Below, one piece after another: positions 1 to 64,000 of a stretch of 64,000 nucleotides of DNA (position 1 is the first letter of the stretch; each line of letters opens with the position of its first letter). Position numbers and translations under genes: made by a program. The notes under the pieces are model-generated. The model saw only the letters and a list, made by a program, of their open reading frames with translations. It was not told where the DNA came from and made no database searches. The DNA is from an uncultured bacterium (GTDB lineage: Bacteria; Planctomycetota; UBA1135; GCA-002686595): positions 576,001 to 640,000 of the forward strand of contig CALSNU010000002.1 in the NCBI GenBank assembly GCA_943787795.1. The letters are read 5' to 3'.

Positions 1-543
1 CTCAGCCCGCTGAACGTGCTGCTCCGTGTGGAGCTTTGGCAGGGCGACCCGGACTTCGACTGCAACGATTACTCGATGGTGATTGGTGGGTCCGGCTGTA
101 GCGGCGGCGGCGGCGGCGTTGGCACCCCTTACTGCACGGCGAACGTCAACTCGACCGGCTCCATCGCCAACACGACGGGCTCTGGCTCGGACGTCGCGGC
201 TGACAACAACCTGACGCTCAGCACGTCGAGCCTGCCGGCGAACTCCTTCGCCTTCTACCTCGCCAGCACGACGCAGGGCTTCGCGCCGAACCCCGGTGGG
301 AGCCAGGGCAACCTCTGCCTGTCGGGCTCCATTGGCCGGTATGTCGGCCCTGGCCAGATCCAGCAGGCGAACGCGGTGGGGGCCATCAGCCTCGCGCTGG
401 ACCTGACCCAGATTCCCCAGCCCACGGGCTTTGTGACCGCCATCGCCGGTGACACCTGGAACTTCCAGGCCTGGTACCGTGACGCGGTCGGCGGCTCGGC
501 GACGTCCAACTTCACGGACGGACTCTCGGTCACATTCCAGTGA
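1..543 (+). CDS. 5'-truncated, probably secreted protein with a conserved C-terminal ~140-aa domain (YC..N.NSTG / NPGGSQG.LCL.G.IGRY / W.FQAWYRD / SNFTDG)
   Basis: The frame is open from the window start to TGA 541-543. A Gly linker precedes a domain that aligns by eye with the C-terminus of 63140..64000. Confidence 0.85.
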   Translation, partial: LSPLNVLLRVELWQGDPDFDCNDYSMVIGGSGCSGGGGGVGTPYCTANVNSTGSIANTTGSGSDVAADNNLTLSTSSLPANSFAFYLASTTQGFAPNPGGSQGNLCLSGSIGRYVGPGQIQQANAVGAISLALDLTQIPQPTGFVTAIAGDTWNFQAWYRDAVGGSATSNFTDGLSVTFQ

Positions 544-570
544 TCGCCAGGTGACTCGGTGGCCGGTTTC

Positions 571-634
571 TTCGGTGACCGGGTCATTCGGTGACTGGGT
601 CATTCTGTGACCGGGTCATTCTGTGACCGGGGGC
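571..634. repeat. 16-bp tandem repeat x4 (TTCKGTGACYGGGTCA) with internal palindrome TGACCnGGTCA
   Basis: Units at 571, 587, 603 and 619 (last one degenerate), read directly. Confidence 0.9.
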
Positions 635-649
635 CGCGAGGCCTCAGGC

Positions 650-684
650 AGCGCCCCGCCCCGGCAAGTCCGGAGCGGGGCGCT
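650..684. terminator. GC-rich hairpin between convergent genes (terminator or REP-like)
   Basis: AGCGCCCCGCCCCGG-caagt-CCGGAGCGGGGCGCT, one mismatch, no U-tract. Confidence 0.6.
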
Positions 685-740
685 TGCTGTACAGGGCCCG
701 AGTGGGGTGCCCGGCTCTTGGGGGCTCGGCCAGTGGAGGC

Positions 741-1703
741 TCAGCTGGGGCCCGGACGGAGTGGGCCCTCGCCGAGTCGCTGGCCAGGCTCGAGCCGCGC
801 GCCGTTGAGGAAGGCCTCGTCATCCATGGCCCCCTTGCCCGCAGGTTTCAGCCGGCGGAGGCGAACCGCGCCACCCTCCGCCTGAACGACCAGGCCGCGC
901 CCGGCCAGCAGGGTCCCGGGCTCTGCGTCGGGCACTCGGGGGGCGACCTCGACCGGTGCGGCCTCCAGGACGACGAGGTCTCGTCCATCCGGGAGGCGGG
1001 TGCGGGCGCCAGGCCAGGTGGTCATGGCCCGGACGTGTCGGGAGACGGCCGCGGGCGGCAGGCTGAAGTCGATCCGGCCGTCCTCTTTGGTGAGCTTGGG
1101 GGCGAGGGTGATGAGGGAGGCGTCCTGTGGCGTGTATTCGGCAGCGCCCGACTCGATCTGGTCGAGGGCCTCCACGGCTGCCTGGGCGCCGAGGGCGGCG
1201 AGTCGTTCGAACAGGTCCGCGGAGGTCTCATCGGGACCAATCCTGGTCGGGCGAGCCAGCAGGACATCGCCCGCGTCGAGGGCCAGGACCATGCGCTGAA
1301 TCGATACGCCGGTCTCTTCATCCCCAGCGGCGACGGCGCGCTGGATCGGTGAGGCGCCGCGCCAGCGGGGCAGGAGCGACCCGTGGACGTTGAGGGCTCC
1401 GTGGGGGCAGAGCTCGAGGATGTCCGTGCGGAGGATCTCCCCGTAGCTGGCGACCATGAGCGCGTCGGCGCCGAGCGCCGCGAGCGCGGCCACGAAGTCG
1501 GCGTCCTTCGTGGAGGCCGGCTGGAGCACGGGGAGGCCGGCCTCATCCGCGAGGATCGCCAGCTCGGACCGAGAAACACCGCGCCCCCGACCGCGGGGGC
1601 GATCGGGGGGCGTGACGAGGCCGAGGACCTCGTGTGGGCTCTCGAGGAGCCGGCGAAGGATCGGCGTCGCGAAGGGCGGCGATCCCAGGAATACGACGCG
1701 CAT
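741..1703 (-). CDS. fmt: Methionyl-tRNA formyltransferase
   Basis: MRVVFLGSPPFA, PDRPRGRG, NVHGSLLPRWRGASPIQ, LDAGD and APKLTKEDG motifs. Confidence 0.97.
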   Translation of the reverse strand: MRVVFLGSPPFATPILRRLLESPHEVLGLVTPPDRPRGRGRGVSRSELAILADEAGLPVLQPASTKDADFVAALAALGADALMVASYGEILRTDILELCPHGALNVHGSLLPRWRGASPIQRAVAAGDEETGVSIQRMVLALDAGDVLLARPTRIGPDETSADLFERLAALGAQAAVEALDQIESGAAEYTPQDASLITLAPKLTKEDGRIDFSLPPAAVSRHVRAMTTWPGARTRLPDGRDLVVLEAAPVEVAPRVPDAEPGTLLAGRGLVVQAEGGAVRLRRLKPAGKGAMDDEAFLNGARLEPGQRLGEGPLRPGPS

Positions 1704-1742
1704 GGGCGGTCAGTGGAGGGGGCGCAGCGCGCCGCCTTGCCC

Positions 1743-2069
1743 TCAGACGTGCGGGTCGACGAGGCCCTTCAGGCCGTCGTACTTGAGCGCACCGATCACC
1801 TGCTCCTGCACCTCACCGCCCTTGACGACGACGAAGGTCGGGATGGAGGTGATGCCGTACTTCGAGGCCGTCTCCATGTTGTCCTGGGTGTTGAGCTTCA
1901 CGACCTTGATCTTGCCTGCGTACTCCTCGGCGAGCTTCTCCACGTAGGGGAGCATGGCCTTGCAGGGTCCGCACCAGGGCGCCCAAAAATCGACGAGGAC
2001 GGGCTGATCGGAGCCGAGGACGTCGGTGTCCCAGCTGGCGTCGGAGGTTTCGGTGAGGGTGCTGCTCAT
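1743..2069 (-). CDS. trxA: Thioredoxin
   Basis: VLVDFWAPWCGPCK and SIPT motifs. Start placed at ATG 2069 (108 aa). Confidence 0.95.
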   Translation of the reverse strand: MSSTLTETSDASWDTDVLGSDQPVLVDFWAPWCGPCKAMLPYVEKLAEEYAGKIKVVKLNTQDNMETASKYGITSIPTFVVVKGGEVQEQVIGALKYDGLKGLVDPHV

Positions 2070-2222
2070 CTTTCGGTGTGGGGCGAGCGAGGGGTGAACC
2101 TCGCGGGCTTCGGTGGGGTCCGGCCGCGCCGGTGGGGCTGCGCCGTTGGGCAAGAGAGGATCGTCGCTCGACCCCGTCGGCTCAAGGGTCGATGGTCCGG
2201 TCAGAGCGATGAGGGGAGCTTA

Positions 2223-3359
2223 TCAGTCCGCGGTGGACGAGGAGCCCGTCGAGAGCGGCTCTTCCGGCTCAGCGGGGTCGTTGGCGGCCTCTTCATTGGA
2301 CTCGTCGCTGGGAGGGGCCTCTTCGCCGGCCTTCTCATCGGCGGAGTCCAGGGCCTGGTCCAACTCCTCGGAGTCCTCGTCCATGAAGCGCGAGGCCTTG
2401 ATCAGGTCGTCGAGGTCGCTCTCCCCGTCCTCGGGGGCGGACCACTTCAGGGTGATGTCCTCCCCCTGGGTGTCCTGGTGGGCAGACACCAGGCCGATCT
2501 TCATCAGCTCGAGGAGGGCGCAGAAGGCGCCGACCATTCCCTCGCGGGTCGGCACGTCGCCCATGGCGTCCACGAGGTCCTGGAGGGTCGCGCCGCCAGG
2601 GCGACTGCGGACGGCGGACCCGATGGACTGTACGTACCAACGAAGGGGTCGAGGGTCGCCCTTGATGGTGTGCGGCCGGCCCGCCAGGGTCTCCCGCATC
2701 AGCCGCGAGAAGGTGGCGAGCAGGTCCCAGGAGCTGACCTCTCCGAGGTCGTAGCTGCGCTCCGGCTCGTTATCGGTGACCTCGCGGCGATACCCCCGGG
2801 AGTGCTCCAGGGTGCGCCGGTGGAAGCGGTCCTCAAGATCGTCGGAGGCGCCCTTGAAGCGGCGATACTCGATCAGGCGCTGGATCAGCTCGTCCTGGGG
2901 ATCGAGGTCGTCTTCCAGCTCGACCTCCTCGCGGGGCAGGAGCGACCGTGACTTGATCGCCATGAGCGTCGCGGCGATGACGAGGTACTCGCCCGCCACC
3001 TCGATATCGAGGCCCTTGAGGGCCTGGACATGATCCATGTAGGACTTGGCCACGTCGGCGAGCCGAATGTCCTGGATCTCGACCTCCTGCTCCTTCACAA
3101 GGTGCAGGAGCAGGTCGAGGGGCCCCTGGAAGACCTCTTCGAGCGACACGGTGAAGTCCTCGGTGCGCCGCGCGTCGGCGCCTGCCGCGCTGGAACCGCT
3201 CTCTGCTCTGGACCCGGTGTCTGCGACGGAACCCGTGTCCCCGGCGGGCTCTGTGTCCGCGGCGGGCTCTGCCTCCGCAGGCCCCTCGGCCTCTTGCTCC
3301 GCACTCTCGTGCTGGGCCGGATCGTCTTGGGCCGGGTCGGTCATCTCGGTGCTCGTCAT
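2223..3359 (-). CDS. scpA: Segregation and condensation protein A, with acidic N- and C-terminal extensions
   Basis: FQGPLDLLLHL, EYLVIAATLMAIKSRSLLP, LIEYRRFK and FCALLELMK. Start ATG 3359 lies 4 bp after the upstream stop. Confidence 0.9.
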   Translation of the reverse strand: MTSTEMTDPAQDDPAQHESAEQEAEGPAEAEPAADTEPAGDTGSVADTGSRAESGSSAAGADARRTEDFTVSLEEVFQGPLDLLLHLVKEQEVEIQDIRLADVAKSYMDHVQALKGLDIEVAGEYLVIAATLMAIKSRSLLPREEVELEDDLDPQDELIQRLIEYRRFKGASDDLEDRFHRRTLEHSRGYRREVTDNEPERSYDLGEVSSWDLLATFSRLMRETLAGRPHTIKGDPRPLRWYVQSIGSAVRSRPGGATLQDLVDAMGDVPTREGMVGAFCALLELMKIGLVSAHQDTQGEDITLKWSAPEDGESDLDDLIKASRFMDEDSEELDQALDSADEKAGEEAPPSDESNEEAANDPAEPEEPLSTGSSSTAD

Positions 3360-3363
3360 GGAA

Positions 3364-4056
3364 TCAGCCTGCGCCGAGGAGGCTGAAGATCCCCTCGACC
3401 GCGCCGGCGAGCCAATCGTAGAGGGCGCCCATCCCGCCGAGCAAGGCATCCTGCCCGCCCGGCACGAAGAAGAGCAGCGCGAAGAGGATCGGGATCCCCA
3501 GGGGCGTCAAGGCGTTGAACGGCACCCGGAGGCGGTCGGGCAGGAGGAAGGTCAGGACCCGCGACCCGTCCAGGGGGGGGATCGGGATCATGTTGAACAC
3601 GGTCAGCAGGATGTTGAACTGCACCGCGCCCCTCAGGATCTCCGCGCCCATGTCCTGGGGCCCGAGAGCTCCCGCGATCAGGAGGCTCTTGAGGGCGACC
3701 ATGGCCAGGAAGGCCAGGATCAGGTTCGTGACCGGGCCCGCGAGCGCGACCCACATCATGTCCCGGTAGGGGTGCCGCAGCCGGCCCATGTTGACCGGCA
3801 CGGGCTTCGCGCCGCCGAACATGAACGGCCGCGTGTCCAGCACCGCGGGGAGTACGAAGAAGAGCATCCCCGGCAGCAGGATGGTGAGCACGGGGTCGAT
3901 GCTCTTGATCGGGTTGAGCGTCACGCGGCCGAGGCGCTTCGCGGTGTCGTCTCCACACCAGTTGGCGACGGCGGCGTGGGCCGCCTCGTGGAGGGCCAGG
4001 GCGAAGATCAGGATCGCGACGAGCGCGGCTCCGACGATGTATTTCTCAGGGGGCAC
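3364..4056 (-). CDS. Site-2 protease (peptidase M50 family)
   Basis: HEAAH zinc motif, GRVTLNP, AKPVPVN, ALAGP and FNMIPIPPLDGS. Confidence 0.93.
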   Translation of the reverse strand: MPPEKYIVGAALVAILIFALALHEAAHAAVANWCGDDTAKRLGRVTLNPIKSIDPVLTILLPGMLFFVLPAVLDTRPFMFGGAKPVPVNMGRLRHPYRDMMWVALAGPVTNLILAFLAMVALKSLLIAGALGPQDMGAEILRGAVQFNILLTVFNMIPIPPLDGSRVLTFLLPDRLRVPFNALTPLGIPILFALLFFVPGGQDALLGGMGALYDWLAGAVEGIFSLLGAG

Positions 4057-4086
4057 GGGCGCATCCTAGTCCGCTCGACCCGCGGC

Positions 4087-4560
4087 TCACCCAAGACAGT
4101 CCTCGAAGAGCGTCTCGTCGAGCTCTCCGTGGGCATCCAGGGCGTCGGCAACCCGCGCCACCAGCTCCTCCACGCCAGGGTCGAGGAGCAGCGTTCGCAC
4201 CTCCCGAGCCCAGCGCTCCACCACGCGCTTCTGGCCCTCCTCTTCCCGCTCGAGGACCCCAGCGCAGCGCTCGATCTCCTGCCAGTCCGCCTCCCAGGCG
4301 GCCAGGACGTGCATGTCGTCGAGGTCGTGGCCCCCGAAGCGCTCCACCTCGGCGATCGGCCCCGCAAGGGCCACGCGCCCGGAGAGGCTGGCAACGGAGG
4401 CCTCGTCTGACGCGCCCCATTCGATCGCCGAGCGAGCTCCGTATCCGTCTTCTTCGGGCTCGAGGCTGACGCTGACGACCCGGCCGCCAAGCAGGTGGGC
4501 GATCACCGCGTGTCCGGCTTCATGCCAGGCTTCGATTTCGGTGGGGTCGGGGCTCGCCAT
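4087..4560 (-). CDS. Small HExxH metallopeptidase-like protein (M41/M50B-like, stand-alone)
   Basis: AWHEAGHAVIA and LAGPIAE motifs resemble the FtsH M41 protease domain. No AAA domain. Confidence 0.75.
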   Translation of the reverse strand: MASPDPTEIEAWHEAGHAVIAHLLGGRVVSVSLEPEEDGYGARSAIEWGASDEASVASLSGRVALAGPIAEVERFGGHDLDDMHVLAAWEADWQEIERCAGVLEREEEGQKRVVERWAREVRTLLLDPGVEELVARVADALDAHGELDETLFEDCLG

Positions 4561-4600
4561 GGCCCCAGGATATCGCTCTGATCATTCCCCGAGCGAGCCC

Positions 4601-5368
4601 ATGGCACCCACCCAAGAATCATCCCGGCCGGCAGAGCGACCGGAAGATCACCGGCCGGCCGCCCCCCGAGCTGCGCTGGGGCCCCTTCGGGTGGCGCTGC
4701 GCTGCGCGGTTGTCCTGCTGGCGCCGATCGGCCTCTACCTGCTCACGGCGGAGCTGGCGATGCGCGTGCCCGTCCACTCGGGGGCGGATCCGGACGGCGG
4801 CGAGGTGGACGTCTACCTCGTGACCAACGGGGTCCACGTCGCCGTCTGGCTTCCCACCGTCCGGCCCGAGCGGGATTGGTCAAGGTGGCTCCCACCCGAG
4901 GTTCCGGCGCGCGCGGGCGGGTACGTGGAGTTCGGGTGGGGGGACCACGACTTCTACCTCAAGGTGCCCACATGGGAGGACCTCACCGCGGGCGTGGCCC
5001 TGCGCGGGGCGCTGCTCCCGACGCGCTCCGCCATGCGCGCCACCGCCTACAGGGGGCCCCCGATCCCCGGCGAGCACGTCCACCGGTTGTCCGTCGACGG
5101 GGACGGCTACCGGTCGCTGGTCAGATTCGTGGACCGCGGGTTTCAGCTCGATGACAGCGGCCGACCGATCCTGCTGGCGGCGCCGGGCTATGGAAGCTCG
5201 GATCGCTTCTTCGAGGGCCGCGGGAGCTACCACCTCTTCACGACGTGCAACACCTGGGCGAACGGGGCGGTGAAGGCCATGGGGCAGCGAGCGGCGCTGT
5301 GGACCCCGTTCGAGCGGGGCGCGCGCCACCACCTGCCGCGGAACCTGGGCGAGGATCGTCCGCGCTGA
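4601..5368 (+). CDS. TIGR02117/DUF2459-like protein
   Basis: NGVH, FGWGD..FY, PTW, FFEGRGSYHLFTTCNTW and WTPF motifs, plus an N-terminal TM helix. Confidence 0.8.
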   Translation: MAPTQESSRPAERPEDHRPAAPRAALGPLRVALRCAVVLLAPIGLYLLTAELAMRVPVHSGADPDGGEVDVYLVTNGVHVAVWLPTVRPERDWSRWLPPEVPARAGGYVEFGWGDHDFYLKVPTWEDLTAGVALRGALLPTRSAMRATAYRGPPIPGEHVHRLSVDGDGYRSLVRFVDRGFQLDDSGRPILLAAPGYGSSDRFFEGRGSYHLFTTCNTWANGAVKAMGQRAALWTPFERGARHHLPRNLGEDRPR

Positions 5369-5388
5369 GCGGGCAGTGGGCCCCCTTG

Positions 5389-5510
5389 TTGGAGGGACCC
5401 CTGCTTGGAGGGACCCCTGCTTGGTGGGCCCAGGGCCGGAAAGCCCAGATGCGGTGGGCCCAGGTGCGGTGGGCCCAGATGCAGCTGGCGCAGCGTCGGT
5501 GGGCGCAGGG
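5389..5510. repeat. Two adjacent degenerate tandem arrays: 16-bp TTGGAGGGACCCCTGC x3 and 15-bp GCCCAGATGCGGTGG x4
   Basis: Units at 5389/5405/5421 and 5443/5458/5473/5488. Confidence 0.85.
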
Positions 5511-5518
5511 GATGGGGC

Positions 5519-6088
5519 TCAGCGTGGACGTCGCAGGTTCACGGGTTCGCGGGACCGCTCGACCAGGTAGCGGTCAATCTCCGCCCGTGGGGGGAGCGGC
5601 GTGCCCCGTAGGCTGTCCATGAACCAGCGCGCCTCGGGCAGGGCCATGCGGCGGATTCCTCCGACCGAGGAGCCTCCGACCTTGCGCCGGAACAGCACGC
5701 GTGAACGCACGCGGTGGGGGGTGTACCCGCCATCCCCGGGGGCGGCGTAGACGTACGCGCTCTGGAGCGGCGGGGCGGCGTCCGGGCGGGCTCCGGGCGG
5801 ATGGATCGCGTGCCGGCTGAGGTCGATGGTCAGGGCGCCTTCCCGGAGGCGCTCGTCCTCTGCGGCGAGGAAGGCCCTGACCAGGGTGTCGCCGAGCCTG
5901 GGGTCTCTGCTGGTGGCGCGGTTCGCCGCGACGTGGGCAGCCCACAGTCGCTCATCGGTGGAGGCCTCGTCATCGAAGGCGATGCGCAGCGCCTCCTCAG
6001 TGGACGTGTGCTTCAACGCCGCGACGAGGACCATCCCGAGCGCGGTGGCCACGAGGAGGATGTGGGGGGCCCAGCTGCGCGCCTTCAA
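5519..6088 (-). CDS. Hypothetical membrane-anchored protein
   Basis: TTG start overlaps the TGA of the upstream glycosyltransferase (TTGA). N-terminal hydrophobic helix. Confidence 0.6.
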   Translation of the reverse strand: MKARSWAPHILLVATALGMVLVAALKHTSTEEALRIAFDDEASTDERLWAAHVAANRATSRDPRLGDTLVRAFLAAEDERLREGALTIDLSRHAIHPPGARPDAAPPLQSAYVYAAPGDGGYTPHRVRSRVLFRRKVGGSSVGGIRRMALPEARWFMDSLRGTPLPPRAEIDRYLVERSREPVNLRRPR

Positions 6089-7611
6089 GGCGTCACCCCG
6101 AGGGCCATCTGGGCCGCGGCCACGGTCTCGGGCCAGGAGATCCACCAGAGTCCAGCGAGGACCGTCAGCGTCAGGGCGAGACCCACGGCTCGCGGCCGGG
6201 ATCGAACCTGCAGCCCGTGGGACAGGAACCCCGCGGACAAGGCGATCAGGACGGGCTCGAGGGGCACCCGGAAGCGCGACATCGCCACGAGGAGCGACGT
6301 CAACACGACGTAGCCGATGAGCACGGAGAAGACCGTGCGGCACGGACCTCGACGTAGCGTGAGGAAGTAGCCGGCGGCGCCGAGGGCCATCGTGAGCGAC
6401 GAGATCAGGAGGGCAAGGAGCACCAGGGGGACGCGCAGGGCTCCGTGGACCGCGCCGCCTTCTGGGTACATGCCCATGGCCTGGTGGCGGGTGAAGAAGG
6501 AGAGCGGGGTGACGAGCTCGCTCCACTTCTTGAGGCGCGTTCGGAGGGTCCAGGCGGGGTGTTCCACGGCGAAGGCGAGTCCGGCGCGGAGCTGACTGGA
6601 GTGACGGTCGATCGCGTGGATGGACTCGAACTCCCGGTCCCATCCCGCATCCCTCACCTCGATCTCGCCGTTGCCATCTCGGTCCACCGGCGTCCAGCCG
6701 GCGGGGACCTCGGTGAAAGAGCTCCTGGCCAGGGTCTCGATCTGTGGGAGGCCCAGGTCCGCCCTTCGCTTGCGGAGGGGGAGGACGTCAAAGTTCATGG
6801 AGCGCGCATTCAGCCCCACGTAGACGTTCTCGCCCAGCGTGGCGCCACCGACGACGGTCCGACCGTAGACCTCATGGTTGCGCAGCGTCCAGGGGAGGGT
6901 GACCACAGCCACCGCGAGGAGGGGCAGCGTCGCGCGCCGCAGGGCCTCACCCAGCCCTGCTCCGCGGGATCGCCACGCCATCACGGCGGCGAGGATCGGC
7001 ACAAGGAAGAGGACGTACTCCTTGATGTAGAGCGCGAGTCCGAAGAGGACTCCGCTGAGGAGGAGTCGGAGAGTCGCCTCGTGATCCTCTCCCTCATCCG
7101 CGCGATCCAGGGCGCGGACGAAGTGCCAGAGCGCGGGGAGCAGCAGCGACAGGAAGACCGTCTCCGTCCAGAGGAAGTGGGTGTACGCGCCGAGCGGTAG
7201 GTCCACAGCCCAGAGCGCCCCCGCGATGATCGCTGCGCGTCGCGAGAACAGGCGCCACGCGAAGAGCATGGTGGTCACCCCGATGACGCTGGAGAGCGCC
7301 ACCTGGAGCGCCCGGAGCACGTTGAGCCCGTCGATCCCGAAGGCGTGGATCGACTTGGAGATGAGCCACGGATAGCCCGGCGGCCAGAAGTAGCGGTGCT
7401 GGTCGAGGTAGATCCCCAGGCGCTCCTTCACCAGGGCCAGGTAGAGGTAGTTCGCCTCGTCCGACTGGATATCAAGCGGCAGTACGAGCCACAGCAGGAT
7501 CCCCCGCAAGGCCACCCCGACAAGGGCGATGATGGCGATCGCCCTCCAGGGCACGCGCGCCAGCGGGCTCGCGGGCCTCGGGCTGTTGGCGTCGGTGGAG
7601 GCGGCGTTCAT
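6085..7611 (-). CDS. GT-C fold membrane glycosyltransferase (ArnT/PMT_2 type)
   Basis: SDEANY, PPGYP, WTETVF, PWTLRN and SRFRVP motifs, with many TM helices. Confidence 0.85.
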   Translation of the reverse strand: MNAASTDANSPRPASPLARVPWRAIAIIALVGVALRGILLWLVLPLDIQSDEANYLYLALVKERLGIYLDQHRYFWPPGYPWLISKSIHAFGIDGLNVLRALQVALSSVIGVTTMLFAWRLFSRRAAIIAGALWAVDLPLGAYTHFLWTETVFLSLLLPALWHFVRALDRADEGEDHEATLRLLLSGVLFGLALYIKEYVLFLVPILAAVMAWRSRGAGLGEALRRATLPLLAVAVVTLPWTLRNHEVYGRTVVGGATLGENVYVGLNARSMNFDVLPLRKRRADLGLPQIETLARSSFTEVPAGWTPVDRDGNGEIEVRDAGWDREFESIHAIDRHSSQLRAGLAFAVEHPAWTLRTRLKKWSELVTPLSFFTRHQAMGMYPEGGAVHGALRVPLVLLALLISSLTMALGAAGYFLTLRRGPCRTVFSVLIGYVVLTSLLVAMSRFRVPLEPVLIALSAGFLSHGLQVRSRPRAVGLALTLTVLAGLWWISWPETVAAAQMALGVTP

Positions 7612-7887
7612 GGGGAGGCTGTGGACCGTGTGGTCGCGCGGTCGTGGGAGAGGATAGCACCGGGCCGGGTCCCTCCATCGTTCGAGCCGCGACCCGTGGA
7701 GCGCGGGGCCGGGTGCGAACCTCGCGCGCAGGCGGCATGATAGGGCCATGAAGTGGACGACACTCTCCGGGCCCGCAGGGCTCTGGTCTGACCCCGGCCA
7801 CACCGATGGGCACGTGGCGCTCGTCAGGTCGGCTGAACTCGGACCGGCGCCTGACCCCGGCGCGAGTCAGGCCGCGGCGGGAGTGAA

Positions 7888-8349
7888 TTGGACATGAGTA
7901 TGGATGGGGAGCCGACGGCGTCCGGTGCGCCGGATCTCGTGCACCGGCACGTGCGAGTCGGGTGGCTGGCGCTGCTGGTCTTCCTTGCGGGCGGCATCGC
8001 GCTTGAAGCTCTCCACGGCTTCAAGGTGGACGCCTACCTGGGCGTGGATAACGAGACCCGGAAGCACCTCTGGACCCTCGCTCATGCCCACGGGACGCTG
8101 CTCGGCCTCGTGAACCTCGCCTTCGCGTGGACCCTGACGCGCGCCCCGGGGTTCTCCGCCGGAGCGCGATCAGTGGCCTCTCGCTGCATGATCGGCGCCA
8201 CGGTGCTGATGCCCGCAGGGTTCTTCCTGGGGGGGGTCGTCTTCTACGGCGGCGACCCTGGTGTGGGGATCTTGCTGCTCCCGATCGGCGCCGTGCTCCT
8301 GCTGGTCGCCGTGGCGCTGACGCTGCGCGGGACCCGGGTGGCGGGCTGA
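7888..8349 (+). CDS. Hypothetical 4-TM membrane protein with AHAHG motif
   Basis: Four hydrophobic segments, LAHAHGTLLGLVNL and PAGFFLGG. Start may be a few codons later. Confidence 0.75.
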   Translation: MDMSMDGEPTASGAPDLVHRHVRVGWLALLVFLAGGIALEALHGFKVDAYLGVDNETRKHLWTLAHAHGTLLGLVNLAFAWTLTRAPGFSAGARSVASRCMIGATVLMPAGFFLGGVVFYGGDPGVGILLLPIGAVLLLVAVALTLRGTRVAG

Positions 8350-8368
8350 TAAGGCCTCCGCGGGCGGG

Positions 8369-10372
8369 TCACTCTGACAGGTACACCGGGGTCAGGTCAC
8401 GCTCCCGGAGCAGGCGGTTGTGCAGGGCGTCGGGGATGTCGACGCCGCTGCCCTGGGCTCGCCAGCGCTCGAGGATCTGGTCCCGGACCCGCTCGCGGTC
8501 TGCCTCGTCCGCAAGGAAGTCCACGTCCATCGATTCATAGCCCGGCTGGAGCCGGAGGGCGCGCATGGCGTTGAAGCGCACGGCGTCGTAGGTGTCGAGC
8601 ATGAGGGTGGCCAGCAGGCGCTCCATCCACCCGCTCACAGACGCCTCCAGAGCCGGCTCCCAACCCATGGCCCAGGCGACGAGGCCGCGTTGACCCGCGT
8701 CACCGCGGAGCGCCGCCACGACGCCGACGGGGATGTCTCGATCGTCGGCTCCCATGGGTACCGGGTCGGCGCCGAACCCCTCCACGAGGGCCTCGTTGAC
8801 CCACCCGAGGGAGCGGTCGAGGTGGCACATGCTGCATGCGTTGGGGCGGCCCGTTTCGAGCTGGACCTGAACGCTGGGCGATGAGATCTCGTGGGAGCGT
8901 GTCGCCTTCATCAGGCCCCAGCTCGTGTGGGGCATGTGGCAGTTGGTGCACGAGCTACCGCTCGAGTCGACGGGGTGGCGCGTGTGGCTCGCGAGGGCGC
9001 GGTCGCCGCTGTACTCCTCGTGGCACTGCAGGCACGACGCGTTGGAGCGCATATCCGGCGCGAGCTGATCGTCGGTCCACTCCTCGATCGGCTGAGCGGG
9101 CCGCTCACCGTCACCGGTGAAGCGGTGGGCGGAGTGACAGGACGAGCAGGTCATGATCCCTCGTTCGGGGTCCCCGTGGGCGTAGCACGGGGAGCGCTGG
9201 AGGCCGTTGAACTCGCGCCCACCCACCCGGATCATCCCGTCCGACCAGAAGTGGTTCCGGACGAACCCTGGTTTGGAGCGGGCGAGCTCCTCGGTCCCTC
9301 GCTTTCGCCGTCCGCCGTAGACGATCTGGCTCGCCTCGAGGTCCCCGCCGGGCCGGTAGGGGTTGCCGTATTCCTGCGCGTCTTCGAACTGCTTGGGCAC
9401 CAGCGCGTGGACCGAGTGGCACTGGGCGCAGACGTGGGCTGACGCCTTCGCGTCGAGCCGGGTGGGGAGGACGATCGACTCATCCGCCGTGTCGGTGAGG
9501 TGCTGCTGGTACCGGCGCAGGGGGTTGCGGTTCAGGCTAGCGTGCACGTCGCCGGGCCCGTGGCAGGCCTCGCAGGAGATCCCGTACTCCCCGACCTCGG
9601 TCTCCGCGGCGGCCGTCGCGGCCGGCGTCATCGCCAGCATGCGTGAGCGAGCGTCGGTGGTGTGGCACTTCACGCAGTGGGTGTTCCAGCGCCCCACGTC
9701 CTCCTTGGCGTGGAACTCCGGGCGCATCAGGAACACCGAGGACCAGGGGATCCAGCGCTGCTCCTCGATGTGGAAGTAGAGGGGAAACATGCCGAGGCCG
9801 CGCTGGTCGCCGAAGCTGTACCAGAACACCTGCATGTGGTGGCTGCCGGTGACCTGGGTGAGGCGCACGGTCTTCACCTGCGAGCTCTCCCCGTCCGACG
9901 AGTCGAGGGGGAACGACCCGAAGTACTCGTCGCCCCGCCGCTCGAGGCGGTAGTCCCGGCCCCGCACCTTCAGGTCGCCCTCGAAGGTGGCCTGCACGGT
10001 CGCAGGCTCGACGACCTGGGTCATGGTGCTGTGGTACGACTCGTGCCACGTGGCGTACTGGCCGGGGTGGCACGCGCGACAGTCGTTGGAGGTGAGGTAG
10101 CCCTCGCTGGGGCGCTCGAGGACCCGGTCTGTCGGCGGCTCGGGGGCGTGGAAGGGGAGGGACGGATCGCTCCCGAACCAGAACCCGGCTCCCGCGGAGA
10201 GGACCAGCGCCAGGGCTGCCGCCCGCATGGGAGAGGCCAGCCCTGCGGGCAGGAGGCACGCGAGGGCCGCGACGAGGCCGAGGACCACGGCCGCTGCCAG
10301 CACGCCGCCCGAGAGCGACGCCCCCGCGAGGGCCAGTGAAGCGGCCCCGCCCAGCACGCTCAGCGTGAGCAA
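8369..10372 (-). CDS. Membrane-anchored multiheme c-type cytochrome (8 CxxCH)
   Basis: CRACH, CVKCH, CEACH, CAQCH, CSSCH, CLQCH, CTNCH and CSMCH. N-terminal TM helices. Start uncertain (TTG 10372 or ATG 10228; frame open to 10597). Confidence 0.85.
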   Translation of the reverse strand: MLTLSVLGGAASLALAGASLSGGVLAAAVVLGLVAALACLLPAGLASPMRAAALALVLSAGAGFWFGSDPSLPFHAPEPPTDRVLERPSEGYLTSNDCRACHPGQYATWHESYHSTMTQVVEPATVQATFEGDLKVRGRDYRLERRGDEYFGSFPLDSSDGESSQVKTVRLTQVTGSHHMQVFWYSFGDQRGLGMFPLYFHIEEQRWIPWSSVFLMRPEFHAKEDVGRWNTHCVKCHTTDARSRMLAMTPAATAAAETEVGEYGISCEACHGPGDVHASLNRNPLRRYQQHLTDTADESIVLPTRLDAKASAHVCAQCHSVHALVPKQFEDAQEYGNPYRPGGDLEASQIVYGGRRKRGTEELARSKPGFVRNHFWSDGMIRVGGREFNGLQRSPCYAHGDPERGIMTCSSCHSAHRFTGDGERPAQPIEEWTDDQLAPDMRSNASCLQCHEEYSGDRALASHTRHPVDSSGSSCTNCHMPHTSWGLMKATRSHEISSPSVQVQLETGRPNACSMCHLDRSLGWVNEALVEGFGADPVPMGADDRDIPVGVVAALRGDAGQRGLVAWAMGWEPALEASVSGWMERLLATLMLDTYDAVRFNAMRALRLQPGYESMDVDFLADEADRERVRDQILERWRAQGSGVDIPDALHNRLLRERDLTPVYLSE

Positions 10373-10493
10373 GCTCGGCCTCCGAGTCGGACGAGGTGAT
10401 CCATCCCTTGAAGATAGGACGGGGGGCGGCGAGGCGGGAGCGATGGGGGAGCGGAACCCCTCCGCTCTCGGTCCGATGCCCCCCGAGTCCCTT

Positions 10494-10534
10494 TCGTGGA
10501 CGAGGAGACTCGTGGACGAGGAGACTCGTGGACG
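10494..10534. repeat. 16-bp tandem repeat TCGTGGACGAGGAGAC x2.6 in the divergent promoter region
   Basis: Perfect units at 10494 and 10510, partial unit at 10526. Confidence 0.85.
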
Positions 10535-10678
10535 GGGTTGCGACCCGTTGCCGCTGAGGCTGAACCGCCCCTCGGGCAGCGGGCTCCTGCTTTGCAATCA
10601 AGGCGAGTCGCGGCTCGGGGCCTGAGGGCTCCGCGCGCTCGGGGTAGGGTGGTGCCCTCCCCAGCCCTGAAGTTCGCC

Positions 10679-12280
10679 ATGAAGACCCACGCTCCCAGCT
10701 CCGCCCGACCCACAGCTGCGACCGTCCTCCTCCTTTGCCTTGCCGGTGCTCAGATGACGGGCCCGGGGGCCGCGGCGACCCAGGAGCCAGAGACTCCCCC
10801 GGCGGCGAGCCTCCCCACCGAAGACCCGGCCATCGAGCGGCTGCACCCGATGCTCGCCCCGGTCATCGAGCAGGGGCCCTTCGCGCCGTCCTGGGCCTCC
10901 CTCGTCACGCACCCGCTGCCTCGCTGGTTCCAGGAGTCCAAGGTCGGGATCAGCGCCCACTGGGGCCCCTACGCTGTGCCCGGGTGGACGCCGCGGAAGG
11001 ACTCCCCGTACGGCGTGGCCTACGCGGAGTGGTACTGGCAGTGGATGCAATCCAACCAGGCGGTCAAGGAGCACCACGCGCGGGTCTACGGGGGCGTGCC
11101 CTACGACGCCTTCATCGACGGCACGCCGAACCTCGAGACCGGGCTTGAGGAGGCCTTCACCACGGAGGCCTTCGACGCCGACGCGTGGATGGAGCTCTTC
11201 GAGCGGGCCGGCGCCAAGTACTTCTTCATCACGGCCAAGCACCACGACGGGTTCTGCCTCTTTGACAGCGCCTACACCGGGCGGGACGCGGTGGACTGCG
11301 GACCGAAGCGCGACCTCTACGGCGAGCTCGTCACCGCCGCGCGCAAGCGGGGGATCCGGGTTGGGCTGTACTATTCCTTCTACGAGTGGTTCAACCCGGC
11401 CTATACCGGCCGGCCCGAGCACGCGGGCTACCAGGGGTTCCAGACCCTGGAGGACCGCGACCTCGACGGGGACCCCTCCGAGTACGTGGACGACTTCATG
11501 ATCCCCCAGATCAAGGAGTTGATCGACCGCTACCACCCCGACAGCCTGTGCTTCGACGGGGAGTGGGAGCACGGCTACCCCCACTGGCGCGGCCGCCAGA
11601 TCATCGCCTACTACTACAACCAGGCCGCCGAGCGAGGCCAGCAGGTGGCGGTCAACGACCGCTTCGGCCAGGCCAAGGAGGGCGTCTCGGACACCCGCGG
11701 CGTGTACGGCGACTTCTACCACGTCGAGTACCACGCGGACATCGACCGCACCAAGCCCTGGGCCATGTGGCGCGGCTTCGGCAACAGCTACGGCTACAAC
11801 CGCAATGAGCACGAGGGCAACATCCTGACGCCGGTGGAGACCGTGCAGATGGTGGTGGACGTGGTCTCCGACAACGGGAACATCGAGTTCAACCTCGGGC
11901 CCAAGGCGGACGGCACCCTGGCGGCCTTCGAGGTCGAGCGGCTCGAGGCCATGGGCCGCTGGCTGGGCGTCAACGGCGAGGCCATCTACGGCGCGGCCAA
12001 GAGCCCCTTTGGCGCGCAGGCGTTCGGGCGCACCACCTGGAACCCAGGACGCCAGCGGCTCTTCGCCCACGTCTATCGCTGGCCGGAGGCTGGCGTGATC
12101 GTGCTGAAGGGGGCCAAGATCGAGCCCACCGCCGCCTCTCTCCTGGCCCGTCCGGCCGACCCGGTGGCCTTCAAGGTGACCGATGAGGGCCTCGAGCTCC
12201 GGCTCACCGGGGCCGCCCCCGACCCCGCGGTCAGCGTCATCGCCATCGACTTCGAGGGCACCATCGAGCCCCTCGACTGA
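10679..12280 (+). CDS. Alpha-L-fucosidase (GH29), secreted
   Basis: P.WF..KVGI..HWG, AEWY, GAKY..ITAKHHDGF, CFDGEW (nucleophile Asp), VNDRF and WL..NGEAIYG. Signal peptide present. Confidence 0.93.
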   Translation: MKTHAPSSARPTAATVLLLCLAGAQMTGPGAAATQEPETPPAASLPTEDPAIERLHPMLAPVIEQGPFAPSWASLVTHPLPRWFQESKVGISAHWGPYAVPGWTPRKDSPYGVAYAEWYWQWMQSNQAVKEHHARVYGGVPYDAFIDGTPNLETGLEEAFTTEAFDADAWMELFERAGAKYFFITAKHHDGFCLFDSAYTGRDAVDCGPKRDLYGELVTAARKRGIRVGLYYSFYEWFNPAYTGRPEHAGYQGFQTLEDRDLDGDPSEYVDDFMIPQIKELIDRYHPDSLCFDGEWEHGYPHWRGRQIIAYYYNQAAERGQQVAVNDRFGQAKEGVSDTRGVYGDFYHVEYHADIDRTKPWAMWRGFGNSYGYNRNEHEGNILTPVETVQMVVDVVSDNGNIEFNLGPKADGTLAAFEVERLEAMGRWLGVNGEAIYGAAKSPFGAQAFGRTTWNPGRQRLFAHVYRWPEAGVIVLKGAKIEPTAASLLARPADPVAFKVTDEGLELRLTGAAPDPAVSVIAIDFEGTIEPLD

Positions 12281-12333
12281 ACCCCTCGACTGAACCACTC
12301 GCCTGAACCACTCGACGGACCCACTCGCACCCC
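12269..12333. repeat. 13-bp tandem repeat CCMCTCGACTGAA x5, increasingly degenerate; first unit contains the fucosidase stop codon
   Basis: Units at 12269, 12282, 12295, 12308 and 12321. Confidence 0.85.
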
Positions 12334-12351
12334 AGAGCCACCCCCATCCCC

Positions 12352-13857
12352 ATGAACCCCTCCAGCAAGCCACTCCTCCGCCGCGACGTCCTCCGCGGGA
12401 CCACCGCCGCCGCGGGCCTCGTCGCCGCGCCGGGCCTCTTCCCTGCACCGGCCCTCGCCCTCGGGGGCCGTACCCAGGAAGGGGTCATCCGCGTCGGGGT
12501 CGTCGGGCTCAGGGGCCGCGGCGGCAACCACATCCAGGGCTTCTCACGGCTCGATGGCGTCGAGGTCGTGGCGCTGTGTGACGTGGACGCCGGCGTCCTC
12601 GAGCGGCGCGCCGCCGAGCTGGAGCCGGGCGTGAGCAAGGGGGACCGCAGGGTGGCCGTGTTCGAGGACGTCCGCGACATGCTCGCCCGCGACGACATCG
12701 ACGCGGTGTCCCTCGCGACCCCGAATCACCTCCACGCCCTCCACACCATCTGGGCCTGCGAGGCGGGCAAGGACGTGTACGTGGAGAAGCCGGTGAGCCA
12801 CAACATCTGGGAGGGGCGCCGCATGGTCGAGGTGGCCGAGCGGACGGGTCGCATTGTTCAGTCCGGCATGCAGAGCCGCTCCCACCGGGCCGTTCAGGAG
12901 TCCATCGCGTGGCTCGACGCCGGCGGGATCGGGGCTCCCCGTTACGCCCAGGGCCTCTGCTACAAGCCGCGCAAGAGCATCGGTCTCATCGACGGGCCGA
13001 AGGCGCCGCCCGCGGGCGTGAACCATGACCTGTGGTCGGGGCCCCGGGAGGCCGGGCCGGTCGAGCGGCAGCAGTACCACTACGACTGGCACTGGCAGTT
13101 CCCCTTCGGCAACGGAGACTTCGGCAACCAGGGCGTCCACCAGGTGGATCTGTGCCGGCGCATGCTCGGCGTGAGCAAGCTCCCGCGCCGGACGGTCGCC
13201 GTGGGGGGGCGCTTCGGCTACGAGGACGACGGCACCACGCCCAACTCCATGTTCGCTTTTTACGACCTCGATCCGGCGCCGATGATCTTCGAGGTCCGCG
13301 GGCTCCCCAGGGACCTCGAGGCCCAGACGAACGGGAAGTGGGGGGGCAGCATGGACCGTGAATTCGGGCTCACCATTGGCTCCCTGCTGCACGCCGAGGA
13401 CGGCCGCCTCGCCATCAGCTCCAACTACGGCCGCGCCATCGCCTACGACCGCAAGGGAGAGGAGATCCGCCGCTGGGAGGGTGGCGGCGACCACTTCGCG
13501 AACTTCATCGACGCGGTCCGCAAGCGCGATCCGGAGGTGCTCAACGCCGACGTGAACGAGGGGCACATCTCCGCCGCGTACTGCCACCTCGCCAACGACT
13601 CCTACATGCTCGGCTGCGAGGACTCCATGGGCTCCATCGAGCGGACCCTCGGCGGCGATCCCGAGGCCCAGGACGCGGCGCGGCGGTTCGCGGCGCACCT
13701 CAAGGCCAACGGGGTCAACCTCGATGAGCACCGCCCGACCTTCGGGCGCGTGCTGGCGGTGGACCGCGAGGAGGAGCGCTACGTCGGTGACGACGAGGCC
13801 ACCGCGCTCATGCGCGGCACCTACCGCGACGGCTTCGCCGTGCCTGGAAAGGGCTGA
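12352..13857 (+). CDS. Tat-exported Gfo/Idh/MocA family oxidoreductase
   Basis: RRDVL Tat motif, IRVGVVG..GRG, ATPNHLH, VYVEKP and NQGVH. Confidence 0.92.
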   Translation: MNPSSKPLLRRDVLRGTTAAAGLVAAPGLFPAPALALGGRTQEGVIRVGVVGLRGRGGNHIQGFSRLDGVEVVALCDVDAGVLERRAAELEPGVSKGDRRVAVFEDVRDMLARDDIDAVSLATPNHLHALHTIWACEAGKDVYVEKPVSHNIWEGRRMVEVAERTGRIVQSGMQSRSHRAVQESIAWLDAGGIGAPRYAQGLCYKPRKSIGLIDGPKAPPAGVNHDLWSGPREAGPVERQQYHYDWHWQFPFGNGDFGNQGVHQVDLCRRMLGVSKLPRRTVAVGGRFGYEDDGTTPNSMFAFYDLDPAPMIFEVRGLPRDLEAQTNGKWGGSMDREFGLTIGSLLHAEDGRLAISSNYGRAIAYDRKGEEIRRWEGGGDHFANFIDAVRKRDPEVLNADVNEGHISAAYCHLANDSYMLGCEDSMGSIERTLGGDPEAQDAARRFAAHLKANGVNLDEHRPTFGRVLAVDREEERYVGDDEATALMRGTYRDGFAVPGKG

Positions 13858-13890
13858 TCCGAGCCTCGCGTGGATGAACGGCCGGCGAGG

Positions 13891-15291
13891 TCAGGCGAGG
13901 ATGTCCCTCGCCACCTCGCCGTGCACGTCCGTCAGGCGGAAGTCCCGGCCGGCGTAGGGGTAGGTGAGTTGCTCGTGGTCGAGGCCGAGGATGTGGAGGA
14001 TCGTGGCGTGCCAGTCGTGGATGGACACGCGGCCCGCCACGGCCTCGATCCCGTTCTCGTCGGTGGCGCCGTGGGAGAAGCCCCCCTTCACGCCGCCGCC
14101 CGCCATCCAGGAGGTGAAGCCGCGGTTGTTGTGGTCCCGGCCGTCGCCGTTCTGCGCGTAGGGCGTCCGGCCGAACTCACCGCTCCACACCACGAGGGTC
14201 TCGTCGAGCATCCCGGAGCGGGCCAGGTCGGCGAGCAGGGCGGCGATGGGCCTGTCGATCTCGCGGCACTTGGCGGGCAGGTCCTCCCGCAGGTTGCGGT
14301 GGTGGTCCCAGCCCCCCATGCCCACCTCGATGAAGCGCACGCCCGACTCGGCCAGGTGCCGCGCGATCAGGCACTGGCGGCCGAAGGCGTCCGTCTCGGG
14401 CGTCCCGATGCCGTAGGCCTCAAGGGTCCTCTTCTTCTCCTTGGAGATGTCGAGCAGCTCAGGCAGCTCGCTCTGCATCCGGAAGGCGAGCTCGTAGGAC
14501 TGGATCACCGCGTCGATCTCATCGCTCCCGCGGCGCCGCTTCGCGTTCGTCTCGTTGAGCTTGCGCAGCAGGTCCAGCTGCGCGCGCTGCTGCTTGTCGG
14601 ACTGCCGCGGGTTGCGGATGTCGGACACCGGGTCCTTGGCCTGCCGGCCGCGCTGCCCGCCGCCCGAGACCTTGATCGGCATGCCCTGGAACGTGGCGGG
14701 GAGGAAGGAGCTCCCGTAGTTCTGGGCGCCGCCCTGGTTCCGGGGCGGGTTCAGGGTCACAAAGCCGGGGAGGTTCTCGTTCTCGGTGCCCAGCCCGTAC
14801 AGGGTCCAGGCGCCCATGGACGGCCGCACGAACTGGAAGCTCCCGGTGTGCAGCTTGGTGGTGGCCTGGGCGTGGGCGGGGACGTCGGTGTGCATCCCGT
14901 GCAGCAGGCACAGGTGGTCGGCCTGCTTGCCGATCTCGGGGAGCAGCTCGGAGATCATCAGCCCGCTCTTCCCGCCGGGCTTGAAGGCCCAGGGCGAACC
15001 CATCAGCTTGGCGCCGCGGCGGAAGCCCGAGAGGCTCGCGCCGTCGCGCTTGGTCAGCATGGGCTTGTGGTCGAAGGTGTCCACGTGGGACGGCGCGCCC
15101 GTCATGCAGAGGAAGATGACGCGCTTGGCCCGCGCGGGGAGCCGGCCGCCGGCGGCGACGGGGCTCCCGGCCGCGGCGACACCATTCAGGGCCAGCATGC
15201 CGAAGCCGGAGGAGAGCAGCCGGAGCGCGTCGCGACGGCTCGGGGTGGAGAACGGGTTCATCTGGATGTCCTGTTGCTGCGACCTGTTCAA
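13891..15291 (-). CDS. DUF1501 domain protein (Tat signal)
   Basis: SRRDAL, AKRVIFL.M.GAPSH.DTFDHKP, GGWDHH, GEFGRTP and GRDHN. Confidence 0.92.
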   Translation of the reverse strand: MNRSQQQDIQMNPFSTPSRRDALRLLSSGFGMLALNGVAAAGSPVAAGGRLPARAKRVIFLCMTGAPSHVDTFDHKPMLTKRDGASLSGFRRGAKLMGSPWAFKPGGKSGLMISELLPEIGKQADHLCLLHGMHTDVPAHAQATTKLHTGSFQFVRPSMGAWTLYGLGTENENLPGFVTLNPPRNQGGAQNYGSSFLPATFQGMPIKVSGGGQRGRQAKDPVSDIRNPRQSDKQQRAQLDLLRKLNETNAKRRRGSDEIDAVIQSYELAFRMQSELPELLDISKEKKRTLEAYGIGTPETDAFGRQCLIARHLAESGVRFIEVGMGGWDHHRNLREDLPAKCREIDRPIAALLADLARSGMLDETLVVWSGEFGRTPYAQNGDGRDHNNRGFTSWMAGGGVKGGFSHGATDENGIEAVAGRVSIHDWHATILHILGLDHEQLTYPYAGRDFRLTDVHGEVARDILA

Positions 15292-18155
15292 TAGAGGGTC
15301 CGGAACTCGGCGGTCTGGAAGAGGGACTGCGCGAAGGCGGCCCAGGCCGCGAGCTTGGGGTCCTGGGGCTTCAGGTCGGAGGACGGAGGGCGGCTCTGGC
15401 CTCGCCCCCTTCGGCGACCCCGCGGCTTGGGCGCGGGCTCCGGGGTCATGTCCTCGTACTGGCGGAGGAAGCGCGAGACGGCCTGGGCCTCCGACGAGGA
15501 GGGCGCGCGCCCGAGGGTGAGCCGGTAGGCGTGCTCGATCCGATCACGATCGCTCCCCTCCATGGCGATCAGCGCGCTGGCCATCGCATCCGAGACCCTC
15601 AGGACGTCCTCGTTGTTCATCATGAACAGCGCCTGGGTGGCGACGCTGGTCTCGTCGCGGTCGCCTTCCACGGTCGCCGCATCCGGCGCATCGAAGACCC
15701 CTAGCGCCCCGACGGTGGCCCCGCGCAGGCTCGGCAGGTACACCGACCGAACGGGCTGCTCCGAGGTCAGGAAGCCAGAGAGCTGCTCACGGCGGAGGAC
15801 CCCCTCCACCGTGCCAACCTTGGAGCCCAGCGGGCGCCGACGGTCCAGCTCGCCCGCGGCCTGGAGCATCGCGTCACGGATCGCCTCGGCCTCGAGCCGC
15901 CGCTCGGGCATGCGCCAGAGCGTCACCACGTCCGGGTCCACCCGGTGGTGGTTCGCGTTGTGCTTGCTATCGAGCCGGTACGCGTGGGACAGGACGATCT
16001 CGCGGACCAGGGACTTCGTCGACCAGCCAGACTCCACGAACTCCGACGCGAGCCAGTCCAGGAGCTCGGGGTGGTCAGGGCGCTGTCCGCCGCTCCCGAA
16101 GTTGTCGGGGGTGCGGACGATGCCGCTCCCGAAGAGGTGGAGCCAGACCCGGTTGGCCCAGACGCGAGTGGTGAGGGGGTTCTGCTCTGAGGCGACCCAC
16201 TCGGCGAGCTCGAGCCGGCCGCTGCCTTCGCCGATCTCGACGGGGGTGAGGTGGCTGAAGACCTGGGGGATCCCCCGCTCCACGACCTGGCCGGGCTGGT
16301 CGAGCTCCCCGCGGCGCAGGACGGCGATGTCCCGGGCTGTCCCGTCGCTGGCGGTCATGGCCAACCGGTTGGAGCTCAGCGCCTTCCCGTTCTCCCCGAA
16401 GCGGCCGAGCAGGTCCTCGATCATGTCGACCTGCTGTTGCTGTTGCCTGCTCCTGCGCGCAGCGGCGCGGTCCTCGGCGCTCATCTGGCCGGCTCGCATG
16501 CGCCCACCGCCGCTCATGGGCGGCGTCGGCTCGGGCTCCAGGCGGTCGACCAGCCGCTCGAGGGTCTGGCGGAGCTCGGGGCCGAGCCGAGGTCCGTTGA
16601 CCACGTCCGCCTCGGCGGGCAGCGCGGTGAGCTCCGCGGTGTGGTTGTTCCCCGGGCCGGGGTAGGTCCCGAAGCGCGTCTCCGTGCTGAGGAAGATGCC
16701 GGCGAGGGCGTAGTAGTCCTCGATGGGGATGGGGTCGAACTTGTGGTCGTGACAGCGGGCGCAGGAGACCGTGAGACCGAGCATGCCCTGGGACATGGCG
16801 TCGATCTGCTCGTCGACCAGGTTCAGACTGAACTGCCTGGGGTCGCGGCTGTTATGGCTCTTTTGGCCCAGCGCCAGGTAGCCGGTCGCGATCAGGTTCT
16901 CGGCGCGTTCATCGGGCCCGTCGTGGTCCAGGAGGTCCCCAGCGAGCTGCTTCACGAGGAAGTCGTTGAAGGGCATGTCCGCGTTCATGGCGTCCACCAC
17001 GAAGTCGCGGTAACGCCAGGCGTGGGGGTACAGGACGTTGCTCTCCATGCCGCTGGACTCGGCGAACCTGGCCACGTCGAGCCAGTGCCGTCCGAAGCGC
17101 TCGCCGAAGGCGGTCGACGCGAGGAGCCGGTCCACCACCGCCTCGTGAGCGCCGGGAGAGCGGTCGCGCTCGAAGGCCTCCTGCTCCTCGGGGGTGGGTC
17201 CCAGCCCCGTGAGGTCGAAGGTCACCCTCCGAAGCCAGGTCAGCCGGTCGGCGTCGCCCACAGGGCGCACCCCCTGCGCGTCCATGGCCGAGCGCAGGAA
17301 GTGGTCCACCTCGGTCCAGGACCAGCGGTCGCCCTCCAGGGCGGGCACCTCGGGGCGCGTGATCGGTTGGAAGGACCAGAACTCCCGGGCCTCCTCCATG
17401 TCGATCTCTCGATTCAGAGACTCCCCGCCAGCGGAGTCACCGGTTGAGCCGCCGACGGAGACCATGGTCATCGAGGGCTCAGGGCCCTCCGGCCAGGGGG
17501 CCCCCATGGCCACCCAGCGCTCCAGGTCACGGATCTGATCGTCCTCCAGCTTGCCGCTGGGGGGCATCGCGAAGGTCGGGTCCTCGTAGCGCACGGCCTC
17601 GATCAGGGCGGACCCGTCCACGTCTCCGGGGACGAGAGCGGGGCCGGAGACGCCGCCCTTCAGGAGGGACGCCAGCGAGTCGACCTTGAGCCGGGCCTTG
17701 ATCCTGGGTGAGGTCTCGGCGTGGCAGGAGTAGCAGGCCTCGGCGAGGACCGGCCGGACCCGGGTCTCGAAGAACTCAATCTCCTCATCGGTGGGGGGCC
17801 GCTGCTCGGCGGGAGCTCCCCCGGCGTCCGGGCCAGAGGTAGGGCCAGAGGTCGGGCCAGACGTCGGTTCGGGCGTGGCCCCGGTCTCCAGGTCCTCTTG
17901 GGTCAGGAAGCCGTCGCCGTCACGATCGAAGCGACGGAAGGCCCGAGCGCTGCGCGGAAACTCATCGCGGTCGATCTTCCCGTCGAGGTTGGCATCAAAC
18001 CGGACCAGCATCCCCTTGAGGAGCCGGCCAGAGACCTCCTGTGTGGGGGAGGCCGCCAGGGTGCTCGGTGCGAGCGCCAGGGCGCTGACGGCCAGGGCGG
18101 CCAGGGGCAGCGCCGGGCGCCGGATAGCTCTACGGGTGGTGGGCATGGGCGTCAT
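15288..18155 (-). CDS. Planctomycete cytochrome c (PSCyt1) + DUF1549 + DUF1553 protein with an N-terminal EF-hand pair
   Basis: CYSCH..MPP, RRVTFDLTGL, WLDVARFAES, CARCHDHKFDP, HPELLDWLA and QALFMMN. EF-hands DANLDGKIDRDE and DRDGDGFLTQED. Confidence 0.92.
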   Translation of the reverse strand: MTPMPTTRRAIRRPALPLAALAVSALALAPSTLAASPTQEVSGRLLKGMLVRFDANLDGKIDRDEFPRSARAFRRFDRDGDGFLTQEDLETGATPEPTSGPTSGPTSGPDAGGAPAEQRPPTDEEIEFFETRVRPVLAEACYSCHAETSPRIKARLKVDSLASLLKGGVSGPALVPGDVDGSALIEAVRYEDPTFAMPPSGKLEDDQIRDLERWVAMGAPWPEGPEPSMTMVSVGGSTGDSAGGESLNREIDMEEAREFWSFQPITRPEVPALEGDRWSWTEVDHFLRSAMDAQGVRPVGDADRLTWLRRVTFDLTGLGPTPEEQEAFERDRSPGAHEAVVDRLLASTAFGERFGRHWLDVARFAESSGMESNVLYPHAWRYRDFVVDAMNADMPFNDFLVKQLAGDLLDHDGPDERAENLIATGYLALGQKSHNSRDPRQFSLNLVDEQIDAMSQGMLGLTVSCARCHDHKFDPIPIEDYYALAGIFLSTETRFGTYPGPGNNHTAELTALPAEADVVNGPRLGPELRQTLERLVDRLEPEPTPPMSGGGRMRAGQMSAEDRAAARRSRQQQQQVDMIEDLLGRFGENGKALSSNRLAMTASDGTARDIAVLRRGELDQPGQVVERGIPQVFSHLTPVEIGEGSGRLELAEWVASEQNPLTTRVWANRVWLHLFGSGIVRTPDNFGSGGQRPDHPELLDWLASEFVESGWSTKSLVREIVLSHAYRLDSKHNANHHRVDPDVVTLWRMPERRLEAEAIRDAMLQAAGELDRRRPLGSKVGTVEGVLRREQLSGFLTSEQPVRSVYLPSLRGATVGALGVFDAPDAATVEGDRDETSVATQALFMMNNEDVLRVSDAMASALIAMEGSDRDRIEHAYRLTLGRAPSSSEAQAVSRFLRQYEDMTPEPAPKPRGRRRGRGQSRPPSSDLKPQDPKLAAWAAFAQSLFQTAEFRTLY

Positions 18156-18355
18156 TCTCTCAGGATTCTCATCGGGTGTCGGTCGGCCTGCCCTTCACCC
18201 CTTGCGCGGTCGGCTCTCGGTCCGACCCTCCCAGTCAACACGAAGCCACCAACGAGGTTCCTCCTGTTCTTGTTCCACGTCTCGTCTCGTCCGTAGAATC
18301 GTGTCCTGCGGCCCCCCTATCGGATGCCGCGCCGGGCCCCGCGCCCGAATGCTGC

Positions 18356-19360
18356 ATGACGCACGATGATCAGAGGGCGCCTTCGGGGCGTGGTGCCGAG
18401 GTGCTCCGTCAGGAAGCCCGGGCGATCGCAGGGCTTGCAGAGCGCCTCGGGGGCGACGTCGGAGGGGCGGGGGATGCCTTCGGCGCGGCCGTAGCGATGG
18501 TCTTGTCGTGCCGCGGGCAGGTGGTCGTCACGGGGATGGGGAAGGCCGGCCTGATCGGTCAGAAGATCTCGGCCACCCTCGCCAGCACCGGGACTCCCTC
18601 CTTCTTCCTGCACCCCGCGGAGGCCCTCCACGGGGACCTCGGCCGGGTTCGGCAGGGGGACGTGGTCCTCGCCATGTCGAATTCAGGGGAGACGGCCGAG
18701 GTCAACATGGTCATGGGCGCCGTGCGCAAGCTGGGGATCCCGCTGATCGGCCTGACCGGCCGGGCCGACTCGACCCTGGGCCGCTACGCCGACTGCCTGC
18801 TCGACATCGGTCGAGTGGAGGAGGCGGGCCCCATGCGGCTCGCGCCCACCGCCAGCACGACCGTGATGCTCGCCCTGGGAGACGCCCTGGCGATGGCGGT
18901 GCTCGAGGAGCGAGACTTCGGGCCCCGGGACTACGCGATCTTCCATCCCGGGGGCAGCCTCGGTCGGAGCCTGCTCCGCGTGGACGAGGTCATGCGCAAG
19001 GGAGAGAGCCTCCCGCTGGTGAACGCCGGGACCAGCGTCGCGGACGCGCTCATCCAGACCTCGAAGACTCCGGGGCGTCCAGGGGCCTCGCTCGTGATCG
19101 ACGCGGACGGGCGCCTCGCGGGCATCTTCACCGACGGCGACCTGCGCCGGCTCCTGGAGCGCGGCGACTTCGGTCACCTTGAGCGTCCGATCGACGAGTT
19201 CATGGCCAGCGAGCCCAAGGTCCTCGGGCCGAGCGATCTGGCGGTGGACGCCCACCGACTCCTGCGCGAGAACCGGATCGATAACGCCCCCGTGATTGAC
19301 TCCGAGCGGCGCCCGGTGGGCCTGCTCGATGTCCAGGATCTGATCGAGGTCGGGATCTGA
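18356..19360 (+). CDS. kdsD: KpsF/GutQ family D-arabinose-5-phosphate isomerase (SIS + 2 CBS domains)
   Basis: TGMGKAG.IG.K..ATLASTGT, HPAEA.HGDLG, APTAST, HPGGSLG and GIFTDGDLRR. Confidence 0.93.
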   Translation: MTHDDQRAPSGRGAEVLRQEARAIAGLAERLGGDVGGAGDAFGAAVAMVLSCRGQVVVTGMGKAGLIGQKISATLASTGTPSFFLHPAEALHGDLGRVRQGDVVLAMSNSGETAEVNMVMGAVRKLGIPLIGLTGRADSTLGRYADCLLDIGRVEEAGPMRLAPTASTTVMLALGDALAMAVLEERDFGPRDYAIFHPGGSLGRSLLRVDEVMRKGESLPLVNAGTSVADALIQTSKTPGRPGASLVIDADGRLAGIFTDGDLRRLLERGDFGHLERPIDEFMASEPKVLGPSDLAVDAHRLLRENRIDNAPVIDSERRPVGLLDVQDLIEVGI

Positions 19361-19367
19361 CCCAGTC

Positions 19368-22300
19368 GTGCGCCGACTGATCATCTTTGCCCTGGTCTTC
19401 GGCCTGGGTGCCTCGCTTCTCTGGTACCTCGAGTCCGAGCGGCTGAGGTCGGACTCCGATCGCACGGGGTCCCTCGACCTGGATCGCACGAGCGAGACGT
19501 CGATCCCGCCCTTCGTGCCGCCTTCGCCGGAGGCCGAGGATGAAGCCGTCGGATCAGAGACCGAGAGCACTGGATCCGACGGAAGCGGGTCCCGCGGCAG
19601 CGGGTCCGGGGGTGCGGGCCCCGACGAGGCTGTGGGCGGCGCTGCGGCCGCCGACGATCGCAACACTCTCCTCAAGGGGGAGCGGGTGGTCACCAGCGGC
19701 GCCCAGAAGACGAACCTGCCCCCGCGGCGGGCGGGCGAGCCTCGCATCGTGTTGGTCACGTCCGACATGCAGCCCACTGACGATCAGGGCACGCAGTATG
19801 AGCTGACAGGAGTCGAGGTCGACTCCTTTGTCGTGACGGGCGCGCCGCGGAATGAGGAGCCAAAGAGCAGCAGTATCCGGGCCGCGAAGGGGTACCTGGA
19901 GCTGGTCACAGAGGACCTCGGGCTGGAGTTCGACGATGACATCAACGTCCTCCTCGAGGGCGTCGTCGTCCAGCAGCTGATGAACACGCCTCTCGCCCCC
20001 TTGACGCTGGAGGCAGAGCGGCTCGACGCCAAGCTCGCCCTGGAGGAGCTCCGGTCCGTGGGCGACGATCTGGTGAGCTTCGCCTCCCGGGACTTCCGCG
20101 GCACAGGTCGCGGGCTGGTCGGCCTGGGAGGGATCGGCAGCCTCTCCTTCGAGGGTGGTGCGGATGTGGTCGTGGAGCTTGGCGCGGATCGCTCGGCGCG
20201 AATTCGTTCCAAGGAGGGGGGGCAGCTCAACGTCGTCTCAGTTCTCGGGCCGGATGGCGCGAGTCGCCGAGTGGTCCGGGTGCGTGCAGAGGGCGGCGTG
20301 GTGCTGGTCTTCGGTGACGCCTCCGGTGAGACCGCCGACGGCGACTCGATCTCGGTGGAGGCTGGCGCCGTTGACGTGGACATCGAGCTCGGCGGAGAGG
20401 GCGTTGCCAATCGAATCCTCGACGCCCGCGCTGGCGCTGGAGTCGAGGTTCGACGGGGGCGGGACCGCTTCAGCGGGCAGGAGGGTCGTATCGAGTTCGA
20501 CGGCGCGCGGCCGCGACGGGTGACCCTGCGCGGAGAGCCGAGCGTCGCCTATGTGGTGGAGGAGGCCGACGGCGAGCTCCGGCTGGAACTGACCGGCGTC
20601 GGCCCCCTCACCGCGAACCTCGAGCCCGCCGCAGGCGCCCCCGACGAGTATGGAGCCCAGCGCTTCGTCTTCCTCGGTCCCGGCACGCTCGCCGCCGCCG
20701 ATCGGGGTGGCACCATCACGTTCCAGAACGAGGCCCAGGGCCGCGCGTCCATGGATCGGTCGAGCGCGGTGGTCCTCCTCAGTGGATCGGTCCGCGCCGA
20801 CTCCGCCGAGGGGGCGCTCGAATCCGAGTCTGTCCTGGCGACCTACCGCGGCGAGCGAGGGGTGCAGCTCTCGGCCGAGGGGCCCTCCACCCTCAGGGCG
20901 CGGCGAGCCGACGGTCTCTACCGGGCGGAGGCGAGGGGCGGGCTGACCGCACGTCTCGAGGGCGAGCGTTGGTTCATTGACGAGGCCCGAAGCTTCGAGG
21001 CGGAGGCCCTGGGGGAGGAGCCGCATCGGCTCACCGCCGGGGTGGTCCGTGACGTGGATGTTGCGGGAGAGACCTTGGTGGCCTCGGGTGGCGTTCGCTA
21101 TCAGTCCCTTTGGGGCGAGGCCCGTTCGACCTCAGCCAGGCTACATGGCGGCGCCGAGATCGACCTCGAGGGCACCGTCGAGGAGCCGGTGATGCTCAGC
21201 CTGGTCCCGGAGAGCCAGGGTCTGAGGGACGAGGCCGAGGATGTTGCTGGAGTGAGGACGGGCGTTGTGAGCTCGCTCTCCATGGCCCTCTCTCGCGACG
21301 CCTTCACGGCCCAGGGTCAGGCCATGGCCGAGCTTGAGGGTTCGGAGGGGCAATGGCAGCTCGACAGCGACCGGATCCGAGGTCTGAGGGAGGCCGCCGG
21401 CAGCGACGGCAGCTCACCCTTCCAGTTCGAGGTGACGGGGGTCCGCGAGCTGCGCTTGGAGAGCGCCCTCGAGCGCAGCACCTTCTCGGCGGAGAAGGTG
21501 TGGGTGGACGGGGTGGTCCTCGGGGAGGGGGGGGCCAACCTGGCGATGGATGAGGCGCGGTCCATCGAGGTTCGTGCCGAGGGCAACGTCAGCGTCAGGA
21601 TCGAGAGCCTCGCGCCGGAGGGGCCCTTGGACCTCCTCGCCTCATGGAGCATGGAGGCTGCCGCCGCCACCCTGCGGCGTGGAGCGCAGGGCGACGACCT
21701 CCGGGCGCCGTTCACGCTCGTCGCCGAGCAGGTGACGCGCGGTCACTTCGAGGGGGCCGGTGTGAGCGCCGACCTCTCGGCGGACCAGGTCGAGGTCGAC
21801 GGGGTGGTCGGCTCGCGGGTCGCGCTCTCGGCCGAAGATCGGGATCAGGCTCTGGTTGGCTCATCCCTCACAGCGACCGGGAAGGTGGAGACCTCCTTCG
21901 CGATGAACCCGGGCAGACCTCCGATCCAGGGGAGAGGGGACCACTTCATGCTCGTGGATGGTCAGCGCGGTCAGCTCGGTGCGGACCCGGGTAAGCGGGT
22001 GCGAGCGCGGGGGTTGCTGCCGGACCGGGAGGAGCCCTTCGTGCTCACGGCTCGCTCCGTGGACTTCTCGCGGGCCGAGCTACGGGCGGTCGAGCCTGTG
22101 CTGGAGGTCCAGGGCGCGAGGCCGCTGATGGACTTTGGCGGTATCCGCCTCAAGCGGATCTCCGGTGAGTACCTCGAGGCCACGCGCCAGCGGGCCGTCC
22201 TCGCGGGGACCCAGGAGGACCCGGTGCTGGGCGTGGGAGTCAACGACAGGGGGGAGCCCATCTCCATCCGCGCTCGTCGAGTGGAGATTCCCCTGGGCGA

Positions 22301-24957
22301 GCTCGGGGACGCGAACGTCGACCCCGGCGCGCCCAGCCGCACCCTGGGGCCGTTCGATCCGGTGCCCGCTGTTCAGGAGGATGACGACGATGGCGTCGAG
22401 ATGGTCGGCTTCGAGCTCGACCTCGGCGGCGGAAGACTCCTCAGGGGAGAGACCGGTGAGTTTGACGGAGACCGGCTGCGGCTCGAGGGCAAGCCCGCCA
22501 CGCTCCGCGTCGCAGGGCTCGAGGTGGCGGCCGACTTCATCGAGCTTGACCTCGTGGACTACCTCCTCCATACCGGGCGCGGTTCGATCCGAAGTCCGGG
22601 TGTCGAGGGGGAGCCTCCTTACTCGGTCGAGTTCGCCGGGATCGAATCCCAGCTCGTCGGGGACGAGGTCCTGGTCACGGTCAACGCACCTTCTTTCTCG
22701 GCGGGCGCGGACAGCGCCCGCGCGGACTTCTTGGCCCTCTTTCTCGATCGCGCCCGCTGGCGGGCGCGGGGCGACAGCGCCTACCGGGGGATCCCTGAGC
22801 CCGAGCTGGAGGCGCCTCTGGTGCCGGACTTGGCGAGCAAGCCCAACTTCCTGGCGGAGCTCCTCTTCGAGCTCCAGACCCGCGAGTTCGGCAAGTACTT
22901 GCGATCGATCTACATCGAGGGGGGCTTCGAGGTCCTCAGGGGAGACAACCGCTCAGCCACAGGCGAGCGCGTGTACGTCGACCTCCCGCGAGCCGTCACG
23001 TGGGCAGAGGGGTTCGAGCTCTCTTACCCCCTGGAGACTCGAGGGCAGAACGTTCCCCTGCGGATCAAGACGGAGCGCATCGAGTCGAATGAGGAGGGTG
23101 CTCTCGTGGCTGATGGCGCGACCCTGACCACCTGCAGCCATCAGGAGCCGCACTTCGTGGTGAGGACCCGGAAGTTCTCGCTCTCCCCACGCGACGATGG
23201 CCGCTGGCGGTTCGCGGCCCGCGGTAACCGGATCAAGTTCGAGGGCGGCTTCGGCATGCCGCTGCCGTCCATCGGCAACGTCGTGCTGGACGAGGAGTTC
23301 GGGGTCGAGGGGTTCGAGGATGAGGCAGGAGAGGTCACCCCCCTCAGCGATATCGCCGTGGCCCAGACCGCGCGCTTCGGCGCGACGCTGGGAGCGGCCT
23401 TCCGCTTCGATGTCGGCGGCGTGGGCTCATGGATCGGCGAGCGGCTGGGCATGAACCCTGACCAGATCGAAGGTAAGTGGGACACCTCGGCGAGCTACCT
23501 CTGGGATCGTGGTCCGCTCCTGGGCCTTGGCCTCAGCCTCCGCGAGCATGAGCCCGGCGACGATGCTGGTGAGGACTTCCGCGTCGACGCGTTCGTCGGA
23601 GGCATCCCCGATAGCGGCATGGACCGTGGCACGGTTCGCGTGCCGGAGGACGAGCGGGACACCCTCCGCGTCTTCGGCTACCTGAGGAGCCGCTACCCGA
23701 TCGTCCGCGGTGAGTGGATCGACGTCGCCGTTGCCTCTCAGACGGACGCCGGCGTGCAGTCCGAGTTCTATGAGAACGACTACCAGCGCTTCGACCAGCG
23801 GGACACCTTTGTTCGCTGGCGTAAGTCGCTCGGCGCAGACTACCTCGCCGCCGGGGCACAGAAGCGGATCAACTCGTTCCGCAGTCAGAAGGAGGAGCTG
23901 CCCTCCTTCCAGGCCTACCGGGGAGAGCGCGCCGTGGGCGAGGTCGCCGGGCTCCCCTTGCTCTATGGCGGGTCATTCGAGGCGGGCTACTTCCGACGTC
24001 GCGAAGGGGTGGCGAAGGATGACCTGTTCTCGGACCTCCCCGGCGGCGCTCAGCTCCCCATCGGCGACGGGGACTCTGGGCGAGCGGACCTCATTCAGCG
24101 GGTCGCGCTCCCCCTCCGGACGGGGGTCGGCGGAATCAAGGCAACGCCCTTCGCCGAGGTGCGCGGCACGGCGTGGACCGAGTCGCTCGACGATGACGGA
24201 GAGGACCCGCTGCGGGGCGCGGCCATCGCGGGCATGGAGCTCTCCACGACCCTCCACAAGGTCACCGACAGCGGATACCTGCACGCGCTAGCGCCGCGCA
24301 TCTCGGCGTCCAAGGACCTTTGGTACGAGGAGAGCGGCGGCGAGCTGATCCCCTTTGACCGGACCGAGGAGCCGATCGATGGCGATCGCTATGAGGCGGG
24401 TCTCCGGGCGCTCTGGCAGCGACCGAGCACCTTCGAGACTTTCGACCTCGACGTCCGAGCGACGCTCCTCAAGGACCGCTCAAGAGAGGACCTCGAGGAC
24501 CTGAGACAGGTCGCGACGTTGGGCCGGTACATCACGGGGTATGGCAGCGGCGAGGGGCTGATCGGCATCCTCCATGACGCCCGCTACGACGTCGAGAACA
24601 CCGAGACGACCTACACACGGAGCACCTTCGCGGTGCGGCCCGATGACGAGTACCTGTTCGAGGTCAGCTACGGTCAGGCGCGGGCGCTCGACCGGGCGGA
24701 GCTCTACGAGACGGCTGGCGTCGCCGGGCGCTGGATGGTGGACCCGAAGTGGGAGATCGAAGCGCGGTACTCCAGGGACCTGCGCGAGAGCGAGTCGTTG
24801 CTCACGGAGCTCGTCCTGCGGCGCTTCAGTCACGACTTCGTGCTCGACCTGATCTTCCAGGACCGGGCCGGTGAGGGCGGGACCACGATCGGGTTGAGCT
24901 TCAAGCCGCTCCTGGGCTGGACCCGAAGCCGTCCTGGGCCTGCTGGACCGGCGCTAG
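19368..24957 (+). CDS. Giant LptD/OstA-like LPS-assembly protein (~1,860 aa). As sequenced, the ORF runs to 25097 because of a probable +1 frameshift near 24933
   Basis: LTTCS...PHF motif as at the LptD N-domain/barrel junction, an amphipathic beta C-terminal region, and position 7 bp after kdsD. Confidence 0.7.
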
Positions 24958-24961
24958 TCGC

Positions 24962-25723
24962 TCAGTTGCCCACGGGCGTCCACGTCATCCCGTCCTGGGC
25001 GGTGAGGCCAGCTGCGGCCAGCGCCACATCCGAGCTCATGTCATCGGTCACCGAGAAGGCTGCGTCGAACTCTGGCGAGCGGTTCAGGCCGTCGTAAGCA
25101 CCCCCCGATGCCCCGATGTTGTTCCGGGTCGCCACGACGTCCCCGATCTCGTTGATCATGAAGGCCCTGCGGCCGGTGCGATTGATCTGCTTGGGCCACG
25201 CGTAGCAGCACCACATCAACTCGCAGTTCTGGCTGTCCGGGTAGGCGCCGGGGTTCGCTCCGCCGCTACCACGCTCGGGGAGGCCACCGACGACGCCGCC
25301 TGTGCCTCTGTTGGGGAGGAAGATCTTGAAGTAGTAGCCGTTGCGCTCGATGGTCCCTTCACCTGCGTTGTCGAAGACGTCTGAGAACTGCTTGGACAGG
25401 AAGGACGGCTGGGCGCTGTCGCCCGCAGCGCCGATGCCGATCCCGAGCGCGGACCAGACTCGGACGGGGGTGCCTCCAGAGAGCTCTCCGAAGTAACCCG
25501 CTTCACCACCACCGTCGAGATCCGTGTCGATGGTGACGCTCGAGATCATGTTCTGCTGAGCGGTGGCGATCGACCGGAGGGTCGAGATGGTGGCGTTCTC
25601 GTTGGCCGAGATCCGCGCGCTCACCAGCTTTGGGATCGCGATGGCCGCGACGATCGCGATGATCGCGACGACGATCATCAACTCGATGAGGGTGAAGCCG
25701 GACTGCTTGTTGGGACGGGGCAT
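24962..25723 (-). CDS. Type IV pilin-like protein with prepilin N-methylation site
   Basis: KQSG|FTLIELMIVVAIIAIVAAIAIP, ANE..TISTLR and YAWP...TGRRAF. Confidence 0.9.
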   Translation of the reverse strand: MPRPNKQSGFTLIELMIVVAIIAIVAAIAIPKLVSARISANENATISTLRSIATAQQNMISSVTIDTDLDGGGEAGYFGELSGGTPVRVWSALGIGIGAAGDSAQPSFLSKQFSDVFDNAGEGTIERNGYYFKIFLPNRGTGGVVGGLPERGSGGANPGAYPDSQNCELMWCCYAWPKQINRTGRRAFMINEIGDVVATRNNIGASGGAYDGLNRSPEFDAAFSVTDDMSSDVALAAAGLTAQDGMTWTPVGN

Positions 25724-26000
25724 TGGAATCGTGCGCGAGATCAGGGCGCGGGGCGCCTGGCGGGTCGGCCGGTCCGGAGCGGACCTGCAATCGGCCCTAT
25801 CGACGTGATCCTCTGATTCCTTGACGGGTCCCGTAGCGCACCCGCAAAACACGGCTCAGGGGGCCTGCAGAGCCCCTTCAGGCCGCCACGGGAGGCGACC
25901 TGTGCCAGAAGAGGAGGGCAGCCCCCAGCGCTGACCTCTCCCCCGGGAGGGGCCAAGCGGGGGCCGCGCTGAGGGCTTCGGTGGTGACCCTGACGTGGGT

Positions 26001-27695
26001 CTAGAAGAGGCCGAGGATCTCGCCGTTCTCGTCGATGTCCACCTGCTTGTACGCAGGGGTGCGACCCAGGCCGGGCATGGTCATGATCGCTCCGGCGTAG
26101 ACGACGACGAAGCCCGCGCCGGCCGCCAGTCGGGCCTCCCGCACGGGGAACACGAACCCTTCGGGAGCCCCCTTGAACTGCGCGTCGTGGCTGAGGCTGT
26201 ACTGCGTCTTGGCCATGCAGATGGGGAGCTTGCCGTAGCCCTGCTCCTCAAGGCGCGCCAGCGTCTTCTTCGCGGCGGCAGAGAACTCCACCGACCCCGC
26301 GCCGTAGATCTTCAGGGCGAGTGCCTCCACCTTCTCGGTCAGCGGAGCTTCATCGGGATAGAGCAGCTTGAAGTCGGCTTCCCCGGACTCGGCAGCGTCG
26401 ATGATGGCCTGGCCGATCGCGGCGCCGCCTTCACCGCCCTTGGCGTGCACCTCGCTCACCTCGGCGGCGCGGGCGCCAGCCGCAAGGGCTCGCTCCTTGA
26501 CCACCTCGATCTCGGCTTCGGTATCTGTTGGGAAGCGGTTGATCGCCACAACCACCGGCACTCCGTAGCTCCGGACGTTCTTGACCTGGGCCTCCAGGTT
26601 CGAGCATCCCTTCAGCACGGCCTCGGTGTTCTCCTGGAAGAGCTCATCGGGGAGCGGGCGGCCCTGGCGGGTGGGGTAGTTCCCCGAGTGCACCTTCAGG
26701 GCGCGGATCGTGGCCACCAGCAGGACGGCGTCGGGGGTCATGCCCGAGGCGCGGCACTTGATGTCGAAGAACTTCTCGGCGCCCATGTCCGCGCCGAAGC
26801 CAGCCTCGGTCACGAGGTAGTCCACGTGACCCTGGGCGACGCGGTCCGCGACGATGGACGAGTTGCCGTGGGCGATGTTGGCGAAGGGGCCTGTATGGAC
26901 GAAGGCGAGGGTGCCCTCGGTGGTCTGCATGATGGTCGGGTCGATGGCCCGCTGCAGGATGGCGGCCATGGCACCCGCCACCTCGAGCTCATCCGCCGTG
27001 ACCGGGTCGCCCTTGCGGTTGGCCCCGATCACGATGCGTCCCAGCCGGCGCCGCACGTCCGCGAGGTCGTTGCTCATCCCGAGGATGGCCATGACCTCGG
27101 ACGCCGAGGTGATGTCGAAGCCGGTCTCGCGCGGGACGCCGTTCTTCGGCCCGCCGAGGCCAGACGTGACCTGGCGCAGGGCCCTGTCGTTCACGTCGAG
27201 GACGCGCCTCCAAGTGACCGTCGCGGGGTCGATATCGAGGGGGTTGTCCAGCAGGATCGAGGCGTCGATGGCGGCTGCCAGGAGGTTGTTCGCCGCCGTG
27301 ACGGCGTGGAAGTCCCCGGTCAGGTGGAGGTTGAAGTCCTCCATGGGGACGACCTGGCTGTATCCGCCCCCGGCGGCGCCGCCCTTGATCCCGAACACCG
27401 GGCCCATGGACGGCTGCCGGATGGCGCAGGCGGCCTTCTTGCCGAGCTTGTTGAGGGCCAGGGAGAGCCCGACCGTGTGGACGGTCTTGCCCTCGCCCGC
27501 GGGCGTGGGGGTGATGGCGGTGACCACCACGTAGCGAGACTTGCTCGCTCCGGGCTCCGCGGCCAGCTTGTGGTCCAGCTTGGCCATGTAGCGGCCGTAG
27601 GGCTCGAGTCCCTCGGGGTCGAAGCCGTACTCACCGGCGACGTCCTGGATGGGGCGGAGGGTGACGTCTCTGGCGATATCTAGGTCGGAGCGCAT
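26001..27695 (-). CDS. fhs: Formate--tetrahydrofolate ligase
   Basis: TPAGEGKT, GIKGGAAGGGY, NLHLTGD, GPFANIAHG, TEAGFGAD and MAKTQYS. Confidence 0.97.
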   Translation of the reverse strand: MRSDLDIARDVTLRPIQDVAGEYGFDPEGLEPYGRYMAKLDHKLAAEPGASKSRYVVVTAITPTPAGEGKTVHTVGLSLALNKLGKKAACAIRQPSMGPVFGIKGGAAGGGYSQVVPMEDFNLHLTGDFHAVTAANNLLAAAIDASILLDNPLDIDPATVTWRRVLDVNDRALRQVTSGLGGPKNGVPRETGFDITSASEVMAILGMSNDLADVRRRLGRIVIGANRKGDPVTADELEVAGAMAAILQRAIDPTIMQTTEGTLAFVHTGPFANIAHGNSSIVADRVAQGHVDYLVTEAGFGADMGAEKFFDIKCRASGMTPDAVLLVATIRALKVHSGNYPTRQGRPLPDELFQENTEAVLKGCSNLEAQVKNVRSYGVPVVVAINRFPTDTEAEIEVVKERALAAGARAAEVSEVHAKGGEGGAAIGQAIIDAAESGEADFKLLYPDEAPLTEKVEALALKIYGAGSVEFSAAAKKTLARLEEQGYGKLPICMAKTQYSLSHDAQFKGAPEGFVFPVREARLAAGAGFVVVYAGAIMTMPGLGRTPAYKQVDIDENGEILGLF

Positions 27696-27775
27696 GCGAC
27701 AAAAGGTAACGCTTCGTCGCGCTCAGGAGGGGCTGGGGATACAGCCCTCGCCAGAGGTCTCGTAATCCGAGCCTC

Positions 27776-28804
27776 TCAGCTCGTCCGCCGGCGGCTCCGG
27801 AAGCCGTCCAGGGTCACCGCGCCCACGATGATGGCCCCGACCAGGATCTCCTGGACGAAGTTCGGCACCCCTGAGAGGTTGCAGCCGTTGGCGAGGGTGG
27901 CCATCAAGAACGCCCCGATCATGGCGCCGAGGATGGTCCCGGTGCCCCCTGAGAGCGACGCGCCGCCGATCACCACCGCGGCGATGACGTCCAGCTCCTT
28001 GCCCATGGCGGTGGTCGGGTCGCCGACCGTCAGGCGGCCGAACTGGAGGACACCGGCGAGCCCCGCCATGGCGCCGGCGAAGACGTAGATCGCAAACTTG
28101 GTCCGCTCGACGGGCACCCCGCAGAGGCGGGCGGTGGGCTCGTTGGAGCCGATCGCAGTGGTCCAGGTGCCGAACACCGTTCGGCGCAGGAGGAAGGCGG
28201 CGGCGACGGCGGAGAGGCCCATGAGCCAGACCCCGGGGGCGAGCACCAGCCAGTCCGGCACGTTCTCGCGGATGACCCCAGGCAGCCCGGACAGGTCGGG
28301 GTTCTTGGACATGAACTGCTTCAGCCACCCGCTCGGGGCGTCCACCTTCTGCTCGTCGGCGAGCCACTTGGCGGCTCCTCGGGCCGCGCCGAGCGTCCCC
28401 AGGGTGACGATGAAGGGGGGCAGCTTTAGGAGGGTCACGAGGCCGCCGTTGACCGCGCCCACGGCGGCGCCTGCCACGACACCGAGGAGCGCCGACGGGA
28501 GCTCGCCGAGGCCCGCCTTCATGGCGAGGGCGGTGACCACGGAGGCCAGTGCGATGGCGGATCCCACGGAGAGGTCGATGCCCCCGGAGCGAATGATGAA
28601 GGTGGCGCCGATGGCCGCGAGCCCGACGATCACGGTCTGGGTCGCGATGGTCTTGGCGTTGAAGACCGAGAGGAACCCCTCTGGCGCGACCGCGCCGAAG
28701 AGCGCCACGACGACGATCAGGCCGAGGAACGGGCCCAGGATGTCGGCGACCTGGCGGGCGGCGGCGGTGCCACGGCCGGGGGGCGTTGGGTCTTCGGCTT
28801 CCAT
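27776..28804 (-). CDS. Monosaccharide ABC transporter permease (RbsC-like)
   Basis: GGIDLSVGS, PPFIVTLG and ELDVIAAVVIGGASLSGG. Confidence 0.93.
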   Translation of the reverse strand: MEAEDPTPPGRGTAAARQVADILGPFLGLIVVVALFGAVAPEGFLSVFNAKTIATQTVIVGLAAIGATFIIRSGGIDLSVGSAIALASVVTALAMKAGLGELPSALLGVVAGAAVGAVNGGLVTLLKLPPFIVTLGTLGAARGAAKWLADEQKVDAPSGWLKQFMSKNPDLSGLPGVIRENVPDWLVLAPGVWLMGLSAVAAAFLLRRTVFGTWTTAIGSNEPTARLCGVPVERTKFAIYVFAGAMAGLAGVLQFGRLTVGDPTTAMGKELDVIAAVVIGGASLSGGTGTILGAMIGAFLMATLANGCNLSGVPNFVQEILVGAIIVGAVTLDGFRSRRRTS

Positions 28805-30327
28805 CAAGCGGTTCCTCCTGTCGCGGCGGCGAGCGCCGCGTCCTCGGTCCATTCCTCGCGGGGCCGAGCGGCCCCGAGGACGCCCCGGTGCATCACGGCG
28901 ATGCGATCACAGGTTCCCAGGAGCTCTGGCAAGTGGCTGCTGACCATCAGGATAGCCTTGCCTTCCACGGCCAGTCGGTCGAGCAGCCGGTACACCTCGA
29001 CCCGCGCGCCCACATCGATGCCGCGGGTGGGCTCATCGAGCAGCAGGACCTCCGCCCCGCACTCCATCAGGCGCGCGATGGCGACCTTCTGCTGGTTCCC
29101 ACCCGACAGGTCCCGCACCGGCTGGCGGGTGGAGCTCGCACGGAGGGAGAGCCGCTCACGCCAGGGCTCCGCCGCGGCCTCCCGCGCCATCCGGGTCAGC
29201 GCGCCCACACGGTTCGCGAGGCGGCGGACGCTGGAGAGGGTGACGTTGTCCGCGATGGAGAGCTCGAGGGCGACCCCCTCTCGCGCGCGGTCCTCGCTGA
29301 GCAGCCCCACGCCGAGCTCCACCCAGCGGGGGGGGCGGGGGCGCTCGATCGTAGCTCCCCGGAGCTCGACCTCGCCGGAGACCATGGGGTCGAGCCCGTA
29401 CAGGCTGCGGAGCATCTCCGTGCGCCCTGCACCCACGAGGCCGAAGACGCCGAGGATCTCGCCGGCCCGCAGCTCGAAGCTGGCGTCCCGCGGGGCCGAG
29501 GCGCCCGCGAGCCCCTGGACGGAGAGCACCGCGGCCCCGGGATTCCTCGGGGACCTCGGGTAGGCCTCCGAGACCGAGCGCCCCGCCATCGTCGTCACCA
29601 TCTCATCGGTGCTCGTATCCGACACCTCGCCGCGGCCCACGGTCTCGCCGTCGCGGAGCACGGTGAAGCGGTTCCCGATGGCCTTCACCTCGTCGAGGAA
29701 GTGGCTGATCCAAAGCACGGTCACGCCGCCGTCGACCAGGCGCCGGGTCACCCTGAACAGGCGCTCGACGTCCGGCGCGGAGAGGGAGCTGGTGGGCTCG
29801 TCGAACACGATGATCGTGGCGTCGAGGCAGAGGGCGCGGGCGATCTCGACCAGCTGCCGGTCGCCGGGGCCGAGTCCGCTGACCAGCGTGTCGGCGCTGA
29901 AGCTGGTGACCTCGAGGTCCGTGAGGACCTGGCTCAGCCGCTCCCGGGCGGCGTCGAGCCGCTTCACGCCGAGGCGCGAGGTCTCGCGTCCGAGGGTGAC
30001 GTTCTCCAGGACCGAGAGGTGGGGGCAGAGGTTGAGCTCCTGGTAGATCATCGCGACCCCGCGCTCCCGGGCCTCCCGGGGCGACGACGGCGCGAAGGGG
30101 GCCCCGTCGATCCAGAGCGCTCCCGAGTCCGGCGGCTGGGCCCCGGCCACGACCTTCATGAGGGTGCTCTTGCCCGCTCCGTTCTCCCCGAGCAGCGCGT
30201 GGACCTCACCCACGTCGGCCTCGAGGTCCACGCCGCGGAGGGCATGGACACCGCCGAAGCGTTTGGTGACCCCTTTGATCAGGAGTCGCGGCGGCCGCTG
30301 CCGCCGGAGGACGGCGCCGGTCTCCAT
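28804..30327 (-). CDS. Monosaccharide ABC transporter ATPase (RbsA-like, two NBDs)
   Basis: GENGAGKST, DEPT, LSGGNQQK and DEPTRGIDVG. Confidence 0.95.
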   Translation of the reverse strand: METGAVLRRQRPPRLLIKGVTKRFGGVHALRGVDLEADVGEVHALLGENGAGKSTLMKVVAGAQPPDSGALWIDGAPFAPSSPREARERGVAMIYQELNLCPHLSVLENVTLGRETSRLGVKRLDAARERLSQVLTDLEVTSFSADTLVSGLGPGDRQLVEIARALCLDATIIVFDEPTSSLSAPDVERLFRVTRRLVDGGVTVLWISHFLDEVKAIGNRFTVLRDGETVGRGEVSDTSTDEMVTTMAGRSVSEAYPRSPRNPGAAVLSVQGLAGASAPRDASFELRAGEILGVFGLVGAGRTEMLRSLYGLDPMVSGEVELRGATIERPRPPRWVELGVGLLSEDRAREGVALELSIADNVTLSSVRRLANRVGALTRMAREAAAEPWRERLSLRASSTRQPVRDLSGGNQQKVAIARLMECGAEVLLLDEPTRGIDVGARVEVYRLLDRLAVEGKAILMVSSHLPELLGTCDRIAVMHRGVLGAARPREEWTEDAALAAATGGTA

Positions 30328-31307
30328 CAGTCGTCGAGGATGGAGAGGTCAGGCTTCAGGAGGGCCTGGACCGAGGGGTCGTCGATGGACGAGGAGGGGA
30401 CGACCACCACGCCGGTGTCGATCCTGGAGTCCACGGCCTCACCGCGCACCGCGGCGACGCAGGCGCGCACGGAGAGCGCTCCCATCCGGACCGGGTCCTG
30501 GAGCACCAGGGCGTCGATCTCTCCGGCGCGGAGCGCCTCGACGAGCTTGTCGCTGGCGTCGAAGCCCACAAAGGCCACGTCCTCGGTGCGCCCGGAGTCT
30601 TGCAGAGCCCGCAGCATCCCGAAGGCCGCGGACTCGTTCGGGCAGAAGATGCCGTCCACTTCCTTGAAGCTGTTCAGGAGGTTCTCGGACGCCTGGTAGG
30701 CGCCCTCGTTCGTGGCCCCCGCGTACTGGTTCGAAGAGATGACCTCGATGCCGGCGGCCTTACCGATGGCCTCGAGGAAGCCCTCCTCACGCTCGAAGGT
30801 GCTGGCGGAGCCCTCCTGGTAGCGCAGCAGGATCACCGACCCCTCGCCGCCCATCATCTCCGCGAGAGCCTCCCCCGCGAGCTCTCCGCCGCGCCGGTTG
30901 TCGGTGGCGACGAAGGAGGTGCGCCCCACCCAGTCGAGGTCGCTGTCCGCGACGACGACGGGGATACCCTGCCCGCCGGCCTCCTCGGCCGGGGTAACGA
31001 GGGCCTTGCGGTCCATGGGCATGAGGACGATCCCGTCCACGCCCCGGACGACGAAGTTCTCGACGATCTGGATCTGCTCCGCGCGGTCGTCTTCGCGGAT
31101 GGGCCCCTTCCAGATGATCTCGACGCCGAGGTCCCGGGCGGCGGCCTCGGCGCCGGCGTGCACAGACTTCCAGAATTCGTGGGTCGTGCCCTTGGGCACG
31201 ACAGCGATCTGCAGCGTGTCGTTGGCAGCGTCGCTGTTCGGGGCGCCCCCGCACGCGGAGAGCGCGAGGAGGGAGAGGGCAGCGGTCAGTCGAAGTCGTT
31301 GATTCAT
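30327..31307 (-). CDS. Sugar ABC transporter substrate-binding lipoprotein (RbsB-like)
   Basis: Lipobox LSAC, PKGTTHEFW, VATDN, VGFD and QDP..MG. Confidence 0.93.
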   Translation of the reverse strand: MNQRLRLTAALSLLALSACGGAPNSDAANDTLQIAVVPKGTTHEFWKSVHAGAEAAARDLGVEIIWKGPIREDDRAEQIQIVENFVVRGVDGIVLMPMDRKALVTPAEEAGGQGIPVVVADSDLDWVGRTSFVATDNRRGGELAGEALAEMMGGEGSVILLRYQEGSASTFEREEGFLEAIGKAAGIEVISSNQYAGATNEGAYQASENLLNSFKEVDGIFCPNESAAFGMLRALQDSGRTEDVAFVGFDASDKLVEALRAGEIDALVLQDPVRMGALSVRACVAAVRGEAVDSRIDTGVVVVPSSSIDDPSVQALLKPDLSILDD

Positions 31308-31373
31308 GACGATGGGGGAAGTCGCGGTCGAACCAGCCTAACCGCTCGGGCTCTCTTGCTACGTTGGCGGGCC

Positions 31374-32213
31374 ATGCCCATCGACGCTCATCAGCACTTC
31401 TGGACCTACGACGAGGCGCAGTACGGCTGGATCGCCGAAGGCGGCCTGAAGGCCCTCCAGCGCGACTTCCTCCCCGGAGATCTCCGCCCCCTGCTCGATC
31501 AGCGGGGCATCGACGGCACCGTCGCCGTCCAGGCGCGCCAGGACCTGGAGGAGAGCGAGTGGCTCCTGGGTCTCGCGGATGAGCACCCCTGGATCCGCGG
31601 CGTGGTCGGCTGGGTGGATCTCGCCGCGAGCGACGTCGAGGCGCAGCTGGACCGGCTGGCGGCCGCCCGGGGTGGAGCGCACCTGGTGGGGATCCGGCAC
31701 GTGGTACAGGACGAGGCCGCGGGGTTCCTGGACGGGGCGGAGTTCCGCCGCGGCGTCACGGCCTTGGGAGCTCGAGGGCTCGCCTACGACGTGCTGATCC
31801 TCGAGCATCAGCTGGAGGAGGCGGTCCGCTTCTGCGGAGCCATGTCTGGCCAGCGCCTGGTCCTCGACCACCTCGCCAAGCCCCGTATCGCGGACGGGGA
31901 GATCGACCGCTGGGCTGCGCTGATGCGAGAGCTCGGCGCCATGGAGCACGTGACCTGCAAGGTCAGCGGCATGGTCACCGAGGCGGACCACGGGGCGTGG
32001 ACCTATGACCAGCTCACGCCCTACATGGACGTGGCCTTCGAGGCCTTCGGTCCGAGGCGGCTGATGTTCGGTTCGGACTGGCCGGTGTGCACCCTCGCGG
32101 CCCCCTACACCCGCGTGCACGAGGTCTTCTCCCGCTGGAGGGCGTCGCTCTCCATGGTGGGCGCGACGGTGGACAACGAGGCAGCTATCAAGGCGGCCTA
32201 CGGGCTCGCCTGA
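31374..32213 (+). CDS. Amidohydrolase_2 family sugar lactonase (L-fucono/L-rhamnono-lactonase-like)
   Basis: IDAHQHFW, VAVQA, GVVGWVDL, GIRH, DHLAKP and RLMFGSDWPVC. Confidence 0.88.
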   Translation: MPIDAHQHFWTYDEAQYGWIAEGGLKALQRDFLPGDLRPLLDQRGIDGTVAVQARQDLEESEWLLGLADEHPWIRGVVGWVDLAASDVEAQLDRLAAARGGAHLVGIRHVVQDEAAGFLDGAEFRRGVTALGARGLAYDVLILEHQLEEAVRFCGAMSGQRLVLDHLAKPRIADGEIDRWAALMRELGAMEHVTCKVSGMVTEADHGAWTYDQLTPYMDVAFEAFGPRRLMFGSDWPVCTLAAPYTRVHEVFSRWRASLSMVGATVDNEAAIKAAYGLA

Positions 32214-32222
32214 GCGGGCCTT

Positions 32223-32261
32223 TCGGAGGAGCCTGTCGGGGGAGCCTGTCGGAGGGGGCGA
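32223..32261. repeat. 13-bp tandem repeat TCGGRGGAGCCTG x2.6
   Basis: Units at 32223, 32236 and 32249, between convergent genes. Confidence 0.7.
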
Positions 32262-32281
32262 GACGCGACTCCTCCTCGAAG

Positions 32282-33589
32282 TCAGCGCGCGAGGATGCGC
32301 TCGGCCTGGGCCCGCATGGGGTGACCGGGAGCCAGGGCCTTGGCGGCCTCAAGGGCCTCGACGGCCTCCCCGCGGCGGCCCGCGTTGAACAGCGCCATCG
32401 CCCGCAGGTAGGCGGGCTCGGCCAGGGCGGGGGACGCCTTCCGCCACTGGTCGATGCGGAAGAGCGCCTCCTCCCAGCGGTTCATGCTGCCCAGCGCGGT
32501 GACCCAGGCCTGGTAGCCGAGGTTGTCGAGGGGTGCGGAGCGCGCGACGGTCTTGAAGTGCCCGTCCGCCTCCTCGAAGGCGCCCGCCTCGGCGTCGAGG
32601 AGTCCCAGCATCCGGTGGGCGTCGAGGTCGGCGGGGGTGGCCTCGAGGACGGCGTCGAGCTGGGCGCGGGACTCGGGGATCCGGCGCAGCTCCATCAGGG
32701 CGCTCGCGAGATAGAGCCGCGCGGTGCGGTTGTCCTCGTCCACCGTCAAGACGCGCTGGAACTCCACGGCGGCGGCCGCGAACTCGCGGCGGCGGACCAT
32801 GGCCTCACCGCGCTGGAAGTTCATGGCGGCGGACCGCGAGCGGGTCATGATGTCCCGGCGCACCGAGTCGCCCAGCTGAACCTTGGCCTCCTCGGCCGCC
32901 CTCTGGCGCGCGGTCACCGCCGCGGCCTCGTCCACGCGCTGGAGCATGGTGAGCCCCTGGCCGAGGGCCGTGGCCAGCGCCGGGTCGCCGGGGAAGCGCT
33001 CGTGCAGCCGGGCCAGCCGCTCCACCGCGGCCTCGGCCTCTCCCTGGTCGAGGAGCGCCCGCCCGATGCCCAGCTCGGCGTAGTCGTACTCGTAGTCGAG
33101 GCCTTCCGAGACCTCTCGGGCCCGCTCGAAGGCGGCCAGGGAGCCGGCGGCGTCACCGCTCACCAGCAGGAAGTCGCCGAGGCGCGCGAAGATGGGGGGG
33201 TAGTCATCCCGTAGCTCGCCGGCCCGCTCGAAGCGAGCCGCCACCTCGCCGACCTCCCGCTCCAGCATGGTCCCCAGCACCGCGTGGTCGTAGACGGCCT
33301 TGAACAGGGTCGGGTCCAGCTCGATGGCCACAGACAGACACTCCTCCGCCTCCTCCAGGAAGAAGTGTGCGTCGAGGGCCAGGCCCAGCTCGCTCCACCT
33401 CTGAGCATCCCCTGGATCTGCCACGACCGCCGCCCGGGCAGCGCCGAGCGTCTCGGCCACCAGCGGCTCCATGGTGCTGGTGTCCAACACTGGCGGAGCT
33501 GGGCGCACCTCTGTGGGCGCTGTCCCTCCGCACGCGGTCAGCAGCAGGGAGAGGGCCGGGAGGATGAGAGTGAGCAGAGTTCGGGTCAT
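32282..33589 (-). CDS. TPR-repeat lipoprotein
   Basis: Lipobox LTAC and repeated TPR-like helices. Confidence 0.85.
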   Translation of the reverse strand: MTRTLLTLILPALSLLLTACGGTAPTEVRPAPPVLDTSTMEPLVAETLGAARAAVVADPGDAQRWSELGLALDAHFFLEEAEECLSVAIELDPTLFKAVYDHAVLGTMLEREVGEVAARFERAGELRDDYPPIFARLGDFLLVSGDAAGSLAAFERAREVSEGLDYEYDYAELGIGRALLDQGEAEAAVERLARLHERFPGDPALATALGQGLTMLQRVDEAAAVTARQRAAEEAKVQLGDSVRRDIMTRSRSAAMNFQRGEAMVRRREFAAAAVEFQRVLTVDEDNRTARLYLASALMELRRIPESRAQLDAVLEATPADLDAHRMLGLLDAEAGAFEEADGHFKTVARSAPLDNLGYQAWVTALGSMNRWEEALFRIDQWRKASPALAEPAYLRAMALFNAGRRGEAVEALEAAKALAPGHPMRAQAERILAR

Positions 33590-35331
33590 CGGATGGCCTC
33601 GCCGCTGCCGCGGAGGAGCTGGTGCACACTTCCGGTCTTCAGCCCCACGAAGCGCTCCCGGAGGCCATTCGTCCAGCGCAGCTCGACGTCAACCTGTGCT
33701 CCCTCGCGGGTCCCGGGGACGCCGAAGTGCGCGCGGGGGTCGCGGCTGGACTGGTACCCGTCCGACGCGCGGGTCGTGCGCGTCAGCTCGAAGTCAGGCG
33801 CCGACACCTTGACCTGAACGCCGAGGCCGGTGGCGCTCGCACCATCGACCCGGGGGTCGATCGTGATCCAGTCGCCCTCGCGGGGCGCGTCGTTGCGGAG
33901 CACGCGCGCGGCGTTCTCGTTGCCGGTGACCACGAGGTCGACGTCACCATCGCCGTCCAGGTCGCCCTGGAACACGCAGCGGTCCACGAGTAGCGGGCCC
34001 GTGAGGGCGCGGGCTCGCTCCTTCTCGTCGGTGAAGCGTGCGCCGTTGGCCAGGAGCAGAGAATTCTCCTCGGCGAGCTGCGCCCAGGCCCCCTCGAGTT
34101 CGCAGCCCTCGGGGACCGGTCCGATGCGAACGCGCCCGTTGGCGATGGCGAGGTCCAGGTCCCCGTCCAGCTCCACGTCGAAGGCGGCCACGCCGAAGCC
34201 CGTGTTGGGCCGGGTCATGACCCCCAAGCCCGCCTGCCCGGTGCGGTCGCTGAAGGCGCCGGCGCCCCGGGCCCGGTAGAGGGTGTGCGTCTCCTCCTGG
34301 AGGTGCGTCATGAAGAGGTCCGAGAGCCCGTCTCGGTCCAGGTCCTCCACGACCACGCCCATGCTGGCCTCGGCGAAGCCGTTCTGGTTCAGGGCGATCC
34401 CGCGCGTCGCGCCCTCGTCGCGCCAACCGCCCTCCCCGTCGGGGACCCAGAGCTGGTTGGCCTGGCCGTCATTCGCGACGTAGACATCCAGCCGGCCGTC
34501 GCCCGTCAGGTCCTCGAGGACGACGCCGAGCCCCGGGGCGGGCACGGCCACGAGCCCCGCCTCGGCGCTCGCATCGCGGAAGGACCCGCCCTCGTTGATG
34601 AGCAGCACGTCGTGGACGGGCGCCCCGCTGCCCGGCGGGCAGTAGGTGCGCCGGCCGGCGGCGTCGTTGCAGATGATCTTCGAGTCGAGCTCGATGTAGC
34701 GAGCCACGAAGAGGTCGAGGTCGCCGTCGGCGTCCACGTCACCGAAGGCTGCCGAGGTGGACCACCCCGCCACGCCCGCTCCCCACTCTGCCGTCGCGTC
34801 CTTGAAGCGCCCGCCGCCGTCGTTCAGGAAGAGAGCGTCGGTCCCCTGTTGGGTGACGTAGAGGTCGACGTCCCCATCGCCGTCCACGTCGCCGGCCGCC
34901 GCGCCCATGGCGTAGCCGGTGAGGGGTGCGAACCCGGCGCCTTCGCTCACGTCCGTGAAGGTGCCCTCTCCATCGTTGCGGAAGAGCGCGTGCCCCTCGC
35001 CCGCCTGGGCGGCCGTGGCAGAGCCGGGGTCTGCGCCGCCCTGGAGGAGGAGGAGGTCGAGGTCTCCGTCGCCGTCCATATCGAACAGCGCGCCGCCGCC
35101 GCCCATGATCTCCGTCAGGATCCAGTCCCCGGCCGCCCCGGAGCCGTGGGAGAAGCGGACGCCGCTGGACGCCGTCACGTCGGTGAACAGCGGGCTCGTA
35201 GGCTCATCGGCGGCCTTCGATTCAGGCGTGCCTCCGGCGGGCGTGTCGCCCCCGCAGCCGTAGAGGCCCAGGCTGACCAACCCGAACCAGGCGAGGGGGC
35301 CGGCGGAGATTCTGCGATCGCGAGCCTTCAT
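33586..35331 (-). CDS. CRTAC1-family FG-GAP/VCBS-repeat lipoprotein with ASPIC/UnbV domain
   Basis: Multiple D.DGDGD.DL repeats, EASMGV, C-terminal GY.S....AHFG and WTNG. Confidence 0.9.
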   Translation of the reverse strand: MKARDRRISAGPLAWFGLVSLGLYGCGGDTPAGGTPESKAADEPTSPLFTDVTASSGVRFSHGSGAAGDWILTEIMGGGGALFDMDGDGDLDLLLLQGGADPGSATAAQAGEGHALFRNDGEGTFTDVSEGAGFAPLTGYAMGAAAGDVDGDGDVDLYVTQQGTDALFLNDGGGRFKDATAEWGAGVAGWSTSAAFGDVDADGDLDLFVARYIELDSKIICNDAAGRRTYCPPGSGAPVHDVLLINEGGSFRDASAEAGLVAVPAPGLGVVLEDLTGDGRLDVYVANDGQANQLWVPDGEGGWRDEGATRGIALNQNGFAEASMGVVVEDLDRDGLSDLFMTHLQEETHTLYRARGAGAFSDRTGQAGLGVMTRPNTGFGVAAFDVELDGDLDLAIANGRVRIGPVPEGCELEGAWAQLAEENSLLLANGARFTDEKERARALTGPLLVDRCVFQGDLDGDGDVDLVVTGNENAARVLRNDAPREGDWITIDPRVDGASATGLGVQVKVSAPDFELTRTTRASDGYQSSRDPRAHFGVPGTREGAQVDVELRWTNGLRERFVGLKTGSVHQLLRGSGEAIR

Positions 35332-35630
35332 GGTCGCTGGATCCTATCGGCCCGCCAGCGGTTCCGGCGCGAGTCACTCCTGGCCTCTCCCGGCGAGCGA
35401 CGGGCACGGCATCAGTTTGACGCAAGCGACCGCGACGTGAGCCGCCGCGGCTGCAGATCGAGGCCCCAGGTGGGGGGCGCGGTCGACGCCCGGCGGTTCG
35501 CGCGGCGCCCTTCGGGCTCCACCGGGTGGGTCGATCGGGGATCTCGGGTCCGGGACACGGGAAGGCCATCGTTGAATGGAGGGGCGTGGCTAGACTCGAA
35601 TGGGTCCCGCTCACTTGCCCCCTCAAAGCC

Positions 35631-37982
35631 ATGGCCTCCACCCGAATCGCGCTGCTCACCCTCCTCCTCGGCCTCGGGCTCGGCGCAGGGATCGGGTTCC
35701 TCCTGGGGGGTGATGGCCGACCGGCCGTTCAGGCCGCGGACTCGTCCATCGTTCGCAGAGCCGAGCTCGAGCGGGGAGGCTCGGCGGAGGCGCTGTCCCT
35801 CGCGGCCCTGGGTCCGGCGGACCGTGGGTCGAGTTCAGGGGTCAACACCGACGCCGCCGATCGCGTGTTGACGGCGGAGGCGGACGGTTATTCGGACGCG
35901 GCGCTCGCTCGTATCTCCATGGAGACGGAGGGCGCTGAGGATGGCCTGACCGGCGTCGGGACGATCACCGGGACGGTCTTTGACGGCGACGGAGCGCCCC
36001 TCGCGGGGGCCACGGTCGTGACCGTGAACTTCTACTCCGCGGGCGAGGGGAGCAACCGCGGGCGGAGCACGGAGAGCGTCGGGCGGGGATGGTCTGGACC
36101 GACGGAGGTCCGCGGGGCGCTCGCCGCCAACGCCAAGACACTGCTCGAGAAGCAGCGCCGCCAGCGAACCACGACGACCGACGCAGCGGGCGGCTTCGAG
36201 TTCGCGGATCTGCCTGCGGGGCGCTTCACTCTGAGGCCTTACCTCGAGGGGATGGTCTTCGAGAGCCAGACGGTCCGCGTCGGCGAGAGCGCCCAGTTCA
36301 TCGGCAAGCCCGTGTCGGAGTACCACCTCGACCTGCGTCTCCCCGACGGAACGGTCCCGGAGGAGGCGACCATCGCGCTCATCGGCGAGCGGAGGACCAG
36401 AGGGTCCTACCGCTGGACCAGCGACGACCCGACGATCCGCCTCACCCGCTCTACGGCCTCCTTGAAGGCCATGGTCGGCCGCGTGCAGGGCGGAGAATAC
36501 GGGCGAGCGGACTCCTCCGAGCTGGCCTCTGACATCAAGGTCATCGACCTGGAGCACGACGGTGAAGGGCCACACCTCTTCGAGCTCAAGGCGCGCTCGC
36601 TCCTGTGGGTCACCATCGAGGACGAGTCCGGCCTCGTGCCGCGGATCGAGCCCTGGGTGAAGATCGTTGAGGCGGCGAAGGCCGAGGGCGAGGACCCCGA
36701 TGACCTCTTTGACGAGAAGAGGTCTCTCGCCAGGACCCCGTCTGGCGCCTTCAGCGTGGCGGATCTGGACGCGGGCAGCTACCTGCTCGGCGCGGGGCTC
36801 GGCGCTGGACCCGTGCAGGTCACGGCCGAGGTGCTGCTCGATGGCGGACTCGTCGAGCAGTCGCTCACCCTTGGCGGGGTGGACATGGCCGAGTTCTTGG
36901 TCGTGCGTTGCACCGGGCCGTCCGGCAAGAATCTGCTCGACGTCTCCTTCTCACAGCGTGAGGAGCGCACCGGCGGTGGATCGGGTAGCGGACGGGTGAA
37001 GTCGATCGCCCGGGGGCCGGGGACGTACTGGCTGCCCATGAGCGAGGTCCTCGACGGCAACGAATGGAACGAGTTGACCTCGGTCGAGTTGACGGCGACC
37101 GCCGAGGGCTACGGCGAACTCATCCAGCCGCTGGTCCAGGGACAGAGTGAGGTCTCCATGTCGTTCCAGCGCAGCGCGGAGCTCCTGGTTCGGGTGACGG
37201 GGGATCTCTCGCCCGGGTTCATGGTCAGCGCGGTGTCCATCGTGAAGAAGGACGATGGCGGGGATCGGCGGCTGCGTTCCTCACGCAGCGCGACCCGTGT
37301 CAGCAGCGAGGGGACCGCTCGGATCCTCGGGCTCCAGCCCGGCCTCTTCCGGGTCGAGCTGAAGAGGGCATCCCAGGGCAACCGCGGAAGGGGCGGCGCG
37401 GCGATCGCCTGGCAGGAGATGACCGTTCGGCCGGGCGCCCAGGAGGTCTCGTTCCGCGCCCCGACCTTCCATCGATTCGTGGTCCACGCGCCGGACCTCT
37501 CGGAAGGAACCGGGTTCTGGCTGGAGCGGGAGGGGTCCCCGAACAGCGGCTGGTGGGGCGGCAGCGCGAGCGCAGAGCTCGACGATCAGCACCGCGCGAC
37601 CTTCGAGGACGTGGCGGCGGGCGAGTACAAGCTCAAGACCTGGTCGAACTCGGGGCAGTCCTCGATGGACGTCACCGTCCCCTCGGGCGAGGTCCTGTTC
37701 GAGGTCAAGACCGTCAATGCGTACCGCGTGGGGTCCGTGAGTGAGGGCAAGCTCGGCGAGGCGGCTGGCCTTCAGGTGGGGGACCTGGTGACCGCCGTCA
37801 ACGGCAAGGCGGTCGACCGAGACTCGTTCTGGAACCGCCTCACCCTGGACCTCGGCACCGAGGCGGTCCGGCTCACGGTGGACAGGAACGGCGCGGTGAT
37901 CGACGTCGAGCTGGGTCCCGGCAAGCCGGGCACGAACATCTCTCGGCAGATCGGCGTCAACTGGGAGCCGACCAGCCGCTGA
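35631..37982 (+). CDS. Membrane-anchored protein with carboxypeptidase-regulatory-like domains and a C-terminal PDZ domain
   Basis: ITGTV.D.DGAPLAGATV, TTDAAGGFEF..LPAG and AAGLQVGD.VTAVNG. Confidence 0.8.
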   Translation: MASTRIALLTLLLGLGLGAGIGFLLGGDGRPAVQAADSSIVRRAELERGGSAEALSLAALGPADRGSSSGVNTDAADRVLTAEADGYSDAALARISMETEGAEDGLTGVGTITGTVFDGDGAPLAGATVVTVNFYSAGEGSNRGRSTESVGRGWSGPTEVRGALAANAKTLLEKQRRQRTTTTDAAGGFEFADLPAGRFTLRPYLEGMVFESQTVRVGESAQFIGKPVSEYHLDLRLPDGTVPEEATIALIGERRTRGSYRWTSDDPTIRLTRSTASLKAMVGRVQGGEYGRADSSELASDIKVIDLEHDGEGPHLFELKARSLLWVTIEDESGLVPRIEPWVKIVEAAKAEGEDPDDLFDEKRSLARTPSGAFSVADLDAGSYLLGAGLGAGPVQVTAEVLLDGGLVEQSLTLGGVDMAEFLVVRCTGPSGKNLLDVSFSQREERTGGGSGSGRVKSIARGPGTYWLPMSEVLDGNEWNELTSVELTATAEGYGELIQPLVQGQSEVSMSFQRSAELLVRVTGDLSPGFMVSAVSIVKKDDGGDRRLRSSRSATRVSSEGTARILGLQPGLFRVELKRASQGNRGRGGAAIAWQEMTVRPGAQEVSFRAPTFHRFVVHAPDLSEGTGFWLEREGSPNSGWWGGSASAELDDQHRATFEDVAAGEYKLKTWSNSGQSSMDVTVPSGEVLFEVKTVNAYRVGSVSEGKLGEAAGLQVGDLVTAVNGKAVDRDSFWNRLTLDLGTEAVRLTVDRNGAVIDVELGPGKPGTNISRQIGVNWEPTSR

Positions 37983-38181
37983 GGCCTCGCCCCTTGCCGG
38001 GTACGCCAGGCCAAGATCGTCCGGGCGAGAGGCCGCCAGTCACGGGGCGGGGCGAGCTCCGGTCGCGCTCGCTTCGACGCAGCTGCAAGCCCCGTCATGG
38101 ACCGGTCCGCGGGCCCGTTGTTCGAGGGCGTATCGGTCATGGGCCTCTCCTGTGGGGCACCGCGGAGGTGAGGGGGCTCCC

Positions 38182-39459
38182 TCAGGCGAGCGGCTCTCCT
38201 TGCCTGAGCTTCAGCCCGAGCAAGGCGGCGGTGCTCACCGCGGCGAGCCCGGTGAGGTAGTAGGCGGGGGCTGCGAGGTCGCCGGTCCGGGCGATCAGCC
38301 ACGTGCTCGCCAGCGGTGCCGTGCCACCGACGATGCCGAGGGTCACGTTGTAGGCGATGCCGATGGCGCTCGACCGGATGCGAGTCGGGAACATCTCCGC
38401 CATGAGGGCGGGGATAGGGCCCTGGTTGAGCGCGATGACCATCGCGAACACCAGCTGCGCGCTCAGGACGTAGGCGGTCACGCCTGTGTCAATGACGAGG
38501 AAGAGGGGGTAGGCGAGCACGGCCATCAGCACCATGCCGGCGAGGAGGACGCGCCGTCGGCCGAGCCGATCGGACAGGGAGCCAGCCACCGGGATCAGAG
38601 CCAGGAGCGCCACCATCGCGATCGAGTTCATCGCGTAGGAGTGGGGGACCGGGGGGTCGAGCATGTCCGAGAGGTAGGTGGGCATCCAGACGAACAGGAT
38701 GTAGAAGCCGCCGGCGAAGAGGAGGAGTAGCGCGCACAGGTGCAGGATCGGCCCCCTCGCCTCTCGCAGCGCGAGCACCACCGGCGACGGCCCGGCCTCC
38801 GGCTCGGCGCGCGCCTCGAAGACGTCGGATTCTGGCAGTCCCATGCGCAGCCAGAGCCCGGCCCCCGCGATGACGACTCCCAGGAGGAACGGGATCCGCC
38901 ACCCCCAGTCGGCCACGGCCTGGGCTCCCAGCGTGTCGCGCAGGGCGGTGACCAGGAGTGACCCCAGCAGGAGACCGCCGGTCGCGGTGAAGAGTGTCCA
39001 GCTCCCGTGGAGCCCGCGCTTCTTCGCCGGCGCCATCTCGACGAGGTAGGAGATCGAGCCGATCAACTCACCGCCGATCGACACGCCCTGGATGAGCCGC
39101 AGTAGAACCAGCAACAGGGCGGCCCAGCTGCCGATCTGTGCGTGGGTGGGGAGCAGCCCGACCAGGACGGTCGGGAGCGCCATCATCAGGATCGAGAGCT
39201 CGAGGGCGCGCTTGCGCCCCATGCGGTCGCCGATGTGGCCGAAGATCATCCCACCGAGGGGCCGCATCAGGTAGCCGGCCGCGAAGACGCCGTAGACCCG
39301 GATGAGGCCCGCCAGCGAGTCGTGGGCCGGGAAGAACTGGTTCGCCATGGCCGGGGCCAGGAAGCCAAAGACGGCGAAGTCATACCACTCGAGGATGTTC
39401 CCGAACGCGCCCGCGATGACGTGGTTTGATCTGTTGCTCTTGCTCATCTGGTCTCCCAC
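38182..39459 (-). CDS. MFS transporter, MHS/ProP-like
   Basis: GNILEWYDF, RPLGG..FGHIGDR.GRK, R.IQG.SIGGE and WGWRIPF. Confidence 0.93.
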   Translation of the reverse strand: MGDQMSKSNRSNHVIAGAFGNILEWYDFAVFGFLAPAMANQFFPAHDSLAGLIRVYGVFAAGYLMRPLGGMIFGHIGDRMGRKRALELSILMMALPTVLVGLLPTHAQIGSWAALLLVLLRLIQGVSIGGELIGSISYLVEMAPAKKRGLHGSWTLFTATGGLLLGSLLVTALRDTLGAQAVADWGWRIPFLLGVVIAGAGLWLRMGLPESDVFEARAEPEAGPSPVVLALREARGPILHLCALLLLFAGGFYILFVWMPTYLSDMLDPPVPHSYAMNSIAMVALLALIPVAGSLSDRLGRRRVLLAGMVLMAVLAYPLFLVIDTGVTAYVLSAQLVFAMVIALNQGPIPALMAEMFPTRIRSSAIGIAYNVTLGIVGGTAPLASTWLIARTGDLAAPAYYLTGLAAVSTAALLGLKLRQGEPLA

Positions 39460-39699
39460 CCAAGGTCACGCCAAAGGCGTTCAGCTCACGACGGCCAGCG
39501 ACGGGAGCCAACCGTGGTTCCACAGGAGACCATGAGCGACGGCACGCGGGGCCCTACGCGCGACGAGCGCGCCCGCGAAGTTCGACAGAAGTTATCCCGT
39601 CGGGCAGGAGCCTCGCGGGAACAACCCCAAGAGCCGCCGCCCTGGTTCGAGGTCGCGTCGGCCGTCCGTGCCCTGCCTCTAGGTCGACCCGCCGCTCCG

Positions 39700-40170
39700 C
39701 TACTGGACCCGCTTGTGCACGGCGACCGTGAACTGGGTCCCCGGCTCGCTGACGAGCTTGGTCGGGCGCGCCTCGCCCGGCGCCCCGAAGCTGATGGTCA
39801 GCCGGTCACCATCCACCTGGTAGATGCCCTTCAGCGTGCCCCCCTCGAAGCGCCCGTTGGCGACGAACTCGTCCATGCTCCTCGGGGTCGTCGCCGTGTC
39901 GACCGTGTACGCCCCTCGGATCGTCGTGCCGCTCATGGGCTCGATGCTGTACTCGCGGGCGCCGATATGGCGCACCGCCCCCTCGAGGTGATCGAGGTCG
40001 ATATCCACGCCGCCCCGGTTGATCTGGAGGAGCAGCCAATCGCCCACGATCGCGGGATCTCCGCCCTGGGGTGTGGTGGGATCCTCTGCGACTTTCGGGC
40101 TCCCGCAGCTGGCGAACAGAGCGATAAAGGAGAGGCCAGTGGCGGCTGCGCGCAATGGTGATCTCGTCAC
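39700..40170 (-). CDS. TIGR03067-like planctomycete lipoprotein
   Basis: Lipobox FASC, G.W, GIYQVDGDRLTI and RPT. Confidence 0.8.
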   Translation of the reverse strand: MTRSPLRAAATGLSFIALFASCGSPKVAEDPTTPQGGDPAIVGDWLLLQINRGGVDIDLDHLEGAVRHIGAREYSIEPMSGTTIRGAYTVDTATTPRSMDEFVANGRFEGGTLKGIYQVDGDRLTISFGAPGEARPTKLVSEPGTQFTVAVHKRVQ

Positions 40171-40476
40171 TTGTATAGATGGGCTCCACGGGAGCTGAGG
40201 TAGGGCAAGAGCGGGCTACGCTGCTTCGATTGGAAGCAGTGGGCATCAGCCAACCGACGATACCCGGGCACATGGCGGCTGACGAGTCCGTGACGCACAA
40301 CCCAAGTCCCCCTAGGAGTGGACGTGAGGGAGTCGTCGGGCCCGCGGGCCCGACTAGGGTGATGACTTGAAGGCTGATTGGTGCGAGCCGCGGAGAGGCT
40401 GGCGCCGGGGCCTAGGCGACGGGTCTTGTCGTCAGGGAGATCGTGCTCGAAGGGCCCGAAGGTCGAGAGTACTTCC

Positions 40477-42300
40477 CTAGTCCGCCGCGGATGGAGCCCA
40501 CAAGTCGATCGCCCGCCCCCCAAGCTCGAGGCGCTCTACGAGCCTGAATCGATCGAGCGCATTCGCGTGATCGCGGCCGAACCGGTCCAGAAACGCCGCG
40601 AGCGGCGGCGGGGCCTGACGGGCACCATCGAGATCGTCGGAGAACGCGAGGAACCAGCATGAGAAGAGCTCTTCCTCGGTAAATCGACTCAGGAGAGCGT
40701 CGGTGAACGCCCCGTTATCTGGCGTGACCACGGGCCATGGGGCGAGCGGCGGTCGGCCACCAAGGAGGATCGGCGCCATCTGGACTCGATAGGTCAGGTC
40801 AATGACGATCGGGCGCTCCTCGAGGTCACCAGTGAACGCGTGTCTGCGTACTGCCCGACAGAACCTAGCGGAGTTCGCCGCGAGGAGGAGTCGGTCGGTC
40901 TCGGTGACAGCAACCTCCTCCCTCGCCACGAAGAGACTGCCCTCGATGGCCCAGGGGTAAAGGGCGGTCAGGCTCGAACCCAGGGCGGTCATGATCGCTG
41001 CGGAGGCTATGAGTTGTCGTCGAGCCCAGCGCCCGAGTCCGTCTGGGGAGAGGGTAGAGGCGAGGAATGCTGCGGGGAGCGCCAGCATCATTCCAGGGCT
41101 ACGGAGGCCGCCTTGGAGGCTGAATGCCGAGCCGAATACCAGGGCGAAGGGGGCGGCGGCCAAGGTGATGACCGCCGTACACCTGAGTGCTTCTAGGCGT
41201 AGGTGCCTGAGCGCGGCGAGGCAGAAAACGAGGTGGAGGTTGAAGCCGGTCAGGAGTGAGGCCCACAGTTCGCCCTCTGAGGCTCCTCGACCCAGGAGAA
41301 GTGACGCCGTCACGCTGGCGGTCGCGACAGGCGGCAGCCATCGCATAGCGACCTGGATCAACCGAGGACTCCTCTGCCCTCCACCCCGGAGGTACTCGGA
41401 CGCGGCGTCGGTCGCCAGGTAGACCGTGGCGGGGTAGATCAGGAAGACCGCATTCTTCAGGCAGTAGAAGGAGTACTTGATGTAGTTCTTCAGCAGGAGG
41501 GGGAAGTCGAGGACCGACTGCTCCAATCCGTGCGTGTCGCTTTCCAAGTAAAGCTGTTGCCCGGCGCTCATACTGTGCCAGATGTGGCTGGTGCTGCCTG
41601 TTACCAGCTCGAAGCCAAGGAGGAACACGAGCATCCCTGCTGTCCAACCAGCGGCCACGCGAACCAAGTTGACGATGTGCCGGCCTTTAGGGCTGGCAGC
41701 GACGACCGCCGTTGGTGCGATCAGTGCCAGGGCAAGGGCGGTGGTACCCTTCGAGATTAGGATTGGAATCAGGAACAGGCCCCCGAGGGCGGCGAGGAGA
41801 GGCACTGCCCGGTGGTACGTCTCAGGTCGACCTTCCCCCAGGGTCCGGAGGAGCGTCGCGATGAAGAGGATCGTGCAGACTAGGTTGACGCTGTTGTAGC
41901 TGGGGTCCAAGACGCCGCGATGGAAAGCACCCATGCACGCCAGAGACGTGAGAGGGACTATGGCGCTCCGTCGGAGGCTTGGGCTGGCGATGCGCTGGAT
42001 GGAGGTCCCGAGCACCGCTCCTGCTCCAATGACGGCGATGACATTGAGGTATCGGTTGATCACGATCCCGTGATCGCCGACGGTGGAGTTCCACACTAAC
42101 CCGAAGTGAGTGAAGGTCGCCTCGAGGTCCAACGGGTGGCGAATCTGAATTAGGTACGCGGCCTGATCATGCAGGTCAAGACCGATACGGGCGGAGAGCG
42201 CGAGGATTGACGCGTACAGAGCGAGGCACGCAAGGAGAGTCGCAGTTGGTGCCAGCAACTCCAGCTTCTTCTTCACGGGGGTGTTCATCGGTGGACTCAC
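40477..42300 (-). CDS. Polytopic membrane protein, putative GT-C/GtrC-like glycosyltransferase
   Basis: GLDLHDQAAYL first-loop acidic motif, PSYN, more than 10 TM segments, atypical codon usage. Confidence 0.6.
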   Translation of the reverse strand: MSPPMNTPVKKKLELLAPTATLLACLALYASILALSARIGLDLHDQAAYLIQIRHPLDLEATFTHFGLVWNSTVGDHGIVINRYLNVIAVIGAGAVLGTSIQRIASPSLRRSAIVPLTSLACMGAFHRGVLDPSYNSVNLVCTILFIATLLRTLGEGRPETYHRAVPLLAALGGLFLIPILISKGTTALALALIAPTAVVAASPKGRHIVNLVRVAAGWTAGMLVFLLGFELVTGSTSHIWHSMSAGQQLYLESDTHGLEQSVLDFPLLLKNYIKYSFYCLKNAVFLIYPATVYLATDAASEYLRGGGQRSPRLIQVAMRWLPPVATASVTASLLLGRGASEGELWASLLTGFNLHLVFCLAALRHLRLEALRCTAVITLAAAPFALVFGSAFSLQGGLRSPGMMLALPAAFLASTLSPDGLGRWARRQLIASAAIMTALGSSLTALYPWAIEGSLFVAREEVAVTETDRLLLAANSARFCRAVRRHAFTGDLEERPIVIDLTYRVQMAPILLGGRPPLAPWPVVTPDNGAFTDALLSRFTEEELFSCWFLAFSDDLDGARQAPPPLAAFLDRFGRDHANALDRFRLVERLELGGRAIDLWAPSAAD

Positions 42301-42655
42301 TCTACCGCGAGCCCAACCTGTGGGGCACCGAGGCTAGCGTTGTGTCTGGATCCGAGGCTACACGGCGCCCGGTGATCGCTGCTTCGTCCGCCAAGACTCG
42401 CGTGATCTGGGTCGGGGACATCGTGTTCCCCGTGACGGTCTCGACGAGTGGGCGTTCACACTAGCTGGCTGGAGACCGACGAACCCTGCGGTCGATCTGA
42501 GTGGCGGCGTCTGGGCTTACAGGCTGGAGATACCCATCGTCCTCGCTTGGTTCGACCGCTTCGATGACTTGCTCGTCTGGCGCTTCCACCATCTTCGATA
42601 GGGGCACGCTGAATCAGAGGGTTGAGTCTTAGTGACCCGAGCGTGGGCTCGCATG

Positions 42656-43315
42656 TCACTCAGCTTGCCAGCCGAAGAGCCCGCCGTGCTTGGCCGCCCT
42701 GTGGCAGCGGATGCAGCTCTCCATCGCCCCCGCTCCTGTGACACGGCCGGCGGGGTCCACGGTGCCGAAGGCCCAGCCGTCCATCGTGTCGGGGGTGCCC
42801 TCGGGCAGGCGGAGCATGACGAAGAGGCCGCGAGAGGCGCCGGTCCGGTAGGTGAGCCCGTCGCGCTCGGCGAAGGGGATGTAGCCGTGGCTTGCGGCCA
42901 GCTCCCAGCCCGGGGTCGAGTGGGGGGAGGGCGCGTCCTCTCCCGCGTGGAGCACGGGGGTGAAGGCCTCCTTTATGAGCACGGTGAAGAGCGGGAGCTC
43001 CACCTCCTCCTCGGTGCCCAGCTTCATGTAAGGCCCGCCTTGGTTCGAGCGGAGCGCGTAGATCTTTGATCCGTGGCCGTCCTCGGCTTCCACCGTGGAG
43101 TGCAGCGCCCGGGCGGCCGGGGGCATCATGCAGAGGAACGGCGACCAGTTGAGGTGGGGCCCCACCACCGGTAACTCCGGGACCGAGCCCGCCGCGGCGC
43201 GGATCATCGCCTCGATGGCGCCGCTGGCACGCGCGGGCACGACCTCGTGCGCGCTGCACGCGCAGAGGAGGGCGAGCGCCGCGAGGCCGTGCGAGCGGCG
43301 GCGGGCGGGGCGCAC
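42656..43315 (-). CDS. Cytochrome P460-like lipoprotein
   Basis: Lipobox LCAC, TVLIKE, LFVM, GW.FG and C-terminal CIRCH. GTG start lies 1 bp after the upstream TGA. Confidence 0.65.
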   Translation of the reverse strand: MRPARRRSHGLAALALLCACSAHEVVPARASGAIEAMIRAAAGSVPELPVVGPHLNWSPFLCMMPPAARALHSTVEAEDGHGSKIYALRSNQGGPYMKLGTEEEVELPLFTVLIKEAFTPVLHAGEDAPSPHSTPGWELAASHGYIPFAERDGLTYRTGASRGLFVMLRLPEGTPDTMDGWAFGTVDPAGRVTGAGAMESCIRCHRAAKHGGLFGWQAE

Positions 43316-43316
43316 G

Positions 43317-44618
43317 TCAGGCTCGCTCGAAGAACCAGACGGCGGGCGTGCGCTTCGTCGGAGGATCGAACACGTCGATCTTCTGCTGGAGCTCACTGCG
43401 CGCCTTGCGGGTGGCATCGAGGCGATCCTTGAACTCCCCGTAGACGCGATCGAAGGCGGCTTCCCTCTCCTCGTCCGTCCTCGCCTTCTCCTCCTCGGCC
43501 TTGAACTCCTTGTTGAAGGCCTTGGAGACCACATCCTCGGCGGCCGAGGCGGCCTCGTGCTCGACGCGCAGTCGGGCGAGCTCTGCGGTCTGAGCGTCGT
43601 CGAGCGTGGGCGCCTCGGCGCGCCAGCGGGAGTAGCCGCCGACGATCAGGTCCAGGTCCCCGTCCTTGTCCCAGTCCGCGACCTCGGGATAGAGCCCCTC
43701 GACGGGCCCTGTGGGCGACGTGGGGAGCTCCTCGCCGCGGACCTGGAGCAGGGTGCGGGGCGCCGCGAAGCTCGGGGCTCCGCGCGTTCCCTTGTTGATG
43801 AGCAGGTAGACGCCGGCGATGCCGTCGGACCCGCCGAAGGTCCCGTAGACGAGATCCAGGTCGCCGTCGGCGTCCCAGTCCACGAGGCGTGGCGCGGTCA
43901 TCTTGGCCTTGTCCTCGAGGGGGACTCCACCGGCCATCACGCGCACGTTCTTGCCCGTGAAGCGAGGTTCCGACGGGGACCCCTCGTTCATCTGGACGTA
44001 GAGATGGCCCTCCTCATAGCTCCCCTGGATGAGATCCATGTCTCCATCGCCGTCCCAGTCCATGGCGACGGCGGAGATGCCCCGGAGGTTCCTGGGCTTC
44101 CCGTCGGGCATGGAGCGCCCGGTCGTGAGGTGTTGGTGGATGTCGAAGTCGTAGTAGTACGACACGAGCACGGACTCACCGGCGCCATCGAGCAGGCGCT
44201 CAGGCTCCGCGAAGCCCGCCTCGCTCCCCCAGCTCACGTGGGGCGAGCCGTCGAAGGTGGCGGAGAGGTAGTCCAGCTGCCCGTCGGCGTTGAGGTCCAC
44301 GAACTGTGAACCCATGCCGATGCATCACCAGTTGTTGAAGCTCAGCTGCTTCCCGTCGGTGCGCTCCATCGGCTTCTCTGGTCCCATCCCGTCCGCCGTG
44401 CGCCGCGACCAGGTCACGCGCCCGCTCAACCCGCCGAGGACCAGGTCCTGGATCCCGTCCCCGTCCACGTCGAAAGCGGCGGGCGAGGGATACATCTTCT
44501 TGTGGCCCATCTCGGCATCGCCGGCCATGAACTGGACGGGCGCCTTGAAGAGGATGAGTCCGTCGTCGGCATCCCCGGAGGGCGCCAGGGCCGCGAGGGC
44601 CAGGAGGATGTGAGTCAT
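43317..44618 (-). CDS. Secreted FG-GAP/VCBS-repeat protein, predicted selenoprotein (TGA 44325-44327 = Sec98, 433 aa)
   Basis: ORFs 44325..44618 and 43317..44315 are in one frame, joined by TGG-TGA-TGC-ATC-GGC-ATG. Only the first part has a signal peptide. Five D.D.DG..D repeats in total. Confidence 0.75.
44284..44320 (-). promoter_or_regulatory. Candidate bacterial SECIS hairpin
   Basis: UCGGC..GGGUUCAC-AGUUC-GUGGACCU..GCCGA. The apical loop begins after a 19-nt spacer from UGA, with G at loop position 2. Folded by eye. Confidence 0.6.
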
Positions 44619-44874
44619 GTTGAATCAGGTGGTGCGCGGGAAGATGAGGCGGGTCGACGGCTGCTCCATGGCTACCGACAATCTCCGTGGAGGTTGCCAG
44701 CAAGACCGGGGATTTGTTGGAGGAGAAAGCCACTGCGCGGCCCTCTGGGTCATGCGGAGGGGCCGCGACCGCGCCAGGGCCAGGGAGCCCAGGCTGACTC
44801 GCTGGTGCGTGGGGGCGACACGTGACCTCGCTTGGATCAAGTCGCCTTGACTGCCGGCAGCTCCTCGAGCGGAC

Positions 44875-46017
44875 CTAGGAGATCTTCTCGAGCACCCTCA
44901 GCGAGGACTCGATGACCCGGTCCTGGTGTGGCTCCAGCCCGAGCCACATCGGTAGGCGTACGAGGCGGCCTGCGAGCTCCTCGGTCGTGGCGATCTCCCC
45001 CGAGACCCTGCCAACCTCCTGACCCTTCGGAGCGCTGTGGAGCGGGATGTAGTGGAAGACCGTGAGGATGTCCTCTTCACCGCGCATGAGGTCGATGAAC
45101 CGATCCCGCCGTGCCCGGTCGGGCAGCAACAGGTAGTACATGTGGGCATTGTGAGAGCAGTGATCAGGAATGATCGGGCGACGGCACAGCTCCCCCTCTT
45201 CCGCTGCTGCGAAGGCCTCGTGGTACCGGTCCCAGATGGCCTTTCGCCGACGGGTGATCTCGTCGGATTCCTCCAGTTGAGCCCAGAGATACGCGGCGAT
45301 CAGATCGCTGGGCAGATAGGACGAGCCCACGTCCACCCAGGTGTACTTGTCGACCTGACCCCTGAAGAACGCGCGTCGGTTCGTCCCCTTCTCCCGGACG
45401 ATCTCGGCGCGTAGCGCGAGCTCGGGATCTCGGACAAGCAGCGCCCCCCCCTCGCCCGAGATGATGTTCTTGGTCTCGTGGAATGAGAGCGTCCCCAGGT
45501 CTCCCAGGCTCCCGAGTGGCTTCCCTCGATAAGTCGACCCGAAGCCCTGTGCAGCGTCCTCGATCACGGCGATGCCGTGGTCGCTCCCCACCCGCATGAT
45601 CTCGTCCATCTCGCAGCTCACGCCTGCGTAGTGGACAGGGACGATGCACTTGGTCTGAGGGGTGATGGCGGCCTCAACGAGCTCCTCGTTCAGGTTTAGC
45701 GTGTCCGGACGAATGTCAACGAAGACCGGCGTCGCTCCCAGCTTGGCGAACGCGTTGGCCGTTGAGACGAAGGTGTAGCTGGGCAGGATGACCTCATCGC
45801 CCGGGCTGATGTCTACGAGGATCGCCGACATCTCTAGCGCAGCCGTGCAGGAGTGAGTGAGCAGCGATCGGGCGATCCCGAACTGCTGCTCCATGAACGC
45901 CTCGCACTTGCGGCTGAACAGGCCGTCCCCCGCGAGGTGCCCCTGGAGGTGGGCCTCCGAGATGTATTGGAGCTCCTTGCCCGTCATGAATGGGCGATTG
46001 AAGGGGATGGTCTCCAT
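44875..46017 (-). CDS. rffA: dTDP-4-amino-4,6-dideoxygalactose transaminase (DegT family)
   Basis: IPFNRP, LLTHSCTAALEM, PSYTFVSTANAF, SFHETKN, REKGTNR..F.RGQVDKYTW and VFHYIPLH. Confidence 0.92.
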   Translation of the reverse strand: METIPFNRPFMTGKELQYISEAHLQGHLAGDGLFSRKCEAFMEQQFGIARSLLTHSCTAALEMSAILVDISPGDEVILPSYTFVSTANAFAKLGATPVFVDIRPDTLNLNEELVEAAITPQTKCIVPVHYAGVSCEMDEIMRVGSDHGIAVIEDAAQGFGSTYRGKPLGSLGDLGTLSFHETKNIISGEGGALLVRDPELALRAEIVREKGTNRRAFFRGQVDKYTWVDVGSSYLPSDLIAAYLWAQLEESDEITRRRKAIWDRYHEAFAAAEEGELCRRPIIPDHCSHNAHMYYLLLPDRARRDRFIDLMRGEEDILTVFHYIPLHSAPKGQEVGRVSGEIATTEELAGRLVRLPMWLGLEPHQDRVIESSLRVLEKIS

Positions 46018-46104
46018 CGGTTGCTTCTTAGTAGGCAGGCAGAGGTCTGTTTGTGGGGCGGCAGCTTGGGCCATCGGTGGTGCCCATTCTTCAGCCGTTG
46101 ACTC

Positions 46105-47076
46105 TTAGTCGTCAGAGACCATGTAGGTCGGGGCGCCAGAGGAGCGGCCGTGAATTCGACCGATGTACTCGCCGATGACACCGAGCGAGAATAGCTGCGC
46201 TCCGGAGAAGATTGAGATGACCGAGGCGAGGAACGGGAATCCAGGGACGGCGCTGCCATCAAGGAGGACACGGCTGACGACGTAGAGAAGGGTCAGAAGC
46301 CCAACAGCGGAGAGGGCCAGGCCGATGAAGGTGGCGAACTGGAGAGGAAGCGTGGAGAAACCCGTCATCATGTTCATCGCGTGCTTGATCAGCTTCGGCA
46401 CCGTGTAGCCCGAGTTCCCATGGGCTCGCGGCTCATGGCGCGCGATGACGAAATCGAAGGAAGCGGTGCCCCAGGTGAGGAGGACATCGATGTTGACGTT
46501 CGGGCCCTTGAAGTCGCCGAACGCGTCCCGCAGATCTGTTCGGAAGATTCTCCATGCGCTCACCCGTGCCGCAGCCTCGGCGCCCATGCCCGAGGAGAGC
46601 ACCCACTTGGTGATCCGCGATGCGAGCCCACGGGCTAGCCCGTGGGGCTGTGACGCGGGGGCGATGTAGAGGACATCAGTGCTCTTGCCGAATGCCTCGA
46701 GCAGCTCCGGGATCTTCTGTGGAGCGTGCTGGAGGTCATCGTCCATCGTCATGCAGATGGAGCCTTGCGCTGCCCGGATGCCGCAGAGGAGTGCCGCGTG
46801 TTGACCGTAGTTCCGGGCGAGCCGGATGCCGTGGATGTCGTCCTGCTCGCTGGCCAATTGTTGGATGATGGACCACGATCCGTCTGGCCCTCGATCCTCC
46901 ACGAAGACAATCTCAAAGCGCTGCTCTATCGACTCGAATGCGGACTCGATCCGATGCGAGAGCTCGCGGAGGGACGCCTCCGCGTTGTAGACCGGAATCA
47001 CCACGCTCACGAGATCGTTATCAAGAGGATTGGTGTTGGAGGAATTCAAGGTCATCGCCTTCGAGCACCGGTTCAA
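46105..47076 (-). CDS. GT2 polyprenol-phosphate glycosyltransferase (GtrB/ArnC-like)
   Basis: SVVIPVYN, RNYGQHAA, MDDDLQH and two C-terminal TM helices + GEYIGR. Start may be ATG 47055. Confidence 0.9.
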   Translation of the reverse strand: MNRCSKAMTLNSSNTNPLDNDLVSVVIPVYNAEASLRELSHRIESAFESIEQRFEIVFVEDRGPDGSWSIIQQLASEQDDIHGIRLARNYGQHAALLCGIRAAQGSICMTMDDDLQHAPQKIPELLEAFGKSTDVLYIAPASQPHGLARGLASRITKWVLSSGMGAEAAARVSAWRIFRTDLRDAFGDFKGPNVNIDVLLTWGTASFDFVIARHEPRAHGNSGYTVPKLIKHAMNMMTGFSTLPLQFATFIGLALSAVGLLTLLYVVSRVLLDGSAVPGFPFLASVISIFSGAQLFSLGVIGEYIGRIHGRSSGAPTYMVSDD

Positions 47077-47480
47077 GGGCCTTCTTTGGTATGGACTTGG
47101 AAGACCCAGTACTTCTGTCCAACGTACATGATCACGGCACAGGAGATGATCGTGATGGCCTGGGCGATGACGTGGTTCATGCCGACTTCATCGACCAGCC
47201 CGAGATGGATCAGGAGGGCCACCGCATACCCGGATGCGTAGAGCATGACGAAGCGAGGCAGTGTCGCGGCGTTCCGGCTACGGCCTCCGAAGGTCCAGGA
47301 TCGGTTGCCCAGGTAGGCAAAGGCGAGGCCTGCGACGTAGGCGATTGTCATCGCCCAGGTGTGGCTCCCGAGGGCTGGCTCAAGGACAAGATAGCCAGCG
47401 AAGCCCAGAGCATTCTGAGCGAGTCCAACCGCCCCAAATCTCAGGACGCGGGTGAACTCGTCCGTTGCGCCGAGTCTCAT
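47073..47480 (-). CDS. GtrA family flippase
   Basis: RFGAVG, NRSWTF, RF...Y and KYWVF, with 4 TM segments. Confidence 0.88.
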   Translation of the reverse strand: MRLGATDEFTRVLRFGAVGLAQNALGFAGYLVLEPALGSHTWAMTIAYVAGLAFAYLGNRSWTFGGRSRNAATLPRFVMLYASGYAVALLIHLGLVDEVGMNHVIAQAITIISCAVIMYVGQKYWVFQVHTKEGP

Positions 47481-47511
47481 TGGAGCGTTCTCGCTCGGGA
47501 TTGCAGTGCAG

Positions 47512-47922
47512 TCACGGCCGACTCGGGGAGGGGCGATCGATCAATATGAATGGAACACCGCAGCGCTCGAAGAGCGCCTGGCTCCCCACGTTGTCGCGCA
47601 GAATCTTCGCCTTGGCATCAGGGAAGCGCCTGACAATCTCTCGGAGCATCTTCGCGCCAATGCCTCGCTTCTTGAATTCTGGATTGGTGCAAATCCGGAT
47701 ATCGTTCTCCACCACGCCCGCGTAGCCGACGGGCTCTCCTTCGGAGAGACAGACGATGTAGCTCGCCGCGTGAGCCTCCATGTAAAGCTGTTGGTCAGCT
47801 TCGGAGAATGAGCCCTGGTCGAGGAAACCCGCCCGGTTGGAGGGGTGCAGCCGCATCCTGCGGATCGGCTCGTAGTGCTCGGGCTTCACGTCCGAGATTG
47901 TGAGGGGGGGCTGTTGGCTCAT
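47512..47922 (-). CDS. GNAT family N-acetyltransferase
   Basis: VGY, P.FKKRGIG and N.GSQALFE.CG motifs. Confidence 0.8.
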   Translation of the reverse strand: MSQQPPLTISDVKPEHYEPIRRMRLHPSNRAGFLDQGSFSEADQQLYMEAHAASYIVCLSEGEPVGYAGVVENDIRICTNPEFKKRGIGAKMLREIVRRFPDAKAKILRDNVGSQALFERCGVPFILIDRPSPSRP

Positions 47923-48227
47923 TGCGACATTGGAGGAGAGTTCGCCTTCTTCACCATCTCTCAGTGCCCTCGGCGACGGGCCAGCAGTATTGATGGCCAG
48001 GCACCTCTTGAACCGTGCTCGATTCCTGGCCCGGAGGTCCGGATGAAGGGCGAATGCCCCTCTGGCCGGGCATGCTAGCCTCACCCGCGGGGGCGTGAGT
48101 GCACCGCCCTGAACAGGGCAATCGACCGTCATACTCTATCTGTGCTCCGGCGTTGAGCCCGCCGAATTCGTCCCTCCCGAAGTGGTCCATCAACCCAGAC
48201 AGCCGAGAGCGTTGGCGCCGGTCGATC

Positions 48228-49520
48228 GTGGCGCCTCTGGTCTTCTTCAGGATCGCCTTCGGGGTCCTCCTCGCCTGGCACCTGCTCGACTACCTCCAGT
48301 ACGGGTGGGCCCGGCGGGTGTACGTGGACCCCGTCCTGCGGGTGCCCCACGTCGGGTTCGAGTGGCTCGCGCCGTGGCCGGGTGACGGGATGCTCCTGCA
48401 CTTCGCGGCCCTCCTCGCCGCCGCGGTCGCCTTCGCGGTCGGGCGCTGGACCCGGCTCGCCTCCTGGGTCCTCTTCGTCGGCCTGACGTACACGTTCCTC
48501 TTGGAGCGGACGCACTCGAACAACCACGACTACCTCATCGTCCTGCTCGCGTTCCTCGCCTGCTGGCTGCCCCTGGGCCGCGCCGGGTCCCGGGACGCAC
48601 ACGCCAACCCCTCACGGGCGGTGGACGAGGTGCCCGCCTGGACCCTCTGGCTCCTGCGGGGTCAGGTCGCGGTGCTCTACCTGTTCGGCGCGCTGTCCAA
48701 GTGGAACGCGGACTGGCTCCAGCAGGGCGAGCCCTTCGGTCCCCACGTGATGGCGATCGCGGAGGCCCAGGGGTGGCCCTTCGCCGAGGCCCTCGCGGGC
48801 CGAGAGGCCTGGGTGGCCCTCTCGTGGGCGGGGATGCTCTTCGATCTGCTGGTGATCCCGGGGCTGCTCTGGCGACGCACGCGGGCGGCGGCGGTGGTGG
48901 CCTCCGTGTTCTTCCACGGCATCAACCAGGTGCTGTTCCCCATCGGCATCTTCCCGATGCTGGCTCTGGCCCTCACCGTCCTCTTCCTCGACCCGGCCTG
49001 GGCGCGGCGGGTCCTGCGCCTCGGCGCGCCGGTCTCGCCCCCGCGGCGGTGGTCCCCCTCGGCCAGCGTGCAGCCCCTCGTGCTCCCTGCCCTCGGGCTC
49101 TGGTTCGCGGTCCAGCTGATCGTCCCGCTGCGCCCCTGGGTCCTCTCCGGTGAGCCCGCGTGGACCGAGCGCGGGGCGCTGTTCTCCTGGCGGATGATGA
49201 TCTCCAGCAAGGACTGCGAGCTCGACTTCGTCGTGACCGCTGGGGACCCGCCCCGGGAGGTCTCCATGGACTGGCGCCCGCTGCTCACGGACGACCAGTT
49301 CGACATCCTCGCCGGCAACCCCGAGCTCATCGCGTGGTTCGCGCGGGAGCTGCGGTCCAGGGCCGAGGCGCAGGGGCACGGCGACGTGGCCGTCCGAGCG
49401 AACGCCTACTGCGCCCTCAACGGTCGGCCCTTCCGGCCGCTCGTGGACCCCGAGGTGGACCTCGGCCGCGCCGATGGCTGGGACTGGATCGCGCCCCTGG
49501 AGAGCGTCGACGGCCCCTGA
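48228..49520 (+). CDS. HTTM-domain protein (vitamin K-dependent gamma-carboxylase-like)
   Basis: LVFFRIAFG, NNHDYL, K.NADWL, FH..N..LF.IGIFP, FSWRMM and LNGRP...LVDP.VDL. Start uncertain (possible frameshift at ~48227). Confidence 0.88.
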   Translation: MAPLVFFRIAFGVLLAWHLLDYLQYGWARRVYVDPVLRVPHVGFEWLAPWPGDGMLLHFAALLAAAVAFAVGRWTRLASWVLFVGLTYTFLLERTHSNNHDYLIVLLAFLACWLPLGRAGSRDAHANPSRAVDEVPAWTLWLLRGQVAVLYLFGALSKWNADWLQQGEPFGPHVMAIAEAQGWPFAEALAGREAWVALSWAGMLFDLLVIPGLLWRRTRAAAVVASVFFHGINQVLFPIGIFPMLALALTVLFLDPAWARRVLRLGAPVSPPRRWSPSASVQPLVLPALGLWFAVQLIVPLRPWVLSGEPAWTERGALFSWRMMISSKDCELDFVVTAGDPPREVSMDWRPLLTDDQFDILAGNPELIAWFARELRSRAEAQGHGDVAVRANAYCALNGRPFRPLVDPEVDLGRADGWDWIAPLESVDGP

Positions 49521-49547
49521 TTCCGGGGTCGGAGCGCCGGGCCGTTT

Positions 49548-49586
49548 GGCGAGGCGATCCGGCGAGGCAATCCGGCGAGGCGATTC
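49548..49586. repeat. 13-bp tandem repeat GGCGAGGCRATYC x3
   Basis: Units at 49548, 49561 and 49574. Confidence 0.8.
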
Positions 49587-49662
49587 GGGTTCGGGCGGCG
49601 CGCGCTTCTCAAGGGGGTCGCGGCCACCGCGATCCGCGTTCAGCGGTTAGCTTCAGCGGGTC

Positions 49663-50646
49663 ATGAGTCAACGCACCTACCTCGTCACCGGAGCCCTCGG
49701 CTGCATCGGCGCCTGGGTCGTCGAGCGCCTCCTCGAGAAGGGCGACCACCCGGTGGTCTTCGACCTCGGCACGGAGCCTCGGCGGATCCGCGACCTCCTC
49801 GGCCCGGAGGCGCTGGCGCGGGTCTCGTTCGTGCAGGGCGACATCGCCAGCCCGGCGGCCCTGGGGGCCTGCATGGACGAGCACAAGGTGGATCACATCG
49901 TCCACCTCGCCGGGCTCCAGGTCCCCTTCTGCCGCGCGGACCCCATGGCCGGGGCGACGGTGAACGTCCTCGGGACGGTGAACGTGTTCGAGCAGGCGGC
50001 GAAGCGGGGCATCGGGCGGGTGGCCTACGCCTCCAGCGCGGCGGTCTACGAGCGCGAGGACGAGGACCGCGCGGGCGGCGCCCCCTGCGAGAACGCGTCC
50101 CCGACGCCCAACACGCACTACGGCGTCTACAAGCTGGCCAACGAGGGGACCGCGCGGGTGTCGTTCCTGGAGCACGGCACCTCGAGCGTCGGCCTGCGCC
50201 CCCTCACGGTCTACGGCGTCGGTCGGGACCAAGGCATGACGAGCGGGCCCACCAAGGCCATCAAGGCCGCCGTCGTCGGGCGCCCCTACACGGTGGGCTT
50301 CGGCGGTCGCACGGACTTCCTCTACGCCGGGGACTGCGCGGACGCCTTCATCGCCGCGGCGGATCGCGGCCCCGAGGGGGCCCACGTGTTCAACCTGGCC
50401 GGTGAGTCCATCGCCGTCACGGCGTTCGTGGAGGAGCTCTGCGCCCAGGAGCCCGCGGCGAGAGAGCTCGTGCGGGTCGAGGGCGGCGAGCTCCCCGTCC
50501 CCGGCGCCATCGACGGCGCCCGCATCGGCGAGGTCCTGCCTGGCCTGCCGAACACGTCCATCCGCGAGGGGATCGCCGAGACCCTCCGCCGCTTCCGCGA
50601 GCTCCACGCCGCGGGCACCCTCGACACCTCCGACCTCGACAGCTGA
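49663..50646 (+). CDS. NAD-dependent epimerase/dehydratase (extended SDR)
   Basis: TGALGCIG, HLAG, ASS.AVY and YGVYK. Confidence 0.9.
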   Translation: MSQRTYLVTGALGCIGAWVVERLLEKGDHPVVFDLGTEPRRIRDLLGPEALARVSFVQGDIASPAALGACMDEHKVDHIVHLAGLQVPFCRADPMAGATVNVLGTVNVFEQAAKRGIGRVAYASSAAVYEREDEDRAGGAPCENASPTPNTHYGVYKLANEGTARVSFLEHGTSSVGLRPLTVYGVGRDQGMTSGPTKAIKAAVVGRPYTVGFGGRTDFLYAGDCADAFIAAADRGPEGAHVFNLAGESIAVTAFVEELCAQEPAARELVRVEGGELPVPGAIDGARIGEVLPGLPNTSIREGIAETLRRFRELHAAGTLDTSDLDS

Positions 50647-50659
50647 GCCACCGACGACC

Positions 50660-51778
50660 ATGGGCCCCAAGATCACCAAGGTGGAGACCGCGTTCCTGCG
50701 CGTCCCCCTCGAGCAGCGCCAGATCACCGACTCCCAGAGCAAGGTGGACGAGGTCGAGTTCCTCACCGTCCGCCTGCACACCGACGCGGGCGTGATCGGC
50801 GTCGGCACCAACTGGTCCTACACTCCGGGCCTGCGCGCGGCGCAGGTGATGGTGGAGGAGAACTACGCGCCGGTGCTCATCGGCAAGGACATCACGCTCC
50901 GCAAGGCGCTCGTGCAGGAGATGTTCCTCACGAACCACTTCGTGGGCCGCGTGGGCGCCTCGCGGGTCGGCATCGCCGCGGTGGAGTTCGCCCTCTGGGA
51001 CATCCAGTGCAAGCGGGCGGGCATGCCCCTCTGGCACTACCTCGGCGCCGCCAGGGACAAGGTGCTCGCCTACAGCACCGACGGCGGCTGGCTGACTTGG
51101 AGCCAGGAGGACCTGGTGCGGGACGCCACGGCGCTCATCGACCGGGGCTTCCACGCGGTCAAGATCAAGCTCGGCCGCGACGACCCCCGCGAGGACTACG
51201 ACCGCATCGGCGCCGTGCGGGACGCGGTGGGCCCGAAGATCCGGATCATGACCGACGTCAACTGCGCCTGGACCCTGAACACGGCGCGCTTCTGGGGCGG
51301 CAAGCTCGCCGACTTCGACGTGTACTGGCTCGAGGAGCCCATGGTGCCCGAGAACGTCAAGGCCCACGCCGAGCTGCAGCAGGCCATCTCGATCCCGGTG
51401 GCGGTGGGAGAGACGATCTTCACCAAGTACGCCTTCCGCGACTACATCGAGGCGGGCGCCGTGGGGATCGTGCAGGCGGACGCCACCAAGCTCCTCGGCA
51501 TCGACGAGTGGCTCGAGGTGGCGGCGCTCGCCGGCGCCCACGACCTGCCCATCGTCCCGCACACCAACGTGCAGCAGAAGCTCCACAGCCAGCTGGCGGC
51601 GGCGACGCCCCACTGCCCGATGCTCGAGAACTGCTACGAGTCCATCAAGGACATCTGGGTCGAGCCCATCGACGTGGTGGACGGCCACTACCAGCTGCCG
51701 ACCGCGCCGGGGGTGGGCCTCGAGCTGACCGAGGAGACCCTGTCGCGCTGCACGGTCGCGACGACCAGCACGGTCTAG
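50660..51778 (+). CDS. Mandelate racemase-like enolase-superfamily enzyme (acid-sugar dehydratase)
   Basis: ALWDI..K, KIK, D.N, WLEEP, GE and PH motifs. Confidence 0.9.
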   Translation: MGPKITKVETAFLRVPLEQRQITDSQSKVDEVEFLTVRLHTDAGVIGVGTNWSYTPGLRAAQVMVEENYAPVLIGKDITLRKALVQEMFLTNHFVGRVGASRVGIAAVEFALWDIQCKRAGMPLWHYLGAARDKVLAYSTDGGWLTWSQEDLVRDATALIDRGFHAVKIKLGRDDPREDYDRIGAVRDAVGPKIRIMTDVNCAWTLNTARFWGGKLADFDVYWLEEPMVPENVKAHAELQQAISIPVAVGETIFTKYAFRDYIEAGAVGIVQADATKLLGIDEWLEVAALAGAHDLPIVPHTNVQQKLHSQLAAATPHCPMLENCYESIKDIWVEPIDVVDGHYQLPTAPGVGLELTEETLSRCTVATTSTV

Positions 51779-51808
51779 GTCGCGCGCCGGCAGCGAGGCT
51801 GCCCAAGA

Positions 51809-51850
51809 CAAGGAGCGCGGACCGCGAGTGATCGCGGCCCGCGCTCCTTG
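51809..51850. terminator. Long hairpin between convergent genes
   Basis: CAAGGAGCGCGGACCGCGA-gtga-TCGCGGCCCGCGCTCCTTG, one mismatch. Confidence 0.7.
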
Positions 51851-51878
51851 CACGGTCGGGCGGGGAGTTGGCTCGGGC

Positions 51879-52376
51879 TCAGTGCTGGTGGCCGCCGGGG
51901 CCGTGCACGTGGCCGTGCTGCTGCTCTTCCTCGGTGGCCTCGCGGATCTCCACGATCTCGATGGAGAAGTTGAGCGTCTGCCCGGCGAGGGGGTGGTTGA
52001 AGTCCACCGTGATCTCGTCGCCCTCGACCGCGGCGATGGTCCCCATCAGCGGGTTACCGTCCGGGTCAGTGGCCTGGAACTGGATGCCGGCCTCGAGGGT
52101 GGCGTCCTCGGGGAAGCGGTCCCGCGGGACCTTCTGGATGGCCTCGTCGATGCGCGGCCCGTAGCCCTCTTCGGGGGCGACGTTGACCTCGAAGGACTCG
52201 CCGGCGGTCTTGCCGCCCATGGCGGCCTCGAGGCCCGGGACGATGTTGTTTGCGCCGTGCAGGTACGCGAGCGGGTCCTGGCCTTCCGAGGAGTCGATGA
52301 CCTGACCGTCGGTGAGGGTCAGCTTGTAGTGCATCGTGACGACGGCGCCGTCCGCGATCGTGTTGGTGTCGCTCAT
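51879..52376 (-). CDS. slyD: FKBP-type peptidyl-prolyl isomerase with His-rich tail
   Basis: YLHG..NIVPGLE, PEEGYG, DFNHPLAG and HGHVH. Confidence 0.95.
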   Translation of the reverse strand: MSDTNTIADGAVVTMHYKLTLTDGQVIDSSEGQDPLAYLHGANNIVPGLEAAMGGKTAGESFEVNVAPEEGYGPRIDEAIQKVPRDRFPEDATLEAGIQFQATDPDGNPLMGTIAAVEGDEITVDFNHPLAGQTLNFSIEIVEIREATEEEQQHGHVHGPGGHQH

Positions 52377-52518
52377 GGGGGCACCCTAGCGGCCTTGGGG
52401 GCGCCGCTGGGGAGGAACTCGGGATCATGCTCCGAGCAGGTCTGGATCTGGCGGCTATGCTGGTCCGCCCGAAAACCGACGCCCCGCCCCGAACGAAGCT
52501 CCGAGCCCGCCCTGAATC

Positions 52519-53418
52519 ATGAAGATCGTCTCCTTCCTCCGCGACGACGCCCTCTGCACAGGGGCGCTCCTCGCCAACGACCTCGTGCTGGACTTCTCTC
52601 ACCCCGGGGCGGATCTCCCCGCCGCGGACGGGCCCTTGGACTGGTGCGACCTGGACGGCGCCCCGCACCAGGCCGCGCGGCGACTGGTCGATGCTGTGGA
52701 TAGCCGCAGGGATGAGCTCACCGCCTCGGGGGCGATCGTCCCCCTGGCGAGCGTCACCCTTGAGGCGCCGGTCCCCCGCCCCGGCAAGGTCATCTGCATC
52801 GGCCTGAACTACCGAGATCACGCCGAGGAGAGCGGCATGGACATCCCCGAGCTGCCGCTCGTGTTCAGCAAGTTCTCCAGCTGCGTGGTCGGCCCCGAGG
52901 CCAATGTCGTCCTTCCGCCGGGCGCCAAGGAGGTCGACTACGAGGCCGAGTTCGGCGTCGTGATCGGCCGCACTGCGAGCCGCGTGAAGGCGGAGGACGC
53001 CATGGATCACGTGCTGGGTTACTGCAACGTCAACGACGTGAGCGCTCGCGACTTTCAGTTCGCCGACGGCCAGTGGCAGCGCGGCAAGTCCTGCGAGACC
53101 TTCTGCCCCGCGGGCCCGTTCCTGGCGACGGCCGACGAGATCGCTGACCCCCACGCGCTCCGGATCCAGTTCCGCATGAACGGCGAGACGCTGCAGGACT
53201 CGAGCACCGACCAGCTCATCTTCGGCATCCCTGAGCTCATCGCGCACCTCTCGGGCTTCATCACCCTTGAGCCGGGCGACCTGATCTCCACCGGCACGCC
53301 CCCCGGCGTGGGCTTCGCCCGCAAGCCGCCCATTTACATTCAGCCCGGCGACGTGATGGAGGTCGAGGTCGAGGGCCTCGGCGTGCTCCGTAACCCCGCC
53401 TTCGGCGCGGAGGGATGA
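52519..53418 (+). CDS. Fumarylacetoacetate hydrolase family protein
   Basis: IGLNY.DH, DYEAE, NDVSARD.Q, GKS, and GD.I.TGTPPGVG. Confidence 0.93.
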   Translation: MKIVSFLRDDALCTGALLANDLVLDFSHPGADLPAADGPLDWCDLDGAPHQAARRLVDAVDSRRDELTASGAIVPLASVTLEAPVPRPGKVICIGLNYRDHAEESGMDIPELPLVFSKFSSCVVGPEANVVLPPGAKEVDYEAEFGVVIGRTASRVKAEDAMDHVLGYCNVNDVSARDFQFADGQWQRGKSCETFCPAGPFLATADEIADPHALRIQFRMNGETLQDSSTDQLIFGIPELIAHLSGFITLEPGDLISTGTPPGVGFARKPPIYIQPGDVMEVEVEGLGVLRNPAFGAEG

Positions 53419-54413
53419 GCGGCGCGGGCCTCGTTACCGCGCGGCTCGGGCGCACCGATGTCGAGGTCACCACCCTCGGCCTTGGGACCGCGCCCATGGG
53501 CGGGCTCTTCGAGGCCGTGAGCGACGGGGACGCGGCGGCGGTCATCGACGCCGCCTGGGAGGGCGGCGTTCGCTTCTTCGATACGGCGCCCTGGTACGGC
53601 TTCGGGCGGGCCGAGACCCGCGTCGGTCCGGCGCTTCGCGGCCGCGAGGGCTGGAGCCTCTCCACCAAGGTGGGGCGCCTCTTGGAGCCGAGCGATCAGC
53701 CGCCCGGGCCCGAGAACGGCTGGCCCGATCCCCTGCCCTTCGCCCCGGTGCACGACTACGGCCGTGAGGGCGTGCTGCAGAGCTTCGAGGAGAGCCTCGC
53801 GCGCATGGGCCTCGAGCGGGTCGACACGCTCTTCCTCCATGACATCGGGCGCATGACCCACGGCGGCGAGCACGACCAGCACTTCGCTGACGCCATGGGG
53901 GGCGGGCTCGCGGCGCTCCAGGAGCTGAAGGCCGCGGGCCGTATCGGCGCTCTCGGGATCGGGGTCAACGAGACCGAGGTGCTGCTCGCCGCCATGGACC
54001 ACGCCGACTGGGACGTGTTTCTCCTGGCGGGCCGCTACACGCTGCTGGAGCAGGGAGCGCTGGATGAGCTGCTCCCGCGCTGCGAGCGCGCGGGCACCAG
54101 CGTGGTCGTCGGCGGCGCCTTCAACTCCGGCCTCCTCGCAGGTGGCCGCACCTGGAACTACGCCCAGGCGCCGACCGAGCTCATCGTGCGGCGGGACCGG
54201 CTCGCACGCGTGGTGCGGGAGTTCGACGTGGCCCTGGAGGCCGCCGCGCTCCAGTTCCCCCTGGCGCACCCCGCCGTGGCGTCGGTGCTGATGGGCTGCC
54301 GGACCCCCGAGGAGGTGCGCGCCAACCTCGCCCACTTTGCCGCGCCCATCCCCGCCGAACTCTGGCCGCGCCTGGTGGCGGACGGCCTGCTGGACGAGCG
54401 CGTCCTGGGCTGA
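53415..54413 (+). CDS. Aldo/keto reductase, D-threo-aldose/L-fucose dehydrogenase-like
   Basis: FDTAPWYG.G..E, STKVGR, LHD, LAGRYTLLEQ and ALQFPL.HP. Confidence 0.85.
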   Translation: MSGAGLVTARLGRTDVEVTTLGLGTAPMGGLFEAVSDGDAAAVIDAAWEGGVRFFDTAPWYGFGRAETRVGPALRGREGWSLSTKVGRLLEPSDQPPGPENGWPDPLPFAPVHDYGREGVLQSFEESLARMGLERVDTLFLHDIGRMTHGGEHDQHFADAMGGGLAALQELKAAGRIGALGIGVNETEVLLAAMDHADWDVFLLAGRYTLLEQGALDELLPRCERAGTSVVVGGAFNSGLLAGGRTWNYAQAPTELIVRRDRLARVVREFDVALEAAALQFPLAHPAVASVLMGCRTPEEVRANLAHFAAPIPAELWPRLVADGLLDERVLG

Positions 54414-54437
54414 TCGCCGCTCCCGGCGCGCCGTCGC

Positions 54438-55460
54438 CTAGAGGCGGATGCGGTCGCCGTCGTCGAGGATCGAGGAGCCTGCGGCCCGGACCGCGGCGGC
54501 GGCGTCGCTCGTTGGGTCGGTCGCGGGGTTCGAATGGTTGAGATGGGTGAAGACGACCTTCCCGCGCTCCGCCTTGGGGAGCGGCGCGATGCGGGCCAGG
54601 GTCTCGACGATGAACGGGTGGGGCACCTGGGACATGTCGCGGCCGGGGAGCTCGGCGGGCCCGTAGAAGGTGCCGTCCACCAACGCCACGTCCACGCTGG
54701 CGATCACGTCCTCGAGGGCCCGGTCCCACTTCTCCCACTTGTCAATGTCCGGCAGGTAGAGCACGGAGCGCTCGGGCCCGCGAATGAGGAAGGCGACGGT
54801 GTCGGTGAACTCGTCGCGGTGGGGGACCTGGATGGCGGTCACGGAGAGGTCCTCCGCGAGGTCCAGGGTCTCGCCGGGCTGCAGGACCTGGGGGCGGGCG
54901 TAGCCGCCGTCGAAGAGCAGGCTCCAGGGGCCGTTGGACCCGAGGAAGCTCGCCATGCGCTCGGTGCCGATGAGCGGGACCGGCGCCGAGCCGTAGGCCT
55001 CGCGGCCGAGCTGCAGCAGCCCGACCACGTGGCCGAGGTGGGCGTGGGTGATGAAGATGCCGTCGAAGAGCGCGGGGCGTCCGGGCGCGTCTTCGGGCGG
55101 CCCGCCGAGCCCGCGCGCCCGCTCCACCTGCCGCGCGATGTCCGGGGTCGCGTCGAAGAGCCAGCGGCGGCCGTCCCGGGGGTCCACCAGCAGGAGGCTC
55201 GTCACGAGGCGCGCCCGGGAGGGGTCCTCGCGGGCCGCGACGCAGCACGCGCGGGCGCAGCCGATCTGGGGGAGTCCGCCGTCTTGAGCCGTGCCCAGCG
55301 CGACCACGTAGGGGGAGCTCGGATCCACGAGCCCGGGGCCCAGCGCATCGAGGTCGCCGTGGGCGGCGCAGCCGATGAGCGAGCCACTCCAGAGCCCCAC
55401 GCCGAGCAGCAGGGCGGGGTCTGTGGCGATGTGATGGAGGCGTCGCAGGAGGGTGATCAC
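54438..55460 (-). CDS. PqqB-like metallo-beta-lactamase-fold hydrolase (lipoprotein-like N-terminus)
   Basis: LGTAQDGG.PQ.GC, DATPD, THAH.GH, VPHRDE, PDIDKW and HLNHSNP. Confidence 0.85.
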   Translation of the reverse strand: MITLLRRLHHIATDPALLLGVGLWSGSLIGCAAHGDLDALGPGLVDPSSPYVVALGTAQDGGLPQIGCARACCVAAREDPSRARLVTSLLLVDPRDGRRWLFDATPDIARQVERARGLGGPPEDAPGRPALFDGIFITHAHLGHVVGLLQLGREAYGSAPVPLIGTERMASFLGSNGPWSLLFDGGYARPQVLQPGETLDLAEDLSVTAIQVPHRDEFTDTVAFLIRGPERSVLYLPDIDKWEKWDRALEDVIASVDVALVDGTFYGPAELPGRDMSQVPHPFIVETLARIAPLPKAERGKVVFTHLNHSNPATDPTSDAAAAVRAAGSSILDDGDRIRL

Positions 55461-55519
55461 CTCTGAAGTATCGCACAGGCTCGGGGATTCGTCGCACCCG
55501 GCATGTTCTCATCGGCTCC

Positions 55520-56077
55520 ATGGAAGGGGGCACGAACTCGCGACTGGAAGAGGTGCTGCGGCTAGGCACGGAGGCCTGGCATGACTTCTGCGCCCAGCGG
55601 GCCGGCGAGTTCCACCGGGTGATCCCGGCGGATCAGCGGCTGGCCATCGACATGCTCAAGGACCAGCGCAATCGGGCGAACACCTTCCTGGAGCTGGGGT
55701 CCGCCACGGGCGTGATCACCGTGCTCGCCGACATCATCGGCTTCGAGGCGGTGGGGATCGAGATCGAGCCGGCGCTCATCACGACCGCCGAGGACCTCGC
55801 CGAGGAGGTGGGCTCGGGCGCGCGTTTCGTGGAGGGCAGCTTCGTCCCGCCGGACTACCGCGACGAGGTGGGGCTCCTCGAGAGCGACTACATGACGCCC
55901 ACCGAGGGCGCCGACGCCTACGGCGAGCTCGGCATGGACATCGCGGACTTTGACCTCGTGTACGCCTACCCGTGGCCTGGCGAGGAGGACTGGCTCATCG
56001 AGATGGTCCGCCGCTTCGGCGGGCCGCGCACGTCCCTGATGATCTACACGGTGCGCGACGGCTACGAGCTGCTCTGA
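55520..56077 (+). CDS. Class I SAM-dependent methyltransferase-like protein
   Basis: FLELGSATG, GIEIE and DLVYAYPWP. Confidence 0.8.
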   Translation: MEGGTNSRLEEVLRLGTEAWHDFCAQRAGEFHRVIPADQRLAIDMLKDQRNRANTFLELGSATGVITVLADIIGFEAVGIEIEPALITTAEDLAEEVGSGARFVEGSFVPPDYRDEVGLLESDYMTPTEGADAYGELGMDIADFDLVYAYPWPGEEDWLIEMVRRFGGPRTSLMIYTVRDGYELL

Positions 56078-56158
56078 GGACTCCTGCCCGAGGACCTCGA
56101 TCCACCCCTTAGCGTCGCGTTCGCGACCGTCCTCGACCCGCTTCGGGGAAGAGAGGGA

Positions 56159-56233
56159 TGGAGGCGGCACCCGGACTCGAACCGGGGAATAATGGATTTG
56201 CAATCCATCGCCTTACCACTTGGCTATGCCGCC
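56159..56233 (-). tRNA. tRNA-Cys(GCA), CCA encoded
   Basis: Cloverleaf GGCGGCA..TGCCGCC-T-CCA, anticodon loop TTGCAAA, T-loop TTCGAGT. Confidence 0.96.
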
Positions 56234-56427
56234 TCTGCGCTCAGTATCGCCAGGACAAGTCCCGGGACTGAAGTCGCCGGGGAATCATAGGGGCCCCCCG
56301 GCGCCCGTCAACCCGAGCGGGCGCCCCAGTTGGCGACACGCACCATGGAGGCCTGGATACCGGGCGAGCCGAGAAGCGCCGGGCTCGGCGCAGAGGACCC
56401 GGCGCCCCTGCTAGGATTCAGCGCGGA

Positions 56428-56512
56428 GGGGATGTGGCGGAATTGGTAGACGCATCGGACTTAAAATCCGAAGGCCTTGGCCGTCCGGGTTCGATTCCCG
56501 GCATCCCTACCA
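56428..56512 (+). tRNA. tRNA-Leu(TAA), CCA encoded
   Basis: GGGGATG..CATCCCT-A-CCA, anticodon arm TCGGA-CTTAAAA-TCCGA, long variable arm. Confidence 0.96.
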
Positions 56513-56522
56513 GCACTGGCTC

Positions 56523-58089
56523 GTGGGCCGGGAGGCCCGACGGGGCCGCGGCGTGCCTGGTCCTGGGGCTCCTCCTGGGGACCGGTGGCTGCGCGGGGCC
56601 GGGCGCCGGCGGAGGTGAGGCCTCTGCGGCCAACTCGGGAGCGGACGCCACGGGCGAGCTGCTCGAGGTCGATGAGGCGGAGCTGCGCGACCGGATCCGC
56701 GGGGCGTGGCTTGGACAGATGATCGGCGTCACCTGGGGTTTCCCGACGGAGTTCTATGCCCGCTACATCTGGGAGCTCTTCCCCGACCTTCACCAACGCG
56801 ATGGTGAGCCGGCGAATATCTACCTGGCCTTCGAGGGACAGCCGATCCCCCTCGACCTCCTGCCCGCCTGGACGCCGGAGCTCATCAACGGCGCCTACAC
56901 CCAGGACGACCTCTACGTGGAGGTGCCCTTCATGGAGGCCCTCGCTGAGCACGGGGTGAACGCGGGTTGGGGCCCCCTGGGTGAGGCCTTCGCGGCCTCG
57001 GAGTTCCCCCTCTACCACGCGAACCTCGCGGCGCGGGACAACCTGCGGCGCGGGCTCCCCCCTCCGGCCTCGGGGCACTGGTCCAACACGGGAGAGAGCG
57101 ACGACATTGACTGGCAGATCGAGTCGGACTTCGTGGGCCTGATGGCGCCGGCTCAGCCGGCGGCGGCGGTGGACCTCGCCTTTCGAATGGGCCACGTCAT
57201 GAACCACGGCGACGGCGTCTATGGCGGGGTCTTCGTGGCGACCATGCTGTCCACGGCCTTCACCGCGGGGTCCGTGCTTGAGATCGCGGAGGCCGGCCGC
57301 GACGTGCTCCCGCCGGGGAGCGGCTACCGCCAGGTCATTGATGATGTGTTCGACATGTGGGAGGGCGGTGAGCCCTTCGACGTGAACCTCGACGCTCTCT
57401 ACAAGCGCTACGGCGCCCTGGATCGGTGCGCCGAGTGGGCCGGCGCCGCGGACCCCCTGAACATCGACGCCCGCCTCAACGGTGCCTTCATCCTCCTGGG
57501 ACTGCTCTACGGAGAGGGGGAACTCGCCCGCTCCATGCGCCTCGCCATGGCGGCGGGCCAGGACAGCGACTGCAACCCCTCCAACGTCGGCAGCATCCTC
57601 GGGGCGTTCATGGGCGCGGAGGCGCTGGCCCAGGACGATGACCGCTGGCTCTCGGCCCTGGACGAGACCCAGACGTTCGAGACCACCCCGCACCGGCTCG
57701 ATGAACTCGTGCGGCTCAACCTCGAGCTCGCCCGCGGCGTCGTGGAACTGCGCGGTGGGGAGGCGCCGAGGGGAGGTCGCTGGCGGATTCCCGTCGGGCC
57801 CAGCGCGCCTCCCTTGCTCCTGGAGCAGTGGCCCCTGGTCCCGAACGAGGCCCCGATCTTGCAGGTGCAGGTCGAGCGAACGGACGGGCGCGCTGTCCGC
57901 GTCCGCGCCCGGGCCGACGACGCGGACGGCGGGCTGAGCTACCAGTGGTGCTTCGGCGACCTCGCCTTCGCCCGCGGCCCGGACCACGTGCATCGCTACC
58001 GCGCGCCGGGCACCTACGAGCTCATTGCCCTCGCCTCCGACCGCACCGGCAACACGACCATCGTCACGACCTCGATCCAGGTTCCTTGA
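56523..58089 (+). CDS. ADP-ribosylglycohydrolase family lipoprotein with C-terminal PKD domain (probable +1 frameshift at ~56544)
   Basis: DRIRGAWLG..IG, QDDLY, D.QI..D and G.DSDCN motifs. PKD signature W.FGD..H.Y..PGTY. Confidence 0.8.
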
Positions 58090-58125
58090 CTCGACCGAGG
58101 TGCCGGCGCCTTCGGCTCAGGACGG

Positions 58126-59528
58126 TCAAGCGAGGACGTCGCGGATGACGCGGCCGTGGACGTCGGTGAGGCGGTAGTCGCGGCCCTGGAAGCGGAAGGT
58201 GAGCTTCTCGTGGTCGAGGCCAAGCTGGTGGAGGATGGTGGCGTGGAGGTCGTGGACGTCCATGGCGCCTTGTACGGGGGCGAAGCCGATCTCGTCGGTC
58301 TCGCCGTAGGAGTGGCCGGGCTTGATGCCGCCGCCCGCCATGAAGAGCGTGAAGGCGCTCACGTGGTGGTCGCGGCCCACGAAGTCGCGCACCTCGCCCA
58401 GCGGCGTGCGCCCGAACTCGCCGCCCCAGACCACCAGCGTGTCCTCGAGGAGGCCGCGGCGCTCGAGGTCGAGGATGAGCCCGGCGGTGGCGCGGTCCAC
58501 CTCCTTGCAGCGTCGCTCCAGGGGTTCGCCCAGGTGGTTGCCGGGGTCCCCGTGGTGGTCCCAGTCGGTGTGGTAGAGCTGGACGAAGCGCGAGCCGCGC
58601 TCCACGAGGCGCCGGGCGAGCAGGCAGTTGCGGGCGAAGGAGGGGCGGCCGTCGCCGAGGCCGTAGAGGTCGCGGGTCTCCTGGGTCTCGCCGGTGAGGT
58701 CGATCAGGTCCGGCGTGCTGGTCTGCATCTTGTGCGCCAGCTCGTAGGTCTTCACCCGGTCGCGGAAGGCGGGGTCGCCGGTGCGGTCCGCCGCGATGCG
58801 GTCGAGGTCGCCCACGGCGTCGAAGAAGTCCGACTGCTCGTCGGCGCCCACACCCTCGGGGCTCGCGAGGTCGAGCACCGGGTCGCCCTGGGCGCGGAAG
58901 GGGGTGCCCGCCACGTTGGTGGGCAGGAAGGCGTTGCCCCACAGGGGCGCGCCGCCCCGCGGGCCGCGGCCGCCGGAGCGCAGCACCACAAAGCCCGGCA
59001 GGTCCTCGGCCTCGGAGCCGAGGCCATACAGGCTCCAGGCCCCCATGCTCGGCCGGCCGAACTGGCCGGAGCCGGTGTTCATGAACAGCTTGGCGGGGCC
59101 GTGGTTGATCTCCTTGGCCTGCATGCCGCGCAGGAAGCAGAGCTTGTCCACGATGCCCGCAATGTTCGGCAGCAGCTCGCTGACCGGGGCGCCGCACTCG
59201 CCGTGGCGGGCGAAGGTGCGCTTGGTGCCCAGGAGCTTGGCGCGCTCCCCGTCGATGAACGCGAAGCGCTTGCCGGCCGAGAGGCTCGGGGGGAGGGGCT
59301 GGCCGTCGAGGCGCTGGAGGGTCTCCTTGGGCTCGAACAGCTCCAGCTGGCTCGGGGCGCCGGCCATGAAAAGCCAGATCACGCGCTTGGCCTTCGCGAC
59401 CGGGAGCTGCGCGTGCCGTACGTCGGCCAGGCCGTCGCGGGCGAGCAGGTCGCCCAGGGCCAGGGCGCCGATGCCGCTGGCGCCGGCGCGCAGGATGGAG
59501 CGGCGCGAGAGGTGGTGGAGGGGGTCGC

Positions 59529-59532
<4 letters not shown>
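58126..59532 (-). CDS. DUF1501 domain protein (Tat signal)
   Basis: SRRSIL, AKRVIWLFMAGAPSQ, WDHH, GEFGRTP and GRDHH. Confidence 0.92.
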
Positions 59533-62322
<2,790 letters not shown>

Positions 62323-62456
62323 GAAATGACGATAGCAGAGCGCTCAGGAGCCTGTGGGGCCCACTCCCGAGCGATCTTGGAGGTCGGATGAAAGTCGCCG
62401 GGCCCCTTCCCTAAAGATTGGTGGATCCCCTCCCCTCAACGACAGCACCTTTCCCC

Positions 62457-63068
62457 ATGCGTTTCATTCTTCTGCTCGCCGTCCTCCTCGCCGGCATCTT
62501 TGCCTACAAGTTCTCAGGTTCATTTGTCTCGTTCCAATCCAGTGGCCCCTCGATCGCGGGCGACCACCACGGCGCGAGGTACAAGCTGACAGGCCACTCG
62601 GAGAAGTCCATTGAGGACGGATCCTCGGTCTTGATATGGACGACCGCCACGTTCCCTGGCGGACCCCAGGGGCTCGCCTACGCCGTCATCGTCCGGGGCC
62701 TTGACCGGGAGGACGGAGCCGGGTGGAGCGCGAGTCGAAAAGGTCGGACCTACTCGGATCAACAGGGCATCAAGGCCGAGTTCAATGCGACCAGTGGCGG
62801 CGCCGAAATGTCCCTCTCCTACGCTGTCGACATGGTCCCTCCCGGGCCTGACGGTCCGCGGGGGGCAGTGGAGAGCACGGAGCGGCTCCTCGGGTCCTTT
62901 TCTCCCGGTGCGAGCCTGGCTCCTCTGGACCTCGAGAGCGGACGACTGTTCGTGGTGGAGATGTCCGAGGGCGGAGCCAGCATGGAACAGTTCAAGGTGG
63001 ACCTCCCGGCCATCGAGGGCGACGACATCGATGAGAACCAGCTGTTGAGCGTGATCTCGGGCGAGTGA
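62457..63068 (+). CDS. Hypothetical protein with N-terminal signal/anchor
   Basis: MRFILLLAVLLAGIFAY. The ORF fills the gap between its neighbours. Confidence 0.65.
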   Translation: MRFILLLAVLLAGIFAYKFSGSFVSFQSSGPSIAGDHHGARYKLTGHSEKSIEDGSSVLIWTTATFPGGPQGLAYAVIVRGLDREDGAGWSASRKGRTYSDQQGIKAEFNATSGGAEMSLSYAVDMVPPGPDGPRGAVESTERLLGSFSPGASLAPLDLESGRLFVVEMSEGGASMEQFKVDLPAIEGDDIDENQLLSVISGE

Positions 63069-63085
63069 GCGGACAGGACGAACAG

Positions 63086-63122
63086 AGCGCGCCCGCCCCG
63101 GTCAGACCGGGGCGGGCGCGCT
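63086..63122. terminator. Perfect 18-bp inverted repeat between convergent genes
   Basis: AGCGCGCCCGCCCCGGTC-a-GACCGGGGCGGGCGCGCT. Confidence 0.75.
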
Positions 63123-63139
63123 GTCATTGCGGGTTCAGA

Positions 63140-64000
63140 TCAGCGGAAGAGCATCGTCACCCCGTTGGTGAAGTTCGACGTCGGGACGCCGCCGCTGCTG
63201 TCGCGGTGCCAGGCCTGGAACTGCCAGACCTCTCCGGCCGTCACGGCGATGGGGCCGGTCGGCTGGGGCAGGTCCGTCGGGTCGATCTCGAGGCCGAAGG
63301 TGCCGGTGGCCCCTGAGCTCTTGATCTGGCCCGCCGCTACGTAGCGGCCGATGGAGCCGCCGACGAGGAGCACCCCCTCGCTGCCGCCCGGGTTCGGGAC
63401 GTTGTTGAAGCTCGGTCCGCAGATGAAGAACCCGAAGGAGTTGGCCGGGAGGGCCGAGGCGCGCAGGGTCTTCAGGGCGGTGGTCGAACGGTCGCCGTAC
63501 ATCGTCAGGAAGCTGCGGTCGCCGGTGCTGTTGGGGTTGCCATAGCCGTACTGGAAGGCCTGGGCCAGGGGCGCGTCAGCGATGAACCGGGCGCCGTGGG
63601 CGTTGAGGTCCGTGCCGTCGAACTCGGACCATCCGAGGCCGGCGATGCGGCTGGCCCCGTAGCCGCCCGAGAAGCGGGAGGCGATCGGCGCGTCGCTGAA
63701 GAGCGCGGGGAGCTCCGTCACCAGGGTCCGGCGCTCCGAGATGGCGATGAAGCGTCCCTCGGTCAGGTCGAAGGTCGTGATGAAGGTCGTCGGGTCGAGG
63801 GCGTCGGACTCCTGGTAGGTCACGATGAAGTCCTCGGCCGTGGTCCCGATGCGGGCGGCACCCTGGGGCAGGTCCATGTCCGCGTTCTCGCTGAGCTGGA
63901 GCTCGCGGAGCGTCCCGACCCGGTTGCCGTTCCGGCAGAACATCACGAGGGTGTCCTCCACCAGCGACGGAGTGCGCTCGAAGACGATGGCGTAGGTGGG
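63140..64000 (-). CDS. 5'-truncated protein with the same C-terminal domain as 1..543
   Basis: NPNSTG, LPANSFGFF, NPGGSEG, GSIGRYV..GQI, PQPTG, W.FQAWHRD and SNFTNG. Confidence 0.85.
   Translation of the reverse strand, partial: PTYAIVFERTPSLVEDTLVMFCRNGNRVGTLRELQLSENADMDLPQGAARIGTTAEDFIVTYQESDALDPTTFITTFDLTEGRFIAISERRTLVTELPALFSDAPIASRFSGGYGASRIAGLGWSEFDGTDLNAHGARFIADAPLAQAFQYGYGNPNSTGDRSFLTMYGDRSTTALKTLRASALPANSFGFFICGPSFNNVPNPGGSEGVLLVGGSIGRYVAAGQIKSSGATGTFGLEIDPTDLPQPTGPIAVTAGEVWQFQAWHRDSSGGVPTSNFTNGVTMLFR

Follow-up and report, generated by a model that had tools for sequence, protein, structure and literature searches.

Two open reading frames lie in tandem on the minus strand of the window, by which is meant the whole 64,000-nucleotide stretch of DNA that was analysed, and they raise the question of whether the TGA between them ends one gene or encodes selenocysteine (Sec) within a longer one. 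The first-pass annotation had noted that the 97-aa ORF (44325..44618) and the 332-aa ORF (43317..44315) share a common frame and are separated only by TGA-TGC-ATC-GGC, which was confirmed. Reading through this TGA gives ...SFNNW-U-CIGMGSQFVDLNADG, a product of 433 residues that runs to a second TGA at 43317-43319. Positions 43320-44618 on the minus strand very probably hold a single gene for a 433-residue selenoprotein, and comparison of related sequences indicates that the TGA at 44325-44327 is almost certainly its selenocysteine codon. The features of the locus are collected in Table 1.

Table 1. Features of the predicted selenoprotein gene, in positions of the window
Feature	Position	Strand	Remarks
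Complete coding sequence	43320..44618	-	433 codons including one Sec codon; predicted exported five-bladed FG-GAP/VCBS propeller selenoprotein
In-frame UGA, almost certainly selenocysteine U98	44325..44327	-	TGA invariant in 57/57 aligned members; Cys in rare homologues
Cys99 codon TGC, Sec partner in the U-C dipeptide	44322..44324	-	C99 invariant, 38/38 sequences
SECIS-type hairpin	44293..44313	-	stem 44306-44313 with 44293-44300; loop AGUUC 44301-44305
N-terminal export signal, approximately residues 1-18, weak in this genus	44565..44618	-	hydrophobic MTHILLALAALA
Long helical hairpin, residues 341-417, then last beta-strand 421-430	43368..43598	-	DSSP on model
True stop codon, likewise TGA	43317..43319	-	end of read-through frame

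Conservation of the internal TGA

Homologues had been proposed as a check on recoding. Of 40 homologous loci fetched, with identities as low as 27%, 39 align TGA-Cys at one and the same position, where the motif reads [W/Y/G]-TGA-Cys. U98 and C99 are invariant in an alignment of 38 sequences (27-87% identity), in which the residues on either side of the TGA are both conserved, and over 57 sequences the TG of the Cys99 codon is invariant with C as its third base in at least 90%; as these sequences share common ancestry, such counts overstate independence. Exactly one TGA is found in each of the best 30 matches among 61 related genomes. In a phylum sample comprising 401 genomes and 287 genera, the family has matches in 94 genomes and 67 genera, with exactly one in-frame TGA in 120/132 among the matches listed. 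Genome G052 carries both the U-C pair and the hairpin at 18 of 20 fetched paralogue loci. The TGA does not appear to be a sequencing error, since it is kept in an independent contig from another DNA study (X4) and in an RNA-library contig (X15), each contig spanning the site. Parts of the gene are present in RNA-library runs X15 and X16; RNA libraries can hold DNA, so these contigs are no proof of transcription.

Translation could instead stop at the TGA, leaving two distinct genes or a pseudogene that was disrupted recently, with the 332-aa ORF starting from the ATG at 44313-44315, four codons past the TGA. Database records take this form: the best 120 proteins extend over just the portion downstream of the TGA, 76-77% of the read-through product, the five fetched all start at MGSQFVD, and there is a separate entry for the 97-aa piece (P0169). 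This arrangement is nonetheless extremely improbable, as all 57 aligned members keep the TGA in a single column over deep divergence. The Met that follows it is missing in other subfamilies (CIAS, CTSS, CVGL, CIGF), meaning that there is no start there. The signal peptide lies in the N-terminal piece, as does blade 1 of what is confidently predicted to be a single domain, and full-length Cys-Cys forms are known as a single ORF. If the single selenoprotein gene is accepted, routine gene calling has split a large marine Planctomycetota family in two, which amounts to a systematic annotation error.

The SECIS-type hairpin and the Sec machinery

The first-pass annotation had described an 8-bp stem with an AGUUC loop downstream of the TGA, and this is present at 44293-44313 (GGGUUCAC/GUGGACCU, within codons M102-L109). 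The UGA lies 11 nt upstream of the stem and 19 nt upstream of the loop, and the folding energy is -10.5 kcal/mol (30-nt window). The bSECIS model specifies a 3-9 nt loop, a 4-16 bp stem and an MFE <= -7.5 kcal/mol (PMC13188914, Fig. 2A legend), as well as a G in the first two loop positions and 16-37 nt between UGA and loop (PMC13188914). Here an 8-bp stem carries a loop of 5 nt, in which G occupies position 2 and U comes next; with the 19-nt distance, the element agrees with all four structural constraints and resembles bacterial bSECIS elements, which likewise open a small apical loop with G then U (PMC13188914). The energy of -7.5 kcal/mol is reached by 33/39 family elements, the other 6/39 being weaker (30-nt window). 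No SECIS or other credible Rfam family was found in 44150-44450.

Taken singly, the hairpin of this one sequence is within chance, with an 81-nt fold giving z = -1.29 and 23 of 200 shuffles at least as stable. Its significance comes from comparison across relatives. Among 57 related sequences, pairing in the helix amounts to 85.4% vs. 24-48% when the partners are slid, and none of 500 shuffles attains the observed pairing. The proposed covariation check found compensatory changes at four of the eight pairs (19-37, 20-36, 23-33, and 24-32), and the AGUU at the start of the loop is invariant. A lower stem UCGGC/GCCGA (44316-44320 with 44284-44288) had also been claimed; it is present in the window sequence, however it is only 68% paired over 39 relatives and was dropped as it is broken in divergent subfamilies.

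Codon usage bears on the same element, and the claim that its codons are atypical was borne out for Ser and Pro codons. TCA makes up 3% of Ser codons in family genes, yet 12/12 Ser at the hairpin position; CCA makes up 5% of Pro codons, yet 24/27 Pro there, and GTG is used in 36/36. The rare codons at this position are attributed to the constraint that the hairpin imposes. Of the hairpin, six Cys-Cys homologues retain 4 bp at most (mean -4.9 vs. -9.6 kcal/mol), and the common codons CCG/CCC and CAA stand in its place. The hairpin in the (S/P)-Q-F-V-D codons, with rare codons forced and subsequent decay in Cys forms, would constitute a natural experiment on SECIS evolution.

The Cys homologues that had been sought exist, as the rare full-length relatives without the TGA are mostly Cys-Cys. 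W-C-C is found in P0130 and P0154, S-C-C in P0205, and Y-C-C at six genomic loci with codons TGC-TGC or TGC-TGT. Exceptions at the Sec-aligned position are P0137 (H), P0241 (W), and P0153, in which the motif is lost. The site reads W-H-C, W-W-S or W-N-R-S in some full-length relatives, indicating that the fold can exist without the U-C pair. SelA was tested in five genomes with Cys forms; it is strong in G063 (442.5 bits) and G064 (436.7 bits), while G061, G062, and G065 have partial matches of 33-43 bits, still above the Pfam cut-off. These data suggest that Sec-to-Cys replacement came after loss of the Sec machinery.

The first-pass annotation had also called for a search for selA/selB/selC/selD, and all are encoded in the genome: SelA (400.9 bits), SelB (58.9 bits), SelD (327 bits), and a tRNA-Sec (69 bits, anticodon tca). 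The selD gene itself carries a Sec-UGA, with TGA at the CAG-U-AAK site. SelA is found in 59 of 61 relatives and so has no discriminating power across them. The presence of this machinery and of Cys homologues is shared with other bacterial selenoprotein genes, as is an in-frame UGA with a coding-region stem-loop just downstream. The protein family and fold differ from those of bacterial genes with an in-ORF SECIS, of which E. coli formate dehydrogenase is the best studied. By analogy, the hairpin would recruit SelB with Sec-tRNA(Sec), allowing Sec to be inserted at codon 98.

Alternatively, a near-cognate tRNA for Trp or Cys may read the UGA, or the code may be reassigned, and Trp does occupy the aligned position in P0241. 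This is very improbable given that the gene itself terminates in TGA, which shows the codon to act as a normal stop in this organism where no SECIS comes after it, and that selD has TGA at a known Sec site. The Sec machinery is complete, and the hairpin conforms to the SECIS model and is missing or shortened in Cys forms. In addition, relatives that replace the UGA mostly have Cys there, a pattern familiar from known Sec/Cys pairs. The proposal that the UGA is recoded as Sec had been set out beforehand to stand or fall on sequencing error, homologues, and Sec machinery, and each of these came out in its favour.

Fold and relationship to known families

The read-through protein matches Pfam FG-GAP_3 (PF13517) with an E-value of 1.3e-19 (70.9 bits, cut-off 26.9), and PF01839 at 22.2 bits (cut-off 22.1). 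The suggestion of a probably calcium-binding repeat protein fits its sequence, which predicts an FG-GAP propeller with five DxDxDG calcium-type motifs. An AlphaFold2 model spans both halves with pLDDT 92.3 and pTM 0.87, and DSSP on this model assigns helices to residues 341-378 and 382-417. The U98-C99 pair is predicted to sit in a loop leading into the first strand of blade 2, a placement read from the secondary-structure string of the model only. Besides the Asp/Gly motifs, the invariant residues in the 38-sequence alignment are U-C and Gln105, and no other invariant catalytic residue was seen in it. A signal peptide had been assigned to the upstream part, which holds for orthologues in other genera, where it is canonical. 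It is weak in the protein encoded here, whose N-terminal hydrophobic stretch is short and lacks a positive n-region, with pLDDT <50 for residues 1-3 and 9-18.

Structural comparison places the protein near FG-GAP/VCBS propellers. Foldseek matches integrins, CRTAC1, and TcB-type propellers with E-values of 4e-7 to 1e-5, though TM-scores in these matches are only 0.29-0.36 (0.3-0.36 for integrin heads). The best whole-model matches are five-bladed propellers (Z 14-18), such as GH62 4pvi with Z 18.4 and rmsd 3.8 over 274 aligned residues at 9% identity. NCBIfam returned no families and no selenoprotein model for the read-through protein, and an ESM Atlas search with the natural Cys form P0130 gave generic FG-GAP/VCBS clusters only. 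The FG-GAP_3/FG-GAP repeats and DxDxDG motifs are shared with the integrin alpha head, CRTAC1 (9etn), and TcB/YenB. The protein differs from these propellers in its Sec-Cys pair and helical hairpin insert, and to our knowledge the known FG-GAP/VCBS family members contain no Sec. The seven-bladed architecture of integrins is not seen, with five DxDxDG motifs here. Unlike CRTAC1 and other ASPIC-UnbV proteins, there is no PF07593 match at E <= 0.1 and the C-terminus is a helical hairpin.

No description of the family was found in the selenoprotein literature searched. The nearest entries are four unnamed Planctomycetes candidates labelled "FG-GAP", annotated as two genes around a TGA in a 2016 supplement (PMC4807772, Table S9). 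bSECISearch was positive for three of the four, and their names come from the nearest nr hit, in which Gly occupies the corresponding position (PMC4807772). They are listed in that supplement without motif, family or function (PMC4807772). The likeness, compared by description only, lies in a Planctomycetes FG-GAP protein split around a TGA; the protein described here has no UnbV_ASPIC domain.

If the family is real, an exported propeller fold with calcium motifs joins the known selenoproteins, and many Planctomycetota have more Sec genes than recognised, with at least 18 in one 5.1-Mb genome. Selenoproteins are rare, mostly cytoplasmic, and nearly all have redox roles.

Possible roles of the Sec-Cys pair

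The first-pass annotation had proposed a vicinal U-C redox site. The pair itself is invariant as described, and a redox role is put forward here more tentatively. U98-C99 may form an extracytoplasmic redox centre that cycles between a selenenylsulfide and a selenol/thiol form; electrons from a DsbD-type relay would keep it in the reduced state, and it would in turn reduce a putative substrate. This is proposed because some relatives are fused to the DsbD N-terminal domain. DsbD_N (PF11412) occurs in three of seven family proteins scanned (P0154, P0182, and the G018 locus) at 35.5-41.6 bits against a cut-off of 25. The G018 protein comprises, in one frame, a signal, a propeller with U-C, DsbD_N, and a second propeller with U-C. 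As in DsbD/ScsB-type relays, the fused domains keep two Cys in the form ...C-x4-C...; the protein encoded here differs in that Pfam finds no DsbD_N domain in it, and a partnership is suggested by the fusions only.

Known vicinal centres offer partial parallels. High-molecular-weight thioredoxin reductase is a flavoprotein with a vicinal Cys-Sec centre in its GCUG tail. Sec and Cys are similarly adjacent here and would be able to form an eight-membered selenenylsulfide ring, however the order is U-C, and the pair (residues 98-99 of 433) is predicted to lie in a loop within the propeller of an exported protein rather than in a flexible C-terminal tail. Pfam detects no flavin or pyridine-nucleotide disulfide oxidoreductase domain in it. 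PQQ quinoprotein dehydrogenases combine a propeller with a vicinal Cys-Cys, whereas no PQQ family is among the Pfam matches at E <= 0.1.

The protein may be a true selenoprotein in which U-C acts as a ligand for a soft metal or metalloid (e.g., Cu, Hg, Cd, As) or as a structural lock, which would place the pair on a binding protein, e.g., a lectin or adhesin, rather than in a catalytic redox centre. FG-GAP/VCBS propellers are mostly binding scaffolds and the fold matches integrins, CRTAC1, and TcB-type proteins. The lack of a further invariant catalytic residue is in keeping with such a role, and at least 18 paralogues in one genome suggest diversified binding specificities. A sulfatase gene adjoins the family gene in 3 of 20 loci, which may also point in this direction. 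Several selenoprotein families with vicinal CU/UC carry metal or organometal names (PMC13188914). A ligand role is judged unlikely, though appreciable, as the DsbD_N fusions point to electron transfer. Moreover, a costly Sec is kept across the phylum where Cys would be cheaper, and such retention is usually linked to catalysis.

On the redox reading, the family can tentatively be described as phylum-wide, paralogue-rich exported selenoenzymes, in which a five-bladed FG-GAP propeller presents a vicinal Sec-Cys fed by a DsbD-type relay. If true, the family would provide the first case of a beta-propeller selenoprotein at work outside the cytoplasm, and selenium use by marine Planctomycetota would lie far above current catalogues. 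Through the family, selenium-dependent periplasmic chemistry in abundant marine bacteria would become open to testing.

Gene neighbourhoods were compared at 20 diverse loci (137 ORFs scanned of 183 called), in which no conserved gene neighbour and no dsbD-like neighbour were found. The CxxCH gene at 42656-43312 was considered as a conserved partner and rejected, as it recurs only in five loci of the same genus. This downstream gene is lipoprotein-like and shows a weak match to Cytochrome_P460 (E 0.0026, below the cut-off).

Reading frame and conservation of the in-frame TGA

As the first-pass annotation had described, the 97-aa and 332-aa ORFs share one frame and are separated only by TGA-TGC-ATC-GGC. 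Taking this TGA as selenocysteine (Sec) gives a 433-residue product, ...SFNNW-U-CIGMGSQFVDLNADG..., and the stretch at 44618-43317 (-) is very probably a selenoprotein gene. TGA is also an ordinary stop in this organism, as the gene itself terminates at one.

Coordinates of the features discussed (window positions unless a locus is named)
Feature	Position	Strand	Remark
97-aa ORF	44325..44618	-	own stop is TGA 44325-44327
332-aa ORF	43317..44315	-	frame common with 97-aa ORF
Terminal stop codon of read-through product, TGA	43317-43319	-	read-through translation
Hairpin GGGUUCAC-AGUUC-GUGGACCU	44293-44313	-	begins 11 nt past UGA
Haem-motif lipoprotein-like gene	42656-43312	-	directly downstream
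Flanking genes	44875-47076 and 40477-42300	-	aminotransferase, glycosyltransferase, 607-aa ORF
tRNA-Cys (gca)	56159-56233	-	
tRNA-Leu (taa)	56428-56512	+	weak match of tRNA-Sec model
selA and selD, adjacent	L057 (G000:C5:184757-188701)		selD with own Sec-UGA, hairpins downstream
Candidate two-Sec fusion frame	L063 5042-8251 (G018:C433)	-	one open frame, two in-frame TGA

Of 61 related genomes searched in six frames, 51 gave matches, with exactly one TGA in each of the 30 best rows. All 20 orthologue-like loci (38–100% identity) read ...NW-TGA-C-I-G-M..., and 19 of 20 divergent paralogue loci (30–38% identity) keep TGA-Cys in frame, with the site variants VW-TGA-CTSSTPQFVD, VY-TGA-CIASSPQFVD, NW-TGA-CVGLSPQLAD and SG-TGA-CIGFDPQFAD; in the remaining paralogue locus, L050, no TGA-Cys frame was found. 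An alignment of 38 proteins (27–87% identity to the window) shows no variation at U98, at C99 or in the Asp and Gly of five DxDxDG motifs. P46, D50 and G66 are also invariant and all precede the TGA, which argues that both halves are coding. Across the phylum, a 121-residue probe spanning the TGA site matched 94 of 401 evenly sampled genomes (67 of 287 genera), and among the 132 matches listed 120 contain one TGA and 12 none.

The TGA is not a sequencing or assembly error, as it is kept across many assemblies. The window stretch occurs in marine metagenomes of 10 studies. The codon is bridged by a DNA contig of 1044 nt assembled from another study's run (X4, 43569-44612) and by a metatranscriptomic-library contig of 514 nt (X15, 44090-44603), with no differences listed at the codon in either; X15 differs at 44264 and 44277, both outside the hairpin. 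A contig from a second RNA run stops 13 nt beyond the codon and was not counted as bridging. Expression of the gene is only suggested by these data, since RNA libraries may contain DNA. Public annotation splits the gene: 1293 database proteins match at E <= 0.001, the 120 best listed cover just 76–77% of the read-through product, five fetched proteins start at MGSQFVD (the Met after the TGA), and the 97-aa front piece is recorded separately as P0169. Named entries among the best matches are VCBS or FG-GAP repeat proteins from Planctomycetota.

The Sec genes sought as a check were all found in the window's genome (4.7 Mb in 8 contigs, 85% complete). It encodes SelA (400.9 bits), the SelB C-terminal wing domain (58.9 bits), SelD (327 bits) and a tRNA-Sec (69 bits vs a gathering score of 47), the last labelled tRNA-SeC with anticodon tca by ARAGORN. 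The in-frame TGA of selD sits at ...ACAG-U-AAKMPMG..., where SelD proteins are known to carry Sec or Cys. With SelA present in 59 of the 61 related genomes, Sec use appears to extend through the whole order. Inside the window, a tRNA-Sec candidate with a sub-threshold model match turned out to be tRNA-Leu (taa); a tRNA-Cys (gca) is also present.

Homologues with other residues at the site were recovered by a profile-free exhaustive search of 1.84 billion representatives, which returned 8048 proteins at E <= 0.001. Six among the 150 listed cross the site without a stop, reading W-C-C (P0130, P0154), S-C-C (P0205), W-H-C (P0137) or W-W-S (P0241), or having lost the motif (P0153). A pattern scan for [WY]CC[IT]... 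in one genome per species found eight stretches, six of which are relatives, all from Planctomycetaceae or Planctomycetota MAGs and all reading Y-C-C-I-G-S-S-P-Q-F, encoded TGC-TGC or TGC-TGT. The Cys-Cys homologues on which the classical Sec/Cys homology criterion relies thus exist, and position 98 behaves in relatives as the first pass had anticipated. By these counts Sec would be by far the commoner residue in the family. Three of five Cys-Cys genomes tested (G061, G062, G065; loci L051, L052, L056), one of them a single 7.7-Mb chromosome, gave only partial SelA matches of 33–43 bits, which hints that Sec may have been exchanged for Cys where the Sec machinery was lost.

G052 belongs to the same order and measures 5.1 Mb; of the 20 loci fetched from it, 18 read G-U-C-[IV]-[GS]-F-G-P-Q-L-V-D or something close to it. 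With no fewer than 18 paralogues (loci L080-L099) that carry both the U-C motif and the hairpin, this genome would have an unusually large selenoproteome derived from one family.

The hairpin downstream of the TGA

Taken alone, the hairpin is unremarkable (81-nt fold z = -1.29; 23 of 200 shuffles fold equally well or better), so the weight of this evidence rests entirely on comparison with relatives. Common to all 57 aligned family segments are TGA-TG, C25, A26-G27-T28-T29 (loop bases 1-4), G31 and G34-A35, numbered by alignment column. Pairing in the 8-bp helix is 85.4%, and shifting its 3' partners by 1-3 columns lowers it to 24–48%. Compensatory change is seen at pairs 19-37 (GC 22, AU 10, GU 3), 20-36 (GC 37, AU 1, GU 2), 23-33 (CG 51, UA 2) and 24-32 (AU 39, GC 5, GU 5). 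None of 500 shuffles equalled the observed pairing, double-change cells or covariation score, counts that are not probabilities as the sequences are kin. Some changes shift amino acids together (Gly to Ser with Leu to Phe; CCA to CCG with Val to Ala).

Codon use supports the same structure, measured against the same family genes minus the six hairpin codons. Six codons after the Sec codon, CCA accounts for 24 of 27 Pro codons (background 5%) and TCA for 12 of 12 Ser codons (background 3%), so the atypical TCA noted in the first pass recurs across the family. Nine codons after it, all 36 Val codons are GTG (background 36%), and the Gln codon in between is CAG in 39 of 39 (background 81%). RNA structure is judged from this usage to override codon preference at the hairpin. 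As a control, six Cys-Cys genes carry CCG/CCC, CAA and AGC at these positions; none has the complete hairpin, and 4 bp of it survive in L054. Over the same 30 nt, the mean MFE is -4.9 kcal/mol in these genes vs -9.6 in 39 Sec genes, and 6 of 39 family hairpins are weaker than -7.5 kcal/mol in this short window.

An Rfam search of the hairpin region gave no match. With a 5-nt loop bearing G at position 2 followed by U, an 8-bp stem, a UGA-to-loop distance of 19 nt and -10.5 kcal/mol, the window hairpin agrees in every point with the consensus bacterial SECIS model given in PMC13188914 (Fig. 2A legend). The SECIS assignment of the upper stem has therefore held, with covariation at four pairs, while the lower stem also proposed, with 68% pairing across 39 relatives, is not conserved.

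Protein fold and the U-C pair

An AlphaFold2 model built from the 38-sequence alignment (pLDDT 92.3, pTM 0.87) has its beta-strands between residues 24 and 333, then two helices (341-378, 382-417) and a final strand at 421-430. Residues 1-18 are modelled at low confidence, as expected for a signal peptide. Pfam assigns FG-GAP_3 (1.3e-19). The Foldseek matches, with E from 4e-7 to 1e-5, are integrin alpha heads, CRTAC1 and TcB/YenB propellers, at TM-scores of only 0.29-0.36. A different structure search ranks five-bladed propellers first, led by GH62 4pvi (Z 18.4, rmsd 3.8 over 274 residues, 9% identity) and followed by GH43, GH32 and GH68 members, in agreement with the five DxDxDG motifs. The likeness to these glycosidases is in geometry only, and the protein is read from the model as FG-GAP blades in a predicted five-bladed propeller. 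Signal peptides are clear in orthologues from other genera and lack twin arginines, consistent with the exported calcium-motif repeat protein first proposed. This suggests export in an unfolded state, which would make a cofactor loaded in the cytoplasm unlikely.

In the model's secondary structure, U98-C99 lies in an 11-residue loop, N-N-W-U-C-I-G-M-G-S-Q, entering strand 105-107 and the D108-x-N-x-D112-G loop. In such propellers, as known from integrin structures, a loop of this kind faces away from the calcium-loop side. Outside the calcium-type motifs, no side chains are invariant except U98, C99, Q105 and W248, and Q105 is also constrained by the RNA loop. It is proposed that U98-C99 would form a selenol/thiol centre kept reduced within an oxidising compartment. 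This is supported by fusions to PF11412, the N-terminal domain of DsbD (DsbD_N, its periplasmic electron-donor module), in three of seven extended family proteins scanned: P0154, itself a Cys-Cys form, P0182 and the G018 locus. The G018 frame runs from a signal peptide through propeller 1 (T-T-U-C-I-S-F-C-P-Q-F-V-D), helices and DsbD_N (...QVCDDQVC...) to propeller 2 (N-W-U-C-I-G-M), with the hairpin after both TGAs, and is possibly a two-Sec fusion protein of about 970 residues.

The redox site claimed in the first pass thus gains from the invariant pair and the fusions in relatives, but the window's protein has no DsbD_N domain and no gene neighbour is conserved among 137 ORFs in 20 loci (a sulfatase is adjacent in 3 of 20). 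A specific redox mechanism is accordingly put forward only tentatively. A role of the invariant pair as a metal ligand or in binding is a serious alternative, judged somewhat less likely than the redox one.

Published families and flanking genes

Full-text literature searches found, among the papers listed, no description of a selenoprotein or selenocysteine paired with FG-GAP, VCBS or ASPIC repeats. A 2026 review that tabulates prokaryotic selenoprotein families (PMC13188914) has in its main text no FG-GAP, VCBS, propeller, ASPIC or Planctomycete entry, and PF13517, PF01839, PF07593 and repeat proteins are absent from it. FG-GAP, VCBS, propeller, ASPIC, Planctomycete or repeat entries are likewise absent from the main text of BSepDB (PMC13326102), whose supplementary genome list takes in Planctomycetes, and from the main text and supplements of deep-Sep (PMC12013277). 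The nearest items in print are four FG-GAP candidates in Table S9 of PMC4807772, each annotated as two genes, with a SECIS predicted for three and Gly at the site in the nearest nr hit. Compared by description only, these may belong to the same family, named after a distant hit.

The protein encoded directly downstream has a lipoprotein-like signal (…ALALLCACS…), carries a CIRCH haem-binding motif at its C terminus and matches Cytochrome_P460 weakly, under the cut-off (E 0.0026, 18.6 bits). This CxxCH lipoprotein gene recurs after the selenoprotein gene in five same-genus loci only. In the flanks, ORFs match a DegT/DnrJ aminotransferase at E 3e-87 and a family-2 glycosyltransferase at E 7e-28, and a further ORF of 607 aa has no Pfam family. 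The aminotransferase and glycosyltransferase suggest a cluster for glycan synthesis that has no connection with the selenoprotein gene.
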